A stretch of DNA of 64,000 nt from Ruminococcus sp. Lineage in GTDB: Bacteria > Bacillota > Clostridia > Oscillospirales > Ruminococcaceae. Below the pieces are notes generated by a model. It saw nothing but the letters and a program-made list of their open reading frames with translations, searched no databases and had not been told where the DNA came from. This document shows, piece after piece, positions 1 to 64,000 of this stretch. The position numbers and the translations under genes are program-made. Every line of letters begins with the position of its first letter. The first letter of the stretch is position 1. The DNA lies in assembly GCA_021199305.1 (NCBI GenBank), contig JAJQIH010000037.1, forward strand, positions 1 through 64,000, written 5' to 3'.

Positions 1-120
1 CGAACACCCCCCCCCCCCCCCCCCCCGCCCCCTCCCCCCCCCCCCCCCGCCCCCCCCCCCCCCCCCCCCCCAGCCCCCCCCCCCCCCCCCCCCCCCCCCG
101 CCCCCCCCCCCCCCCCCCCC
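1..120. repeat. Near-homopolymeric poly-C tract with scattered G/A, most likely a sequencing or assembly artefact at a contig edge
   Basis: Seen directly: more than 110 of the first 120 nt are C; normal-complexity sequence begins abruptly at about 121. Confidence 0.5.
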
Positions 121-326
121 GCCGGCCCCACGTATTAAAATACAAATATACTCATTATTTTAGCATATTTTCAGCGAATTTCTTTTGATAAAAACCGTAA
201 TGAGTAAAAACTATGAGGTCGGGATCCTGAAGTTTTGGCAAGGGAATCTGGGTGACTTGCCACCTCAATTCGGCACCCTGGAAAAATTAAATGCGCATTT
301 ATAAAATTTAATAAAGGAGGAATCAC

Positions 327-2303
327 ATGTCTTTTAAGAAAAAATTCTTGAGCGTAGTTTCCGCTTTGGCTTTTGGTGCAACCTGTCTTACAGGCTTAAC
401 CGCCAGTGCCGCTGACGCTAACACGCTTTTAGAGAATCTGGATGTTTCAGGCGGATATTCTTATATTGATACCTATTACACTTCTACCTATTATGCTAAA
501 AGTGCTTTTGAGATTCAATATGAGTATGTTTCCATAGATGACGATGGAGAGTATTACGACAGAGATACTGATGAACTAACTGCTATTGACTATTCTGATA
601 CCTTCGAGTTTCTTGTTTTTGACACAAGCTGGGGTGGCTGGAACGCTACCAAAGTAGGTGTATCAGAAGCTGAGGAAGGCACTGTTTATACAGCAACAGT
701 GTCAATTTCGGGTATTGAAAGTAAACTTGATACAGGGTTATCGCCTTATGGCATTAACCTTGAAACTGGCAGAATTGGCGATACTAAAGTCAGAATTATA
801 TCTCTGAAATATGTAAACGATACTTCTGTTGAAAGCTCAAATCTTGAAGCATCCGGAAGCTGGGTTAAAGGAACAGGCGGCACTATGGAAGTAACATCAG
901 GAACTGCTACCGTTTCCTTTGATGAATGGAAAATCGACATTTCCAAGCTTTGCGTATATAGCTTTACCAATCCAACGATTGATGTAACAGTTAATTACGA
1001 AACAGCGCCGAACGATTACGTTCAGGCGGAAATTCTCGACAACCAAGGAAATCCAATCGTCTCAAATTACCCTTACGTTTCTGAATCGGGAAAGGTTACC
1101 TATACGACCGAGTTCGATAGCGACCTCACAGCGTTATCTCTTTGCTATGATAGCTGTACAGTAACTACTATTAAGATTTACGACAATACAGACGGAAATA
1201 CCGAATATTCTGTATCAGGTAAATCAGCAACTGAGATAGCAAACGATATGGGAATGGCTTGGAATTTGGGAAATGCCCTTGACTGTGTAAACAGCGAAAC
1301 TGGTAAGGTTGATGAAACCTGCTGGGGAAATCCTGTTACTACCAAAAAGCTTATTCAGGCTGTTAAGGAACAGGGCTTTAACACGATAAGGATTCCAATC
1401 TCCTATCTGGATAAGATTGTAGAATCTACTGAGAACGGTTCTGCAACCTATACTGTTGACGACGACTATCTCGCCAGAATCAAGCAGGTTGTTGATTATG
1501 CTTATGATATGGGTATGTATGTTGTAATTGATATGCATAACGACGGCGGAGAAGGCGTAACAGGAAAATGGCTCGATATTACTAAGTCGGGCGACGAGTT
1601 TACAGAAATTGTAGACAAATACTCAGATGTATGGACAGATATTGCAACATACTTTGCAGATTATGACCAGAAGCTTATATTTGAAGGCTTTAATGAGCTG
1701 ATGAACGGCAATTATAGCGATACGCCGGCTGAAGACTCGTATTTGTATACTAATATAAATACATTGAATAATGCCTTTGTAAGCGCAGTACGCTCGACAG
1801 GAGACGACACTAATGACGACCGTATCCTTATCGTAGCGGGTTATAACACTGATATTGATTGCACTATAACAGGCTTTGACGTACCTGAAGATTCATCAGA
1901 AAACAAATTGATGCTCTCAGTTCATTATTACAGTCCTTATGACTTTGTTCTTAATGAAAGCGGAACATCAAGCTATACTTCTTCTGATTTGTCATCTATG
2001 GCAACCTCAATCAGTAATATTTGTTCGTTTGCATCAAAATCGGGTATGCCTGTATTTATTGGCGAGTACGGTCCTATAGATAAGACCAATACTACTGCAA
2101 GAGCAGAGTATTGCTATTATCTGAATTATTATGCGGCTAGTAACTCTGATGCTACTGTAGTATTGGCATTCTGGGATAATGGAGTTACCACGACCTATGG
2201 CTCTGGTCTCTTTAACAGAACTTCCAATACTGTAACCGATACAGGTTCTACAATAATCAGTTATATTAAAGCAGGGTATAGTTGTTCATCTATACCCTCA
2301 TAA
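327..2303 (+). CDS. Secreted glycoside hydrolase family 5 (cellulase/endoglucanase-like) with N-terminal non-catalytic region
   Basis: N-terminal signal peptide (MSFKKKFLSVVSALAFGATCLTGLTASAADA); GH5-type motifs MGMAWNLGNALD, IRIPISY, FEGFNELMN (NE acid/base region), VHYYSPYDF, FIGEYG; RBS AAGGAGG upstream of ATG 327. Confidence 0.75.
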   Translation: MSFKKKFLSVVSALAFGATCLTGLTASAADANTLLENLDVSGGYSYIDTYYTSTYYAKSAFEIQYEYVSIDDDGEYYDRDTDELTAIDYSDTFEFLVFDTSWGGWNATKVGVSEAEEGTVYTATVSISGIESKLDTGLSPYGINLETGRIGDTKVRIISLKYVNDTSVESSNLEASGSWVKGTGGTMEVTSGTATVSFDEWKIDISKLCVYSFTNPTIDVTVNYETAPNDYVQAEILDNQGNPIVSNYPYVSESGKVTYTTEFDSDLTALSLCYDSCTVTTIKIYDNTDGNTEYSVSGKSATEIANDMGMAWNLGNALDCVNSETGKVDETCWGNPVTTKKLIQAVKEQGFNTIRIPISYLDKIVESTENGSATYTVDDDYLARIKQVVDYAYDMGMYVVIDMHNDGGEGVTGKWLDITKSGDEFTEIVDKYSDVWTDIATYFADYDQKLIFEGFNELMNGNYSDTPAEDSYLYTNINTLNNAFVSAVRSTGDDTNDDRILIVAGYNTDIDCTITGFDVPEDSSENKLMLSVHYYSPYDFVLNESGTSSYTSSDLSSMATSISNICSFASKSGMPVFIGEYGPIDKTNTTARAEYCYYLNYYAASNSDATVVLAFWDNGVTTTYGSGLFNRTSNTVTDTGSTIISYIKAGYSCSSIPS

Positions 2304-2408
2304 AGAAAGAAAGGTTTCTTAAGAAATCCCTCCGCTTGTTTACGGCGTCTTTTATGGCGAAGTAAAATTACAAAACGGAGGGATTTTTTAATTTTTTAGG
2401 TGACTCAT

Positions 2409-4961
2409 ATGAAAAAAATATTGTGTTCAATATTGTCATTTGCCATAATGTGTATGTTGTTCAGCTCTATTATACCTGCGTATGCGGACGATTATTTGAC
2501 TGAAGGGGATTGGACATATTCGGAAGAGGGATCTCTAAGAGGATACAATGGTACGGTTGTTGAAAACTTGACCTTACCGACACAGCTAGGCGGTGTTACC
2601 TTAACGGGCACCGCCTATACTTTTTATAATAATGGTTCATCATATAACTTTAATAACGAAGTTGTTTCTGTAATAATACCGGAAGGCTATACGTTAGTTG
2701 GCACTAACACATTTTATGGATGCACAAAGCTAAAAACCGTGGAGATACCAGAGGGCGTTACAAATATATCAACTTATGCACTGAGGAACTGTGTTTCGCT
2801 GGAAAGCGTCACACTCCCTTATTCTGTTGCTAAACTTATGGGTAGTTGCTTTAGCGGTTGCACAAATGAAAATTTAATTATTGATATCAAAAGAACAGAA
2901 ACCTTCACAACCTTGAACAGCACAGCGTTCTCGAATGTGGTAGGTACTATTTATGTATACTCACAGGAAGTATATGATCAAATTTCAGCAGTAGCTACAA
3001 CGGCAACGGTTATTTTAAAAGAAGAGGAAATAGACACTTCCGAGCTTGAAGCAGCAATTACAGCAGCAGAAGCTATCGATACAAGCGTTTATACAACGGC
3101 AAGCTTAGCGACATTAACCGACGCCGTTACAGCAGGTAAGACAGTTCTTAACAACGAAGACGCAACGCAGACAGAGATTAACAACGCAGCAACAGCTATA
3201 ACCGATGCAATTGATGCGCTCGTAACCCTTTTAGCTGAAGCGATTGAAAACGCAGAGTCGGCAATTGAAGCGGCGGAAATGATTGATACTACAAATTGTA
3301 CAGAGGATAGCGTAGCAGCGTTGACAGCGGCTATAGAAGCGGCAAAAACAGCGATAGCTGACGAATCGGCGACTGCTGATTCAGTTGAAGCGGCTGTAGA
3401 AGCGGTAAACGCGGCAGTAGCAGAGCTTGAAGGCGTAATTTACGTAACCGAAGATGAAGAGCTATACAACTCGATTTCATCAGCGGCAACAAGCGCAACG
3501 GTAATTTATGTAGCAGAGTCAGGTTTAAGCGGTCAGGTTCTGGCTAACATCTATTATGGTGGCAATACGTTATATCAGATTGCAACAGGAACAGCAGGTT
3601 CTGACATTGCAGGAGCGACAAGCGTCAAAGTATACTTTGACTGCGCGTCCGATGTAAGCTACAATCCATATGCATCGATTGATTTATATGCGGTAGTAAA
3701 TTCGACGCAAAACTACGCACAGATTGCAGGAACAGACAGCTCCTACTCGTCAGGTACAACAGGCTGGTCGGAAACTCTGTCGCTTGAAAATGCGATAGCA
3801 GAAGGCGACACATATACAATTTCCGGAGCTACATGGTCATGGAGCGGAGCGGAAGATTACGTATATGCAGTAACTAAGGTAGAGTTTTTGGATGACTCTG
3901 GCGCTGTACTGGCAACAATTGACCCGAACGTAGCTAACGACCTGACAGAGTTAAAGGCAGCGATAGTAGAAGCTGACGCCGTTGACGAAACAGTTTATAC
4001 AGACAACAGCGTAGCTACAATGAATGAAGCTCTCGCAGCAGCTATAACAGTTATTGGTAACGCAGATGCAACTCAGGATGAAGTTGACGCAGCAACAGCA
4101 GCTTTGACAGCAGCAATTGCTGGCCTTGTTGACACTTCAGACCTTGAGGGAACAATCGCAACAGCGGAAGATATTGATACGTCGGCGTTTACGCCATCGA
4201 GCGTAGCGGCAATGACCGAAGCACTTGAAAGTGCAAAGGAAACGCTTGCAAACGCAGACGTAACACAGGACGAAGTAAATGCGGCGGTAGATGCTCTGAC
4301 AGAAGCGATTAACGGCTTGACAGAGCTTGCTGACACAACAGATCTTGTAACTGCAATCGCAGATGCTGAGACAGTTGATGCAACCCTTTACACATCTTCA
4401 AGCGTAGCTGACTTAACAGCAGCACTCGAAGACGCAAAGACAGTTCTTGACAATGCAGATGCAACTCAGGACGAAGTTGATGCAGCAGCATCAGCTTTGA
4501 CAAGCGCAATCAACTCACTTGTAAGCGCATACTCGATAACTGGTACTGTATACGTTTCAGATTCTGATACAGAAACGACAATGACAGTAGCAGTAACTCT
4601 TGCAGATGGCACAGAGGTTTCAGCAGAAGCTACAAGTATGGGTGAGTACGCAATTGAAGGCTTGGATGCAGGCACTTACACAATCACAATCAGTGGTGGT
4701 AAATATGCTCCAAGAAGCTATGAAGTTGAAGTTTCGGAAAGCCTGACACAGGACGTTTACTTAAATCCATACGGAGATGTAAACGGTGACGGCAATGTAA
4801 CAACAGCAGATGTTGGACTTGCAAATAGCCATGCAAAGAACGTTACACTTCTTGAAGATTACGAATTTGTTTGCGCAGACGTAAATCTTGACGGAAGCGT
4901 AACAACAGCAGACGTTGGAAAGATCAACAGTCATGCTAAGGGCGTAGTAGCTCTATGGTAA
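2409..4961 (+). CDS. Secreted cellulosomal scaffold-like protein: BspA-type leucine-rich repeats, about 6-7 FIVAR helical repeats, CarboxypepD_reg-like domain and C-terminal type-I dockerin
   Basis: Signal peptide; LRR segment (VVSVIIPEGYTLVGTNTFYGCTKLKTVEIPEGVTNIS...); repeated 60-65 aa units with YT..S...L..A...AK..L.N.DATQ.EVDAA..AL..AI..L (FIVAR pattern); duplicated Ca-binding dockerin segments DVNGDGNVTTADV and DVNLDGSVTTADV at the C-terminus. Start moved to ATG 2409 (GGTGA 6 nt upstream). Confidence 0.75.
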   Translation: MKKILCSILSFAIMCMLFSSIIPAYADDYLTEGDWTYSEEGSLRGYNGTVVENLTLPTQLGGVTLTGTAYTFYNNGSSYNFNNEVVSVIIPEGYTLVGTNTFYGCTKLKTVEIPEGVTNISTYALRNCVSLESVTLPYSVAKLMGSCFSGCTNENLIIDIKRTETFTTLNSTAFSNVVGTIYVYSQEVYDQISAVATTATVILKEEEIDTSELEAAITAAEAIDTSVYTTASLATLTDAVTAGKTVLNNEDATQTEINNAATAITDAIDALVTLLAEAIENAESAIEAAEMIDTTNCTEDSVAALTAAIEAAKTAIADESATADSVEAAVEAVNAAVAELEGVIYVTEDEELYNSISSAATSATVIYVAESGLSGQVLANIYYGGNTLYQIATGTAGSDIAGATSVKVYFDCASDVSYNPYASIDLYAVVNSTQNYAQIAGTDSSYSSGTTGWSETLSLENAIAEGDTYTISGATWSWSGAEDYVYAVTKVEFLDDSGAVLATIDPNVANDLTELKAAIVEADAVDETVYTDNSVATMNEALAAAITVIGNADATQDEVDAATAALTAAIAGLVDTSDLEGTIATAEDIDTSAFTPSSVAAMTEALESAKETLANADVTQDEVNAAVDALTEAINGLTELADTTDLVTAIADAETVDATLYTSSSVADLTAALEDAKTVLDNADATQDEVDAAASALTSAINSLVSAYSITGTVYVSDSDTETTMTVAVTLADGTEVSAEATSMGEYAIEGLDAGTYTITISGGKYAPRSYEVEVSESLTQDVYLNPYGDVNGDGNVTTADVGLANSHAKNVTLLEDYEFVCADVNLDGSVTTADVGKINSHAKGVVALW

Positions 4962-5016
4962 AGCTAATCCTTCCTTAATGGGATTTATTATTAGATCTCT
5001 GAGAAAAATAGTTGCA

Positions 5017-5054
5017 AAAATCGGCAGAGTTTTCACTCTGCCGATTTTTGTTTT
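5017..5054 (+). terminator. Rho-independent terminator after the dockerin gene
   Basis: Hairpin atcggcagag-ttttca-ctctgccgat followed by TTTTTGTTTT. Confidence 0.7.
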
Positions 5055-5164
5055 ACAGGGGCGACAAGCATTTCAATGCGGTCGCCGAGCGTTTTACGAA
5101 GTATAATGCGGGATAGAGAGGATAACGAAATCTGACATTGTTAATAGCGGAAAATCTACTACTT

Positions 5165-5215
5165 TCTACTGTTATTTTTACTATTTTGGCAACGAAGCGT
5201 TTAACGGAGTTTAAT
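5165..5215. repeat. Copy A of a small dispersed intergenic repeat family (partner at 42975..43073)
   Basis: tgttatttttactattttggcaacgaagcgtttaacggagtttaatgcgtg aligns with 42975-43073 (tgtttatttctacaagttttggca ... aagcgttaaacgaagtttaatgcgtg, with two insertions in copy B). Confidence 0.5.
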
Positions 5216-5405
5216 GCGTGGTATTTTTACAGTTTCCCCTCGCCGAAGGCGAGGGGAAATTCTTTCTTTTCCAGGGCGAAGAGTACATACACCCGTTTAT
5301 ATGCCCACTTTGTTTCCCACTTCTTTATTTACATTATAGCAGCACAGGCTTTTTGGACAAATCAAGGCTATATCAGGTCGCTTTACAGCGGTCTGGTATA
5401 GCCTT

Positions 5406-5432
5406 TTTTCGCAAAGTATCTTAATTGACGAA
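5406..5432. repeat. Left 27-bp inverted repeat (IR-L) of the recombinase-containing invertible segment
   Basis: ttttcgcaaagtatcttaattgacgaa is the exact reverse complement of 6704..6730. Confidence 0.9.
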
Positions 5433-5461
5433 CGCTGACACGTCATCATTTATCTAGTAAA

Positions 5462-5490
5462 ATTATATATGGTGTTGTCGGATTTGTCAA
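5462..5490 (-). promoter_or_regulatory. Perfect consensus sigma-A promoter (TTGACA-17-TATAAT) on the minus strand inside the invertible segment, currently firing outward through IR-L into gene-free DNA
   Basis: Plus strand 5462-5467 attata (rc TATAAT), 17-nt spacer, 5485-5490 tgtcaa (rc TTGACA). Confidence 0.6.
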
Positions 5491-5525
5491 TAGAATGCAT
5501 AAAAATGTCGAAAAAAGTAGCAAAA

Positions 5526-5555
5526 TTGACGTCATATAGAACCAGGGCGTTTAAT
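5526..5555 (+). promoter_or_regulatory. Candidate promoter for the recombinase gene (TTGACG-18-TTTAAT)
   Basis: Sequence match only; lies about 50 nt upstream of the int RBS. Confidence 0.3.
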
Positions 5556-5604
5556 CTGTTTTACATTTCCTTCAGCATACATTTATAATTGCGGAGGTAC
5601 TGCT

Positions 5605-6669
5605 ATGTCGGAAAGAGGAGAAAATGTTTATAAAAGAAAAGGCGAAAGAAAAAACTCTACAGATTTAAAACGTCAGCAGCTTGAAATTAAAGACGAGTTG
5701 CAACAAGCTGATTTGTATTCTGATACGCCGTCTTGCAAATATGCTACAGTTTTAGATGAGTGGTTGGCAATGTCAAAAATACGGGTTAAGGAATCGACCT
5801 TTGCTTGCTACTCCCGAATTGTCAATTCGCATATTCGGGAAGAATTAGGCTCCTGTAATATAAATGAATTGACAACGATGATGATTGAGCAATTTATAAG
5901 CTACAAGCTGAGCATTGGCAACTTAAACAGCTGCAAAGGTCTGTCGCCGAAAACTGTCAGCGACATTCTATTTGTAATCAAAAGTACGCTCGAATATGCA
6001 AGGTGTCAGGGCTTGGATGTTCGGTGCAATCTGAGCCGAGTGGTCATAAAACGCTCTACAAAGGAGATACGTGTACTTACCAAAAAGGAGCAAGGCAAGC
6101 TCGTGAAGGTTCTGCTTGCCGATATGGATTTATATAAGTTTGGAACGCTTCTTTCACTCTATACCGGCATCAGAATTGGCGAGCTTTGTTCGCTGCAATG
6201 GCAGGACTTTTCTCCCGATAGTTGTGTTTTATCTGTAAGGAAAACAATCCAGCGAGTTCAAAATACCGATAAAGAAGCTTTAGCTAAAACAAAGGTAATC
6301 ATAACAGAACCTAAAAGTCAATGCTCTGTAAGAGATATACCAATACCTGCTTTTTTAAGAGAATACGTCGAACGGTTCAGGTCGGAAGATTCAGCATATA
6401 TTCTTTCAGGTCGTCAAGACAAATATGTTGAACCACGGACTATGCAGAATCACTTTAAAGCTTTTGTCAGACAAAGCAAAATTGCTGACGCTAACTTTCA
6501 CTCTTTGCGACATACATTTGCAACAAGATGTGTAGAGGTGGGATTCGATATTAAAAGCCTGAGCGAAATTCTAGGGCATTCTAACGTGAATATTACGCTG
6601 AACCGCTACGTTCACTCTTCTTTTGAGCTCAAGGCAAGCAATATGAGCAAGCTTTCTCTTGAAGTATAA
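5605..6669 (+). CDS. Tyrosine site-specific recombinase (phage integrase family)
   Basis: RBS GGAGG before ATG 5605; N-terminal SAM-like domain; catalytic signature TGIRIGEL (Arg), HSLRHTFATR (His-x-x-Arg), LGHSNVNITLNRYVHS (His, Tyr nucleophile). Confidence 0.85.
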   Translation: MSERGENVYKRKGERKNSTDLKRQQLEIKDELQQADLYSDTPSCKYATVLDEWLAMSKIRVKESTFACYSRIVNSHIREELGSCNINELTTMMIEQFISYKLSIGNLNSCKGLSPKTVSDILFVIKSTLEYARCQGLDVRCNLSRVVIKRSTKEIRVLTKKEQGKLVKVLLADMDLYKFGTLLSLYTGIRIGELCSLQWQDFSPDSCVLSVRKTIQRVQNTDKEALAKTKVIITEPKSQCSVRDIPIPAFLREYVERFRSEDSAYILSGRQDKYVEPRTMQNHFKAFVRQSKIADANFHSLRHTFATRCVEVGFDIKSLSEILGHSNVNITLNRYVHSSFELKASNMSKLSLEV

Positions 6670-6703
6670 GCTGTCAGTTTTATATCCAGCTTTTCGGAAA
6701 TAT

Positions 6704-6730
6704 TTCGTCAATTAAGATACTTTGCGAAAA
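6704..6730. repeat. Right 27-bp inverted repeat (IR-R), ending 3 nt before the RBS of the first TIR gene
   Basis: ttcgtcaattaagatactttgcgaaaa, the reverse complement of 5406..5432. Confidence 0.9.
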
Positions 6731-6746
6731 TATGGAGGTAATTAAA

Positions 6747-9215
6747 ATGGCAATCATAAAATGTAAAATGTGCGGCGGAGATATGGAAATCAATGAGGAG
6801 AAGTCTTTTGGCGTCTGCGAATACTGCGGAAGTACAATGACCTTGCCTAAAATTGATGATGAACAAAGGCTTGCTGCCTTTAATCGAGGAAATTATTTCA
6901 GACGTATTGGCGAATTTGATAAAGCTATTTCAATTTTCGAGCAGATTGTTGCCGAGGACGATACCGATGCCGAAGCGCATTGGTGCTGTGCGCTTTGTCG
7001 GTTTGGTATTGAATACGTCGAAGATCCTGCTACCCTTGAATGGCTGCCAACCTGTCACCGTGTGAGCTTTGATAGTTTTCTGGAAGACGTTGACTATCTG
7101 GCTGCTGTGGAATATTCAGACGGCATCACTCGCCGACAATATCAGAAGGATGCAGCTAAAATTGCAGAGGTTCAAAGAGGAGTTCTGGCGACAAGTCAGA
7201 AGGAAGAGCCTTTCGATGTCTTTATTTGTTATAAGGAAAGCGATGAGAACGGCCAGCGTACCGTAGATTCCACTCTCGCTCAGGATATTTATTACCAGCT
7301 TACCGAAAAGGGCAGGCGGGTGTTCTTTGCACGTATTACATTGGAGGACAAGGGCGGAGCTGAATACGAGCCGTACATATTTGCTGCGTTAAATAGCTCC
7401 AAGGTAATGGTTGTCGTTGGAACTAAAACTGAAAACTTCAATGCTGTCTGGGTTAAGAACGAGTGGAGCCGTTTCTTAAGCCTGATGAAAAAGGACCATT
7501 CAAAGCTGCTGCTGCCTTGCTACAGGGATATGAATCCTTATGATTTGCCTGACCAGCTTTCAGTTCTTCAATCTTACGATATGAGCAAAATCGGTTTTAT
7601 TCAGGACCTTATAAGAGGCGTAGACAAGGTTCTGGACGCTGGAAAGCAAACTGAAACTAAAAAAGAAACCGTCGTCATTCAAGGCGAAGGCGGCGGGAAT
7701 ATTTCCGCTTTGATAAAGCGTGGAAATATGTCGTTGGAGGACGGCGACTGGGATAAGGCTCAGGAGTTCTTTGACAGGGTTCTTGATAATGATGCTGAAT
7801 GTGCGGAAGCTTATCTCGGTAAGGCTTTGGCTGATATGAACCTTGCAAACCTTGATGCGTTTGAATACAGATATTTGCCGAAAGCAGATAATATCGAACC
7901 GACTGAACTGCAAGCTTACGTTCCGAATCAGAAAGAGCGGGAAGAAAAGCTTGCCGAAGAAAATGAAGTTCCGTACCAGCTGACAAAGGAAGACATACAT
8001 AATATCTGCACATTCGATTTTTCTTATCCAAGCCGTGTGAGCCGCTATAAAGAGGAAATGAACGCTGCTCTTGGAAAATTTCAAAACCGTAATTTTAAAA
8101 GAGCGGAGGAATATGCAAGCGGTAAATTCAAAATGCAGATAGAAGCTTTCAAGAGCGACACAAACAATAAAATGAAAAAGGCGTTGAAGGCTCTTGAAGA
8201 CGAGGATGCGCAATCGCAAAAGAATATCTGCGAGCGATATGATGAAGCCTTTGCAAAATGGGAAGAGCAAGCTGCACAAATGCGTACAACCGCCGAAGCT
8301 AAAAGAGAAGATGTATATCAAAGGGCAGTTTCAGCATTTGAAAAAGAAGAAGATAACTATAAGGCATTAGATTTATTTCAAAGAGAAGTAATAATAGATT
8401 ACAAAGACTCAAAAGAATATATAGGAAAAATTAAAAAACTCGAAAAAGAGAAAGCTGAACAAGTAGAAAAAGCAGAGAAGGAGAGAAAAGAAGCTTTACA
8501 GCAAAAAGAGAAGGAACGAAAGAAGAAAATCAAAAGAATCAAAATAAGTATAAGCTGTGTTGCTGTCGTAATAGTTTTTGCAGTTGTATTATTTACGGTG
8601 ATTATCCCGTCTATTAAGTATAACACAGCTATGAATTATTATCAAGACGGTGATTATGAAAAAGCTTATACTGCATTTGAGGAACTGGGCAGTTTTGGAG
8701 ATGCAAGCGATAAGATAACTGAAATAGCAGAAAAATATCCTAAAGTTATATGTGAAATGGCAGAGGACGGAGATATTATTAAATTTGGCAATTATAGTTG
8801 GATAGTTTTAGAAAAGACAGATGACACAATGCTGATTATCACAGAAGATGTTATTAAGGATAGAGTCTATAATGAGGAGTATGAAGATATAACATGGGAG
8901 GATTGCACACTTCGCGAATATCTGAATGGTTCATTTTATAATAGATTTTCAGAAGGAGAAAAATCAATGATAGCGGAAACAACCTTATCGGATAACAATG
9001 ACATAGTAGACAAAATTTTCCTATTAAGTTTAGAAGAAGCAGAGGAGTATATGACAGAAGATGAACGGGCTGCTTCCGGTTGGTGGTGGCTGCGGTCGCC
9101 TGGCGATACTCATTCTAGTGCGGCGGGAGTCTATTTCAACGGTGTCGTCGATACAAATGGTTGTGCTGTTGACGCTAAGGGTGGCGTTAGACCCGCTTGT
9201 TGGATTACTTTTTAA
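6747..9215 (+). CDS. Receptor-like multidomain TIR protein A: N-terminal C4 zinc ribbon, TIR domain, TPR repeats, coiled-coil, one TM helix, C-terminal WWLRSP (DUF6273-type) domain
   Basis: CKMCGG...CEYCGS zinc ribbon; TIR hallmark DVFICYKESDENG...VFFARITLEDKG...SKVMVVVGTKTENFNAVWVKNEWSRF; TPR-like EDGDWDKAQEFFDRVLDNDAECAEAYLGKALA; hydrophobic ISISCVAVVIVFAVVLFTVIIPSI; C-terminal WWLRSPGD...GGVRPACWITF. Start moved to ATG 6747 (GGAGG 8 nt upstream). Confidence 0.75.
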   Translation: MAIIKCKMCGGDMEINEEKSFGVCEYCGSTMTLPKIDDEQRLAAFNRGNYFRRIGEFDKAISIFEQIVAEDDTDAEAHWCCALCRFGIEYVEDPATLEWLPTCHRVSFDSFLEDVDYLAAVEYSDGITRRQYQKDAAKIAEVQRGVLATSQKEEPFDVFICYKESDENGQRTVDSTLAQDIYYQLTEKGRRVFFARITLEDKGGAEYEPYIFAALNSSKVMVVVGTKTENFNAVWVKNEWSRFLSLMKKDHSKLLLPCYRDMNPYDLPDQLSVLQSYDMSKIGFIQDLIRGVDKVLDAGKQTETKKETVVIQGEGGGNISALIKRGNMSLEDGDWDKAQEFFDRVLDNDAECAEAYLGKALADMNLANLDAFEYRYLPKADNIEPTELQAYVPNQKEREEKLAEENEVPYQLTKEDIHNICTFDFSYPSRVSRYKEEMNAALGKFQNRNFKRAEEYASGKFKMQIEAFKSDTNNKMKKALKALEDEDAQSQKNICERYDEAFAKWEEQAAQMRTTAEAKREDVYQRAVSAFEKEEDNYKALDLFQREVIIDYKDSKEYIGKIKKLEKEKAEQVEKAEKERKEALQQKEKERKKKIKRIKISISCVAVVIVFAVVLFTVIIPSIKYNTAMNYYQDGDYEKAYTAFEELGSFGDASDKITEIAEKYPKVICEMAEDGDIIKFGNYSWIVLEKTDDTMLIITEDVIKDRVYNEEYEDITWEDCTLREYLNGSFYNRFSEGEKSMIAETTLSDNNDIVDKIFLLSLEEAEEYMTEDERAASGWWWLRSPGDTHSSAAGVYFNGVVDTNGCAVDAKGGVRPACWITF

Positions 9216-9233
9216 AAGGAGGTAAAAAGTGCA

Positions 9234-10184
9234 ATGGCAAAACATAAGCAAGTCTTATTATTAGGAAATGGAATCAATCGGGCATTTGACGGATTTTCCT
9301 GGCAGGAATTGCTTGCAATGTTAAGCGAAAGCTATAGTAAGGAAGACGTGGAAAAGCTTGAATCCCCCGCACCCCTGCAAGCGATTCTTGTAACCCGTGA
9401 CCACGTTGACACTGTATTGAAAGAACACAAAAAAGAGCTGTTTGGAACTGTAAATTCAGAACAAAGAGAAATTTTGCGGAAACTACTTTCTATTAAATTT
9501 GATGCAATTCTGACAACCAATTACAGTTATGAGCTTGAAATCGCAGCTCAGGAAAAAATATCCGATTCTGGAATTTCCGAATACAGGCTGAAAAAATTAT
9601 TGCGCCATAGCGACAGTGTCAAACAGGCGGAACCTCGGTACTCGTTATATACATATAATGAAGTTTCTTATAATGGTGTACAGAATAAAATATGGCATAT
9701 ACACGGAGAAGCCCGAAAACCGAGCAGCATTGTTTTAGGACACTACTATTATGCAAATTATATCGGCAAATTGCACGACCTCAACCAATCCCGGGAAAAT
9801 GTATATTCACGCAAACAGAAAGCGGGCGAAGAATTTTCTATAAAAAGCTGGTTTGACGCATTTGTTTTAGGAGATGTGCACGTACTGGGTTTTGGATTTG
9901 ATTTTTCGGAAATGGATTTATGGTGGCTTTTAAATCGAAAAAAGCGAGAAAAAGCCGACCACGGAAAAGTCTGCTTTTATGATGCAAAAGCTTCAGAAGA
10001 AAGCTCTGATTTAAAAGAAAAGTATGACTTGCTGAAAATGCTGGGCGTAAAATTATGCCTGGAAGAAACAGAACCAAATAATGATTGGAAATCATTTTAT
10101 TGGAAAGCGATTGAAAAAATCGAACAATCAATTAAAAGACAAGTTAAAGAAACAATGAAAGAGGAGGAACTCATTTATGTCTGA
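9234..10184 (+). CDS. SIR2_2-family (sirtuin-like, predicted NAD+-consuming) protein, short form without a SLOG sensor domain
   Basis: VLLLGNGINRAF...SWQELL; ILTTNYSYELE (TTNY box carrying the catalytic Asn of ThsA-type SIR2); IWHIHGE...IVLGHYYY (HG His). RBS AAGGAGG; 8-nt overlap with the next gene. Confidence 0.7.
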   Translation: MAKHKQVLLLGNGINRAFDGFSWQELLAMLSESYSKEDVEKLESPAPLQAILVTRDHVDTVLKEHKKELFGTVNSEQREILRKLLSIKFDAILTTNYSYELEIAAQEKISDSGISEYRLKKLLRHSDSVKQAEPRYSLYTYNEVSYNGVQNKIWHIHGEARKPSSIVLGHYYYANYIGKLHDLNQSRENVYSRKQKAGEEFSIKSWFDAFVLGDVHVLGFGFDFSEMDLWWLLNRKKREKADHGKVCFYDAKASEESSDLKEKYDLLKMLGVKLCLEETEPNNDWKSFYWKAIEKIEQSIKRQVKETMKEEELIYV

Positions 10185-12033
10185 ATTCGCAATTGAATGC
10201 CCGGTTTGTGGCAAATACGTAGAAGCAAAAACAGGAATTTTCGCAAGTAAGCAAATCGCTTGCTCTTGTGGAAATATTATCAATGTTAAAACTGACAAGC
10301 TCACGACAAGAAAGTGTGAGCATTGTGGAAATGTGGTTGTTTACGACCAGTCCAAGAGCAAATCAAAATGTATCTGTCCGGTTTGTCATACCGAGATAAA
10401 TACGCTTGCCAATAAGCAGCAGGAGGCAGAGTTTTCTTGCGCTCAATGCGGAATAAAGCTTTCAACTATAAAAAGCGCAACAAAGTATACCTGCCCTGTT
10501 TGTGATTATGAAAACGACGTTCAGGAGTGCCTGGCGAAAGAAAAAATCAAGCACGACGGACTTGCGAGCATTATAAAGTTTGAAGGGAATAACGATGCAC
10601 TTGTATGGAAGCATCCGATTGAGGACTTCAATCTCGGCTCGCAGCTGATAGTACATGAAAGCCAGGAAGCGATATTCTTTAAGGACGGACAGGCGTTAGA
10701 CCTTTTCGGCCCTGGCAGATATACGCTTGAAACCCAGCAGCTGCCGTTGCTTGAAAAGATATATAAGCTTCCGACAGATACTGAGGGAACATTCCATTCC
10801 GAGGTTTACTTTATAAACAAGACCGTTCAGATGTCAATAAGGTGGGGAACACCCGATAAGGTACGCTTTATTGACCCGCTTACAGGCGTTCCGCTATCAT
10901 TAGGCGCATCAGGTGAGATGAATTTACAGGTTTCAAATGCCAGAAAGCTGATTGTCAAGCTTGTAGGAACGATGAATGGTATTGCCTGGGAAGATGAGGA
11001 GGGCTTGTCAAAATCCCTTCAGAAATCCTTCCGCCCGCTGATAGTAAATGCAGTCAAGACAAATCTGCCGTCTGTTATAAAAAGCGAAGCGATTGATATT
11101 TTGGAAATAGACGAAAATCTGGATATTATTTCACAAAGCTTGCGAAAGAAGATTTCAGCAGGCTTTGAGGAGTACGGTCTGACAATTCCTCAATTTTATG
11201 TGACAGCAGTTGTACTTCCTGAGGAAGACCCGAACTTCAAGAGAATACGTGATTTACATACTATTACTCTGCAAACCAGAGTAATTCAGGCTGAGGCGAC
11301 AGTAAAAACAGCGCAGGCTCAAAGCGAAACGCAATATCGCACAGCTCAGGAGCAAAGCAAGGCTGCTATCGAAGAAGCAAGACGACAGGCGGAGCTGCAG
11401 CGCCAGACTACCGAAACAGAGGTAGCAAAAAGAGAAGCAGAGCGTACTGTTATTGCGGCGCAAGCCGAAGCGCAGGCAGCCAGAATGGCAGGACTTACCG
11501 AAGCTGAGGTTATGAAAGCCAAAGGCTACACCGAGAAGGACGTATTGCAGGCCGAGGTTCAGAAAGCTTACGCTGCTGGACTTGGCGAAATGGGTTCTGG
11601 CGGTGGAATAAATGTCGGCGGCGGCAGCAGCGTTATGGGCGATATGCTTGGTATGGGAATTGGACTTGCAGCAGCTGGAGCGGTTGCTCCGCAGATTGGC
11701 AATATGATGCAGGGACTGAATCCGAACGCACAAAATAACGCCGCAGGCACGAATACTGATAACGCTCCTCAGCCTGATACGTGGGATTGCTCCTGCGGTC
11801 AGAAAAATATAGTTGGAAATTTCTGTAATAATTGCGGCTCAAAGCGACCAACGCCCGAGGGGGAAGAAACCTGGAATTGCAGCTGCGGAAAGACAGGCAA
11901 TACTGGTAAATTCTGCTCAAATTGTGGAGCTAAGAGAGCTGACGACGCTCAGGCTACATGGGATTGTAGCTGTGGAAAGACAGGTAATACAGGTAATTTC
12001 TGTAATAATTGTGGAAAGAAGAAGGAGAACTAA
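10177..12033 (+). CDS. Zinc-ribbon-rich SPFH/Band-7-like protein with flotillin-like coiled-coil, Gly-rich hydrophobic segment and three C-terminal zinc ribbons
   Basis: At least four N-terminal CxxC...CxxC pairs; central Band-7-like region (FKDGQALDLFGPGRYTLET...IRWGTPDKVRFIDPLTG); Q/A/E-rich coiled-coil (QAEATVKTAQAQSET...AQAEAQAARMAGL); C-terminal WDCSCG...FCNNCG repeated three times. Confidence 0.55.
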   Translation: MSEFAIECPVCGKYVEAKTGIFASKQIACSCGNIINVKTDKLTTRKCEHCGNVVVYDQSKSKSKCICPVCHTEINTLANKQQEAEFSCAQCGIKLSTIKSATKYTCPVCDYENDVQECLAKEKIKHDGLASIIKFEGNNDALVWKHPIEDFNLGSQLIVHESQEAIFFKDGQALDLFGPGRYTLETQQLPLLEKIYKLPTDTEGTFHSEVYFINKTVQMSIRWGTPDKVRFIDPLTGVPLSLGASGEMNLQVSNARKLIVKLVGTMNGIAWEDEEGLSKSLQKSFRPLIVNAVKTNLPSVIKSEAIDILEIDENLDIISQSLRKKISAGFEEYGLTIPQFYVTAVVLPEEDPNFKRIRDLHTITLQTRVIQAEATVKTAQAQSETQYRTAQEQSKAAIEEARRQAELQRQTTETEVAKREAERTVIAAQAEAQAARMAGLTEAEVMKAKGYTEKDVLQAEVQKAYAAGLGEMGSGGGINVGGGSSVMGDMLGMGIGLAAAGAVAPQIGNMMQGLNPNAQNNAAGTNTDNAPQPDTWDCSCGQKNIVGNFCNNCGSKRPTPEGEETWNCSCGKTGNTGKFCSNCGAKRADDAQATWDCSCGKTGNTGNFCNNCGKKKEN

Positions 12034-12034
12034 A

Positions 12035-12721
12035 ATGAAGAAGAGTAGTTTAAAAGGATATTTAATCATAGCCATTATTTTAATAGTATTCAGCGTGGTA
12101 GCATTTTTACCGCCATTTTCAAAGACAGCAGTATTTTTTGTAGCATATTGCTTCGGACTGATTTCTATATTGTCGCAAATTTATTTCTTCAAGACCTCAT
12201 TTAGCGGCGAAGGCGCAAAGAGCAAATTTTACGGCTTCCCGATTGCCAGACTAGGAGTTATTTACCTGGTTGTTCAGCTTATTTTAAGTCTGCTTGAAAT
12301 GGTATTTGCAGCTTTTATTCCTCTGTGGGTTGTGCTTATTGTAGATATAGTCGTTACAGGAGCAGCTGCTATCGGTTGTATCGCGGTAGACACTATGCGG
12401 GAAGAAATCGTTCGACAGGATAACGTTCTCAAGAAAGACGTATCTGCTATGCGGGAGCTCCAATCCTTAGCAGCAGTGTTGCAGAGCCAATGCGATAACG
12501 ACGAAATGAAGGAGGATATAAAGAAAATATCCGAAGAGCTCAGATTCAGCGACCCCGTTTCGTCCGAAAAGTCCGCAATACTCGAAAAGAGATTATTGGT
12601 GCAGCTGGGCGAAATACAAAATGCTATGCTTGCGGGCGATGCAGAAACTGTAAAAGAAATGTCTGAAAAGGCGCTTGCAAATTTAACAGAGCGAAACAGA
12701 ATCTGTAAATTGAGCAAGTAG
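12035..12721 (+). CDS. Small integral membrane protein (about 4 TM helices) with alpha-helical cytoplasmic tail
   Basis: RBS AGGAGAA plus ATG 12035 one nt after the upstream stop; hydrophobic stretches IIAIILIVFSVVAFL, VFFVAYCFGLISILSQIYFF, IYLVVQLILSLL, IPLWVVLIVDIVVTGAAAIGCIAV. Confidence 0.6.
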   Translation: MKKSSLKGYLIIAIILIVFSVVAFLPPFSKTAVFFVAYCFGLISILSQIYFFKTSFSGEGAKSKFYGFPIARLGVIYLVVQLILSLLEMVFAAFIPLWVVLIVDIVVTGAAAIGCIAVDTMREEIVRQDNVLKKDVSAMRELQSLAAVLQSQCDNDEMKEDIKKISEELRFSDPVSSEKSAILEKRLLVQLGEIQNAMLAGDAETVKEMSEKALANLTERNRICKLSK

Positions 12722-12765
12722 AAGAATATAACGAAAATTATTTAGCCGAGAGGAGAATTTGATTT

Positions 12766-14874
12766 ATGGCTGTTTTTAAATGTAAGATGTGCGGAGGAAT
12801 GCTTGAAGTCACGGAGGGCGCAAAAATCTGCGAATGCGAATACTGTGGAAGCAAGCAGACTATTCCGTCTGTAAACGAGGAAAATCTGCGGAGCCTTTTT
12901 AACAGAGCTAATGTTCTCAGAATGAGGGGCGAGTACGATAAAGCCGCAGATATTTATGAGAAAATCATACAGGCTGATGAAACAGAAGCTGAGGCGTACT
13001 GGGGATTGGTGCTTTGTAAGTACGGTGTGGAATATGTTGAAGATCCAGCAACCTTAAAGCGGGTTCCAACCTGTCACAGAACGTCCTTTGACGCTGTTAT
13101 CACAAGCGAAGATTACAGCAAGGCGATAGAATACGCAGATATAGCTCAAAAGAGTATCTATGAGTCGGAAGCTAAAGCTATTGATGAAATCCAGAAGGGA
13201 ATACTTAACGTAGTATCCTCTGAGGAACCGTACGACGTATTTATTTGCTATAAGGAAGCTGACGAAAATGGAAAGAGAACTCACGATAGCGTAATTGCAA
13301 ATGACATTTATCACCAATTAACGCAGGAGGGCTTTAAGGTCTTTTATGCGGCAATTACCCTCGAGGATAAGTTAGGAAGCGAATACGAGCCTTACATATT
13401 TGCGGCTTTGAATTCGTCGAAGGTTATGCTGGCGATTGGTACAAAGCCTGAATACTTTAACGCTGTGTGGGTAAAAAACGAGTGGTCTCGCTTTATGAAA
13501 ATTATGCGAACCGACCGAAGCCGCACGCTTATCCCTTGCTATAGAGATATGGACGCTTATGAGCTGCCTGAAGAATTTGCTCACCTGCAGGCTCAGGATA
13601 TGTCAAAAATCGGCTTTATAAACGACATTATCAGGGGAATAAAAAAGATAGTGGTAATACCTGAGATGGCAGGCGGAAATGTTTCCAATGGATCAACGGT
13701 TCGCAGACTGGATAAAGCCACAGCGGCAAATGTTGAAGCTTTACTGAAAAGAGCTGACATATCTCTTAACGACGGCGAATGGAAAAAAGCGGATGAATGC
13801 TGCGAGAAGGCTCTTGATTTAGATCCTGAAAATGGGCAAGCCTATTTAGCAAAGCTGATGGCGCAGTTAAAGCTACATAATGCGGAGGAGTTTCAAACTC
13901 GTGTGGGAACAATAGAGGGGTATGAATATTTTAAAAAGGCACAACGCTTTGGCGATAATGAACTAAAGGCAAAGCTTGAGGAATATGACAATCAGGGTGT
14001 CTATAATGAAGCGATAGAAAAAATGCAGAGTGCAAAAGACGCACAGACTTATCGAGAAATAAAGGATGTATTAGAGCGACTTGGAAATTTTTCTGGTGCT
14101 TCTGAAAAGGCTGAGGAATGTGAAACTTTAGCCTTGAAGTGCTTGAAAAAACGCAAACGGCGCAAGCGGAGAATAATTAGTATTCTTTGTAGCGTGGTTG
14201 TACTTGCTATAGTGTCTAAATTGGCAATTGATAAGGTGATTATTCCTTACTGCGAGAATCGTGAAATTTACAATACAGCGATGAATTATTATGAAAGCGG
14301 TGATTTAGGAGCTGCTTATAATATTTTTGTGGAACTGGGCGATTTTAGTGACTCAAAAGAAATGATAAATAAGGTATGTTCAAAACTCAGCAACGGAGAT
14401 ATTATAGAATTTGGTGATTATAGCTGGATTGTTTTAGAAAAATCGGATGACACAATGCTAATTATCACAGAAGATATTATTGAGGATAGAGCCTATAACG
14501 AGCAGAAAGAAGATATAACATGGGAGAATTGCACACTTCGCGAATATCTGAATGGGTCATTTTATGATAGCTTTTCAGAAGAAGAGCAATCAATGATAGT
14601 AGAAACAAATCTAACGAATCCTGACAATTCAAAATGTGGCACAGACGGTGGTAATGATACAACAGATAAGATATTCCTATTAAGCTTAGAAGAAGCGGAA
14701 GAATATATGACAGAAGATGAGCGAATAGCTTCTGATCGGTGGTGGCTGCGTTCGCCCGGCGGTATTCAGGATCATACGGCGGTAGTCTCTATCAGCGGCG
14801 TCATCGGTACGAATGGCTTTTATGTCAATTATGAGTATGGTGTTCGTCCCGCCCTCCGTCTGAAGCTTAGTTAA
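12766..14874 (+). CDS. Receptor-like multidomain TIR protein B (paralog of 6747..9215): zinc ribbon, TIR, TPR, TM helix, C-terminal WWLRSP (DUF6273-type) domain
   Basis: MAVFKCKMCGG...CEYCGS; DVFICYKEADENGKRT...VFYAAITLEDKLG...SKVMLAIGTKPEYFNAVWVKNEWSRF; TM IISILCSVVVLAIVSKLAI; C-terminal WWLRSPGG...GVRPALRLKL. Confidence 0.75.
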   Translation: MAVFKCKMCGGMLEVTEGAKICECEYCGSKQTIPSVNEENLRSLFNRANVLRMRGEYDKAADIYEKIIQADETEAEAYWGLVLCKYGVEYVEDPATLKRVPTCHRTSFDAVITSEDYSKAIEYADIAQKSIYESEAKAIDEIQKGILNVVSSEEPYDVFICYKEADENGKRTHDSVIANDIYHQLTQEGFKVFYAAITLEDKLGSEYEPYIFAALNSSKVMLAIGTKPEYFNAVWVKNEWSRFMKIMRTDRSRTLIPCYRDMDAYELPEEFAHLQAQDMSKIGFINDIIRGIKKIVVIPEMAGGNVSNGSTVRRLDKATAANVEALLKRADISLNDGEWKKADECCEKALDLDPENGQAYLAKLMAQLKLHNAEEFQTRVGTIEGYEYFKKAQRFGDNELKAKLEEYDNQGVYNEAIEKMQSAKDAQTYREIKDVLERLGNFSGASEKAEECETLALKCLKKRKRRKRRIISILCSVVVLAIVSKLAIDKVIIPYCENREIYNTAMNYYESGDLGAAYNIFVELGDFSDSKEMINKVCSKLSNGDIIEFGDYSWIVLEKSDDTMLIITEDIIEDRAYNEQKEDITWENCTLREYLNGSFYDSFSEEEQSMIVETNLTNPDNSKCGTDGGNDTTDKIFLLSLEEAEEYMTEDERIASDRWWLRSPGGIQDHTAVVSISGVIGTNGFYVNYEYGVRPALRLKLS

Positions 14875-14888
14875 AACAGCACAAAACA

Positions 14889-14960
14889 TTTTTTTGGTGT
14901 AAAAAGTGTGGAGGATTACATTTTTTCGGTGTAAAAAGTGTGGAAGATTACATTTTTTCG
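14889..14960. repeat. Two-and-a-half tandem copies of a 32-bp unit (T6-7 + cggtgtaaaaagtgtggaRgattaca) directly upstream of a promoter
   Basis: Seen directly; T-tracts are phased at 32 bp. Confidence 0.8.
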
Positions 14961-14989
14961 TTGCATTTTTTGTATAAGTGTGCTATAAT
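14961..14989 (+). promoter_or_regulatory. Sigma-A-type promoter TTGCAT-17-TATAAT for the DUF4143 ATPase gene
   Basis: Sequence match; ends 30 nt before the start codon. Confidence 0.55.
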
Positions 14990-15019
14990 ATACCCATAAT
15001 ATACTTTGGAGGTGGGCAT

Positions 15020-16336
15020 ATGTATAGAACCGCAATAGAAAAGCTGCTGAAATGGAAAGAAAGCAAGCACAGCAAGCCGCTTATTATCGAGGGAGCCAGA
15101 CAGGTCGGTAAAACCTGGTTGATGAAGGAGTTCGGAAGGCAGGCTTATTCCAGCACGGTATACATTAACTTTGATTCTAATTCACAAATGGCGGAGCTGT
15201 TTTCGTCTGACCTGGACACAAGCCGCATAATTATGGGATTGGAGCTGTACGCTGGCAGCAAAATAGACCCTGAAAATACGCTTTTGATTTTCGATGAGGT
15301 TCAGGAGGTTCCCAGAGCGCTTTCCTCGCTCAAGTATTTTTGTGAGGACGCTCCTCAATACCATATCGTTTGTGCAGGTTCGCTTTTAGGTATTGCATTG
15401 CATGAGGGTACTTCATTTCCAGTAGGAAAGGTGGATTTTTTAAAGCTTTATCCTCTTTCTTTTGTTGAGTTTTTAATGGCGGTCGGCAAGGAACGCTATG
15501 CAGAATTGCTCGCAAGACGAGATTTCGATATGATTTCCGCTTTTAAACAGACATATATTGACGCTTTGAAGCAATACTATTTTGTAGGCGGTATGCCCGA
15601 GGCTGTTCAAAGCTTCGCAGAGGATAATGATTTTAACGAGGTTCGTGACATTCAAAAACGTATACTTGCGGCTTATGAGCAGGATTTTTCCAAACACGCT
15701 CCTAATGAAATTGTACCGAAAATCCGAATGGTCTGGAACAGTATTCCTTCTCAGCTTGCCAAAGAGAACAAAAAGTTTATTTACGGCCTTGTCCGTGAGG
15801 GAGGACGTGCAAAGGATTACGAAACCGCAATTATGTGGCTGACAGACTGTGGTCTTGTTCATAAGGTCAGCCGTGTTAATGCGGCTGGTATTCCCTTGAA
15901 GGCTTACGAGGATTTAAAAGCGTTCAAGCTGTATGTTGTTGATGTTGGCCTTCTCGGATGTATGACTGGACTTAACCAGCATACATTGTTAGATGGCAAC
16001 GATCTTTTTGTAGAATTTAAAGGAGCATTAACAGAACAATATGTTTGCCAGCAGCTTAAAGCAATTGACAATTTGAATATTTACTATTACACTAACAGCA
16101 GGAACTCGTGCGAAGTTGACTTTGTCGTTGACACAGGAGTTCAGATTGTTCCTGTAGAGGTAAAGGCTGAGGTGAACCTTAAGTCAAAAAGTTTAAAGAC
16201 ATATTGCGAGAAATACTCTCCTCAAATTGCTGTTCGCACTTCAATGGCGGAATACAAAAAAGAAAATTGGCTTTTAAACTTGCCATTGTATGCAATATCC
16301 TGCTTTAATATGGTAGATGACCTTTCCGTTTTGTAA
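15020..16336 (+). CDS. AAA-family ATPase of the DUF4143 type
   Basis: P-loop LIIEGARQVGKTWL; Walker B LLIFDEVQEV; family typically associated with accessory/mobile regions. Start at ATG 15020 (GGAGG 8 nt upstream). Confidence 0.7.
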   Translation: MYRTAIEKLLKWKESKHSKPLIIEGARQVGKTWLMKEFGRQAYSSTVYINFDSNSQMAELFSSDLDTSRIIMGLELYAGSKIDPENTLLIFDEVQEVPRALSSLKYFCEDAPQYHIVCAGSLLGIALHEGTSFPVGKVDFLKLYPLSFVEFLMAVGKERYAELLARRDFDMISAFKQTYIDALKQYYFVGGMPEAVQSFAEDNDFNEVRDIQKRILAAYEQDFSKHAPNEIVPKIRMVWNSIPSQLAKENKKFIYGLVREGGRAKDYETAIMWLTDCGLVHKVSRVNAAGIPLKAYEDLKAFKLYVVDVGLLGCMTGLNQHTLLDGNDLFVEFKGALTEQYVCQQLKAIDNLNIYYYTNSRNSCEVDFVVDTGVQIVPVEVKAEVNLKSKSLKTYCEKYSPQIAVRTSMAEYKKENWLLNLPLYAISCFNMVDDLSVL

Positions 16337-16354
16337 ACTTTCTGTTAAATGTTG

Positions 16355-16383
16355 TTGACTTTGCATTTGAGGTATGATATGAT
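16355..16383 (+). promoter_or_regulatory. Promoter TTGACT-17-TATGAT for the rplU operon
   Basis: Sequence match. Confidence 0.5.
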
Positions 16384-16478
16384 AGTAAAGCCGCATATTG
16401 ACGGTTTATTTAAGTTGCGTAAATTTACGCACACCGTTTAGTAGCGAGACTTATGAAAAAGAGAGGTGCATTTTTAAG
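16384..16478 (+). promoter_or_regulatory. rplU 5' leader (candidate ribosomal-protein L21 leader with palindrome gcgtaaatttacgc)
   Basis: About 95-nt untranslated leader with a stable hairpin; this position is a known autoregulatory site in Firmicutes (inference). Confidence 0.3.
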
Positions 16479-16787
16479 ATGTACGCAGTTATTGAAACAG
16501 GCGGAAAGCAGTATCAGGTAAACGAAGGTGACGTAATCTTCATTGAGAAGCTTCCAGTCGAGGCTGACGAAACAGTAACCTTTGACAAGGTAGTTGCAGT
16601 AGGCGCAGACAGCCTTACAGTAGGAACTCCTTATGTTGACGGCGCAGCTGTTACAGCAAAGGTTTTAAAGAACGGAAAGGCTAAGAAAATTCGTGTGTTC
16701 ACTTACAAGCCAAAGAAGAGCAAGAAGAGAGCAATGGGACACAGACAGCCTTACACACAGGTTAGAATTGAATCTATTAAGGCATAA
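16479..16787 (+). CDS. rplU: 50S ribosomal protein L21
   Basis: [18 protein letters not shown]...; length 102 aa; RBS AGAGAGGTG. Confidence 0.9.
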
Positions 16788-17104
16788 TGGTTAAAGCAGA
16801 TTTTTTCAAAAATTCTGAGAACAAGCTTTTGGGCTTTTGTATTTCAGGACACTCTGACTACGCTGCGATGGGCGACGATGTCGCTTGCGCAAGCATTTCA
16901 AGCGCAGTTATGTTGACAGCGAACGCTATGACTGATATTTTTAAGCTTGACGCAAAGGTCGGAGTACAGGAAAATGAAATTATGCTAAAGCTTAACGGAG
17001 CTGACGATATTGGCGATAAGCTTTTACTTTCGCTTTTGACACAGCTGTATGAAATTCAGCATCAGTATCCGTCAAGCGTTGAAATCACAATTTACGACAG
17101 ATAG
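16787..17104 (+). CDS. prp: Ribosomal-processing cysteine protease Prp
   Basis: Located between rplU and rpmA; GHSDYAAMGDDVACASISS motif. Confidence 0.8.
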   Translation: MVKADFFKNSENKLLGFCISGHSDYAAMGDDVACASISSAVMLTANAMTDIFKLDAKVGVQENEIMLKLNGADDIGDKLLLSLLTQLYEIQHQYPSSVEITIYDR

Positions 17105-17153
17105 GTTGTGGCAGTTTGGCTTACTTTAAGTCAGAAAGGATAGGTAAGTAACG

Positions 17154-17435
17154 ATGATAAGAATTAGTATGCAGTTCTTCGCTCATAAAAAGGGAATGGG
17201 CTCTACAAAGAACGGACGTGACTCAGAATCAAAAAGACTCGGAGTCAAGAGAGCAGACGGACAGTTTGTTCTTTCAGGAAATATCCTTGTTCGCCAGAGA
17301 GGAACAAAGATTCATCCGGGAAACAATGTAGGAAGAGGATCAGACGATACGCTTTTTGCAATGGTTGACGGAGTAGTTAAGTTTGAAAGACTCGGTCGTG
17401 ACCGCAAGCAGGTTTCGGTTTATCCAGAGAACTAA
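17154..17435 (+). CDS. rpmA: 50S ribosomal protein L27 (with Prp-cleaved N-terminal extension)
   Basis: MIRISMQFF|[21 protein letters not shown]... matches the Firmicutes L27 pro-sequence. Confidence 0.9.
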
Positions 17436-17448
17436 TCGTTAAATTTTC

Positions 17449-17484
17449 GACCCCTTAGCGTATTGCTCAGGGGTCTTTGTTTTA
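17449..17484 (+). terminator. Intrinsic terminator after rpmA
   Basis: gacccct...aggggtc hairpin followed by TTTGTTTT. Confidence 0.6.
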
Positions 17485-17508
17485 ATTTCACCCGAACGGA
17501 GGATAGAA

Positions 17509-18783
17509 ATGTTTGTAGATATAGCAAGGGTGTTCGTCAAGGCAGGAGACGGCGGCGACGGAGCAGTTTCATTTCACAGAGAAAAATATGTAGCGGCAGG
17601 TGGTCCTGACGGAGGCGACGGCGGAAAGGGCGGAGATATCGTTTTTGTCGCTGACAGCAATATGTCGAACCTTATAGATTTCAAATACAAGAGAAAGTTT
17701 GTCGCTGAGAAGGGTGAAAATGGAAGCAAGAAAAGATGCTACGGAAAAAACGCCCCCGACCTTATAGTTAAGGTCCCTGTCGGAACTGTTGTGTACGACG
17801 ACGATACAGGCAGAATACTCGCCGACATTTCAGACGATACGCCGCAGGTTATTGCTGTCGGCGGAAAGGGCGGAAAGGGAAACGCTCATTTTGCGACCTC
17901 CACCAGGCAGATTCCAAAATTTGCAAAGCCGGGATTTAAAGGCGATTCCTATAACCTTCGTCTGGAGCTTAAGCTTATAGCGGACGTTGGATTGGTTGGC
18001 TTTCCGAACGTCGGAAAAAGCACGCTTATTTCGGTAGTTTCGGCGGCGAAGCCTAAAATCGCCAACTATCATTTTACAACCCTCACACCTGTTTTAGGCG
18101 TTGTAAAGACAAACGATACTTCATTTGTAATGGCGGATATACCAGGACTTATCGAAGGCGCAAGCGAGGGCGTTGGTTTAGGACACGAGTTTTTGCGACA
18201 CGTTGAAAGATGCCGCCTTATAGTTCACGTTGTAGACGTTTCGGGAAGCGAGGGTCGTGACCCGAAGGAAGATTACGAAACTATCTGTCGGGAGCTTGAA
18301 AACTTTAACGAAGAGCTATGTCAGGTTCCAATGCTTGTAGCTGCCAATAAGTCTGATATGGCAACGTCTGAGCAGCTTGACGACTTCAAGCAGTTTATCG
18401 AGCAAAAGGGACTTGATGTTGTAACAATTTCAGCGGCTACCACAAGCGGCACAGACGAGCTTGTCAATAAAATTTCCCAAATGCTCGCAGCCTTGCCGCC
18501 AGTAAAAAGATACGAGGCTCAGCCGCTTACCCGTGAGGAGCTTGACGAAAAGCTCCTTACAAACAAGGACTTCAGCGTAACGGTTGAGGACGGCGTATAT
18601 TTTGTCGAAGCGGATTGGCTTTACGATATTTTACGAGTTGTCAATATGGACGACTATTCGTCATTGCAGTATTTCCAGAGAGTTTTGCAAACGAGCGGAA
18701 TAATTGATAAGCTTGAGCAAATGGGAATCAACGAGGGCGATACGGTTGCAATTTTCGATTTTGAATTTGAATATATGAGGTAG
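17509..18783 (+). CDS. obg: GTPase Obg
   Basis: MFVDIARVFVKAGDGGDGAVSFHREKYV...GGPDGGDGGKGGDIVF; G-domain GFPNVGKST. Confidence 0.9.
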   Translation: MFVDIARVFVKAGDGGDGAVSFHREKYVAAGGPDGGDGGKGGDIVFVADSNMSNLIDFKYKRKFVAEKGENGSKKRCYGKNAPDLIVKVPVGTVVYDDDTGRILADISDDTPQVIAVGGKGGKGNAHFATSTRQIPKFAKPGFKGDSYNLRLELKLIADVGLVGFPNVGKSTLISVVSAAKPKIANYHFTTLTPVLGVVKTNDTSFVMADIPGLIEGASEGVGLGHEFLRHVERCRLIVHVVDVSGSEGRDPKEDYETICRELENFNEELCQVPMLVAANKSDMATSEQLDDFKQFIEQKGLDVVTISAATTSGTDELVNKISQMLAALPPVKRYEAQPLTREELDEKLLTNKDFSVTVEDGVYFVEADWLYDILRVVNMDDYSSLQYFQRVLQTSGIIDKLEQMGINEGDTVAIFDFEFEYMR

Positions 18784-18823
18784 TTCTCACTTTATTTCTT
18801 TATATAATAAGGAGAAGCAAAAA

Positions 18824-19216
18824 ATGGAGAAAAGAGAAGCGAAGCAGTATTCGCCGCTGGCGCTTGCCTTTTTAGGCGACGCTGTTTATGAGCGGAAGGT
18901 ACGGCTGCATCTTGTAAAAAAAGCTAATATGTCCGCTGGAAAGCTTCACAAAAAGGGAGTTCATCTGGTAAACGCTCACTTTCAGGCCGCTTGCGCTAAA
19001 GCGTTGGAGGAAACCTTCACTCAGGATGAAGCTGACATTTTCAGGCGAGGCAGAAACGCCAAAAGCTTAACCGTTCCAAAGCATACAGATGTAGCGGTTT
19101 ATAAGCTTGCAACAGGGCTTGAAGCGCTGTTTGGATATTTAGAGCTTATCGGCGACGAGCAAAGAATTGATGAGCTTTTTGCCGCCTGTTTAAAGCTCGA
19201 TAAAGAGGAAATCTGA
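18824..19216 (+). CDS. mrnC: Mini-ribonuclease 3
   Basis: LALAFLGDAVYERKVRLHLV; about 130 aa; directly follows obg. Confidence 0.65.
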   Translation: MEKREAKQYSPLALAFLGDAVYERKVRLHLVKKANMSAGKLHKKGVHLVNAHFQAACAKALEETFTQDEADIFRRGRNAKSLTVPKHTDVAVYKLATGLEALFGYLELIGDEQRIDELFAACLKLDKEEI

Positions 19217-19218
19217 GA

Positions 19219-19257
19219 AAACGTCCCTTATCTTACAAAAGACAGGGACGTTTTTAA
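19219..19257. terminator. Bidirectional terminator hairpin
   Basis: aaacgtccct...agggacgttttt. Confidence 0.6.
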
Positions 19258-19263
19258 TTTGCC

Positions 19264-19719
19264 TTATAAAAATCTGCGAATATCCTTAGCGAGCGTTTCC
19301 TCAAGGCTTATCAAATCCTTTGTTATGCTTTTCGACTGCTCGTCAGCCGCTTTGTACTGGTTGAGGTATCGGCTTAGCGTTTTAACCCCCATATTGCAAC
19401 CCTCAGTCATCAGATCGGCAATCGTTTCATCGGAATCGTTCATTGCAAGCTTCATAGCTACCTTTGCTTTCGACATAGTTTTCGCCATAGCGCCAGGCGA
19501 CTTTTCATCATCTCCGTAGCGGTTTAAAATCTCGCTGATTTTTTTATCAAGCACTAAGTGCTTGTCCTTACAGTCGGAAAGGCTTTTCTTTAAGCTGTCG
19601 CTTTGCACAGAGTCTAATACATTCTCAATCGACTCCGTACCCATTTGTACGCCTGAGCTGCATTCCCGCAAAAGTCGTATGGTATCCTGCTCAATCATAT
19701 TCTTTCCCCTAGCTTTCAA
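19264..19719 (-). CDS. Hypothetical protein co-transcribed with spoVT
   Basis: 11-nt overlap with spoVT; no recognisable motifs. Confidence 0.4.
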   Translation of the reverse strand: MKARGKNMIEQDTIRLLRECSSGVQMGTESIENVLDSVQSDSLKKSLSDCKDKHLVLDKKISEILNRYGDDEKSPGAMAKTMSKAKVAMKLAMNDSDETIADLMTEGCNMGVKTLSRYLNQYKAADEQSKSITKDLISLEETLAKDIRRFL

Positions 19720-20242
19720 TCTGCTTTCCCAGAAACATAGCAGCCGCCTTTGTAAGCATCAGATGCTTGTCGTTTGCTTTTTGCTCGCTGTCGCTTTCGA
19801 CAAACGCCACAGCTCCCGTTACATCTCCCGATGAAATAATCGGCGTTATCGCCAGGGCCGATTTTGAAATTCCCTCAATAGGCATAAGCTTGTCGCCGTT
19901 TTTAATATATGTGCTTCTGCTTTCAATCAGGTCCTCAAGCTCTGCGGAAACTCTTCTTTCGCTGTATTCCTTTTTTGAAGTTCCTGCAACTGCAACCACA
20001 TGATCTCTGTCAAAAACCACAGCAGGTGCGCCGCCAAGCTTGAAAATTACCTCTGCTGCGGAGCTTGCAGCTTCGTTTATCTCGCCGATTGACGAATACT
20101 TTTTAAATATTACCTCGCCCTCGCTGTTTACAAAAATTTCCAGAGGATCTCCCTCACGGATCCGAAGCGTTCGCCTTATCTCTTTTGGAATTACAACCCT
20201 TCCGAGATCGTCAATACGCCTTACTATTCCCGTTGCTTTCAT
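19709..20242 (-). CDS. spoVT: Stage V sporulation protein T (AbrB-type N-terminal domain plus GAF domain)
   Basis: MKATGIVRRIDDLGRVVIPKEIRRTLRIREGDPLEIFV..EGEVIFKKYS. Confidence 0.85.
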   Translation of the reverse strand: MKATGIVRRIDDLGRVVIPKEIRRTLRIREGDPLEIFVNSEGEVIFKKYSSIGEINEAASSAAEVIFKLGGAPAVVFDRDHVVAVAGTSKKEYSERRVSAELEDLIESRSTYIKNGDKLMPIEGISKSALAITPIISSGDVTGAVAFVESDSEQKANDKHLMLTKAAAMFLGKQIES

Positions 20243-20474
20243 ATCTTAATCTCCTTTGCTTTTTATCATTTGTAAATCTATTATCTGCAATGAACAAAGG
20301 AATATTCCAAAATTTAAAATTTGTGAGACAGAAGGGGAGCGAAAATTCAGAATTTTTTACCAGCCGCTTGTATATTTTGCCAGCCACATATTGCAAAAAA
20401 TTACATTTTTGTGTTCAGTTGTTACGAGCTTGTCCCGCACCTTACAAAAGCTGTCCGTTTTGAACCCCTCGTTG

Positions 20475-20503
20475 TTGACACAAATAAAAAATTATGGTAT
20501 TAT
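20475..20503 (+). promoter_or_regulatory. Promoter TTGACA-17-(TGg)TATTAT for the cps regulatory genes
   Basis: Sequence match with extended -10. Confidence 0.5.
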
Positions 20504-20533
20504 ATTTGGTACGAACTATTTTGATTAGGAGTT

Positions 20534-21286
20534 GTGCAAATGGATAAAGATGTGAAAACCATTGACCTGAAAAACATATATCAAATGCTTTTGAAGCACA
20601 TAAAATTCATCATAATCCTTACTCTAGTATGTGGTGTTCTGGCGTACATTATTTCCGCATTTTTCATCACTAAGGAATACACTTCAAGCGTTATGTTATA
20701 TGTTCAGTCCAATGAAGAAATTTCTTCAGACACATCCTCAGGCTCAGTAAGCTACAGCGACCTGCAAACCTCTGAAAAGCTTGCAAGTACCTGTCAGACA
20801 CTTTTTACGAGCAAGAAGATGACAAGCCTTATACTTGAGGACCTGGCTGAGGACTATAACGTAACACAGTATTCTGACGCCAGTGTTCAGAGCTGGATTA
20901 CTGTAACGGCTGTTGAGGATACTTCAATTCTTGAAGTAAGCGTTACAACAACCGACCCTGACCTTTCCGCCGCAGTGGCGCAAAGCCTTGATTTAAACGC
21001 TCATGAGGTTTATTCCTCGATTGTTGAATCGGGCGTTGTAAAGGAAGTTGTTCAGGCTGAGGTTCCTACCTCTCATTCCTACCCGAACATTCCAAGAAAT
21101 ACACTTTTAGGACTTGTAGTAGGATTTGTTTTAGGCTGTGCAATTATTATCATTCTTGAAATGGTTGACAACAAGATCAAGCCGAACGATGATTTGCTTG
21201 CAATGTACGGTATTCCAATGTTTGCTGAAATTGTTGACTTTGACGCTAATATAAAAGGAGGTTATAACTATGAGTACAAAAACTAA
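20534..21286 (+). CDS. Capsular polysaccharide chain-length determinant (Wzz/CpsC-like transmembrane modulator)
   Basis: N-terminal TM, Wzz-like region YTSSVMLYVQ, second TM near the C-terminus. Confidence 0.7.
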   Translation: MQMDKDVKTIDLKNIYQMLLKHIKFIIILTLVCGVLAYIISAFFITKEYTSSVMLYVQSNEEISSDTSSGSVSYSDLQTSEKLASTCQTLFTSKKMTSLILEDLAEDYNVTQYSDASVQSWITVTAVEDTSILEVSVTTTDPDLSAAVAQSLDLNAHEVYSSIVESGVVKEVVQAEVPTSHSYPNIPRNTLLGLVVGFVLGCAIIIILEMVDNKIKPNDDLLAMYGIPMFAEIVDFDANIKGGYNYEYKN

Positions 21287-22034
21287 AAAGTCCTCCGACG
21301 CTAAGTTAAGACAATCAAAATCTCAGTCGAGAAAGTATATTTTAAACGACGGTACCAAGTTTATTATTACCGAAGCGTATAACACAGCGAGAACCAATCT
21401 TATCTTTGCGCTTTCACAAACGGATAATAAGGCGATTTCTTTTACCTCTTCAGGCTCTGCGGAGGGAAAGAGTACAACCTGTCTTAATATGGCGATTACA
21501 TTCGCTTCAACCGGCGCTAAGGTACTGCTTATTGATATGGACCTTAGAAAGCCTGTACAGCATTCGCTGCTAAAGATAAATCGTTCTGTCGGAACAAGCA
21601 CCATTCTTAGCGGTCAATGCACCGTTTCAGAAGCAATCGTCAAGGAGGTAAGACCTAACCTTGACGTTATTCCTGCCGGACCTATTCCGCCAAACCCGTC
21701 GGAAATCTTGTCCTCACCAAATACAGGAAAGCTTATCGAGGTTCTTCGCTCTCATTACGATTATATTCTGATTGACACACCTCCTGTAAATGTTGTTACC
21801 GACTCTCAGCTTTTAAACAACTATATCGCAGGAACAGTATTTATCCTCAGAGATAATTATTCAAGACACAATGAACTTGCAAGAGCGCTTGAGCAGATCA
21901 AGCTTGCTAACGGAAAGGTTTTAGGCTTTATTAAAACTGCTTGCGAGGTTTCAGGCGGTTCCGGTTATTACAAGAAGAGCTACTACAATTACAACTATTC
22001 ATATTCTGAGCCTGCCGACCATAAGCATTCCTAG
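21270..22034 (+). CDS. BY-kinase (CpsD/CapB-type tyrosine protein kinase)
   Basis: Walker A SSGSAEGKSTT; LLIDMDLRKP; C-terminal tyrosine cluster YYKKSYYNYNYSYS; 17-nt overlap with the upstream gene. Confidence 0.8.
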   Translation: MSTKTKKSSDAKLRQSKSQSRKYILNDGTKFIITEAYNTARTNLIFALSQTDNKAISFTSSGSAEGKSTTCLNMAITFASTGAKVLLIDMDLRKPVQHSLLKINRSVGTSTILSGQCTVSEAIVKEVRPNLDVIPAGPIPPNPSEILSSPNTGKLIEVLRSHYDYILIDTPPVNVVTDSQLLNNYIAGTVFILRDNYSRHNELARALEQIKLANGKVLGFIKTACEVSGGSGYYKKSYYNYNYSYSEPADHKHS

Positions 22035-22067
22035 TAGCGAGGCTAAAAGCTTAAAAGAAGTGGTATT

Positions 22068-22784
22068 ATGATTATTGATTTTCATTCCCATATTTTGCCG
22101 TCACTTGACGACGGCTCGGCGTCTGTTGAGGAGTCGGTTAGGCTGCTTGATATTTTAGCTCAAAGTGGTACTGAGCTGGTAGTTGCGACGCCGCACTTTT
22201 ACTGCCACGAAATTTCAGCTGAAAGATTTTTGGCGGCAAGGAATGAATCTTTTGAACGCTTGAAGCCGCACCTGAAGCCGAACCATCCGAAAATTCTGCT
22301 CGGCGCAGAGGTTTTGTTTTCAAGCGAGCTTAAAAAATTAAGCGAGCTTAAAAAGCTCACCATTCAGGGTACCAATTATTTGCTGCTTGAAATGCCATAT
22401 ATCAGGCTTTCAAAGCAGATTACAGACAGCGTTTCGGAGCTTGCAGATTCGGGCGTTGTAAAGCTTCTGATAGCTCACGTTGAGCGGTATTTGAACTTTA
22501 CAAGCTTTGAGGACGTAGACGAGCTGATGTCGCTTGACGTTTTAGGTCAGCTTAACGCAAATTCGTTTTTAAGCTTTAAGACCAAAAGAAACTGCTTCAA
22601 GCTGATGAACAAGGGTTATATTCAGGTGCTCGGAAGCGATATTCACCACGAGGACAGAGGTAAGCCTGTTTCGATGGCGCTCGATATAATTTCCAAAAAA
22701 TACGGAAGCGAACGAGTAGCGCAATTTGAAAGCAGCGGCATAAAGCTTTTAAACGATATGGAAACCTACGAAGTAATGGAATAA
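22068..22784 (+). CDS. PHP-family tyrosine-protein phosphatase (CpsB/YwqE type)
   Basis: MIIDFHSHILPSLDDGS...ATPHF. Confidence 0.8.
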   Translation: MIIDFHSHILPSLDDGSASVEESVRLLDILAQSGTELVVATPHFYCHEISAERFLAARNESFERLKPHLKPNHPKILLGAEVLFSSELKKLSELKKLTIQGTNYLLLEMPYIRLSKQITDSVSELADSGVVKLLIAHVERYLNFTSFEDVDELMSLDVLGQLNANSFLSFKTKRNCFKLMNKGYIQVLGSDIHHEDRGKPVSMALDIISKKYGSERVAQFESSGIKLLNDMETYEVME

Positions 22785-22791
22785 TAAATCA

Positions 22792-22827
22792 AAATATCCC
22801 CCGCCAACAGCAGGGGATATTTTTTTA
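22792..22827 (+). terminator. Intrinsic terminator after the cps module
   Basis: aatatccccc...ggggatattttttt. Confidence 0.6.
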
Positions 22828-22830
22828 CTG

Positions 22831-22871
22831 AAAAACCGCTATGAGAGGTAAATCCCATAGCGGTAATTTTT
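22831..22871 (-). terminator. Terminator for the convergent GGDEF gene
   Basis: ccgctatg...catagcgg hairpin with flanking T-run on the minus strand. Confidence 0.5.
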
Positions 22872-22873
22872 GT

Positions 22874-24775
22874 CTATTCAGTTTCAGTTCGCTTGTGCCG
22901 GTCTGGTTTTGAAAACTTATTGACATACATCAGTTCGTCTGCAATTCTTTCAAGCTGGTTAAGCGTTGTATTCTTGTCAATGTCGCATACAACATAACCG
23001 GTAGAAGCCGCTACCTTGTATTTGTTATTGTTGGCAAGATTATATCTGTCGAGATACTTTTCAAACTGACTGATAGTTTCCTTAACGACCGTGTCGTTGT
23101 AGTCGCCGTAGCCGATAACCATAAATTCGTCACCGCCGACCCTTGCGCAAATCTCATTGCTAAGACAAACGTAGCTCAGACCGTTTGCAATAATTCTGAG
23201 CGATACGTCGCCTTCAAGATGTCCGAAGGTGTCGTTTACGTACTTAAGTCCGTCCATATCGCAGGATATAAGCATAAGCTTTTTTCCGGTTTCCTTAGCC
23301 GCTTGCATAAACTCATCAGCGTATTTTTCAAAACCGCTTCGGTTGTAAATGCCAGTAAGCTTATCCTTGATTGAATTTAAATATGTGATGCGGTTTAAGC
23401 TTTCAAGACAGATTCTTACACGTCTGAATTCTATAGCGTTTGTAACCGCCTTGTGCCAATCCCAGAAGGTTCTTCCGCAAACGTCTACGTGACCGTCGTA
23501 CCATACAACAGAGTAGCCTAAGCATCTGTCGTTAAAGTGAACAGGGAAGAAGTAGTAGATGCTTGAATAATCCTTTTCCTCCCACATCAGCGGGTAAATC
23601 TCGTTGGGGTCAAAATCAAAGCGTTCCTCTAAGTCCTTGCAAACCGACTGTACAACCTTTCCATAGCCTTTTGTGATATAATTTTCATCGCTTGCCATAG
23701 AATCCCAATCCTTGCAAAGGCAAAGATCGTACTTGCATTCCTTCTTGCCGGCAGCGAAGGTGTAAATCGTCTGTCCAAGATAGGTGATAAAGTCGTTGAA
23801 GGTATCGGTTCTTGAAAGGTTTTCAAAAACGTTAGCCGTTCTGAAATACTCACGTCTGTTTTGCTCGATTCTTGTATTCTGACGCATGATTCTGACTTTT
23901 GTAGAATTGTCTTCAAGACAGCCGCAGCTTTCGCCACGAATAACAAAGCCAGAGTGCAGATTAATCGTTTCACATTTCTTTCCAGTCATCAGCTCGTAAA
24001 GCTTGGAAAAACCGTCTGCGCCAAGCTGAGCGTCAGGACCCTTATATGTACAGATTGTAGGTACGTTATCTCTTGATTCGGTAATTCCGTCATAGCCAAC
24101 TACTGCTATTTCTTCAGGAACCTTGTGACCAAGCTCTGTAAATCTTTCGATGAAAAACATTGCCATTCTGTCGTTTGCGCAAACGAGCGCCTGCGGAACA
24201 GCCATTTCACCTCTGTCCATTTTCTCCGCTAAATCCCACGCAACGTCGCTCCAGTAGTCGCCGTAAATGCAATGATCCTCCCGTACCTCAATGTTATGCT
24301 CTCTCAGAGTTTCCTTATAAGCTTCAAGTCGCTCCTCCGCCTGGAAGGTATCCTTTCTTCCTGTCAGGCACATAATATCGGTAAGTCCGTGAACGTCAAT
24401 AAGGTGGTTGACAACCTCTTTGAAAGGCTGCCTTTCATCTCTCAATACTGCAGTATAGTCAGTTTCATCATTATCTATTGTAACGACAGGCTTGCCTGTT
24501 GATTTTAAAATATCAGAAATCTGCTGCCGCATATCAGAGTCGTTAAACATAGCAGCAGGGTATAAAAATCCGTCAAATTTATCAGCGTTTATAAGGCTGA
24601 AAATATTCATTTCCCCTTCGTGGTAGTCCTTGTTGTATGTGTTTTCGTCAAACACGCAAAAAACCGCAACATCATAGTCCATTTTGAAAGCCTGCGTTGC
24701 TGCACCCTCTATAATCTCTCTCGGGTACGCTTCGTCAATGCTCCTCGCTACGATGCCGATACAAGGTCTTTTCAA
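22874..24775 (-). CDS. Diguanylate cyclase with N-terminal periplasmic-binding-protein/LacI-like sugar-sensor domain
   Basis: C-terminal GGDEF domain (RVGGDEFMVI, GIYNRSGF...DMDGLKYVND); N-terminal PBP-like fold (IGIVARSIDEAYPREI...). Confidence 0.75.
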   Translation of the reverse strand: MKRPCIGIVARSIDEAYPREIIEGAATQAFKMDYDVAVFCVFDENTYNKDYHEGEMNIFSLINADKFDGFLYPAAMFNDSDMRQQISDILKSTGKPVVTIDNDETDYTAVLRDERQPFKEVVNHLIDVHGLTDIMCLTGRKDTFQAEERLEAYKETLREHNIEVREDHCIYGDYWSDVAWDLAEKMDRGEMAVPQALVCANDRMAMFFIERFTELGHKVPEEIAVVGYDGITESRDNVPTICTYKGPDAQLGADGFSKLYELMTGKKCETINLHSGFVIRGESCGCLEDNSTKVRIMRQNTRIEQNRREYFRTANVFENLSRTDTFNDFITYLGQTIYTFAAGKKECKYDLCLCKDWDSMASDENYITKGYGKVVQSVCKDLEERFDFDPNEIYPLMWEEKDYSSIYYFFPVHFNDRCLGYSVVWYDGHVDVCGRTFWDWHKAVTNAIEFRRVRICLESLNRITYLNSIKDKLTGIYNRSGFEKYADEFMQAAKETGKKLMLISCDMDGLKYVNDTFGHLEGDVSLRIIANGLSYVCLSNEICARVGGDEFMVIGYGDYNDTVVKETISQFEKYLDRYNLANNNKYKVAASTGYVVCDIDKNTTLNQLERIADELMYVNKFSKPDRHKRTETE

Positions 24776-25399
24776 GAGAATTCCCTCCTTTACAAAAGAG
24801 TGACACGATACCGATTTAACAATTTAAACCAGTAAACGCAATTCTTCATACTACTTCCAATTATATCACATTTACGCCTGTAATTTATTAACAGAAAATT
24901 AACATTGTGTAATTTCACGTTAATTATTAAAATTGTTTAACTTAAACTTCTTACGAAATCTGATTTTGCAGAAAATCTAGAGCCTTTCGGCTTTAAAGCC
25001 TCCCTTCAGATCCTGATAAACAAATTATACCACAAAAGCCTGAAAACTGCAATCAGTTTACGGGTAGCACAAACAAAAATGCCTCCCGCTAAATAAGCGG
25101 AAGACATATTTTTCTACAAAAAATCCACCTTGCCGTCACATAGTATGATAAAACCCGCACTCAGGCAGGTGGGTAACGGCCTGCTTGTTTCATGATCCCC
25201 TCGTCCCATAAGGATTTCTCGGCACAAAGCAAAAGCTTTGGCGGAGCCTCAGAGGAGGGCCTTCAATCCTCAACCAGAGCTTGGTCCCCTTAATAAATGT
25301 GTTGGATTTATAAAAAACTATGATTGCTCGAACAAGGCAGAAAATTCACAAATATATTGTTTGCAAAGGGTGAAATGTTATTCACGGGATTTGCAAAAA

Positions 25400-25732
25400 T
25401 CAGTTGTCCTCATGACTGTGACAATCGCAATCATCGTCGTCACATTCTTCTTCGTACATATCCTCAAGAATCGACATAAAAATCTCGCCGACTTTATCGA
25501 AGGTTTCGTCGTCGTCAACCGAAACCAGGATTTCCTCGTCGTCCTCGTAAGTGCTTTTGAGAATAACCAATAAGCCGTCGTCGTCAACAGCTTCATCAGG
25601 ATTTGCGTAATAGGGGGTCATTGCGTAATAAACGTCGCCCTCGTATTCTGTCTCAGCCAGAACCTCAAATGTCTGTTCTTTTCCGTCCTCGTCAATAAGA
25701 GTGTATAGGTCGGGTGCGTATTCACTTGGCAT
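25400..25732 (-). CDS. DUF1292-family acidic protein
   Basis: Very acidic; pattern LIDEDGKEQTFEVL...GDVYYAM; start at MPSEY (GGAGG 7 nt upstream). Confidence 0.6.
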   Translation of the reverse strand: MPSEYAPDLYTLIDEDGKEQTFEVLAETEYEGDVYYAMTPYYANPDEAVDDDGLLVILKSTYEDDEEILVSVDDDETFDKVGEIFMSILEDMYEEECDDDDCDCHSHEDN

Positions 25733-25875
25733 AATAAATCCTCCTGTAAATGAAAATTGTGAAAAGAATTTTTTCACCGCAACATATACATTATACTATA
25801 TAATGTGAATGAAGTCAAGCAGATTTTGTGAAAGTAATGTTAAATAAAAAAGTTTGAAAATTTTGAGAAAAACTG

Positions 25876-25904
25876 TTGACATTGCACAAAAAGTGTGGTA
25901 TATT
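25876..25904 (+). promoter_or_regulatory. Strong sigma-A promoter TTGACA-17-(TGg)TATATT driving a non-coding unit
   Basis: Perfect -35, 17-nt spacer, extended -10. Confidence 0.6.
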
Positions 25905-26263
25905 ATAGACAAGGAAAAGAGAAGAAAGGTGATGATGAGTATGAAAGCTTATTATCTGACATCTATCCGAATTATCAAATGAGAAAGGGGCGAGTCCAAT
26001 GGCAATAGAAGAATCATCAAAGTCATCTTTCCTGAGTGACTCGGTGAAATTGTAAGAAGCTTAGAACTCAGACGGTAAGAGCTGATAAAGCTTGAGGAAT
26101 TAAAAGAAAAATAATCACGAGTTATTTGGGCAAGAACTTTGATATAGGACACTATCCGTGAAGACGGAGCAAAAACTAGCTAAGTAATATGAATTTGGAC
26201 ATGAATTCATAAAGTCGGGAGGGGATTAAACCATTCTATTTAAGCTTTTAACCGACACGAAAT

Positions 26264-26450
26264 TTTAAAAGGAAGTACAGTCCAATGAAGTAAGACAGGC
26301 TTTTAAGAAGCAATTAAAGGATTTAAAATTTTAAGAAATCAGGTACAGTCCAATGAAGTAAGTAAGCTTTGTAACAGGATTTATGAGATTTGAAATTTTA
26401 GAAAACAGGTACGGTCCAATGAAATAATTAGTTTTTGGAAAATTTAATAT
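26264..26450 (+). repeat. Three tandem ~67-bp repeats with conserved core GTACRGTCCAATGAAGTAA (cores at 26275, 26344, 26409)
   Basis: Seen directly; each core contains a minimal ATG-AAG-TAA reading frame; a degenerate copy (agtccaatgg) lies at about 25993. Confidence 0.8.
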
Positions 26451-26462
26451 CCAGATAAATCG

Positions 26463-26499
26463 GAAAAGTCAGGCAAAGCGTCCTGACTTTTCTTTTTTG
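26463..26499 (+). terminator. Intrinsic terminator
   Basis: aaagtcaggcaaagcgtcctgacttt followed by TCTTTTTTG. Confidence 0.7.
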
Positions 26500-26546
26500 T
26501 AATGCTTTGTTGCATTTGCAAAATACAAAAATAAGACTCTTTGCAG

Positions 26547-26575
26547 TTGACTTTTTCGGCTGAGTATTGTATAAT
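26547..26575 (+). promoter_or_regulatory. Promoter TTGACT-17-TATAAT for the lipoprotein gene
   Basis: Sequence match; about 150-nt leader follows. Confidence 0.55.
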
Positions 26576-26725
26576 CAAATAATGATGTCACTTTGCTTCT
26601 GGCAAGGGACTATCGCAATCTTTGCTGGGGAATATCCCCACTGAAATTCAGCGAGCAGTTTTGGCCGACTTATAAACCACAAACCGCTTCGCTTTAAAAT
26701 GTAAATAATACAGGGAGGCATTACG

Positions 26726-28084
26726 ATGCTAAAAAAGAAGATTGTTGCAGTTTTGTGTGCAGCGGCAATGGTGATAGGGTTTACCGGCTGTACTGATATG
26801 TCTAAGATTATGACTGTCGAGGGCGAGGAACTTAACGCCGGAGTATATATTTTCAATATGCTGTCCGATTACACCGTTCAAGCTTACTACGCTAGTTATT
26901 TTTCAAGCGATGACAGCGACACGGCTTTCTTGGATCAGGAATACGACGACGGCGTAACCTACAGCGAGTATTTTCTTGATTCTGCTATGGAGCAGACATT
27001 AAGAGGCGTTGCAGCGGACAAGCTGTTCAAGGACGCAGGACTTGAGCTTTCAGACGACGACAAGGAAGAAATTGCTGACAGCGTTGAACAGGCAATGGAA
27101 GGCTACGGCGAGGATTACCTGAGCGCTCAGGGAATCTCAGAGGAATCTGTTGAAATTTGCTACACTTACGATAAGGAAATGGAGCTTCTGTTTGACTACT
27201 ACTACGCTGAAGGCGGTACAGAGGAAGTAACAGATGAGGATATTCAGACATACCTTGGTGAAAACTACTTGAGATACAAGATGATTTCAATTTCAAGAGC
27301 GCCAGAATCGACCGAAGACGAAGAAGCAACAGACGAGGAAATCGAAGCGGCTGAGGAAGAAGCAAAGGCTTTGGCTGACAAGTATCTGGAGCTTGCTGAA
27401 GAAGGCGGAGCTGACGGCTTTGACGATGTAATCGCTCAATATGAGGAAGAAACAGCAGAGGAAGATACGGACGACGACGATTCAACCGATGAGGAAGAGG
27501 AAGAGGACGATACCGAGATTGATACTACTGCTGAGTATACAGTAACTTTCGTTGACGGCGACGGAGAAGAGTACGACGAGGATTCAGATTATCCGCCAAT
27601 TACTGTAAACGGCGGAGATACAATCACCAAGCCTGAAACTGACCCTGAAAAGACCTACTATCTGTTCGACGGCTGGTATGCTGATTCTTACGGTTCAACA
27701 GAATTTGACTTTGACGAGCCTATAACTGCTGATACAACAGTTTATGCTTGCTTCTCAACAAACGAAGTTCTGACAACTTATGATGAGGACAGCGCAAGCG
27801 ACATTCAGACAACCATAAACGAAATGGAAATTACAGGTACGCCTGTTTTAGAGTCTGACGACGATTATTACTACATCATCTTAAAGCTCGATCCGAGCGA
27901 GAGAGAAGATTATATGGCTGGCGGAACTAACCACGACAGCATAATCACAACAATGAAGACAGACGAGTTTAACGAGCGACTTGACGACACCGCAGATTCA
28001 ATGGATATTGATACTAACGACAAGGCGGTAGACAAGTACACACCAGAAAAGATTGAAGAAATTGCTGAGGAATACTCTGAGTAA
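26726..28084 (+). CDS. Highly acidic lipoprotein with a Listeria-Bacteroides (Flg_new) repeat domain
   Basis: Lipobox VIGFTGC; D/E-rich; YTVTFVDGDGEE...KTYYLFDGWYADSYGST..FDFDEPITADTTVYACF. Confidence 0.6.
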   Translation: MLKKKIVAVLCAAAMVIGFTGCTDMSKIMTVEGEELNAGVYIFNMLSDYTVQAYYASYFSSDDSDTAFLDQEYDDGVTYSEYFLDSAMEQTLRGVAADKLFKDAGLELSDDDKEEIADSVEQAMEGYGEDYLSAQGISEESVEICYTYDKEMELLFDYYYAEGGTEEVTDEDIQTYLGENYLRYKMISISRAPESTEDEEATDEEIEAAEEEAKALADKYLELAEEGGADGFDDVIAQYEEETAEEDTDDDDSTDEEEEEDDTEIDTTAEYTVTFVDGDGEEYDEDSDYPPITVNGGDTITKPETDPEKTYYLFDGWYADSYGSTEFDFDEPITADTTVYACFSTNEVLTTYDEDSASDIQTTINEMEITGTPVLESDDDYYYIILKLDPSEREDYMAGGTNHDSIITTMKTDEFNERLDDTADSMDIDTNDKAVDKYTPEKIEEIAEEYSE

Positions 28085-28229
28085 TTTTAAATAGCAAAAT
28101 TTAAGCTGACCCCGATTTTTTGTGGGTCAGCTTTTTGTTGCCTGATTTGTTTGAATAAACTCGCCAATAAAAAACGCTTCGCCTTAAATTAAGACGGAGC
28201 GTTTGTACTGATCTGTATTTTTTGTAAGC

Positions 28230-29498
28230 CTACTTTGCCTGGTTTACATCGTCTGCCGGAGGAATTACAATATCGTCGAGCTTTTCCTTCGTTATGTGAG
28301 ATCCTTTTCGGGTTTCGTAAACGAACGGGTTCTCGCTCTTGTAAAACTCAGTGCTGGTTGGAAGATGCTTCTTTTTAAGCCTTTCACAGATGTACTCCCT
28401 GAACAGGTCGTATATAAGAGCAAAGGTAGGAACTGCAAGCAGCATTCCTAAAAAGCCGAACAATCCGCCGCCAACCAGAATTGAAATAAGCACCCATATA
28501 GCAGGAAGTCCTGTTGAGTCGCCTAAAATCTTCGGGCCTAAAATGTTGCCGTCAAACTGCTGCAGCACAACAATAATGATAACAAACCAGATTACCATTT
28601 TCGGCTCAACCAAAAGAATCAGTATCGCCGACGGAATTGCACCGATAAACGGACCAAAAAACGGAATTATATTTGTAACTCCCACGAAAACCGAAATCAT
28701 CAGAGGATAAGGGAAGTTAAAGACTGTAAGAATAATTCCGCAAAGAACACCGATTATAAGCGAGTCCAAAAGCTTTCCTGAAATAAAGCCTGAGAAGGTT
28801 TTGTTTGCCTTGCCTAAAATGCGAGCAGTTGTGTCGTATCTTTTTTTCTTGACAAAGGCAAGCGTAATTTTCTTAGCTTGAGCGATAAGGCGTTCCTTGC
28901 TGTAAAGCAGGTAAATTGAAATGATAATACCGACAAGGAAGTTTTTGAGAAACGTCAGAACGCTCCAGATGCTTGACATCAGATTCGTAATCATCGGTTC
29001 AATCTGCGTCCAGAGAGCAGTAGTATCCTTTGAGAACGATGTCAGCTTTTCAGTCAGGAAATTCAAAATATCCTGGTTGTTTTTAAATGTGTTGTTTATA
29101 AAATCCTGTACCTTTGATACCAGTTCAGGTGTGCTTTTGAAAATTTCCAACAGCGATTCCAGAAGGCTTGGCAGGATTATAGCGATAACGCCGAAAATCA
29201 AAAGCAAAAACAATATCGTTACAAGTGAAACTGAAATAGCGCGTGTGAGTCTGGGATAAGGCTTCTTTTTGAAGATGTATTTCACAAGCAGCCTGTCAAA
29301 AAGCTTCATAACAGGGTTTAATATAAACGCTATCGCAAAGCCCCAGATTGCAGGCTTTAAGACATTTACTGCCTTGCCGATAATGTTCAGAATTGTAGAA
29401 AACTCAAAAACGCAAAGCACCATCAGCAGAGCTATTGCAATTACGACGATAACGTAAATGGCTATTGTATTGTAACGTGAATTAGTGTATTTTTTCAA
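28230..29498 (-). CDS. AI-2E family transporter (PerM/YtvI-like permease)
   Basis: Multi-TM protein; conserved DGNILGPKILGDSTGLPAIWVLISILVGG. Confidence 0.7.
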   Translation of the reverse strand: MKKYTNSRYNTIAIYVIVVIAIALLMVLCVFEFSTILNIIGKAVNVLKPAIWGFAIAFILNPVMKLFDRLLVKYIFKKKPYPRLTRAISVSLVTILFLLLIFGVIAIILPSLLESLLEIFKSTPELVSKVQDFINNTFKNNQDILNFLTEKLTSFSKDTTALWTQIEPMITNLMSSIWSVLTFLKNFLVGIIISIYLLYSKERLIAQAKKITLAFVKKKRYDTTARILGKANKTFSGFISGKLLDSLIIGVLCGIILTVFNFPYPLMISVFVGVTNIIPFFGPFIGAIPSAILILLVEPKMVIWFVIIIVVLQQFDGNILGPKILGDSTGLPAIWVLISILVGGGLFGFLGMLLAVPTFALIYDLFREYICERLKKKHLPTSTEFYKSENPFVYETRKGSHITKEKLDDIVIPPADDVNQAK

Positions 29499-29731
29499 TA
29501 TATGCGCCCCCTGGCTTCAGTATATTCATAAATGGTTGTAGCCTTGCCTTACATTATACAATACTTTGCGTAAAAAATCCACCTTTTTTTGTGATGACAT
29601 CAAAAAAAGATTGAAAAAGTCTTTTCAATTTTCGATATTTGTGGTATTATATATTGTGTATTACTGTACATAGCTGTATTGCTGTGTTAAAATAGAGAAT
29701 AAATGCAGAAGAGTTGGAGGAAAGCCTGGTG

Positions 29732-32095
29732 CTTACAACGGAAAGCAATAAACAATTAAAGCAAAAAGCGCTCGAAAAATATTTTAACAGACTTAACCCT
29801 GAACAGAGAAGAGCGGTTTTTCAGATAGATGGGCCGGTACTGATTTTAGCTGGTGCCGGAAGCGGTAAGACAACAGTTTTAGTAAACCGGATTGCCAATA
29901 TGATATATTTTGGAAATTCATATCACGCCGAAACGTCGGAATATACTGAAAGTGAACGAGCATTTTTAAAAAGCTATATTGAGGGAGAAAACGACGACAA
30001 GGAAACGCTTCGTGAAATAGTAAGCGTAAATCCTATAAACCCCTGGAACATTCTGGCGATAACATTTACAAATAAGGCAGCATCTGAGCTTAAAGAGAGA
30101 ATTTCTTTAATGCTGGGGGAAAGTTCAGACGGCATTTTAGCCGCAACCTTTCACTCGGCTTGTGTCAGAATTTTAAGACGTGAAAGCGAGCATACCGATT
30201 ACGGCTCGAACTTTACAATCTACGATACCGACGACCAGAAGCGAGTTATAAAAAGCGTCCTGAAGGATTTGAATATAAGCGATAAAATGTTTCCGCCGAA
30301 AAGTCTGCTGGGAATCATTTCAAGATGTAAGGAATCGCTTATTACTCCCGACGCATTTGAGCAGGAAAACGCACAGGATTATCAGAAGAAAATCCAAGCG
30401 AGAATTTATAAGGAATATCAAAGACGGCTGCTTCGTGCGAACGCTATGGACTTTGACGATATTATCGCTCTGACAGTAAAGCTGTTTGAGGAAAATCCCG
30501 ACGTTTTAAACCACTACCAGAATCTTTACAAGTACATAGTAGTCGACGAGTATCAGGACACCAATATGGTGCAGTACAAGCTTATTTCGTTATTGAGCGC
30601 GAAGTATAAAAACCTCTGCGTTGTCGGCGACGACGACCAAAGCATTTATAAATTCAGAGGAGCGACTATTGAAAATATTTTAAGCTTTGAGAGCACATTT
30701 GCAAACACGGCTGTAATAAGGCTTGAACAAAATTACAGATCGACGCAAAATATTTTAAACTGCGCCAATACTCTTATCAAGAACAATCGTGGCAGAAAGG
30801 GTAAAACGCTGTTTACTTCAATAGGAAACGGCGACAAGGTTACCCTTTATACTGCGAATAACGAAAAGAGCGAAGCGAAGTTTGTCGCAGATACCGTTTT
30901 AGAGGGAATCAAAAACGGAAAGAAGCAAAGTGATTTTGCCGTTCTTTATAGAATGAACGCTCAGTCGAACGCTATCGAGCAGGCGTTTATTCAAAGCGGA
31001 GTTTCATATAAAATCTTCGGCGGAACTAAATTCTACGACCGAAAGGAAATAAAGGATGTTTTATCCTATCTCTCGGTTGTCAACAATAACGGCGACCTTT
31101 TAAGGCTTCGACGAATTATCAACGAGCCGAAACGCTCGATAGGCGAAGCGACCGTTACAGCAATAGAGCAAATAGCTTCCGACCTTTCCCTGACGCCGAT
31201 TGAGGTAATGAGAGATTCAGAGTCGCTTATGCCTCTTTCAAAGAAAGCAAGGGTGCTGGTGCCGTTAGCTGAAATGTTTTTAACGCTTCAGGAGATTTCC
31301 GAGCAGGAGCCGTTGGAAACGCTGCTTGATGAGCTTCTGGAACGCTCAGGCTACGGCGATTATTTAAGAAGTCAGGGCGACGAGGGGCTGATGCGGCTTG
31401 AAAACATCGAGGAACTTAAAAGTACAATGGCAAACTACGAGGAAAGTGCTGACGAGCCTTCGCTTTCAGGCTTTCTTGAGGAAATTGCACTTTTCACCGA
31501 TATGGATAATATGGACGAAAACGGCGACTATGTTGTAATGATGACAATGCACTCTGCCAAGGGACTTGAATTTGATACCGTTTTCGCTGTGGGAATGGAA
31601 GAAAATATTTTCCCGTCGCAAAGAAGTATTCTTGACGACGCTGATATTGAGGAGGAGCGCAGACTTTGCTATGTCGCAATAACGAGAGCTAAAAACAAGC
31701 TCTATCTTACAAACGCCCGAAGCAGACTGCTTTACGGAATGACAAATCACAATGAGCCGTCAAGGTTTTTGTTTGAGCTTGATAAATCTGCGACCGAAGA
31801 TGAAGAGGAGCAGATTGTAACGCATTCTGTGGCGAACAGATACAATCCGCTTGGCAATCGTGCGAGAAACAGTATGTCGCTTGAAAATCAGATCAAGCGT
31901 AATCTGAAGGACAAACCGCAAAAGAACAACCAGACCTTCAGCGCAGGAGACAGAATTTCTCACAACGTATTTGGCGAGGGAACTGTTTTGAATGCAAAGG
32001 CGATGGCGAACGACACGATGCTTGAAATAGCATTCGATACAAAGGGAACGAAAAAGGTTATGGCGAATTTTGCCAGAATTACAAAAATAGATTAA
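29732..32095 (+). CDS. pcrA: ATP-dependent DNA helicase PcrA/UvrD
   Basis: LNPEQRRAV...GPVLILAGAGSGKTTVL; VVDEYQDTN; C-terminal UvrD_C. Start is probably GTG 29732 (GGAGG upstream). Confidence 0.85.
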   Translation, partial: LTTESNKQLKQKALEKYFNRLNPEQRRAVFQIDGPVLILAGAGSGKTTVLVNRIANMIYFGNSYHAETSEYTESERAFLKSYIEGENDDKETLREIVSVNPINPWNILAITFTNKAASELKERISLMLGESSDGILAATFHSACVRILRRESEHTDYGSNFTIYDTDDQKRVIKSVLKDLNISDKMFPPKSLLGIISRCKESLITPDAFEQENAQDYQKKIQARIYKEYQRRLLRANAMDFDDIIALTVKLFEENPDVLNHYQNLYKYIVVDEYQDTNMVQYKLISLLSAKYKNLCVVGDDDQSIYKFRGATIENILSFESTFANTAVIRLEQNYRSTQNILNCANTLIKNNRGRKGKTLFTSIGNGDKVTLYTANNEKSEAKFVADTVLEGIKNGKKQSDFAVLYRMNAQSNAIEQAFIQSGVSYKIFGGTKFYDRKEIKDVLSYLSVVNNNGDLLRLRRIINEPKRSIGEATVTAIEQIASDLSLTPIEVMRDSESLMPLSKKARVLVPLAEMFLTLQEISEQEPLETLLDELLERSGYGDYLRSQGDEGLMRLENIEELKSTMANYEESADEPSLSGFLEEIALFTDMDNMDENGDYVVMMTMHSAKGLEFDTVFAVGMEENIFPSQRSILDDADIEEERRLCYVAITRAKNKLYLTNARSRLLYGMTNHNEPSRFLFELDKSATEDEEEQIVTHSVANRYNPLGNRARNSMSLENQIKRNLKDKPQKNNQTFSAGDRISHNVFGEGTVLNAKAMANDTMLEIAFDTKGTKKVMANFARITKID

Positions 32096-32111
32096 CTGGA
32101 GGAAAAATATA

Positions 32112-33131
32112 ATGGTAATCGTATTAAAGAACGACGTAACAGACGCACAAATTAACGAGCTTGTTGACTGGCTTCAGACATTTGACGTAAAGACAAATTT
32201 AATCAGAGGACTTCATTCAAAGGTTATAGGACTTGTCGGCGACACAACGAAGATTGATCTTGAAAGCGTTCAGGCTAAGGATATGGTATACGAAGTCAAG
32301 CGAGTTCAGGAGCCGTACAAGCAGGCAAACAGAAGATTTCACCCGGAAGATACAGTAATAGAGATTGAAAACAGAAAAGTAGGCGGCGGGAAGTTTAATG
32401 TTATCGCCGGCCCTTGCTCGGTAGAAAGCGAGAAGCAAATTATTGAAACTGCCATTGCTGTTAAAAAGGCGGGAGCTACTATGCTTCGTGGCGGAGCTTA
32501 TAAGCCGAGAACCTCGCCGTATTCATTTCAGGGACTTGGCAAAAAAGGACTTGAATATTTGCTGAAGGCGAAAAAGGAAACAGGTCTTCCGATTGTTACT
32601 GAAATTATGTCAGTTTCGCACCTTGATCAGTTTGAAGATATTGACGTTTTGCAGGTCGGCGCAAGAAATATGCAAAACTTTGAGCTTTTAAAGGAGCTTG
32701 GCAAGACTGACAAGCCGATTCTCTTAAAGAGAGGTCTTGCAAATACCCTTGAGGAGCTTCTTATGAGCGCCGAGTACATTATGTCAAACGGAAATATGAA
32801 TGTAATTTTGTGCGAAAGAGGAATCAGAACCTTCGAGCCAATGACGAGAAATACGCTCGATATTTCAGCTATTCCGCTTTTGAAGCAAAAATCACATCTG
32901 CCGATTATAGTTGACCCTAGCCACGCAACGGGAATGACTTCGCTTATCGAGCCGATGAGCCTTTGCGCAGTAGTTTCAGGCGCAGACGGACTTGAAATTG
33001 AAGTTCATCCAGACCCGAAAAATGCGCTGAGCGACGGAGCGCAATGCCTGACGCCTGAGAGCTTTGAAAGCGTAATGGAGAGAATAAAAGCTTGCGTTGA
33101 GTTTGTCGGTAGAGAAATGGACAAAAATTAA
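32112..33131 (+). CDS. 3-deoxy-7-phosphoheptulonate (DAHP) synthase with N-terminal regulatory domain
   Basis: GPCSVESEKQ...LRGGAYKPRTSPYSFQGLG...GLPIVTE. Confidence 0.8.
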   Translation: MVIVLKNDVTDAQINELVDWLQTFDVKTNLIRGLHSKVIGLVGDTTKIDLESVQAKDMVYEVKRVQEPYKQANRRFHPEDTVIEIENRKVGGGKFNVIAGPCSVESEKQIIETAIAVKKAGATMLRGGAYKPRTSPYSFQGLGKKGLEYLLKAKKETGLPIVTEIMSVSHLDQFEDIDVLQVGARNMQNFELLKELGKTDKPILLKRGLANTLEELLMSAEYIMSNGNMNVILCERGIRTFEPMTRNTLDISAIPLLKQKSHLPIIVDPSHATGMTSLIEPMSLCAVVSGADGLEIEVHPDPKNALSDGAQCLTPESFESVMERIKACVEFVGREMDKN

Positions 33132-33164
33132 AATAAGAAAGATAGAAAGAAAGGGAGAGTCAGA

Positions 33165-33575
33165 ATGCTTAAAAAAGCACTTTGTACATTGTCGATTTTG
33201 ATGGTAGCTTTATCGCTGTGCGCTTGTTCTTCAAGCGGAGATGTCGACATAACATTTGTGAGAAAAACCACAACTACTACAACAGCAGCGACTGTTGAGG
33301 AGGATACCTCTGAAGCTGATGAAGAGGAAGCTACTACCGAGGAAGTAACTGAAGAAGCGACAGAGGAAGAAGCTGACGAGGAAACCGTTCAGTACACAGC
33401 CGATCAGGACGTAAACGTAAGAGAAGAGCCTGACTATAATTCTACCATTTTAGGAACGCTCACAGCAGGTGAAACTGTAGGTGTTTATACTATAGAAAAC
33501 GGCTGGGCAATAATAGATTACGACGGCGACTGGGGCTACGTTTCAAGCGACTATCTGACGCTTGTCAGCGAATAG
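33165..33575 (+). CDS. Lipoprotein with bacterial SH3-like domain
   Basis: Lipobox LSLCAC; acidic linker; GWAIIDYDGDWGYVSSDYL. Confidence 0.55.
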   Translation: MLKKALCTLSILMVALSLCACSSSGDVDITFVRKTTTTTTAATVEEDTSEADEEEATTEEVTEEATEEEADEETVQYTADQDVNVREEPDYNSTILGTLTAGETVGVYTIENGWAIIDYDGDWGYVSSDYLTLVSE

Positions 33576-33600
33576 TAAACAGTCAAAAGGGAGAGTTCAT

Positions 33601-34713
33601 TTGAAAAGCTTTAATGTAACGCTTAAAAAGGTTGTTGACAATTCTTATAATATTGATATAGGCTATAATCCTGGCGACCAGCTTGTAAAAGACCTTAAAA
33701 ACGGTCTTTGCAAGGGTTATAAAAAGGTGGCGGTTATAAGCGACAGCACAGTAGCGTCGCTTTACGCTGAGAGTATAGTAGAAAGGCTTGAGCAAAGCGG
33801 ATTTTCGCCGAAGCTTTTTGTGTTCCCCGAGGGGGAAAAGAGCAAGGTCAGAAAGACAAAAGAAATGCTTGAGGACGCAATGCTTGAGGCTGGCTTTCGC
33901 CGTGACTGCTGCGTTGTGGCAGTCGGAGGAGGAGTAGTAACCGACCTCGCTGGTTTCCTTGCGGGAACGTTCGGCCGAGGAGTTCCGTTTGTAAATTATG
34001 CGACAACGCTTTTAGCGGCAGCGGACGCATCTGTCGGCGGAAAAACGGCAGTAGATACACCTGTCGCTACAAACCTTATAGGAATTTTTAACCAACCCAA
34101 AAAGGTGTATATCGATTTGGCAGCATGGAAAACTTTGCCGAAAAGACAAATTTCATCTGGACTTGCTGAAACGATAAAGCACGCTATGATGGCGGATATT
34201 GAGTTCTTTGAATACTTGGAGCAAAATGTTCAGCGGGTTTTTGAATTTGACGAACAAGTCTGCGAGCATATAGCTGAGAAAAATTGCGAGATCAAGTATA
34301 GCGTTGTGATGAAGGACGAATTGGAGTCGTCGCTTCGTGAAATTTTAAATCTCGGCCACACAGTTGGCAGAGCGATAGAAACGGTAAGCGATTATAGATT
34401 GCTTCACGGCGAAGCGGTAGCAATCGGACTTTTAGCCGAATGCGAGCTGTCCTGCTCTCTGGGATTTATGACAAGTGATGAGGTAGCTCGTGTAAAGGCG
34501 CTTTTAAATAACGCACAGCTCTCAACCGATATACCTGATTATATTGACAGAAACGCATTGGTCGATAAGCTTTATACCGACAAAAAGGTGCGTGACGGCT
34601 GTCTGAGATTTGTCCTTCAGGACGGAATCGGCAGGGTAAAACAGTTTGAAAACTCCTGGGCGCTTAAAGTTCCGAGAGAGAGCATTGAAAAAATAATCCT
34701 TAATATGAAGTAA
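33601..34713 (+). CDS. aroB: 3-dehydroquinate synthase
   Basis: GGGVVTDLAGFLAGTFGRGVPFVNYATTLLAAADASVGGKTAV. Start reassigned to TTG 33601 (AAAGGGAGAG 6 nt upstream). Confidence 0.8.
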   Translation: MKSFNVTLKKVVDNSYNIDIGYNPGDQLVKDLKNGLCKGYKKVAVISDSTVASLYAESIVERLEQSGFSPKLFVFPEGEKSKVRKTKEMLEDAMLEAGFRRDCCVVAVGGGVVTDLAGFLAGTFGRGVPFVNYATTLLAAADASVGGKTAVDTPVATNLIGIFNQPKKVYIDLAAWKTLPKRQISSGLAETIKHAMMADIEFFEYLEQNVQRVFEFDEQVCEHIAEKNCEIKYSVVMKDELESSLREILNLGHTVGRAIETVSDYRLLHGEAVAIGLLAECELSCSLGFMTSDEVARVKALLNNAQLSTDIPDYIDRNALVDKLYTDKKVRDGCLRFVLQDGIGRVKQFENSWALKVPRESIEKIILNMK

Positions 34714-34791
34714 GGCGTACTCTTTGCGCTTTGGGATATATGTGGGTGGAAAGCAAAAAATTTGTAATTATTATTTTTGGAGGTAGAACAG

Positions 34792-35886
34792 ATGGCTTCA
34801 GTATGGAATCACAATATCAACATTTCAATTTTCGGGGAAAGTCATGGCCCCGCAATAGGCGTTGTTTTGGACAACATTCCAGCAGGCGAGTATATTGACA
34901 CAAACGAGCTAATGCACTTTATGGCAAGGAGAGCGCCGAAAAAGAACAAGACCTCTACACAGCGCAGAGAAAGTGATATGCCACAGATTATGTCGGGACT
35001 TTTTAACGGAAAGACAACCGGCACTCCGCTTTGCGCGCTTATAAGAAATACCGACCAGCATTCAGACGACTATTCAAATTTGTCGAAGATTGCCCGTCCT
35101 GGTCACGCAGACTATACGGGAGCTGTTCGCTATGGCGGCTTTAACGACGCTCGTGGCGGCGGACATTTTTCCGGAAGACTTACAGCACCGCTTGTTTTCG
35201 CAGGCGCTGTTGCAGGACAGATTCTGTCGAGAAGAGGAATACATACAGGAGCGCACATTCTTGAAATTCACGGAACAAAGGATAAATCGTTTAATCCGAT
35301 AAGCACCTCCAGAGAGGAAATTTTAAGCATCAAGGAAAAGGAGTTCCCTGTAATTGACGACAAGCAGGGAGAAAAGATGATTGCCGACATTGAAAAGGCG
35401 AGAAGCTGTCAGGATTCAGTCGGCGGAATTGTCGAGTGTATCGCTATAAACGTTCCTGCTGGAATAGGCTCGCCTATTTTTGAAGGACTTGAAAATTCAA
35501 TTGCAAGCTTAGTGTTTGGAATACCAGCAGTCAAGGGATTGGAATTTGGAGCAGGATTTAACTGCGCTAAAATGCTTGGAAGCGAAAACAACGACGAGTT
35601 TTATGTTGATGACAACGGACACGTTGTAACAAGGACAAATTTCCACGGCGGAATTTTAGGCGGAATTTCATCGGGTATGCCGATAACTCTTAAGGTTGCG
35701 TTCAAGCCGACGCCTTCAATTTCAAAGCCGCAGCAGACTGTTGACTACTCGGCAATGAAGAACGAAACGCTTACTATCAAGGGCAGACACGACCCTTGCG
35801 TTGTGCCTCGCGCAGTGCCTTGCGTTGAAGCTGCGGTAAATATTGCGCTTTTAGGCCATATGCTCGATTACCCGAACTTCAAATAA
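34792..35886 (+). CDS. aroC: Chorismate synthase
   Basis: IFGESHGPAIGVVLD...; start at ATG 34792 (GGAGG upstream). Confidence 0.85.
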   Translation: MASVWNHNINISIFGESHGPAIGVVLDNIPAGEYIDTNELMHFMARRAPKKNKTSTQRRESDMPQIMSGLFNGKTTGTPLCALIRNTDQHSDDYSNLSKIARPGHADYTGAVRYGGFNDARGGGHFSGRLTAPLVFAGAVAGQILSRRGIHTGAHILEIHGTKDKSFNPISTSREEILSIKEKEFPVIDDKQGEKMIADIEKARSCQDSVGGIVECIAINVPAGIGSPIFEGLENSIASLVFGIPAVKGLEFGAGFNCAKMLGSENNDEFYVDDNGHVVTRTNFHGGILGGISSGMPITLKVAFKPTPSISKPQQTVDYSAMKNETLTIKGRHDPCVVPRAVPCVEAAVNIALLGHMLDYPNFK

Positions 35887-35927
35887 AAACAAAACGGCGG
35901 GGAGTTAATTCTTTGAAAGGAGAAAAA

Positions 35928-36491
35928 ATGGATCATAATTTTGAAAAATACGTAACGCCAAATATGCTTAATCTGACCGACAAGTACGCAATAAAGATTT
36001 TGCTGTGCTATTTTCTCAAGCAGATTGACCGCCCGATTACTCAGAATCAGCTTACTGAAATTGTGACAGGCGACGGCATTATAAATTACTTTTTGTATAT
36101 GGAATCTCTTGAGGAGCTTTTACAAAACGGACTTTTGTATTTAAGCGAGGTCGACGGCGTAGAGTATGTAAGAATGAGCGACGCTGCCGAGCAAACGGCT
36201 GACGAGTTCAAGGGAATAGTTCCCAAAAGCTTCAGAGATAAAATTTTAGCGGCTGGACTGAGATTCTTCGCAAGGCTAAAATCAGGTCACGTAAAGTGCG
36301 AGATTGAGGAGGCTAAAAAGGGCGCAAGCGTTCATTTTATCTGTACAGACGGCGGCGAGGAGCTTGTAAACCTGAAGCTTTATGCGCCGGATACTACACA
36401 GGCTGAGTATATGAAGGCGAAGATTATGGAAAATCCGTCCGAGTTTTATTCAAACCTTTTGGATCTGGTGATTGAAAACAAGGAAGAGTAA
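35928..36491 (+). CDS. DUF4364-family protein
   Basis: Characteristic N-terminal region KYAIKILLCYFL...; start at ATG 35928 (GGAG upstream). Confidence 0.5.
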   Translation: MDHNFEKYVTPNMLNLTDKYAIKILLCYFLKQIDRPITQNQLTEIVTGDGIINYFLYMESLEELLQNGLLYLSEVDGVEYVRMSDAAEQTADEFKGIVPKSFRDKILAAGLRFFARLKSGHVKCEIEEAKKGASVHFICTDGGEELVNLKLYAPDTTQAEYMKAKIMENPSEFYSNLLDLVIENKEE

Positions 36492-36547
36492 ACACAATTT
36501 TATCAAATACATAGTATAATATATAGTTACACTGGGAGGAAACAGCA

Positions 36548-37051
36548 ATGCTTAAAGAAATTGATATCAAAACGGTAGATCTGAATCCGTTTAAGAAGAT
36601 AGGCGACGACTGGGCGCTTTTAATGGCAGGAGATAAGACTTCTTATAACTCTATGACAATAAGCTGGGGATATATGGGAGTTATGTGCGGAAAGAACGTG
36701 TTCTTAACGGTTGTTCGCCCGCAAAGATATACAAAGAAGTTTGTGGACGGCAGCGAATACTTTACAGTTTCGTTCTTTGACGATAAGTATAAAAAGACGC
36801 TTGCCTATTTAGGTTCGCACAGCGGCGTAGACGTTGACAAGATGAATGTAGAGGGAATGGAAGCGGAGTTTTCTGACAATAGCGTGTATTACAAGCAGGC
36901 TTCATTGGTACTTGTTTGCAAAAAGCTATTTTCAATGGAGCAGTCGGACGCAAAGTTTTATGACGAAGCTTTAAAGAAAGAAATTTATCCGACGGGAGAT
37001 TTCCACACCTTCTATACTGGCGAAATAGTCAAGGCTTATATAAACGAATAG
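36548..37051 (+). CDS. Flavin reductase-like (FMN-binding split-barrel) protein
   Basis: MTISWGYMGVMCGKNVFLTVVRPQRYT pattern. Confidence 0.6.
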   Translation: MLKEIDIKTVDLNPFKKIGDDWALLMAGDKTSYNSMTISWGYMGVMCGKNVFLTVVRPQRYTKKFVDGSEYFTVSFFDDKYKKTLAYLGSHSGVDVDKMNVEGMEAEFSDNSVYYKQASLVLVCKKLFSMEQSDAKFYDEALKKEIYPTGDFHTFYTGEIVKAYINE

Positions 37052-37168
37052 AAACAGATAATAGATTTTGTATTGTTATCTTGCAAAAGAGAGAACAATG
37101 TGCTAAAATAAAAAGGATGTAGGGCAAAACGCAAAAAGGACAACAAAACGCAAGAAAGGAAATGCCTG

Positions 37169-38938
37169 ATGAGTGAAAAGTTTAAAGATAGCGGCGAAAT
37201 TGATGAGATAATCGCCGAGGTAAACAAGCTCAAGGAAGAAAAGGAGCGTGCGCTTAACGGAAAAAGCGCCGAGTCGGCAGTAAACAGTATTGTAGAGAAA
37301 AATAATCTGTCTGAAGGTGAAAGTGACAAGTCACAAATGGCTGATATGATAGCTTCTTCGTTAAATGACAAGCACAGCGATACTGCAAGCGAGTCGGAAG
37401 AAAAGAAAAAGCCTGAAGAGAAAAAGGAAGAGCCTGAAGCTGAAGAGGACAAAGCACCAAAGAAGCAAAAGAAAAAGAAGAAAAAGAAAAAAACAGCAGT
37501 GCTCTTTGTTTTAGGACTTCTTATAATACTTCTCGGCGGAGCGTACATAATCGGACTTATGATGACAAATGATAAGTTCCTGCCGAATACATACATAAAC
37601 GGAGTAAATGTTTCGGGAATGACTGCTGAACAGGCGGTTGAAACGATTGAGGAGCTTGGAAATCAGCTTGATAAAATTGTATTTCTGAAAAATGACGGAA
37701 GCTCTGTAACTATTCCTTACGAGCGCTTTGGATATGAGTTCAATACCGAAGAGGTAGTTGATGAAGCAATTTCCGGAACAAACGAGTATCTGTATTTTCT
37801 GCATTTCTTTAAGACGACAGAAATAACTGACGAGATAGTTGGTTCTTATGATGAAAGCGAGCTTGAGGAAGAAATCAACAACGCAAGCTTTGGTACAAAG
37901 GAGCCGACAAACGCTAAAATTGTTCAGGGCGACGACGGAAAGTTTACCATTTCCGCTGAGAAGGAGGGTACTGTTGTTGAAACTGATAAGGTTTTAGCGG
38001 CAGCAATCGAAGCAATTGACGCAGGCGTTGAGGAGGTTGACCTTGAAGCTGAGGGCTGTTACAAGCAGCCTGAAATTACAAGCGAGGACTTAGAGGATAA
38101 GCTTGAAGAACTCAACAAGATTTTCGACGTAGTAATCGAGCTTGATTTTGACTACACAACTGAAAAAATCTCTTATGATACGATTGAGGACGCCTTTACC
38201 TTTGAAGAGGACGGAACATACACAATCGACCAGGAGGTAGTCTGGGAATGGGTTGAAACGCTAAGAGATAAGTACGATACCCTCCACAAGACCAGAAAGT
38301 TCACAGCGACCCTTCAAGGCGAAATTACTATCGATTCGCAGGAGGACTATTACGGAAAAAAGGACGCTATTTTCGGCTATATGCTGGATTCCGATGAAAC
38401 AGCGGCAGCTATAGTTGAAGCATTTATGGCTGGAGAAAGCACAACAATAGAGCCTGTTTATTACCACAACGGCGGCTACTATTACGACACAATGGGTCAG
38501 GTTGAGCATGACGAAAGCGACGAAGCAGACGTAATTACTGACATTTCAAGAATAGACTCGTATATCGAGGTCGACCTTACAAATCAGGAGCTTTGGTATT
38601 ACGAGGACGGCGAGCTGGTATTTGAATGCGGCGTTGTATCAGGACTTCCAACTGCTGAGAGAATGACATATCCTGGAATTTATCAGCTTTGGTATAAAGA
38701 AACCGATAAGACGATGACTGGCGAAACGACAGAGGGCGAGTATGAATCCACCTGTAGCTTCTGGAATTATATTTCTGTACGAAGCATTGGTATTCACGAT
38801 GCAGTATGGCAATCGTCCTTTGGCGGCGACAGATATACCTGGGCTGGTTCGCACGGCTGCGTTGGAGTTTCTTACGATTCCGCAAAGTTCATTTACGAGA
38901 GCGTGCCACTCGGAACTGTTGTAATAATGTACTACTAA
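37169..38938 (+). CDS. Membrane-anchored L,D-transpeptidase (YkuD catalytic domain) with K/E-rich N-terminal region
   Basis: TM LFVLGLLIILLGGAYIIGLMM; C-terminal HDAVWQ...GSHGCVGVS (SHGC active-site motif). Confidence 0.7.
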   Translation: MSEKFKDSGEIDEIIAEVNKLKEEKERALNGKSAESAVNSIVEKNNLSEGESDKSQMADMIASSLNDKHSDTASESEEKKKPEEKKEEPEAEEDKAPKKQKKKKKKKKTAVLFVLGLLIILLGGAYIIGLMMTNDKFLPNTYINGVNVSGMTAEQAVETIEELGNQLDKIVFLKNDGSSVTIPYERFGYEFNTEEVVDEAISGTNEYLYFLHFFKTTEITDEIVGSYDESELEEEINNASFGTKEPTNAKIVQGDDGKFTISAEKEGTVVETDKVLAAAIEAIDAGVEEVDLEAEGCYKQPEITSEDLEDKLEELNKIFDVVIELDFDYTTEKISYDTIEDAFTFEEDGTYTIDQEVVWEWVETLRDKYDTLHKTRKFTATLQGEITIDSQEDYYGKKDAIFGYMLDSDETAAAIVEAFMAGESTTIEPVYYHNGGYYYDTMGQVEHDESDEADVITDISRIDSYIEVDLTNQELWYYEDGELVFECGVVSGLPTAERMTYPGIYQLWYKETDKTMTGETTEGEYESTCSFWNYISVRSIGIHDAVWQSSFGGDRYTWAGSHGCVGVSYDSAKFIYESVPLGTVVIMYY

Positions 38939-38941
38939 AGA

Positions 38942-38963
38942 CCAGATAACATAGAGGCTAGAA
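38942..38963. repeat. 22-bp element CCAGATAACATAGAGGCTAGAA, inverted partner at 42912..42933
   Basis: 21 of 22 positions match in inverted orientation; lies between a stop codon and a terminator. Confidence 0.6.
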
Positions 38964-38971
38964 GCCAGATA

Positions 38972-39008
38972 AACCCCGTAAAGGTTATACTTTACGGGGT
39001 GTTTTTGC
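38972..39008. terminator. Bidirectional terminator hairpin
   Basis: ccccgtaaag...ctttacgggg followed by TGTTTTTGC. Confidence 0.65.
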
Positions 39009-39015
39009 TTTCGTC

Positions 39016-39606
39016 CTAATTTCTGTACATTATTGGCTGCGACTGAATGCCGTTCATAGCGTCTATTATCGCCTGCGGAATAAGCTCAAACCTCGCAACG
39101 ACTGACTTCGGCTTATTTATATAATCGTCCTGAGTGTATGGCACAAAGTAGTAATTTTTGTAGTTCTGAAGCATTCCTATATTCTTAGCGGCGGCGCCAA
39201 GAGCGTCGTTTGTTGAAACTGCAATAAGCACAGGCTTGCTGTTGCGGATGTGAGATTTTACAGCCATAGTAACTGGCGTATCTGTAATTCCAACGCTCAG
39301 TTTCGCTAAAGTATTTGCGGTGCAGGGCGCTACTACAAGAATATCGAACAGGTTTTTCGGTCCTATCGGCTCTGCATCCTCGATAGTTTTTATCACCTTT
39401 CTGTTTGTTATATTTTCAAGATAGGCTATGTGGTCACTCGCCTTGCCGAAGCGTGTGTCAAGGCTTGAAGCATTAAAGGACATTATCGGCACCACCCACG
39501 CTTTGGTTGAAACAAGTTGCGAGAGCGTTTCAAACGACTTTTTGAATGTGCAAAACGAACCCGTTATACAATAGCCTATTCTGAGTCCTTCAAGAGTTCC
39601 AATCAT
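39016..39606 (-). CDS. dpaB: Dipicolinate synthase subunit B (flavoprotein family)
   Basis: LRIGYCITGSFCTF...; adjacent to dpaA. Confidence 0.75.
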   Translation of the reverse strand: MIGTLEGLRIGYCITGSFCTFKKSFETLSQLVSTKAWVVPIMSFNASSLDTRFGKASDHIAYLENITNRKVIKTIEDAEPIGPKNLFDILVVAPCTANTLAKLSVGITDTPVTMAVKSHIRNSKPVLIAVSTNDALGAAAKNIGMLQNYKNYYFVPYTQDDYINKPKSVVARFELIPQAIIDAMNGIQSQPIMYRN

Positions 39607-39607
39607 T

Positions 39608-40477
39608 TTATACTCCTCCCTTTGTCAAATCCGAAATGATTGTCTTTCCTATAATTTCTCCGCTAGTGACGGGAGCTACTCGCCCCGGAAGCGATAGCGC
39701 CCATATCACATTAAGTCCCCGAAGCTTAGCGTATTCGAGGTCAACGCCGCCAGGCTTTGAAGCAAGATCGATAATAAGAGCTTCTCGCTTAACCTTTTTA
39801 AGCCGCTCTTTTGTCAGGACTTCACAGGGAACCGTGTTTATAATAATATCGCAGTCAAAAAGCCTGTCGTCGTAAAAATCAAAAGTGTTTAAGTCTTTGC
39901 TACGGGCGATTTTTCGCTTTTCTTCCTTTCGGTCGAAAACAAAAACCTCTGCGCCGACGTTTTTAAAAAGCGATGCTGTAGTAGCGCCGACACGTCCGTA
40001 GCCTAATACAGCAGCTTTTGCGCCGTACAGAACAAACGGCGTTTCCTCAAGAGCTATCATCAGCGCGCCTTCTGCTGTCGGAAGGGTATTATCCACTATA
40101 AACCGTTCGTCCAGAAGGTAATCAAACGGGCGAAATCCTTGATAAGAAAGTGTGTCTTTAAGCTTGTCGCTTAGCTTTCCGCCGTAAACCTTTGCACCTT
40201 TGTTCAAGTGCTTTAAAACCTCGTCAATGTACAAGTTCTTATCATAAAACGGCGTATTAACAGTAGCTTCGTCGTTGGTTGCTACGGGCGGAAGGATAAG
40301 CACGTCTATTTTTTCGTCAAGGCCATCAAGCGTATCAAGTGGTATTATCCTGTCAAAGCTAAGAGCCAGGTTAAATCCGATAGTATAAATCTTGTCGAAA
40401 GCTTTTAGCAAGAACCTTGCCAGGTAAGTCTGGCGACAGTCGCCGCCAGCAATCAAAACATTTTTATTTGAATTCAT
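39608..40477 (-). CDS. dpaA: Dipicolinate synthase subunit A
   Basis: NVLIAGGDCRQ Rossmann motif; start at MNSNKN (GGAGG upstream). Confidence 0.75.
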   Translation of the reverse strand: MNSNKNVLIAGGDCRQTYLARFLLKAFDKIYTIGFNLALSFDRIIPLDTLDGLDEKIDVLILPPVATNDEATVNTPFYDKNLYIDEVLKHLNKGAKVYGGKLSDKLKDTLSYQGFRPFDYLLDERFIVDNTLPTAEGALMIALEETPFVLYGAKAAVLGYGRVGATTASLFKNVGAEVFVFDRKEEKRKIARSKDLNTFDFYDDRLFDCDIIINTVPCEVLTKERLKKVKREALIIDLASKPGGVDLEYAKLRGLNVIWALSLPGRVAPVTSGEIIGKTIISDLTKGGV

Positions 40478-40643
40478 AAATTTTCCTCCCTGCCGCTGAA
40501 ACTGTTTTAATATATCACATAGTATGCGAAAAAACTTGCAGGGGTGACCACCCCGCACTTGTAAAAGCAAGCGAAATGTGGTAATATAAATGTAGTGGGG
40601 TATTATTTGAAAATTCGTCCTCGTGGTTTAAGGAGAACGGCTG

Positions 40644-41546
40644 ATGAAGAAGGTTACGCTTGAAGCTATAAATCAACAGATTAAAAACAATCCGAAGGAG
40701 TTTGTTGACGCTTGCGAAAAGGAATATAACGACCAAATAGCTAAGCTTGCAAATCTTGTGATGAGCGAGCAGGGTCAAAGACCTGTTATACTGCTTTCGG
40801 GTCCGTCAGGGTCTGGAAAAACTACTACTGCGCTGAAGCTTGAAGCAATTCTTGATAACGTCGGACTTGAAACGCACACCATTTCAATGGACAATTATTT
40901 CACGCCTCTTAAAATCGAGGAAGGCTCTGACCTTGAATCGCCCGAGCGAATGGACATTGAGCTTTTACAAAGTCACATTGTGAAAATTGCAAACTGCGAG
41001 CAGGTAGAAATTCCATTGTTCAGCTTTAAAACGCAGTCAGTAAACGGCTACAGACCTTTGAAGAGAAAGAAAAACGAGCTTATTATCTTAGAGGGTATTC
41101 ACGCTCTGAATCCTGACGTTACAGGCTATAACGACAATTTTACTCAGCGTGTTTTTGTCGGAATTGACAGCGTTCTTGAAGCAAAAAGCGGCGTTACGCT
41201 TGAGTCGTCAAAGCTAAGGCTTATAAGACGACTTGTCAGGGATTTGAACTACAGAGGAAGAAGCTTTGACGAAACGCTTAAAAGCTTTGAGCGAGTTAAA
41301 AACGGAACGAAGAATTATGTAATGCCATATCAATGTCGGGCAAGCTTTTGCGTCAATTCATTTTTGGATTACGAGCTGTGCGCCTTTAAGGATATAGTTT
41401 TAAACGGCTTTGAAAGCAGCCATACAGAAACAGACCGCTTTGGAATTTGCGAGGCTTTACAGCAGGCTGAGGGTATGAGCGATGAGATAGTGCCTGCTGA
41501 TTCGCTTATTCGGGAATTTATCGGCGGAAGTATTTACAGCTATTAA
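40644..41546 (+). CDS. P-loop uridine/nucleoside kinase-family protein
   Basis: ILLSGPSGSGKTTTAL; ILEGIHALNPDV. Confidence 0.55.
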   Translation: MKKVTLEAINQQIKNNPKEFVDACEKEYNDQIAKLANLVMSEQGQRPVILLSGPSGSGKTTTALKLEAILDNVGLETHTISMDNYFTPLKIEEGSDLESPERMDIELLQSHIVKIANCEQVEIPLFSFKTQSVNGYRPLKRKKNELIILEGIHALNPDVTGYNDNFTQRVFVGIDSVLEAKSGVTLESSKLRLIRRLVRDLNYRGRSFDETLKSFERVKNGTKNYVMPYQCRASFCVNSFLDYELCAFKDIVLNGFESSHTETDRFGICEALQQAEGMSDEIVPADSLIREFIGGSIYSY

Positions 41547-41559
41547 GGGAGAGAGTTTT

Positions 41560-42219
41560 ATGTCAATAGAAATCAGCGCTTCAATTTTAGGGTGCGACCT
41601 TTCAAATATTGCTGGGGAAATTATGCGTGCTGAGCTAAGCGGCGCAGATTATATACATTTTGACGTAATGGACGGAGTTTTCGTAAACAATATAAGCTTC
41701 GGACTTCCAGTTTTACAAAGCGCAAAAATGAAGTCCGGACTGCCTTTTGACGTTCATATGATGATAACAAAGCCTGAAAAATATATTACTCGATTTGCCG
41801 AAGCGGGAGCTGACAGCATCACCTTCCATTTGGAAGCTACAGACAATGTTTCTGAGTGTATATCCCTTTGCAGAAAAAGTGCAGTTGGAGCTGGAATTTC
41901 TATAAAGCCGACAACGCCCGCAGAGGAGGTTTTTCCGTATCTTGAGGTTGTTGACAAGGTGCTTGTTATGACGGTTGAACCAGGCTTTGGCGGACAGGGT
42001 TTTATCGAAGGAACGCTTGACAAGATAAAGAAAATCAGTCAAAAAATAAAAGAGCTTAAAACAGATACGGTAGTTCAGGTTGACGGCGGAATAAACGAAA
42101 AAACCGCACCGCTTGCAGTTTTGAGCGGTGCGACGGATCTGGTTGCTGGAACCTATTTGTTTAAAGCGACCGATATGCCGCTTGCAATAAAGCGACTGAA
42201 GGAATTAAACCACGCTTAG
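41560..42219 (+). CDS. rpe: Ribulose-phosphate 3-epimerase
   Basis: ASILGCDLSNIAGEI...HFDVMDGVFVNNISFG...DVHMMI. Confidence 0.85.
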   Translation: MSIEISASILGCDLSNIAGEIMRAELSGADYIHFDVMDGVFVNNISFGLPVLQSAKMKSGLPFDVHMMITKPEKYITRFAEAGADSITFHLEATDNVSECISLCRKSAVGAGISIKPTTPAEEVFPYLEVVDKVLVMTVEPGFGGQGFIEGTLDKIKKISQKIKELKTDTVVQVDGGINEKTAPLAVLSGATDLVAGTYLFKATDMPLAIKRLKELNHA

Positions 42220-42759
42220 AATTTTTTCAACAGCGTTTTCGCCGCACAAAAGCTTGTAATGTTCGGCAGTAAAAAGTATGTCGCTTGTTTGTGAAGAAGC
42301 GTGATAGATTGAAATAAGTCGGCTCAATGCCTTGCATTGCTCGTCGGCTTTTTTTATTTTTAAAACCAGCCGATAATCTGAAAGGTAATAAAGGCTGGAG
42401 AAAGCTTCAATTTTAGCTTTCTTTAAAGCCTTCGCCAAAGCGCAAAGCTTTTTGAAATTCAAAGAAAATACTATCTCCTGCCCTGGATTTAACTTTTCGA
42501 CGTCGCTTTTTGAAAAGGCTTCGTTTGAGCAGATATAAACCACACAGCCGCCGTTTGTATCCTCAAAGATTTCAACAAAAAGCTTGCTTCTGGTTATTTT
42601 TGCATTCATTGATTTTTCTATAATGTCAATAAGGCTTGAAATGAATACGCCCGTGTAGCTTTGCTTGTCGCTTACATCAAATTCAGGATCCATTCTCTTT
42701 ACATCCTGCCTTGTAAGCGTCACCTTGAAGGTATATCGTGAAAGCTGTGAAATTCTCAA
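42205..42759 (-). CDS. Hypothetical protein
   Basis: ORF only; preceded by an unusually long gene-free region. Confidence 0.4.
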   Translation of the reverse strand: MRISQLSRYTFKVTLTRQDVKRMDPEFDVSDKQSYTGVFISSLIDIIEKSMNAKITRSKLFVEIFEDTNGGCVVYICSNEAFSKSDVEKLNPGQEIVFSLNFKKLCALAKALKKAKIEAFSSLYYLSDYRLVLKIKKADEQCKALSRLISIYHASSQTSDILFTAEHYKLLCGENAVEKILSVV

Positions 42760-42911
42760 ATTTACTCACCTCGTAATTCAATAATGGGCTTGGCAACGTC
42801 AATCAACATTTCAGTGGCGGATTGTACCGCCACTGAAAAAGACGGCTAGTCGCTTAGTCGCCAGACACTAGATTTTTGATTTACACTTTATGCGGCAAAC
42901 ACTTTCTAGCT

Positions 42912-42933
42912 TTCTAGCTTCTATGTTATCTGG
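42912..42933. repeat. Inverted partner of the 38942 element (rc CCAGATAACATAGAAGCTAGAA)
   Basis: Seen directly. Confidence 0.6.
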
Positions 42934-42974
42934 CCTTCTGACAAGTGGAACCCGCCGCCCAGCGTTATGCGTGC

Positions 42975-43073
42975 TGTTTATTTCTACAAGTTTTGGCATT
43001 CTCTTTTCCACTTTGTGTAGGGAGAACGGGCAACGAAAGTTGCCAAGCGTTAAACGAAGTTTAATGCGTGAAA
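42975..43073. repeat. Copy B of the dispersed intergenic repeat family (partner at 5165..5215)
   Basis: Shares the ...ttttggca...aagcgttaaacgaagtttaatgcgtg core with copy A, with two insertions. Confidence 0.5.
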
Positions 43074-43132
43074 GCTTGATGCATAAGGCGGGAACATCTT
43101 GCTTTCAGTTATATTATGAAAACGGAAAAAAT

Positions 43133-43172
43133 AAGGTGCGAATTTAAGTCCGCACCTTATTCCTGCTTTTTT
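43133..43172. terminator. Bidirectional terminator hairpin
   Basis: aaggtgcgaatttaagtccgcacctt flanked by A/T runs on both sides. Confidence 0.6.
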
Positions 43173-43178
43173 GTATTT

Positions 43179-44222
43179 CTACCGCCCTGAGCGTTTTCTT
43201 TTGATATAGAAAATAAGCGCAATAAACAAAGCAACACCAAATGCGGCGACAAAGATGCACATATAAATTACGCTTGTAAGCTCGCTCTTTCTGACGTTTT
43301 CAAGCTGAGTGCTGGCCTGTCTGGCACTTTCAGTTTCAGCTTCTGTTGTTTCCTCTGAGACCCGAAAGCTATGACTGTTTACAACGTCAAGAAGTGCTTC
43401 GTAAATCTTTTTGTGACCCTTAGCGCTCGGATGAATGTCGCCGTCAAGCATATTTGTCAGAACGTCCGTCTGTCCTTTGAAAAGCCTGTAAATATCTACC
43501 GCTTTTGCAAATGCCGAGCTGCTGTTTAGCTCTTTGACGCAGCTTTTTATAGCGTCGTTTAAATCGCAGATTTTGTTGTCAAAGAGCGTTTTTATCGTTT
43601 CGGGAATCGGCAAGCATTCAAGTGGGTTGTAGACCGTCTGACAGATTATATATGCGTTTTCGTTTTGCTCGTGAATGGCCGACAGGATAGAGATAAGATT
43701 ATCGCTGAACTCAAGAATGTTCTGGTCTATGTGATTTAAGCATTCGCTTAGCTTTGCGATAAGCTCAGGATTTGTAAAATCGGCGTTTATAAAGCCGCCG
43801 TCCGTGCCGATAAGCTCAAGTCCGACGCTTTCCTTTAAAAAGTCGATAAAATCGCCGAGCAGGTCGTTGCCGCCGATAGTAAGGCAGATAAGATCTGATG
43901 ATAAATGCTCGTCGTATTCGCCGTCCTGAAGGGATGTCAGAAGCTCACTTGATGTTATTCCGTCAGCGGCAAGGTTCTGGTAAGTGTTTCCTTGCGTTAA
44001 GTGAAGCGAGCTTGCCAGGAGATTTGCGTAGCTGTCGGTGTTGTAGTTGTTGCCTGAGCTATAGGCGTAAAGCTTGTAGCCTGTTGAAATTGAATCGCCA
44101 AGCACCAGCATACTTTTCGGTGGAGTTATAATCTCGCTCTCGTCGTCAGCAAAGGAAAAACTGTTTATACAAAAACAAATAAGCGTACAGACCACAAAAA
44201 CCACACCGAATAATTTTTTCAT
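43179..44222 (-). CDS. Secreted SGNH/GDSL-family hydrolase with C-terminal membrane anchor
   Basis: Signal peptide; LVLGDSISTGY GDSL block; C-terminal TM VIYMCIFVAAFGVALFIALIFYI; start at MKKLFGV (AGAGGGA upstream). Confidence 0.65.
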   Translation of the reverse strand: MKKLFGVVFVVCTLICFCINSFSFADDESEIITPPKSMLVLGDSISTGYKLYAYSSGNNYNTDSYANLLASSLHLTQGNTYQNLAADGITSSELLTSLQDGEYDEHLSSDLICLTIGGNDLLGDFIDFLKESVGLELIGTDGGFINADFTNPELIAKLSECLNHIDQNILEFSDNLISILSAIHEQNENAYIICQTVYNPLECLPIPETIKTLFDNKICDLNDAIKSCVKELNSSSAFAKAVDIYRLFKGQTDVLTNMLDGDIHPSAKGHKKIYEALLDVVNSHSFRVSEETTEAETESARQASTQLENVRKSELTSVIYMCIFVAAFGVALFIALIFYIKRKRSGR

Positions 44223-44345
44223 AGAAATCCCTCTTTTAAAGTACAAGTTTGTTTCTTTTGTATTGATATTTTTCCCGAAGTATATTATTATATAATTTAG
44301 GAAATTTATCCACAAAGGTAAATGACAATAGAAACGGAGAAGTTT

Positions 44346-46226
44346 ATGTTACTCGAAGTAAAAAAGATTAGTAAATATTTTGGAGCGCAGACGGTATTCA
44401 GGGACGTTTCGTTTTCTATTGAGGAAAATGAAACTGTCGGACTTATCGGCGTAAACGGTTGCGGAAAGTCAACTCTTTTAAATATAATTTCAGGCGATCT
44501 GGATTTTGATACAAACGAAAAGGGCGAGGGAAGCGTCAGCTTGAAAAACGGCGCTCGAATAGGATTTCTAAGGCAAAATTCAGGACTTGAATCAAGCGCA
44601 ACAATAGCTGAGGAAATGAGAAAGCCGTTTGCTAAGCTTGATAAAACGCTTGAGCGAATGAAGGAGCTTGAGAAAAATATGACGGAGGAAAACGCCGATG
44701 AATACGCTAAGCTCTCATCCTTCTATGAAGCGAACGACGGCTACAATATCGACGTTTTTATAAGTCGTGTTTTAAACGGAATGGGCTTTTCAGGCTTTGA
44801 TAAAAGCCGTGAGGTTTCAACCCTTTCGGGCGGCGAAAAGACAAGGCTTGCTTTAGCAAAACTACTGCTTGAACGCCCCGACCTTCTCATTTTAGACGAG
44901 CCTACCAATCACCTTGATTTTGAAACGCTGATGTGGCTTGAGGATTACCTGAAGTCGTACAGCGGAGCGGTTTTGGTAGTTTCCCACGACAGATATTTTC
45001 TCGACGCTCTTTGTTCAAGAATACTTGAAATTGAAAACAAGGGACTTCGCTCCTACAAGGGCGGCTACAGCAGATATGTCGTCTTAAAGGAGCAGAACTT
45101 TGAAACTCAGCTTAAAGCATACAGAAAGCAGCAGGAGGAAATAGCAAAGCTCAAAGACTATATTGCCAAAAACAAGGTGCGGGCTTCAACTGCCGCAATG
45201 GCAAAAAGCCGTGAAAAGCAGCTTGAAAAAATAGAGCTGTTAGACAAGCCATTTGAATACAAAAGCCAGGTTCGCCTGAATTTAAGCTATGATATTGAGC
45301 CGCCGAAGGAGCTTTTAAAGGTAATGAATGCAAGACTTGAAATTGGCGGCAGGAGGCTTGTTGACAGCTTTTCGTTTGAGATAAGGCGAGGGGAAAGAGT
45401 CGGAATTGTTGGCAACAACGGAATGGGAAAGTCAACCCTCTTGAAGCTTATCTTAGGAGAAGTACCAAAAGAGCAGGGTAAAATTATCTGGGCGGAAAAC
45501 GTAAAGAGATTTTACTTCGATCAGGAGCTTAAAATGCTCAGTACATATGATACTGTCATGGACTTTTTGCATAACCGCTTTCCGTCGCTTACAGACGGCG
45601 ATATACGAAAAACCTTAGCAAGCGTTTTGTTTTCAGGCGAGAATGTATTTAAAAGCGTAAATATCCTTTCAGGCGGCGAAAAGGTAAAGCTTATGTTTGC
45701 GGTAATGATTCTTACAAGAGCTAATGTGCTGCTGCTTGACGAGCCTACAAACCACCTTGATTTAACCTCGAAGGAGGTTCTGGAAGCGGCGCTTAACGAT
45801 TACGAGGGAACGATAATTTTCGTATCGCACGACAGGTACCTGCTTAACCGACTGGCAACAAGGATTTTTGAAATAGAGGACGGAGCTTTGAATCAGTATG
45901 ACTGCGGCTTTAAAAAGTATATTGAAGGAAAGCGTCTGCAAAGCGCCAAAAGCGAGGTGACACCTGAAAAGCGAGATGAAAAGCCAAAGACTAAAACCTA
46001 CAGAACAAAGCAGCAACGGGCAGAGGACGCAAAGTGCAAGCAGCGCATCCGTGAGATTGAAGGGGAAGTATCTGAGATTGAAGAGCAGGCAAGGGAAATA
46101 AGCGAAAAAATGGCAACGCCTGAAATTGCCGCTGACTATATGGAGGTAAATCGCCTTTGCGAGGAGCTTGATAAGACAAAAGAGCAAATTGACAAGCTTT
46201 TAGAGGAATGGGCTGAGCTTGAGTAA
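44346..46226 (+). CDS. ABC-F family ATPase (two tandem ABC domains, no TM domain)
   Basis: Two Walker A sites (GVNGCGKST; GNNGMGKST), two LSGGE signature motifs, inter-domain linker, C-terminal coiled-coil. Confidence 0.8.
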   Translation: MLLEVKKISKYFGAQTVFRDVSFSIEENETVGLIGVNGCGKSTLLNIISGDLDFDTNEKGEGSVSLKNGARIGFLRQNSGLESSATIAEEMRKPFAKLDKTLERMKELEKNMTEENADEYAKLSSFYEANDGYNIDVFISRVLNGMGFSGFDKSREVSTLSGGEKTRLALAKLLLERPDLLILDEPTNHLDFETLMWLEDYLKSYSGAVLVVSHDRYFLDALCSRILEIENKGLRSYKGGYSRYVVLKEQNFETQLKAYRKQQEEIAKLKDYIAKNKVRASTAAMAKSREKQLEKIELLDKPFEYKSQVRLNLSYDIEPPKELLKVMNARLEIGGRRLVDSFSFEIRRGERVGIVGNNGMGKSTLLKLILGEVPKEQGKIIWAENVKRFYFDQELKMLSTYDTVMDFLHNRFPSLTDGDIRKTLASVLFSGENVFKSVNILSGGEKVKLMFAVMILTRANVLLLDEPTNHLDLTSKEVLEAALNDYEGTIIFVSHDRYLLNRLATRIFEIEDGALNQYDCGFKKYIEGKRLQSAKSEVTPEKRDEKPKTKTYRTKQQRAEDAKCKQRIREIEGEVSEIEEQAREISEKMATPEIAADYMEVNRLCEELDKTKEQIDKLLEEWAELE

Positions 46227-46320
46227 AAAAACCTTGTAAAAAAAGAGCTATTATGGTATACTTATTAGATAAAGACATTTTGTGAAAAATGAAAAATTGA
46301 CAGTTCAAGGAGTTTTGATT

Positions 46321-47514
46321 ATGAAATACGAATTTTCAAAAAAGGTAGCGGGACTTCAGGCTTCCGCAATAAGAGAAATACTTAAATCCACAGGTGACCC
46401 GGAGGTTGTTTCCTTTGCAGCAGGAAATCCGGCACCGGAAGCTTTTCCGGTTGACGAGATTAAGAGAATTTCAAACGACGTTCTGGAAAACGATCCGATA
46501 CTTGCACTTCAATATTCTGTTACCGAAGGCTATACGCCGCTGAGAGATACATTAAAGAAGAGATTGGCAAAGGATAATTGCTTTGATTCTGATACAGACG
46601 AGCTTGTTATAATGTCAGGCGCACAGCAGGCAAACGAGCTTGCTGCAAAGGTTTTGTGCAACGAGGGCGATACTATTGTTTGTGAAGCGCCTTCTTTTGT
46701 CGGATCGCTTAACGCTTTCAAGTCGTATAATGTAGACCTTGTAGGAGTTGAGCTTGAAGAGGACGGAATTAACCTTGAAAAGCTTGAAGAGGTATTAAAG
46801 ACAAAGAGGGTAAAGCTCATTTATCTTATCCCGAACTTCCAGAACCCGACAGGCCTTACTATGAGCTACGAAAAGAGAGTTAAGGTGTTAGGGCTTGCAA
46901 AGAAGTATGATGCTGTAATCTTAGAGGACAATCCTTACGGGGATTTAAGATTTGACGGCGAGAACATTCCCAGCATAAAGAGTATGGACAACGACGGCAG
47001 AGTAATCTATTCGGGAACCTTCTCGAAAATTTTAGCTCCTGCAATCAGAGTCGGTTATTCGTCAGCTCCAAAGGAGATTGTTTCAAAAATGATAGTCTGC
47101 AAGCAGGTAGCCGATGTTCACACAAATATGTGGGGACAGATAATTGCTGACAGATTCTTAAACGAATGCGATATAGACAAGCATTTTGCTTCGCTTCAGG
47201 AGATTTACCGCAAAAAGTGCGGACTGATGCTGAGCTGTCTTGAAAAGAACTTTTCTTCAAAGGTTAAATATACTCGTCCTCAGGGCGGATTGTTCATCTG
47301 GTGTACTTTGCCAGAAGGATATGATATGATGACGTTTTGCAAGCGTGCAGTTGAAGAGTACAAGGTAGCTGTGGTTCCAGGAACGGCGTTTTTGGTAAGT
47401 GAGGAGGAAAAGACTTCTTCCTTCAGAATTAATTTTTCAACTCCTACCGACGAGCAGATTATCAAAGGCTGCGAGCTGATAGGTGCGCTTTCAAAGGAAA
47501 TGTTCGGCGAGTAA
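46321..47514 (+). CDS. PLP-dependent class I/II aminotransferase
   Basis: Fold-type I aminotransferase pattern; GTFSKILAPAIRVGY lysine-containing motif. Confidence 0.7.
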   Translation: MKYEFSKKVAGLQASAIREILKSTGDPEVVSFAAGNPAPEAFPVDEIKRISNDVLENDPILALQYSVTEGYTPLRDTLKKRLAKDNCFDSDTDELVIMSGAQQANELAAKVLCNEGDTIVCEAPSFVGSLNAFKSYNVDLVGVELEEDGINLEKLEEVLKTKRVKLIYLIPNFQNPTGLTMSYEKRVKVLGLAKKYDAVILEDNPYGDLRFDGENIPSIKSMDNDGRVIYSGTFSKILAPAIRVGYSSAPKEIVSKMIVCKQVADVHTNMWGQIIADRFLNECDIDKHFASLQEIYRKKCGLMLSCLEKNFSSKVKYTRPQGGLFIWCTLPEGYDMMTFCKRAVEEYKVAVVPGTAFLVSEEEKTSSFRINFSTPTDEQIIKGCELIGALSKEMFGE

Positions 47515-47548
47515 TTCAAGTTAAAATATATAGATTAGGAGTTTTAGT

Positions 47549-48553
47549 ATGGATAAGGAAAAGAAGCTGATATTAAGTCTTATACAGCCGTCAGCGAAAT
47601 CATTTACGCTGGGAAATTATATAGGCTCGGTCGGAAACTGGGGAAAGCTTCAGGATGAATACAACTGCGTTTACGGAATCGCAGACCTTCACGCAATTAC
47701 CGTAAAGCAGGACCCTGTAGAGCTTAGAAAAAATTCTCTTTCAGCTTATGCTTTGATGCTTGCCTGCGGAATTGACCCTGAAAAGAGCGTTGCGTTTTTT
47801 CAAAGCCACAACAAGTGCCACGCAGAGCTTAACTGGATTTTAGCCTGCAACACTCAGTTCGGCGAGCTTTCAAGAATGACTCAGTTTAAGGATAAGTCAG
47901 CAAAGCACCCCGACAACATCAATGCAGGACTGTTTACATACCCTGTTTTAATGGCGGCGGATATATTGGTTTATAATGCAGATCTGGTTCCTGTCGGAAT
48001 TGACCAGAAGCAGCATTTGGAACTTGCGAGAAACGTAGCTCAGAGATTTAACTACGTTTACGGCGACTTCTTTAAGGTGCCTGAGGCGTATATTCCAAAG
48101 GTTGGCGCAAAGATTATGTCGCTTACCGACCCTACAAAGAAGATGAGCAAGTCGGACGAGAACCAGAACGGCTGCATTTATGTTCTTGACGATAAGGACA
48201 CTATTATCAGAAAGTTCAAAAAAGCAGTTACCGATTCCGACGCTGAAATAAAGTTCGCTGAGGGCAAGGACGGAATCAACAACCTGCTTACTATTTATTC
48301 TGTAATTACTTCAAAGACGGTAGAAGAGGCTGAAGCTGAGTTTTCAGGCAAGGGTTACGGAGAGTTTAAGCTTGCAGTCGGCGAGGTTGTAGCTGATAAG
48401 CTTGCACCGATAAGAGAGGAGCACGCAAGACTGATGGCTGACAAGGCGTATCTCAAAAAGTGCTATACAGAGGGTGCAATGAAGGCTCAGAGCATAGCGC
48501 AAAGAACAGTTACTAAGGCATACAGAAAAGTAGGATTTGTCGACGCCAGATAA
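47549..48553 (+). CDS. trpS: Tryptophan--tRNA ligase
   Basis: Class I motifs around SAKSFTLGNYIG (HIGH-like) and KMSKS. Confidence 0.85.
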   Translation: MDKEKKLILSLIQPSAKSFTLGNYIGSVGNWGKLQDEYNCVYGIADLHAITVKQDPVELRKNSLSAYALMLACGIDPEKSVAFFQSHNKCHAELNWILACNTQFGELSRMTQFKDKSAKHPDNINAGLFTYPVLMAADILVYNADLVPVGIDQKQHLELARNVAQRFNYVYGDFFKVPEAYIPKVGAKIMSLTDPTKKMSKSDENQNGCIYVLDDKDTIIRKFKKAVTDSDAEIKFAEGKDGINNLLTIYSVITSKTVEEAEAEFSGKGYGEFKLAVGEVVADKLAPIREEHARLMADKAYLKKCYTEGAMKAQSIAQRTVTKAYRKVGFVDAR

Positions 48554-48571
48554 ATCCACAAGGAAAGATAA

Positions 48572-51331
48572 ATGAAACGCGCACTATTAAAGGATACTTT
48601 TTTAGAAATAAAAAATTCGTTCGGGCGGTTTATGTCGATTTTGGTAATTGTAATGCTTGGAAGCGGATTCTTTACCGGACTTAAAGCTACAATGCCTGAT
48701 ATGATTGATACGGCTGCGGAATATTTTGAGGAAAATAACCTTGCCGACTTAACGCTTAAATCCTCTTATGGAGTAAAGTACGAGGATATCGAAGAGCTTA
48801 AAGAGCTTGACGACGTAAAAGGCGTTATGGCAGGATACTCAAAGGACGTTTACTATTCTTACGAGGGGAATAACCTTGTCCTGAAGGCGATTTCGTATAA
48901 CGACAACCCCAGCGTTTCTGACAAAAATGTTTTAAATAAGCTTGTAGTTTCAGAAGGCCGCCTTCCAGAAAACAGTGGCGAGTGCGTAGTTGAGCAAAAG
49001 CTAAGCTCGCCAGATACGTTTGAGGTAGGAGAAACTATTACGCTTTCAGAGCCTGACGAATCCAAGTCGCTTTCTGAAAGTCTTAAAACGGATGAGTATG
49101 AGATTGTTGGAATTGTAAGCTCGCCGATGTATATAGGCTATGAAAGGGATAAAACAACCGTCGGCAGCGGTACTGTCGACAGCAATATTTTTATCCTCGA
49201 GGACGATTTCGTTTCCGACTATTATACAGAGGTTTATCTGACAATTGAGGGCGCAGATGAGTATGAGCCGTTTTCCGACGAGTATAAAAGCTATGTTGAG
49301 GAAAAGTCGGAAGCAATAACCGAAGCCTTTGAGCGAAGCGTAAACGAGCGGTATTCTGTACTATTAGCAGACGCTGAGGCGGATATTGAAAGTGCTGAAA
49401 GCGAAGCGGAGGAGTACGAAGCACTATTAAATTCCGACTATGATGCTTTGGTTCAGACGGTTGATAATTTACAGGCGCAGCTTTCCGTTCTCGACAGCGA
49501 TTCTGCTGAATATAGCGCGGTAAGCGAAGTGTATGCCAAGGCGACAACTCTTCTGGAAGCGATAAGAAGCAACGACGAGGTCGTGCTTTCTGAAATGGGA
49601 AACGAGCTTGTTACCGCTCAGCTTCAGATAGCGTCGGCAAAGCAGGAGCTTTCTGAAATGGCGGAGCCTGTGGTTGTTTCTTATGATAGATTTGACAGCT
49701 CTGACTATTCGTCCTATTCGTCAGACAGCGAAAGAATTGACAACATCTCGAAGGTGTTCCCGGTATTCTTTATAATTGTAGCGGCGCTTGTCTGCCTTAC
49801 TACAATGACAAGAATGGTGGACGAAAAGCGGGTTGAAATAGGAACCTATAAGGCGCTTGGCTACAGCGGATTCAGAATTGCCGAAAAGTATCTGGTATAC
49901 GCTTTTTGCGCAACAATTATAGGCTGCACAGTAGGAATGGCAATAAGCTTTCAGCTTTTCCCGAAGGTAATTTTCAACGCATACAAAATGCTCTACAATA
50001 TACCGAAAATCAACACGCCGTTTAAGTGGAGCTATTATATTTTATGTACTCTTTGCGCTTTGGCGGTAACGCTTACAACGGTTATCGTTGCAATCAAAAA
50101 CGAGCTACGGCAGGAGCCCAGTCAGATTATGCGGCCAAAGTCGCCGCCTGCTGGAAAGAGAGTTATACTTGAAAAAATCCCGATTATCTGGAATAAGATA
50201 AGCTTTTTATCAAAGGTAACGGTCAGAAATCTGCTTCGCTACAAGAAGCGGTTCTTGATGTCGGTTGTCGGCGTGGCAGGCTGTACTGCGCTTATCATCG
50301 CAGGCTTTGGACTTAAATATTCTATTTCATCAATTGTCGACAAGCAGTACGGCGAGGTATTTTTGTACGACGCTACGGCATCTGTAAATACCGACAGCCT
50401 GACAGATGAAGCGGAAATCGAGAGCGCAATAGGCGAGTATTCTGAGGTAGATTCTTCCTGCTTGCAGTCGATTGAAAGCTTAGACGTTTACGCAAACGAC
50501 AATCATCAAAGCGCTTATGTAACCGTTCCACAGGATACGGAAACTTATGAAAGCCTGGTAGCGTTAAATTCAGCCGATACTGGCGACCCTTTAAGTCTTT
50601 CAGACGGCGAGGTTCTGATTACTAATAAGCTTTCTCAGCTTTTGGGCGTTGAAACAGGAGATAAAATTACAATAGCGTCGGGACTTGACGAGGTAAGCGT
50701 TACGGTTACAGGAATTGTCGAAAATTACGCTATGCATTACATATATATGTCGCCGACTACTTACGAAAGAGAGTTTGGCGAGAGCGTGGAATATAACTCC
50801 GTTTGCTTAACACTCAACGACGGCACTGACAAGGACGACTTTTCAGCGGCACTTATTGCTTCAGGCGACTTTTTAGGAATCAGCTATACGGAGGAATCGG
50901 GCGAGAGCTTTACCGACAGTATGGATAGCCTTGATATTATAATCTGGGTTCTGATTATATGTGCTGGAGCACTTGCAATCGTCGTGCTTTATAATCTTGC
51001 AAACATAAACATCACCGAGAGAGTAAGGGAAATTGCTACCATTAAGGTTTTAGGCTTTTACGACGGCGAGGTTGCAGCTTATATCTACCGTGAAAATGTA
51101 ATTTCCTGTATTTTGGGAATATTGCTCGGATTTGTTATGGGCGTATTTTTGCACAAGTTTGTTGTAAGTACCTCTGAGGTTGACCTTGTAATGTTTAACC
51201 GTGAGCTTGTATGGTGGGCTTATGCCCTCGGAGCTTTGCTTACAATTTTGTTTGCGGTAGCGGTTAACTTCGTTTTGTACTTTAAGCTCAGCAAGATAAA
51301 AATGGTGGAATCGCTCAAGTCGGTTGAATAA
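48572..51331 (+). CDS. FtsX/MacB-like ABC transporter permease with two 4-TM modules and large extracytoplasmic domains
   Basis: 919 aa; two FtsX-type TM blocks. Confidence 0.7.
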   Translation: MKRALLKDTFLEIKNSFGRFMSILVIVMLGSGFFTGLKATMPDMIDTAAEYFEENNLADLTLKSSYGVKYEDIEELKELDDVKGVMAGYSKDVYYSYEGNNLVLKAISYNDNPSVSDKNVLNKLVVSEGRLPENSGECVVEQKLSSPDTFEVGETITLSEPDESKSLSESLKTDEYEIVGIVSSPMYIGYERDKTTVGSGTVDSNIFILEDDFVSDYYTEVYLTIEGADEYEPFSDEYKSYVEEKSEAITEAFERSVNERYSVLLADAEADIESAESEAEEYEALLNSDYDALVQTVDNLQAQLSVLDSDSAEYSAVSEVYAKATTLLEAIRSNDEVVLSEMGNELVTAQLQIASAKQELSEMAEPVVVSYDRFDSSDYSSYSSDSERIDNISKVFPVFFIIVAALVCLTTMTRMVDEKRVEIGTYKALGYSGFRIAEKYLVYAFCATIIGCTVGMAISFQLFPKVIFNAYKMLYNIPKINTPFKWSYYILCTLCALAVTLTTVIVAIKNELRQEPSQIMRPKSPPAGKRVILEKIPIIWNKISFLSKVTVRNLLRYKKRFLMSVVGVAGCTALIIAGFGLKYSISSIVDKQYGEVFLYDATASVNTDSLTDEAEIESAIGEYSEVDSSCLQSIESLDVYANDNHQSAYVTVPQDTETYESLVALNSADTGDPLSLSDGEVLITNKLSQLLGVETGDKITIASGLDEVSVTVTGIVENYAMHYIYMSPTTYEREFGESVEYNSVCLTLNDGTDKDDFSAALIASGDFLGISYTEESGESFTDSMDSLDIIIWVLIICAGALAIVVLYNLANINITERVREIATIKVLGFYDGEVAAYIYRENVISCILGILLGFVMGVFLHKFVVSTSEVDLVMFNRELVWWAYALGALLTILFAVAVNFVLYFKLSKIKMVESLKSVE

Positions 51332-51394
51332 ATTTCCAGAGGTTTATAATATGAACGAGAACAATAAAAATATTGAAGATAAGGAGATCAAAGA

Positions 51395-52489
51395 ATGAAA
51401 CTAGGTATGGTAGGACTTCCAAATGTTGGTAAATCAACCCTGTTTAACGCACTTACAAACGCAGGAGCTGAGTCGGCTAACTATCCGTTTTGTACGATAG
51501 AGCCGAATGTCGGAATAGTTTCTGTTCCTGACGAACGACTTGATAAGCTCGCTGAAATGTACAACCCAAAGAAGTTTACACCTGCAACGCTTGAATTTGT
51601 AGATATTGCGGGACTTGTAAAGGGAGCTTCCAAAGGCGAAGGACTTGGAAACAAGTTTTTGTCAAACATCAGAGAGGTTGACGCAATAGTTCACGTAGTA
51701 AGGTGCTTTGAGGACGATAATATTGTTCACGTTGACGGAAGCATTGATCCAAAGCGTGATATTGAAACTATAGAGCTTGAGCTTATTTTCTCAGACCTTG
51801 AAATGCTGGACAGGCGAATTGACAGAACCAAAAAGGCTATGAAGGGCGACAAGTCGTTGTCCGCTGTCTGCGACTTTTTGGAAAGACTGAAGGCACACCT
51901 TGAGGAGGGCAAGCCTGCAAGAAGCTTTGATATGAACGAGGACGAGCAGGAGTGGATAAAAGAAACCCCTCTTCTGTCGTTGAAGCCTGTTATCTATGCG
52001 GCGAATATGTCCGAGGACGATTTCATCAACAACATTGAAACTAACAAAAACTATCTGACAGTCAAGGAAATTGCTCAAAGCACAGGCTCGGCGGTGTTTC
52101 CAATCTGCGCTCAGATAGAAGCGGAAATTGCCGATATGGACGAGGAAGATAAGAAAATGTTCCTCTCAGAGCTTGGACTTGAAATCTCAGGACTTAACAG
52201 AATCATAAAGGAAGGCTATGCGCTGTTAGGACTTATTTCTTTCCTGACAGCTGGCGAGCCGGAGGTCAGAGCCTGGACGATAACAAAGGGAACCAAAGCT
52301 CCGCAAGCGGCAGGAAAAATCCACACGGATTTTGAAAAGGGATTTATCCGTGCTGAGGTTGTTTCATTTGATGATCTGATGGAATGCAAAACTATGGCTC
52401 ACGCAAAGGAGCTGGGACTTGTAAGGCTTGAAGGAAAGGATTACGTTATGCAGGACGGCGATATAGTTCTGTTCAGATTTAACGTTTAG
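51395..52489 (+). CDS. ychF: Ribosome-binding ATPase YchF
   Basis: MKLGMVGLPNVGKSTLFNALT...; C-terminal TGS domain. Confidence 0.9.
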   Translation: MKLGMVGLPNVGKSTLFNALTNAGAESANYPFCTIEPNVGIVSVPDERLDKLAEMYNPKKFTPATLEFVDIAGLVKGASKGEGLGNKFLSNIREVDAIVHVVRCFEDDNIVHVDGSIDPKRDIETIELELIFSDLEMLDRRIDRTKKAMKGDKSLSAVCDFLERLKAHLEEGKPARSFDMNEDEQEWIKETPLLSLKPVIYAANMSEDDFINNIETNKNYLTVKEIAQSTGSAVFPICAQIEAEIADMDEEDKKMFLSELGLEISGLNRIIKEGYALLGLISFLTAGEPEVRAWTITKGTKAPQAAGKIHTDFEKGFIRAEVVSFDDLMECKTMAHAKELGLVRLEGKDYVMQDGDIVLFRFNV

Positions 52490-52510
52490 AGCTTACCTGG
52501 AGGAAGAGTA

Positions 52511-53212
52511 ATGGCTTTTGTCGAATTTAAGGACGTTTACAAAACCTATAAAATGGGCGACGTTGAAATACACGCTTCAGACGGCGTCAGCTTTGAGGTT
52601 GAAAAGGGCGAGTTTGCCGTAATTGTCGGAGCGTCTGGCGCTGGAAAGACAACTGTGCTTAATATGCTCGGCGGAATGGATACCTCAAACGGCGGAGAAA
52701 TTTTTGTAGACGGCGAGGATATTGCAAAGTACAAAAAGAAGGAGCTTATCTCCTATCGACGAAACGACGTTGGCTTTGTCTTTCAGTTTTACAACCTCAT
52801 AAACAACCTTACCGCAAAGGAAAATGTCGAGCTTGCAACGCAGATTTGCAAAAACGTCAGAGACAGCGAAGAGGTACTGAAAGAGGTAGGACTTGAAGAG
52901 CGAATGAATAACTTTCCGGCTCAGCTTTCTGGTGGCGAGCAGCAAAGAGTTTCTATTGCCCGTGCGCTCGCTAAAAATCCGAAGCTGCTTTTGTGCGACG
53001 AGCCTACAGGCGCTCTTGATTACAACACGGGAAAAACGATTCTGAAGCTTTTGCAGGACACCTGCCGGAATATGGGAATGACAGTAATAGTTATCACTCA
53101 TAACTCTGCTATCGCTCCAATGGCGGACAGGGTAATAACACTCAAAAACGCAAAGGTGAGCAAGGTTACGCTTAATGAAAATCCGACCGATGTAAGCGAG
53201 ATTGAGTGGTAA
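52511..53212 (+). CDS. ABC transporter ATP-binding protein (MacB/LolD type)
   Basis: GASGAGKTT; [15 protein letters not shown]; [12 protein letters not shown]. Confidence 0.85.
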
Positions 53213-53243
53213 CGTATAACCTCAGACTACAAAGGAGCCTTAA

Positions 53244-53882
53244 ATGACGAGAAAGGAAAGGGGAGCGGAGGCGGTCAGGCTTTTAAAAGAAAAGTATCCC
53301 GACGCTAAATGCTCGCTTGAATATAAACATCCTCACGAGCTTCTGATAGCAACACGGCTTTCAGCACAATGCACAGACAAGAGAGTAAATATAGTAACGA
53401 AAACCCTGTTTGAAAGGTTTCGCTCGATTGATGACTTTGCTGACGCTGAAATAAGTGAAATTGAGGAGATTATAAAGCCTTGCGGACTTTATAAAACCAA
53501 GGCGAAAAGCATAAAGGAGATGTGTATTCAGCTTCGTGAGGAGTATAATTACACGCTTCCTGATACGATAGAGGAGCTTACAAAGCTCAGCGGAGTAGGC
53601 CGCAAAACCGCAAATCTGATTGTCGGAGATATTTATAATAAGCCGGCAATCGTTACCGATACGCATTGTATAAGAATATGCGGAAGACTGGGTCTTACAA
53701 AAAACACAGAGCCTGAAAAGGTTGAAGACGACCTTCGGAAGGTTATTGAACCCTCTGAAGGAAACAACTTTTGCCACCGACTTGTTTTGTTTGGAAGAGA
53801 TACCTGCAAGGCAAGGGGCGAAAGGTGCGAAATATGTGAGCTGAGTGGAATCTGCAAGCATTTTAATAGTACAAAAAAATAG
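53244..53882 (+). CDS. nth: Endonuclease III
   Basis: HhH-GPD fold; LSGVGRKTANLI; C-terminal 4Fe-4S cluster cysteines. Confidence 0.85.
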   Translation: MTRKERGAEAVRLLKEKYPDAKCSLEYKHPHELLIATRLSAQCTDKRVNIVTKTLFERFRSIDDFADAEISEIEEIIKPCGLYKTKAKSIKEMCIQLREEYNYTLPDTIEELTKLSGVGRKTANLIVGDIYNKPAIVTDTHCIRICGRLGLTKNTEPEKVEDDLRKVIEPSEGNNFCHRLVLFGRDTCKARGERCEICELSGICKHFNSTKK

Positions 53883-53925
53883 ACAGAAACTAAGTCCTTC
53901 GGAAATAACCCGGAGGACTTGTTAG

Positions 53926-56280
53926 TTATATAGCACTTTCTTTAAGCGCCTTTTCGGTGGCAATCGTTTTAAATTCATCTCCTGTTACGGTAAGCTTTAT
54001 TTCAGACGACCCGCCCGTAATTATTTCGTCGCCGACAATCGTTTTTATCTCGTTTGAAATTATCTTTATAACCTCTCTTGCTTCGCCGTTTTTGTTTTGT
54101 ATCGCTTTTTCTACAATCTGAGGGATTACTCTGCCTGAAATATTAAGCTTTATCCCTTTGCTCTTACAGCCGTCTGAAAGCGAGGTGAGCTTATCTTCTG
54201 CAATTTTACAAAGCGACTGCCTGTCAAGCGGTTTGAAATATACGCACTCGTCAATTCTGTTTAAAAGCTCAGCAGAAAAAAATTCCTTTACGCTTTTGTC
54301 CATTCGCTCACGCTCAAGCTTGCTTGAGTCCGCTTGATTAAATCCGACCGAAGAGGTATGGCAAGCGGCTCCCAAATTGGTAGTCATAATGATAAGGGTA
54401 TTTTTAAAAGATGCTCGCCTGCCTTTTGAGTCCTCTAAAAATCCTGTATCCAGGACCTGAAGCAAGAGATTATAAATGTCCTTGTGCGCCTTTTCAATTT
54501 CGTCAAACAAAAGCACGCTGTACGGCTTTTTGCGAACCTTTTCAGTCAGCTCCCCTGCGTTTTCGTACCCGACGTAGCCTGCTGGCGAGCCTATAAGCCT
54601 TGAAATGGTATGCTGCTGAGAAAATTCGCTCATATCAAATCTTATAAGCGAGCCTTTGCCGAAAATTTCCTCGGAAATAAGACTCGCTAAATGCGTCTTG
54701 CCAACGCCGCTTCTCCCCATAAAGACAAATGCGCCGATAGGACCCGATCTTTCGTCTAGGTCAATGCGGCTTCGCCTTATTGCTTTTAAAAGCGTGTCTA
54801 CTGCATCGTTTTGTCCGAAAATTTTCTCTTTTATCTTTTTTTCGCTTATATAAAGCTCGCTCAGTTCATTTCTTGAAATCCTGTTCGCTGGAACGCCTAA
54901 GCTTTCGCTGATATGCTGCCTTATATGCTTGTCACTGAGAGCGGGAGTGCTGGCGTTTGTTTTGCCTGAAATAAGAGAAAGATACTTATCCCTTGAAATT
55001 TCGCCGGACACATAGCTGTTAAATGCGTCGTACATATTGCTGCCGTCCCTGTCGCTGTTTTCAAGCCGAAGCTTTGAGCAGGCTTCGTCAATCAGGTCTA
55101 TCGCTTTGTCTGGAAAATACCTGTCGGTAATGTAGCGCTTTGAAAGCCGTATTGCTTCCGTAATTGCGCTGTCAAGTATTTTTACCCCGTGAAATTTTTC
55201 GTATTCAGGCTTTATGCCGTTGAGGATAAGTCTGGTCTGCGCTTCGTCAGGTTCGTTTACAAACACCTTTTGAAATCTTCTTTCCAGCGCTGCGTCCTTT
55301 TCAATACAGCTTCTGTATTCTTCATAGGTCGTAGCACCGATAAGCTGTAGCGAACCTCTTGCAAGCTCAGGCTTTAATATGCTTGCAGCGTCAATAGCTC
55401 CCTCAGCAGCACCCGTTCCCATAATAGAGTGTATTTCGTCAATGAACAGTATTATATTTTTGTCGCCCGCCGCTTCCGCTAAGCATTCCTTAAGCCGTTC
55501 CTCAAAGTCGCCCCGATATTTAGCTCCTGCGAGAATAAGGCTTAAATCAAGCGCAAAAATTCTCTTGCCAATAAGCGGTGCGGGAGCGGATTTCTCGTAA
55601 ATTCTCTTTGCAAGTCCTTCGACAATAGCTGATTTTCCAACTCCCGCTTCACCGATAAGACAGGGGTTGTTTTTGTTTCGCCGCAAAAGAATCTGTGATA
55701 TTCTCGCCATTTGCTCGTCACGCTCAAAGCAGGTATCAAGCGTTTTAACATTCTTTTCATCTGTAAGCTCTTTGGAATACTTTTCGAGCGCCTTGTACTT
55801 TTTGGCCTTTACGGTAACTGATTTTAAATCTCCGTTTCCGACGTTTGCACAGTCGCAATAAAGGCTCGAAATTGATACGTCCTGACCTCGCAAAGCGTCC
55901 ATTGCCGCCGAGCCTTCAAGCCGCAAAAGCATCATCAGAATATGTTCAGTTCCAGCTTTTGAAAGCCCTAAATTCTTAGCAAGCGTTACGCTGCCTGAAA
56001 TTATTCTTCTAGCGTTTTGCGAAAAGCTTTTGTCGCTAAGCGTTACCTCCCGACCCGAATCGGAAAAATCGTCAAGAAAACGCGTCAAATCGCTTTTTCT
56101 GACGCCCTGTCGCTTTAAAAGATAAGTTCCGACGCAATTTTCAATTTCAAAAAACGACAGAAGTAAATGCTCGCTTCCTATATATTCGTATCCCTTTTCC
56201 TGCGCAATGTTAATGCTCTTTTTAATAAGCTCCTTTGCCTGAGGAGTAAATTCATTTAAAAGCCTGGTGAATTTGTCCAT
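53926..56280 (-). CDS. Clp protease ATP-binding subunit, ClpC-like (two AAA+ modules, N-terminal Clp_N repeats)
   Basis: GEAGVGKSAIVEGLA and GRSGVGKTHLA Walker A motifs. Confidence 0.8.
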   Translation of the reverse strand: MDKFTRLLNEFTPQAKELIKKSINIAQEKGYEYIGSEHLLLSFFEIENCVGTYLLKRQGVRKSDLTRFLDDFSDSGREVTLSDKSFSQNARRIISGSVTLAKNLGLSKAGTEHILMMLLRLEGSAAMDALRGQDVSISSLYCDCANVGNGDLKSVTVKAKKYKALEKYSKELTDEKNVKTLDTCFERDEQMARISQILLRRNKNNPCLIGEAGVGKSAIVEGLAKRIYEKSAPAPLIGKRIFALDLSLILAGAKYRGDFEERLKECLAEAAGDKNIILFIDEIHSIMGTGAAEGAIDAASILKPELARGSLQLIGATTYEEYRSCIEKDAALERRFQKVFVNEPDEAQTRLILNGIKPEYEKFHGVKILDSAITEAIRLSKRYITDRYFPDKAIDLIDEACSKLRLENSDRDGSNMYDAFNSYVSGEISRDKYLSLISGKTNASTPALSDKHIRQHISESLGVPANRISRNELSELYISEKKIKEKIFGQNDAVDTLLKAIRRSRIDLDERSGPIGAFVFMGRSGVGKTHLASLISEEIFGKGSLIRFDMSEFSQQHTISRLIGSPAGYVGYENAGELTEKVRKKPYSVLLFDEIEKAHKDIYNLLLQVLDTGFLEDSKGRRASFKNTLIIMTTNLGAACHTSSVGFNQADSSKLERERMDKSVKEFFSAELLNRIDECVYFKPLDRQSLCKIAEDKLTSLSDGCKSKGIKLNISGRVIPQIVEKAIQNKNGEAREVIKIISNEIKTIVGDEIITGGSSEIKLTVTGDEFKTIATEKALKESAI

Positions 56281-56465
56281 TTCATTGCTCCTTTCTGTGA
56301 TACTATCATTTTTGTCTGAAATAATTTTTTTAATCTCTTCTTATTGTATGCTTTGTGAATTTGTCTGTAACACATTTTATGAGAATTCATAAACTGTACT
56401 ATAAAGCAAAAAAGCTCTGAACAAACGAGTATTGCTTTAAATTACTGTAAAGGAGTGTTTTTATA

Positions 56466-56582
56466 ATGAACGGATGCGGATTTGGTGGATGCTGGTGGAT
56501 TATTATTCTTATCCTTATCATCGCTTGCTGCTGTGGTAACAGCTGTGGCTGTGGAAACAACGATTGCGGATGCGGATGCTAA
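56466..56582 (+). CDS. Unannotated 38-aa Cys/Gly-rich hydrophobic micro-protein, YjcZ-like small sporulation-protein pattern
   Basis: MNGCGFGGCWWIIILILIIACCCGNSCGCGNNDCGCGC; RBS AAGGAG 12 nt upstream; own terminator downstream. Not on the ORF track because it is under 60 aa. Confidence 0.55.
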   Translation: MNGCGFGGCWWIIILILIIACCCGNSCGCGNNDCGCGC

Positions 56583-56602
56583 TCTGATTTTACAAAAAAA
56601 AT

Positions 56603-56637
56603 CCGGCGTGGAGGTCTGACCTCTGCGCCGATTTTTT
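56603..56637 (+). terminator. Intrinsic terminator after the micro-ORF
   Basis: Imperfect GC-rich hairpin followed by ATTTTTTG. Confidence 0.5.
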
Positions 56638-56739
56638 GTTTCAAAATGCTGTATTTTTGAAAAATAACTATTGACAAAGAGACGTTGTTGTGTTAAAATA
56701 TATTGTAGCGAATACTCAATACTTTACGGAGGAATTTTT

Positions 56740-57750
56740 ATGAGTACCATTTTAGTAACAGGCGGAGCAGGCTTTATCGGAAGCCACACAAGCGTTGAGC
56801 TGCTGGAAGCAGGCTACAATATAGTAATTGTCGACAACTTTTCAAACTCAAAGCCGGAAGCTCTCAACAGAATCAAAAAAATCACAGGCAAGGATTTTAA
56901 GTTTTATGAAGCTGACCTGCTTGACCTTGACGCAATGAATAAAATATTTTCTGAAAATGAAATAGATGCAGTTATTCATTTCGCAGGTCTTAAAGCGGTA
57001 GGCGAATCTGTTGAAAAGCCTGTTGAATATTATCACAACAATATTACAGGAACACTGATGCTGATAACTGCTATGAAAGCGGCAGGTGTAAAGAAGATTG
57101 TTTTCTCTTCATCTGCAACAGTTTACGGAATGCACAACAAAGCGCCTTATGTCGAGGATATGCCGACAAGTGCTACAAATCCTTATGGCTACACAAAGGT
57201 AATGATCGAGCAGATTTTAAAGGACGTTTATACCTCTGACAATGAGTGGAGCGTTTCTCTGCTTCGTTACTTTAACCCGATCGGAGCGCACAAGAGCGGA
57301 CTTATCGGCGAGGACCCGAACGGAATACCAAACAATCTTTTGCCATATATCGCTCAGGTAGCGGTCGGCAAGCTTGAATGCCTGGGAGTTTTCGGAAACG
57401 ACTACGATACCCCCGACGGTACAGGAGTCAGAGATTACATTCACGTTGTCGACCTCGCAACAGGTCACTTGGCTGCCGTTAAATACGTTCTGGAGCATAA
57501 AGGTGTTGAAGCTGTTAATTTAGGAACAGGTAAAGGCTCGAGTGTAATGGAGGTTTTGCATAGCTTTGAAAAGGCTTGCGGAAGGGAGCTTCCGTACAAA
57601 ATAATGCCGAGAAGAGCAGGAGATATTGCAACCTGCTATGCTGATACTACAAAGGCTTTTGAGCTTTTCGGCTGGAAGGCGAAGTATACGCTTGATGAAA
57701 TGACAGCAGACGGCTGGAATTTCACTAAAAACAATCCAAACGGACTTTAA
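56740..57750 (+). CDS. galE: UDP-glucose 4-epimerase
   Basis: MSTILVTGGAGFIGSHT...; SSSATVYG; YxxxK. Confidence 0.85.
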   Translation: MSTILVTGGAGFIGSHTSVELLEAGYNIVIVDNFSNSKPEALNRIKKITGKDFKFYEADLLDLDAMNKIFSENEIDAVIHFAGLKAVGESVEKPVEYYHNNITGTLMLITAMKAAGVKKIVFSSSATVYGMHNKAPYVEDMPTSATNPYGYTKVMIEQILKDVYTSDNEWSVSLLRYFNPIGAHKSGLIGEDPNGIPNNLLPYIAQVAVGKLECLGVFGNDYDTPDGTGVRDYIHVVDLATGHLAAVKYVLEHKGVEAVNLGTGKGSSVMEVLHSFEKACGRELPYKIMPRRAGDIATCYADTTKAFELFGWKAKYTLDEMTADGWNFTKNNPNGL

Positions 57751-57779
57751 AGAAAAGACATCATTTGAAGGGACGAAAA

Positions 57780-58190
57780 ATGAAAAATTGTTATGCACAG
57801 TTTAAATATTTGTTGGCGGTTTACGAGCTTTCCAAAGGAGATAAGAAGGTGAAAAACGTTGACATTGCAAAGCGGCTTGACGTTTCACGACCAAGCGTCA
57901 GCAAAACGCTTAGATGCCTTTCAAAAAACGGCTTTGTAGACGACGACTTTTCAAACGAGGTTGTCCTGACCGAGAGCGGTAAAGCTGTCGGCAAGGAGCT
58001 TTTTAACAACTACAGATACGCATTGCTGTTTTTCAGAAAGGTTTTAAAGCTTGACGACGAGCAGGCGGACGAGCAGGCGCTTACATTTATAGCGACCTTC
58101 CCCGAAGCTACTGTTGAGCGGCTCAGTCAGACGATGAAAAATACAATTGAACGTCAGCGTGCAATCCGTCACGCAAAGCAAGACCAGTAA
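57780..58190 (+). CDS. DtxR/MntR-family metal-dependent transcriptional regulator
   Basis: Winged-helix N-terminus (VDIAKRLDVSRPSVSKTLRCL). Confidence 0.6.
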   Translation: MKNCYAQFKYLLAVYELSKGDKKVKNVDIAKRLDVSRPSVSKTLRCLSKNGFVDDDFSNEVVLTESGKAVGKELFNNYRYALLFFRKVLKLDDEQADEQALTFIATFPEATVERLSQTMKNTIERQRAIRHAKQDQ

Positions 58191-58246
58191 ATACAAAAAC
58201 GCCCTTGTGGGAATTTCTCACAAAGGCGTTATTTTTATGCTTTTTC

Positions 58247-59512
58247 TCAGACAATTTTTCTGCACTCGATATAATATCTCTTATCCTCAGCGTGACCCAT
58301 AGAAAAGGTCTTTCTCGGTAAAACTCCGTCCTTGATTACTGTCGGGAAAAGCTCGGATTTATGTATATCAGGCAGGATAAAGCCTATTTTGTCGTCGCTG
58401 TCGACAAGCTTTTTTATTGTCTGCGTACCGTGAATGTAATCAATCTCAGCGTCAGTTTCAGACAGATACTCATCCAAAAAGCTCTGAAGGCTGCCGACGG
58501 TAAGATTTGAAGTTGGCTTGTTTATGTAATAGGTCTGTTCCCCGCTTCGGGTTACAACTTTAAAGCTCTGCGAAGCTCCGCTTTTATCTGTCGAAGCTGA
58601 AAGCTTGGCTTTCATATTTTCCAGCAGGTCGCTTACGTTTACGTTTTTAACAAAGCGGTGTATAGCTTCAAATTGAAGTGCTTCGCTGTGAAGGTTTACA
58701 ATTTCAACAAGTGCGTATCTTGCAGGGTGGCAGCTTAAATCCTTGTCAGGATTTTTCGCCTTCAGCTGCTCGTAATAGGTTTTGGCTGTTGCGAGCGAGT
58801 GGTTTCCGTCGCCCATTGCAAAAACGAGCGGCGAAGCGTTTTTGATTTTGTATTTTTCTTCAAATACATTAGCGTCTGCAAGACTGTCAAGCGCTGCGCT
58901 GATTTTTTCGTTGTCTGCGCTGTTTACTAAATAACCCTTTATGCTGCCGCCGCCTTGCGAAAGCGAAGTATCGTAAAGAAGCTTCATATCGTCTGTTCTT
59001 TCGCCGACAGGCTCGATAACAGTTCTGTCCTTGTCGTCGATTAAAATCAGTATGTGCGGAAGCTCAATGCTTGCGTTTTCACGGACCTTGATACGAGGAG
59101 GTATTCTCTCTAAAACTGTAGCTTCAGTAGCTCGCACGAGCGACCGACTGCCTTTTGAATAATCATACTCTTCAAGGTCTATCATTCCGATAATTCCCTG
59201 ACGCAAAATTCCGTTCGACTGTACCCTCTCAACGTAGAAAAACGCATTTTTATATTCCTCAAACACGCCGCTTGAAAGGTACTCGCTCATATTCTCATTT
59301 ATGCTCTCGATTCTCTTTTCAACGTCAGGTGTGTTAAGATAAATTTCCGGAAGTATAAGCTTTAGCGTTGAAAGGCTGTCTCCAACGAGCGAGTAAGCGT
59401 TCTCCCAGTATTCAGGCTCGCTTGTGTATTGGTCGCAGGCGATAGTCGCCCACTTTTTCATATCGACATTTTTCGGAAGTAAAATATCTGCTGGTTTAAA
59501 AGCTCTGTTCAT
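58247..59512 (-). CDS. DUF1015-family protein
   Basis: Conserved Firmicutes family pattern. Confidence 0.55.
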   Translation of the reverse strand: MNRAFKPADILLPKNVDMKKWATIACDQYTSEPEYWENAYSLVGDSLSTLKLILPEIYLNTPDVEKRIESINENMSEYLSSGVFEEYKNAFFYVERVQSNGILRQGIIGMIDLEEYDYSKGSRSLVRATEATVLERIPPRIKVRENASIELPHILILIDDKDRTVIEPVGERTDDMKLLYDTSLSQGGGSIKGYLVNSADNEKISAALDSLADANVFEEKYKIKNASPLVFAMGDGNHSLATAKTYYEQLKAKNPDKDLSCHPARYALVEIVNLHSEALQFEAIHRFVKNVNVSDLLENMKAKLSASTDKSGASQSFKVVTRSGEQTYYINKPTSNLTVGSLQSFLDEYLSETDAEIDYIHGTQTIKKLVDSDDKIGFILPDIHKSELFPTVIKDGVLPRKTFSMGHAEDKRYYIECRKIV

Positions 59513-59542
59513 TAACCTCTCTCCATGTGTGTAAATTTTGCT

Positions 59543-60358
59543 TTAAAGCTTTTCGATAGCGTCTGACATATTGTCAAGCCAATCGCCCTCGAACAGCTCT
59601 GTCATTCCTTTATCTACCGCCGCTGAAAGCTTTTTGGTGATTGGAATTTTGGAAATGTTTTCGATGCCGTACCTGCTTGCAATTTCCTCAATGTGACTGT
59701 CGCCGAAGATGTGATGCTCCTCACCGCAGTTGTCGCAGACAAAGTAGGACATATTTTCAACAATTCCAATTACAGGAACGTCCATAAGCTTTGCCATTTT
59801 TACGGCCTTTTCAACTATCATAGAAACAAGCTCCTGAGGACTTGTAACGACGATAATTCCGTCAACAGGAAGCGACTGGAAAACTGTAAGCGGAACATCT
59901 CCGGTTCCCGGCGGCATATCTACAAACATATAGTCAACCTCGTCCCAGATTACGTCGGTCCAGAACTGAGTAACTGCGCCCGCAATAACAGGTCCTCTCC
60001 AGATAACAGGATCGGTATCGTTTTCAGTCAGGAGATTTAGTGACATTATTTTGATTCCCGTTTTTGTAACAACAGGGAATAGCGCTTCTTCTGTAGAATC
60101 AGCCTTTTCCTTTATTGAAAACGATTTTGGAATAGAAGGACCAGTAATATCAGCGTCCAGAATAGCCGTGCTGTAACCTTTTCTGTTTTGTAAAACCGCC
60201 ATAAGCGAGGTTACAAGCGACTTTCCAACGCCGCCCTTTCCGGAAACTACTGCGATTATTTTTTTGACCTTAGTTCCTTCGTGCGGCTCTTTGATCAGGC
60301 TTTCAGGCTCGTTTGAGCAATTGCTGCTGCAGCTGGAACAATCATGTGTACAACCCAT
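59543..60358 (-). CDS. Mrp/NBP35 (ApbC) family Fe-S cluster carrier ATPase with N-terminal Cys-rich motif
   Basis: VVSGKGGVGKS; N-terminal CTHDCSSCSSNCS. Confidence 0.75.
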   Translation of the reverse strand: MGCTHDCSSCSSNCSNEPESLIKEPHEGTKVKKIIAVVSGKGGVGKSLVTSLMAVLQNRKGYSTAILDADITGPSIPKSFSIKEKADSTEEALFPVVTKTGIKIMSLNLLTENDTDPVIWRGPVIAGAVTQFWTDVIWDEVDYMFVDMPPGTGDVPLTVFQSLPVDGIIVVTSPQELVSMIVEKAVKMAKLMDVPVIGIVENMSYFVCDNCGEEHHIFGDSHIEEIASRYGIENISKIPITKKLSAAVDKGMTELFEGDWLDNMSDAIEKL

Positions 60359-60486
60359 ATTTTATTACTCCTTTTTAAGGGGAACCCCCTGAAATATTCT
60401 AAAGAATAGTATACCATAAATTTTCAAAAAATCAACCGCACCTGCCATTCATTTCAGACAAATGCGGTTTATGTGGGTTTTGTATC

Positions 60487-61401
60487 TTATCCTCCAAGCT
60501 CAACCATTTTAAAAATACACCTTCCGGCTTCTCTGATAAGCTTGTCGCTCATAATTATTTCTTCTCCCTCGCCACAAACGGCGTTATATACGTCAACTAA
60601 GGTTGTCGACTTCATATTCGGGCAGATAAGATCCTTTGAGAGCGGATAAAATCTCTTGTCGGGGCAGCTGTACTGAAGATGTTCGGCAATGCTTATTTCC
60701 GTACCGATAAGAAATTCCTTGTCGTCTGAGCTTCTGGCGTAATTCATAATGCCGCTTGTCGAGCCCACAAAGTCAGCTTCCTTTACAATTGACGGTGCAC
60801 ATTCAGGGTGAACCAAAAGCTTAGCGTCAGGGTGAAGAGCTTTCGCCTTTCTGACATCTGTCAGAGTTACTCTTGCGTGAATAGGACAGCCGCCCTGCAA
60901 AAGCTTAAAGGTCTTGTCAGGAATTTGCCTTTGTACATAATCTCCGAGATTGCAGTCTGGTATAAACAAAATCTTGTCGTTTTCTATGCGCTTTATTATA
61001 TTTACGGCGCTTGAGCTTGTAACGCAAACGTCACAGACAGTTTTAAGCTCAGCTGTTGTATTGATATATGCAACTACTGTGTAATCCGGATAACGTTCCT
61101 TTACGGAAACTATCATTTCCTTATCCATTTGCTCCGCCATCGGGCAGGAGGCTACCTTGCTTGAAAGATATACGTTTTTGTCGGGGGATAAAATCTTAAC
61201 CGTTTCAGCCATAAATCTGACTCCACACATCAGAATGTTCTTTTGCGGCGCAGATTTCGCCATTACGCTAAGCTGATAGGAATCGCCTGTAAAATCTGCA
61301 ATTTCGCAAATTTCACGAGCCTGATAGCTGTGTGCCAGAATACATATATCATTTTGCTTTTTAAGTCTCAGAATTTCCTGTTGAAGCTCATATACGTTCA
61401 T
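60487..61401 (-). CDS. nadA: Quinolinate synthase
   Basis: ILAHSYQAREICEIADFTGDS; start at MNVYEL (GGAGG upstream). Confidence 0.75.
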   Translation of the reverse strand: MNVYELQQEILRLKKQNDICILAHSYQAREICEIADFTGDSYQLSVMAKSAPQKNILMCGVRFMAETVKILSPDKNVYLSSKVASCPMAEQMDKEMIVSVKERYPDYTVVAYINTTAELKTVCDVCVTSSSAVNIIKRIENDKILFIPDCNLGDYVQRQIPDKTFKLLQGGCPIHARVTLTDVRKAKALHPDAKLLVHPECAPSIVKEADFVGSTSGIMNYARSSDDKEFLIGTEISIAEHLQYSCPDKRFYPLSKDLICPNMKSTTLVDVYNAVCGEGEEIIMSDKLIREAGRCIFKMVELGG

Positions 61402-61468
61402 TTTTAACCTCCTGAAAAAGTCGGACCGAAAAGCTTCAGTCCGACTCCAGTGCTTTGAAATTTTCTTT

Positions 61469-62758
61469 TTAGTCGCCAAACGCCTGCGACAGGTCGGCGA
61501 TAATATCGTCAATATGCTCTGTGCCTATTGAAAGACGAATTGTGTTTGGCTTGATGCCTTGATCCAGAAGCTCCTCTTCGTTTAGCTGAGAGTGAGTTGT
61601 AGAAGCAGGATGAATAACAAGCGACTTGACGTCAGCAACATTTGCCAAAAGCGAGAAAACTTGAAGCCTGTCGATAAACTCCTGTGCTTCCTTTGCGCCA
61701 CCCTTGATATCAAATGTGAAAATCGACGCTCCGCCGTTTGGAAAATACTTTTTGTAAAGTGCGTTGTAAGGACTGTCCGGAAGGGAAGGGTGATTTACTC
61801 TTTCAACACGAGGGTGATTGTTTAAAAACTCAACAACCTTCAGAGTGTTTTCAACGTGCCGCTCAACTTGAAGTGAGAGCGTTTCAAGTCCTTGCAGGAA
61901 TAAAAATGCGTGAAGCGGTGCGAGGGTTGCTCCTGTATCACGAAGCAGTATAGCTCTTATTTTTGTTACGAACGCCGCTGCTCCGACAGCCTTTGTAAAG
62001 CTGATTCCGTGGTAGCTGGGGTTAGGTTCAACGAGCGACGGGAACTTTCCGCTTGCCTCCCAGTCGAACTTTCCGCTGTCAACTATAACTCCGCCTATAG
62101 CTGTGCCGTGTCCGCCTATAAACTTTGTCGCTGAGTGAACAACTATGTCTGCGCCGTATTCAAACGGACGGACAAGATATGGCGTTGCAAAGGTTGAATC
62201 AACCACCAGCGGAATTTTATGTGCGTGAGCAATGCCTGCAACCTTTTCGATGTCTATAAGGTTAGCGTTCGGATTTCCGATAGTTTCGATAAAAATCGCC
62301 TTGGTGTTGTCGTCAATCGCCTTTTCAAACGAGCCATCCTCGTCAGGGTCGACAAACTTAGCGGTAATTCCGTATTGCGGAAGGGTATGCTCCAAAAGGT
62401 TGTAGGTTCCGCCGTAAATGGTTTTTGCGGAAACTATATTGTCGCCAGCGCCTGCAAGATTTAAAAACGTGTAGGTTATAGCTGCCGCACCCGACGCTAC
62501 GCCAAGCGCCGCAACGCCGCCCTCCAGAGCGGCAATTCTCGCTTCAAATGCGTCGACGGTAGAGTTTGTAAGTCTGCCGTAAATGTTTCCTGCGTCAGCA
62601 AGTCCGAACCTCGCTGCTGCGTGTGCGGAATTTTTAAAAACGTAAGACGTTGTCTGATAAATAGGAACGGCTCTTGCGTCGGAAGCGGAGTCTGGCGACT
62701 CCTGTCCTGCGTGAAGCTGAATCGTTTCAAATTTATATTTATCTAATGTATAGCTCAT
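61469..62758 (-). CDS. metY: O-acetylhomoserine (thiol)-lyase / sulfhydrylase
   Basis: PLP-dependent Cys/Met-metabolism family; [10 protein letters not shown]...; [10 protein letters not shown] lysine motif. Confidence 0.8.
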
Positions 62759-63116
62759 TTTAATTTACCTCTTTCTGATATTTGCATTTTTTGATTTTGT
62801 CTGTTTTATTTGTGTTCGGAAAATTTAACAGCTACACATTCGTCCTTGTCTGAAATTGTGTCGTATCATTTTTAGCAGCAGTGCTTTCATTTGCAAAACC
62901 TCCGTCAATTTTGATAATACCTATCTGTTTGGTATGTTTTATATTTTACACGATGTCCGAGCATTTGTCAATAGGTTTTAAAGAAATTTTTTTATTTTTT
63001 TAAAAACCTTGTAAATTGATATGTTTTTCGGCATTTCTCTTGAAAAATTCAATACCCTGTGATATACTATGTATTGAGAAATTTCGATATTGATATTACG
63101 TAAAGGAGCGGATGTT

Positions 63117-63554
63117 ATGAAAATTTCAACCAAGGGCAGGTATGCGCTTCGGCTGATGCTTGACCTCGCCGAGCATAAAGACGAGGGATATATAGCTTTG
63201 AAGGATATAGCTCAGAGGCAAAACATTTCAAAGAAGTATCTGGAGCAGATAATACCGCTTGTCAATAAATCGAATATGCTTCGCACAAACAGGGGATTTC
63301 AGGGCGGCTATATGCTTGCGCACTCGCCCGACAAATACACAGTCGGCGACATTCTGAGAACGACTGAAGGAAAGCTCGTTCCGGTAGCCTGTCTTGAAGA
63401 TGAGGAAAATATGTGTCCTCGAGCGGCTGAATGTATGACGCTTGATGTGTGGACGGGACTTGCTAAGGTAATTAACGAATATCTCGATTCAATCACGCTT
63501 CAAACGATTCTCGATACGCAAAAGCAAAAGTTCGCCAACGAGTATTATATTTAA
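63117..63554 (+). CDS. Rrf2-family transcriptional regulator (CymR/IscR-like)
   Basis: MKISTKGRYALRLMLDLAEH...; divergent from metY. Confidence 0.75.
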   Translation: MKISTKGRYALRLMLDLAEHKDEGYIALKDIAQRQNISKKYLEQIIPLVNKSNMLRTNRGFQGGYMLAHSPDKYTVGDILRTTEGKLVPVACLEDEENMCPRAAECMTLDVWTGLAKVINEYLDSITLQTILDTQKQKFANEYYI

Positions 63555-63606
63555 CGAAACGGCTTTGCGCCGAATATATTGTAGTAAACGCAAGGAGGTC
63601 ATCATA

Positions 63607-63942
63607 ATGAGCGACTACAAAAAGGATATTTTGAATTTTGCCAGAAAGGCTGAAGAAAAGGTTAAAGACGGAGCTGATAAGGGCGTAAAGCTTGCAAAGG
63701 AAAAAGCTCCTAAAGCGGTAGACTTTGCAAAAAAGAGTGCAGACAAGGCTTCAAAATTTGCGAAGGAAAAGGCACCAGTCGTCAAGGATTTTGCAAAAGA
63801 CGTTGGGAATGAGCTTTACGACGCTGGCGTTGAAGCGAAAGATTATGCAACCAACAAATATAACGAATACAAAAACCGAAACCACATAAAGGTTAGCACT
63901 ACAAAGGACGTAATCAATACAGAAGACGAAAACAAGGAATGA
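63607..63942 (+). CDS. Hypothetical lysine-rich repeat protein (KAxxFAKEKAP repeats)
   Basis: ORF plus RBS AAGGAGG before ATG 63607; internal approximately 11-aa repeats. Confidence 0.45.
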   Translation: MSDYKKDILNFARKAEEKVKDGADKGVKLAKEKAPKAVDFAKKSADKASKFAKEKAPVVKDFAKDVGNELYDAGVEAKDYATNKYNEYKNRNHIKVSTTKDVINTEDENKE

Positions 63943-64000
63943 TAGCTGATAAAAGTTCGCTTTGAAGCGGACTTTCGGCTTTAAGGAGGACAAATGAATA

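Follow-up and report, generated by a model that had tools for sequence, protein, structure and literature searches.

The stretch of Ruminococcus sp. DNA analysed here (64,000 nt, hereafter 'the window') encodes on its plus strand an unannotated, putative RNA of approx. 590 nt, located between a promoter (25876-25904) and an intrinsic terminator (26462-26499) (Table 1). The near-consensus promoter reported in the initial annotation was recovered by a promoter scan, with TTGACA and TATATT separated by 17 nt, 11 of 12 matches and an extended -10 TG. Its spacer includes the palindrome CACAAAAAGTGTG (25885-25897), and transcription would start near 25911. The -35 and -10 elements, together with much of the spacer, are kept in relatives down to approx. 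55% identity of the neighbouring DUF1292 protein. The intrinsic terminator was likewise found by a terminator scan, as a terminator-like hairpin of 12 pairs (26462-26493) followed by TTTTTTG, and relatives possess a terminator of different sequence at the equivalent relative position. Read from the sequence, the RNA is probably a stand-alone, strongly transcribed transcript of about 590 nt. In the window, the next gene beyond the terminator has its own promoter; relatives have another gene in its place, in convergent orientation, the downstream neighbours of the RNA varying between species. The region had been described as lacking any open reading frame (ORF) of 60 aa or more, which is true of the plus strand and false for the minus strand, where a 66-aa ORF with a GTG start spans 25952-26152. 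This antisense ORF is not conserved and was judged spurious, because in L022, the closest genome found (its DUF1292 is 97% identical to that of the window), the longest antisense ORF has only 31 aa. No conserved long ORF was detected on either strand in the ORF list of the window and the comparison with L022.

Table 1. Features of the RNA locus and its neighbours, with positions in the window
Feature	Position	Strand	Basis or remark
6S RNA	25118-25346	-	Rfam RF00013, 65.9 bits; directly downstream of DUF1292
DUF1292 gene, 110 aa, divergent neighbour	25400-25732	-	Pfam PF06949, E = 2.7e-16
Promoter, -35 TTGACA	25876-25881	+	promoter scan
Promoter, extended -10 TGgTATATT	25896-25904	+	promoter scan
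sORF1, MMSMKAYYLTSIRIIK-stop	25932-25982	+	in-frame conservation, 11 clade members
Structured core domain	25978-26098	+	RNAalifold, pair counts, covariance model
sORF2 initiation region, GAAAGGGG-CGAGUCCA-AUG	25983-26001	+	starts right after the sORF1 stop
Helix H1, CGAGUC / GACUCG	25991-25996 / 26038-26043	+	
sORF2, MAIEESSKSSFLSDSVKL-stop, 18 codons	25999-26055	+	reads through the 3' strand of helix H1
Helix H3, AAGCUU / AAGCUU	26057-26062 / 26088-26093	+	
Helix H2, UCAG / CUGA	26068-26071 / 26082-26085	+	
Conserved block, UCGGGAGGGGAUUAAACC...AAGCUUUUAACCGACA	26215-26258	+	clade alignment; precedes the repeat array
Repeat unit 1, AAGGAAGUACAGUCCA-AUG AAG UAA	26259-26326; mini-ORF 26285-26293	+	
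Repeat unit 2, CAGGUACAGUCCA-AUG AAG UAA	26327-26392; mini-ORF 26353-26361	+	
Repeat unit 3, CAGGUACGGUCCA-AUG AAA UAA	26393-26461; mini-ORF 26419-26427	+	
Intrinsic terminator, GGAAAAGUCAGG-CAAAGCGU-CCUGACUUUUCU and U-run	26462-26499	+	terminator scan

The divergent DUF1292 gene, with a promoter of its own at 25818-25790, encodes a very acidic protein with a Cys/His-rich tail. In all 13 close loci the RNA was found upstream of DUF1292, and DUF1292 adjoins the RNA in every locus examined; a search with a pattern taken from the RNA only found 11 metagenome loci, all 11 of which have a divergent DUF1292 adjoining the RNA. The 6S RNA lies beside DUF1292 in every locus checked, including L013, L014, L016, L018 and L020, and is on the opposite strand in L018. 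The RNA, DUF1292 and 6S RNA thus make up a conserved neighbourhood of three genes, a genetic linkage that forms part of the decoy reading given below. As to DUF1292 itself, Pfam returned the DUF only, no solved structure was matched by sequence, and a Foldseek comparison of its AlphaFold model (pLDDT 76.6) with the PDB gave nothing below E = 0.3.

On sequence comparison, the locus is the short form of an undescribed RNA family of 0.43-1.55 kb from Ruminococcus and related Oscillospiraceae, found in dozens of Ruminococcus-type gut and rumen species. In almost every one of approx. 80 species-level genomes, the RNA strand is enriched in the motif AGUCC, with many AGTCC against 0-3 GGACT. The family is defined here by its structured core domain (see below), a divergent DUF1292 and at least two SD-(R)AGUCCR-AUG modules with ORFs of 1-3 codons, and the window carries these traits, with three mini-ORF modules and, in addition, the start of sORF2. 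The Rfam scan proposed in the initial annotation, run on 24500-27500 at E <= 10, gave chance-level matches only inside 25876-26499 (the best with 26.6 bits against a gathering score of 50), the neighbouring 6S RNA being the one genuine match in that interval. Across the whole 64-kb window at the gathering threshold, Rfam 15 returned 6S only, with OLE, ROOL, GOLLD, raiA, T-box and CsrB/Rsm unmatched, and in five homologous loci at E <= 0.1 nothing was found within the RNA. Literature searches, with the structured-RNA catalogue of Fremin & Bhatt (PMC8040213) outside their coverage, yielded no description of the RNA. A scan of viral contigs with the core pattern gave 16 matches, all in unrelated sequence, which we take as chance because the CTGATA partner, arrays of AGUCC and a gene for DUF1292 were missing from every one of them. 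A 17/19 match to the core in cpsC/wzz (20702-20720) was considered as a target or mimic and is also taken as chance, since its orientation is that of the core itself and the complete wzz of L009-L012 lacks it.

The three tandem direct repeats seen initially are present at 26259-26461, with units of 66-68 nt. Their spacing had been given as 69 and 65; a repeat search with the three copies places the starts 68 and 66 nt apart. Tandem Repeats Finder reported a single array (26259-26427, period 66, 2.5 copies, 79% matches). The shared core, the 19-mer GTACRGTCCAATGAARTAA, has exact copies at 26275, 26343 and 26409, whereas shuffles expect 0.04 matches even allowing up to three mismatches. The second sequence said to follow each core after approx. 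30 nt, GATTTRAAATTTT, was found following units 1 and 2 (26320-26332 and 26387-26399) and not following unit 3; the minimal ORF ATG-AAG-TAA ascribed to each core is that of two cores, the third having ATG AAA TAA. All three units nevertheless have the layout of a two-codon minigene, i.e. a Shine-Dalgarno (SD)-like element, an AUG, one sense codon and a stop, with a weak SD (AGGU) in units 2 and 3, which read CAGGUAC and are devoid of GGA. Orthologues of unit 1 (AUG AAG UAA, AUG AAG UAG or AUG UAC UGA) and of unit 3 (AUG AAA UAA, AUG AGA UAA or AUG AAG UAA) occur in 11 of 11 clade sequences, and the two-codon ORF is kept in all 11 across four sense codons and three stop codons. Unit 2 is a species-specific extra copy, confined to the window and L022; two units are present in the remaining members of the clade. 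The alignment of the units extends from end to end, and copy number varies by tandem duplication, from 2-3 units in the clade of the window up to 7 units of approx. 55 nt in L033. For the conserved block in front of the array (26215-26258), no consistent helix was established.

Family-wide, the repeat core consists of a Shine-Dalgarno sequence, the spacer (R)AGUCCR and an AUG. The logo of 468 GUCC sites reads AARGGRGUGA-GUCC-RAUGR, corresponding to the SD, an 8-nt spacer and the AUG; with GUCC as the anchor, the following AUG is the next strongest feature, while the upstream GG is found in approx. 60%. Among distinct sites, ORFs of 1-3 codons are opened by 67.5% of those with UCCN-AUG and by 17% of the remaining AUGs of these RNAs (odds ratio 10), and since these statistics count related sequences, their p-values overstate independence. 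The length of the ORF following GUCC-N-AUG is bimodal, either 1-3 or 10-23 codons with hardly any between, and a stop within three codons is present in 66% of cases in frame 0, 28% in frame +1 and 8% in frame +2. The family contains 81 distinct mini-ORF strings in which codon identity varies freely, as well as 20 AUG-stop sites in the same motif context. Thus, of the two readings offered initially, that of an array of minimal or short ORFs has gained support, the stops 1-3 codons after the AUG being kept while the codons change and the longer ORFs showing coding-type or extent-type conservation. About a third of the AGUCC motifs in the family (e.g. GAGUCCAAAGG) have no AUG, and the motif therefore has some role beyond that of a start-site context. 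SD...RUCC was considered as a split complement of the entire 3' tail of 16S rRNA; when this complementarity was scored in an ungapped register test, a shift of -1 scored above the exact register. In the extended Shine-Dalgarno interaction of S. aureus, a spacer AU or GU near the start codon is reported to pair with 16S rRNA upstream of CCUCC (PMC13009471). The sequence GGAU of 16S rRNA, situated at about that place, is complementary to the (G/A)UCC of the motif, which we consider a lead only; no more than 1 nt separates this UCC from the AUG, a shorter distance than that in the solved complex.

Upstream of the array, the SD-AGUCCR-AUG motif that recurs in the units has its founding copy in the sORF2 initiation region, within which GCGAGTCCAATGG is invariant in 7 clade sequences. 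The 18-codon ORF noted earlier at 25999-26055 is indeed present and its start, the region of which is held in helix H1, bears a fourth GTCCAATG. Of 88 family sequences, 62 have an ORF of 10-23 codons beginning here; as the conserved GRCUCG is read in all three frames across clades, the extent of sORF2 is conserved and its C-terminal peptide is not. Covariation analysis among homologous loci, suggested in the initial annotation, supported a structured core in the 5' half of the RNA (25991-26093). Helices H1, H2 and H3 were recovered independently by RNAalifold. In 29 sequences 90% of the pairs were formed and the covariation score was 0.268 against 0.138 for shuffles, none of 500 shuffles scoring as high; in 60 distinct sequences it was 0.370 against 0.170, and in 12 pairs both partners had changed. 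An inner pair, C26073-G26079, closes a GNRA tetraloop (GAAA, GCAA, GUAA or GGAA) in most relatives and a 5-nt loop, GGUAA, in the window. A covariance model, R1, built from sORF2 and the hairpin core domain, has a single match in the 64-kb window (25978-26098, 93.5 bits, E = 6e-18) and matches 74 of 100 sources, once in each. A pseudoknot between the loop of H1 and the region 3' of H1 appeared plausible in the clades of L018 and L037; it is not claimed here, because inspection by eye did not find it conserved in the clade of the window.

A further ORF of 13-16 codons (sORF1, 25932/25941-25982) was overlooked in the initial annotation. Its start is likely the third ATG, at 25941, which gives 13 codons, and is situated in the loop of a hairpin (GAUGAUGAGU/GCUUAUUAUC) that is part of the minimum free energy (MFE) fold. 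The frame is kept in 11 clade members, among which an in-frame loss of 3 nt and synonymous exchanges (ATT/ATC, CAA/CAG) occur. In the family, ORFs of this type retain the C-terminus ...(K/R)RL(N/I)I-stop through six Arg and four Leu codons (CGN/AGR and CUN/UUR changes), a leader-peptide-like, amino-acid-level conservation near the end of the ORF; sORF1 of the window ends in ...SIRIIK-stop and was assigned to the RL(N/I)I type by its C-terminal pattern. From the sORF1-type stop to the UCC of a GGGGYGAGUCC-type element the distance is 12-15 nt in 62 of 71 cases. A leader-peptide attenuator was considered and rejected, as no downstream gene is controlled and the transcript ends at an intrinsic terminator.

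The best reading of the repeats, from the comparisons above, is that they would be tandem translation-initiation modules ('mini-cistrons') rather than protein-binding sites. Ribosomes appear to act on these modules, given that an in-frame stop within 1-3 codons is under selection whereas codon choice is not. We tentatively propose, with a chance that we put just short of even, a stand-alone RNA that works by ribosome loading on an array of mini-cistrons. A ribosome ending sORF1 would reach and melt H1, exposing the start of sORF2 in a form of translational coupling, and the downstream mini-cistrons would each catch one initiating ribosome in a very short, non-productive cycle. The RNA would then serve to absorb or park initiating ribosomes, initiator tRNA or peptidyl-tRNA, its capacity set by copy number, and would not act through the di- and tripeptide products. 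By analogy, a ribosome or initiation sink is our leading guess for its physiological role. Taken further, the RNA could be a decoy for the translation machinery and a ribosome-side counterpart of 6S RNA, in which the mini-cistrons of a highly expressed RNA capture initiating ribosomes, and with these initiator tRNA and release/recycling factors, either in cycles that are futile or in parked complexes, and thereby give Ruminococcus of gut and rumen a buffer of free ribosome capacity, with duplication tuning that capacity and the sORF1 nascent peptide gating input; in this full form we consider the proposal rather unlikely.

Another explanation, which we consider rather unlikely, is that the RNA is a micropeptide mRNA, the products of which would be the sORF1-type RL(N/I)I peptides and possibly sORF2, either as free micropeptides or as arrest peptides sensing a metabolite or an antibiotic; the mini-ORFs would then do no more than stabilise the transcript through bound ribosomes, or be decayed copies of longer sORFs. 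In Bacillus, SD-bound ribosomes protect RNAs from RNase J1 (STAB-SD, hbs), which is in keeping with such a role, as are the C-terminus of sORF1 conserved through synonymous codons, the fixed geometry between its stop and the next initiation region, and the several recurrent sORF types of the long family members. However, no regulated gene follows, the terminator ending the transcript and the downstream neighbours differing, and in some members with mini-ORF arrays (L100) no ORF of the sORF1 type was seen. Furthermore, decayed copies would not hold in-frame stops at codons 2-4 through 81 sequences.

The second of the two initial readings, a structured or protein-sponge ncRNA, was borne out with respect to covarying structure, located in the 5' half and not in the repeats, whereas no sign of a protein sponge was found. 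As a sponge, the repeated GGAG...AGUCC would bind CsrA, a KH-domain protein or DUF1292 and titrate it in the way of CsrB/RsmZ, the AUG and stop being by-products of mimicking the initiation regions of targets. We regard this as unlikely, even though a repeated, strand-specific motif of variable copy number, a conserved spacer not explained by ribosome binding alone, the third of motifs without an AUG and the absolute linkage to DUF1292 would all be accommodated by it. In the absence of translation, it is difficult to account for stop codons conserved with triplet periodicity; by the GGA criterion a CsrB/RsmZ-type CsrA sponge was rejected, GGA being not the best-kept part of the motif and absent from units 2 and 3 of the window; and UCCRAUG, as a general start context, is used by no real gene start in the window. 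DUF1292 shows no fold similarity to RNA-binding proteins and, being extremely acidic, is an improbable RNA binder.

Distinctly unlikely, in our estimate, is a conventional structured or base-pairing ncRNA that acts by its folded core or by single-stranded AGUCC and whose small ORFs are incidental. The covariation-supported core with its GNRA-capped hairpin in most relatives, a fold z-score of -4.2 for the RNA and the pairing in cis of CGAGUC with GRCUCG are as this explanation would have them, but the bimodality of ORF length, the frame-specific stops and the synonymous-codon conservation are unexpected of incidental ORFs, and neither strand of the 64-kb window contains a complement of the 8-mer or 19-mer core. 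A feature of the DNA itself, or a relic (protein-binding repeats like iterons, a mini-array of CRISPR type or a decayed gene), to which the tandem direct repeats with their 66-68-bp period might point, is extremely improbable given the strand asymmetry of the motif, the bracketing promoter and terminator, the lack of a conserved long ORF on either strand and the conservation of the region with compensatory RNA changes in dozens of species. A CRISPR array was specifically rejected, as the segments between the cores are 70% homologous to one another and not unrelated, unique spacers; the gene tables of the homologous loci list no cas-like genes.

Mini-cistrons of this kind have counterparts in the two-codon minigenes, among them barI/barII of phage lambda (AUG-AUA-stop), the minigene of the E. 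coli LEE1 leader and that of axe-txe. Expression of minigenes engages ribosomes, leads to release or drop-off of tiny peptidyl-tRNAs, and may depress translation or influence genes nearby. The arrangement of SD, AUG, one sense codon and stop is shared with them; however, the known minigenes are single elements within phage or operon transcripts, whereas here a chromosomal RNA, equipped with a promoter and terminator of its own, is dedicated to 2-7 or more arrayed units, which are conserved throughout a bacterial family and the sense codon of which is not fixed. Two-codon minigenes are treated in PMC3262186, PMC8708949 and PMC2490762. With start-stop or mini-ORF sites known from ribosome profiling (those of E. 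coli Ribo-RET and the plant NIP5;1 AUGUAA) the units would have in common initiation and termination without meaningful elongation, but those sites are isolated cis-regulators of 5' leaders, while each unit in the window has one sense codon and no gene downstream is regulated by it.

Sponge RNAs (CsrB/RsmY/RsmZ, and 6S as a decoy of RNA polymerase) are similar in being stand-alone, with a repeated short motif that overlaps an SD-like sequence and varies in copy number, and the RNA of the window adjoins the 6S neighbourhood; in the present family it is the AUG and the in-frame stop that are conserved, rather than GGA in a hairpin loop, and the ligand would be the ribosome. Dual-function small RNAs and leader-peptide sensors (RNAIII/hld, SR1/SR1P, SgrS/SgrT; ErmCL, TnaC) also combine a structured RNA with short ORFs, and arrest peptides share with the sORF1 type a conserved C-terminus next to the stop codon, but here there are many ORFs per RNA, mostly of 2-3 codons, and no downstream attenuation. 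Finally, OLE, ROOL, GOLLD and raiA resemble the family in size (0.43-1.55 kb here), restriction to anaerobic Firmicutes and conserved synteny; in contrast to them, the present RNA, for which no covariance-model match was obtained, is for the most part AU-rich and modular instead of densely structured and carries initiation sites.

If this interpretation is true, the RNA would be a bacterial transcript made mainly of conserved reading frames of 2-3 codons, of which we found no described example, and selection would act on initiating and terminating itself, not on a product. It would provide a natural, chromosomal and widely conserved case for the biology of minigenes and start-stop sites, hitherto mostly represented by phage elements and isolated leader sites. 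The family is new to Rfam even under the more conservative micropeptide or sponge readings, and the alignments and R1 define it testably. The fixed association of the mini-ORF RNA with DUF1292 and 6S RNA gives a first functional lead for DUF1292 (UPF0473/YrzB), a Firmicutes-wide protein family. For the abundant fibre-degrading Firmicutes of gut and rumen, in which RNA regulators are almost unstudied, it would mean a new large RNA family.

The near-consensus promoter and intrinsic terminator proposed in the initial annotation were both recovered (see table), and the three direct repeats between them were found to share an exact 19-mer, GTACRGTCCAATGAARTAA, at 26275, 26343 and 26409 (0.04 expected from shuffles), with start-to-start distances of 68 and 66 nt in place of the 69 and 65 first given. 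The mini-ORF ATG-AAG-TAA, reported for every core, is present in two of them, the third reading ATG AAA TAA. The expected 18-codon ORF (sORF2) is there, with a fourth copy of GTCCAATG at its start. The absence of any ORF of 60 aa or more holds for the plus strand, while the minus strand carries one of 66 aa; in L022, the closest genome found, no antisense ORF exceeds 31 aa. The predicted folding of the RNA is better than that of shuffles (z = -4.2). Identity with a known RNA family had been named as grounds for abandoning the annotation; in an Rfam scan of the RNA region, even at E <= 10, every family failed, the sole real match nearby being 6S RNA. An insertion of ~45 nt (...GGACACTATCCGTGAAGACGGAGCAAAAACTAGCTAAGTAATATG...), in which two small hairpins (GGAC...UCC and CCGU...ACGG) are predicted, is shared by the window and L022 alone.

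Features of the locus and its surroundings, with window coordinates
Feature	Position	Strand	Details
wzz/cpsC-like gene	20534-21286		
Look-alike of the repeat core	20702-20720	+	GTTCAGTCCAATGAAGAAA
GGDEF/periplasmic-binding-domain gene	22874-24775		
6S RNA gene	25118-25346	-	RF00013, 65.9 bits; directly downstream of DUF1292
DUF1292 gene	25400-25732	-	divergent neighbour
Conserved upstream element	25835-25849		ATGTTAAATAAAAAA
Promoter	25876-25904	+	TTGACA-17-TATATT with upstream TG; 11/12 consensus matches
Palindrome in promoter spacer	25885-25897	+	CACAAAAAGTGTG
sORF1	25932/25941-25982	+	peptide MKAYYLTSIRIIK
Covariance model match	25978-26098		sole match in window
18-codon ORF	25999-26055		
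Insertion	~26150-26195	+	
Tandem array	26259-26427		period 66, 2.5 copies, 79% matches; Tandem Repeats Finder, single array
Terminator	26462-26499	+	12-pair hairpin, then T-run; terminator scan
Lipoprotein gene promoter region	26547-26725	+	TTGACT-17-TATAAT
Lipoprotein gene	26726-28084		Listeria-Bacteroides repeat domain

The palindrome between -35 and -10 is conserved as far as the homologous locus L018 and partly in L020; since promoter spacers are, to our knowledge, not normally conserved, it may be an operator. The element upstream of the promoter is also conserved. The lipoprotein gene has a near-consensus promoter of its own and a leader of ~150 nt, which is GC-richer than its surroundings and gave no match in Rfam.

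Homologous loci were gathered via orthologues of the DUF1292 protein, whose best database relative is a protein of a Ruminococcus sp. MAG. The intergenic RNA, with 74-80% identity across the fetched loci, is divergent from DUF1292 in every one, and at remoter orthologues (55-72% protein identity) a gene-free gap of 0.8-1.5 kb carries the same motifs. Scanning a single genome for each GTDB species yielded 80 loci in Ruminococcus, Oscillospiraceae and 'Clostridia' MAGs and two cultured Ruminococcus strains; almost all have a promoter at about 140-250 nt on the strand opposite DUF1292, and 2-10 AGUCC motifs on the RNA strand against 0-3 GGACU. From promoter to terminator the members measure 433-1552 nt (median 785), which makes the window RNA, at 590 nt, a short member. 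When metagenomes were independently scanned with an RNA-only pattern, DUF1292 stood divergent beside the RNA in all 11 loci found; in viral contigs a similar pattern gave nothing but chance matches. The mini-ORF RNA has absolute synteny with DUF1292, and comparison of the sequences shows a conserved transcription unit. In the window, and in each of the five relatives examined for it (L013, L014, L016, L018 and L020), the 6S RNA gene sits immediately past DUF1292, on the same strand in four of these relatives and on the opposite one in L018. Compared with its closest relatives (20534-26499 against L001-L012), the window carries RNA, DUF1292 and 6S RNA as a block inverted with respect to the cps operon (wzz-cpsD-cpsB), and the GGDEF gene stands where these relatives have an HTH regulator gene. 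The DUF1292 protein has an extremely acidic composition and a C-terminal tail rich in Cys and His, ECDDDDCDCHSHEDN; its AlphaFold model (pLDDT 76.6) predicts a small beta-sheet domain and a long helix, and had no significant match among solved structures.

The 5' half of the RNA contains a structured core. Helix H1 pairs the CGAGUC spacer of the sORF2 start (5' strand) with GRCUCG (3' strand), and RNAalifold independently predicts H1, H3 and an invariant UCAG/CUGA stem, extended by an inner pair (CG, UA or AU) that closes a loop, in most relatives a GNRA tetraloop. In 29 sequences the core helices are 90% paired, with a covariation score of 0.268 against 0.138 for shuffles; for 60 distinct sequences, whose alignment leans toward structure because it was fitted to the model, the score is 0.370 (shuffles 0.170); 12 pairs show changes in both partners, and slid controls stay at or below 0.083. 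A covariance model of the core domain matched 74 of 100 sources, once each and always on the RNA strand. The covariation analysis suggested earlier gave compensatory changes supporting the core helices, which on this evidence are real.

The sORF1 frame is preserved across the window's clade (11 aligned close sequences) despite a 3-nt deletion and synonymous changes, and its C-terminal pattern groups it with a sORF type widespread in the family. The C-terminus of this type, ...(K/R)RL(N/I)I before the stop, is kept through all six Arg and four Leu codons, a clear amino-acid-level signature; on comparison at least one sORF type is under peptide selection. In 62 of 71 cases the UCC of a GGGGYGAGUCC-type element lies 12-15 nt past the sORF1-type stop, and in the window this element is the sORF2 initiation region. 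Frames resembling sORF2 (10-23 codons) occur in 62 of 88 RNAs, where GRCUCG is read as DS, RLG or EAR by clade; the ORF is conserved in its extent but not in its C-terminal peptide. Long members (L018, reverse complement 2330-3320; L037, L033 and L083) carry additional sORF types that recur, each behind a conserved SD-spacer of its own, such as GGAGUGUUUCCA-AUG MH(K/N)xSFS... and M..F.R.LNK(F); in long members the sORF1-type start lies in a hairpin loop (GUGCAAU...AUUGCAC), so that Cys and Thr codons double as stem nucleotides. That the RNA is an mRNA for a micropeptide or arrest peptide, with mini-ORFs as stabilisers, we consider unlikely as the whole story: there is no regulated downstream gene, and in some members with arrays no sORF1-type ORF is visible.

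Aligning 468 GUCC sites from 88 distinct RNAs gave the logo AARGGRGUGA-GUCC-RAUGR, a Shine-Dalgarno element, an 8-nt spacer and AUG, the last missing from about a third of motifs. ORFs from the motif AUGs are bimodal in length, with 1-3 or 10-23 codons and almost none between. A stop falls within three codons of 66% of UCCN-AUG sites when these are read in frame 0; for frames +1 and +2 the figures are 28% and 8%. ORFs of <=3 codons follow 67.5% of UCCN-AUG sites but 17% of the remaining AUGs of these RNAs (odds ratio 10), a comparison whose p-value overstates independence because the sequences are related. There are 81 different mini-ORF strings (e.g. ATGTAA, ATGGCTTGA, ATGAAGTAA and ATGTACTGA); both orthologous units retain the two-codon frame in 11/11 clade sequences, with AAG, AAA, AGA or UAC as sense codon and UAA, UAG or UGA as stop. 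By the frame-0 stops and the variety of codons, selection keeps a start and a prompt stop, indifferent to the codon between, which makes the ribosome the likely reader of the units; these look like initiation sites whose frames are under length selection. Of the readings first offered, the array of minimal ORFs is supported by the frame-specific stops and bimodal lengths, and conservation of those stops argues against a sponge of protein sites, which we hold to be improbable. It also argues against a conventional ncRNA, structured or base-pairing, whose ORFs would be incidental, a decidedly improbable reading, and leaves a DNA-level repeat or relic scarcely credible.

The units number three in the window's species and two in its relatives, seven of ~55 nt in locus L033, and form an A-B-A-B-A array in L067; such arrays arise by tandem duplication. 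No obvious pairing partner was found for the AGUCC spacer of array units; pairing in cis was found in H1. SD pairing of Firmicute ribosomes can reach into the spacer, through AU/GU with 16S upstream of CCUCC (PMC13009471), and 16S GGAU is complementary to the (G/A)UCC of the motif; extended SD pairing is a tentative lead for the conserved spacer. The look-alike inside the wzz/cpsC-like gene agrees with the core in 17 of its 19 nucleotides, in the same strand orientation, and encodes YVQSNEE; shuffles expect 0.04 such matches per window, and it is probably a chance match because the complete wzz genes of L009-L012 lack it.

In its working the RNA is nearest to lambda bar-type minigenes and start-stop sites, here multiplied in a dedicated RNA, and in layout it resembles a CsrB/6S-type decoy, but it belongs to none of these groups. 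The GGA-in-loop of a Csr sponge and the downstream gene of an attenuator were not found for the mini-ORF RNA, nor the unique spacers of CRISPR in the window repeats. No description of it was found in the literature, the candidate-RNA catalogue PMC8040213 not being covered. The RNA represents a new family of unprecedented architecture, whose function we infer. On reaching the stop of sORF1, a ribosome would mask or melt the 5' strand of H1, 9-14 nt downstream; the opening of H1 would expose the sORF2 start, in translational coupling, and the downstream units would take on ribosomes for very brief cycles. We tentatively favour the reading that the RNA acts by ribosome loading and not by its di- and tripeptide products; it would then be a sink for initiation or a parking RNA, with a capacity set by the number of units.
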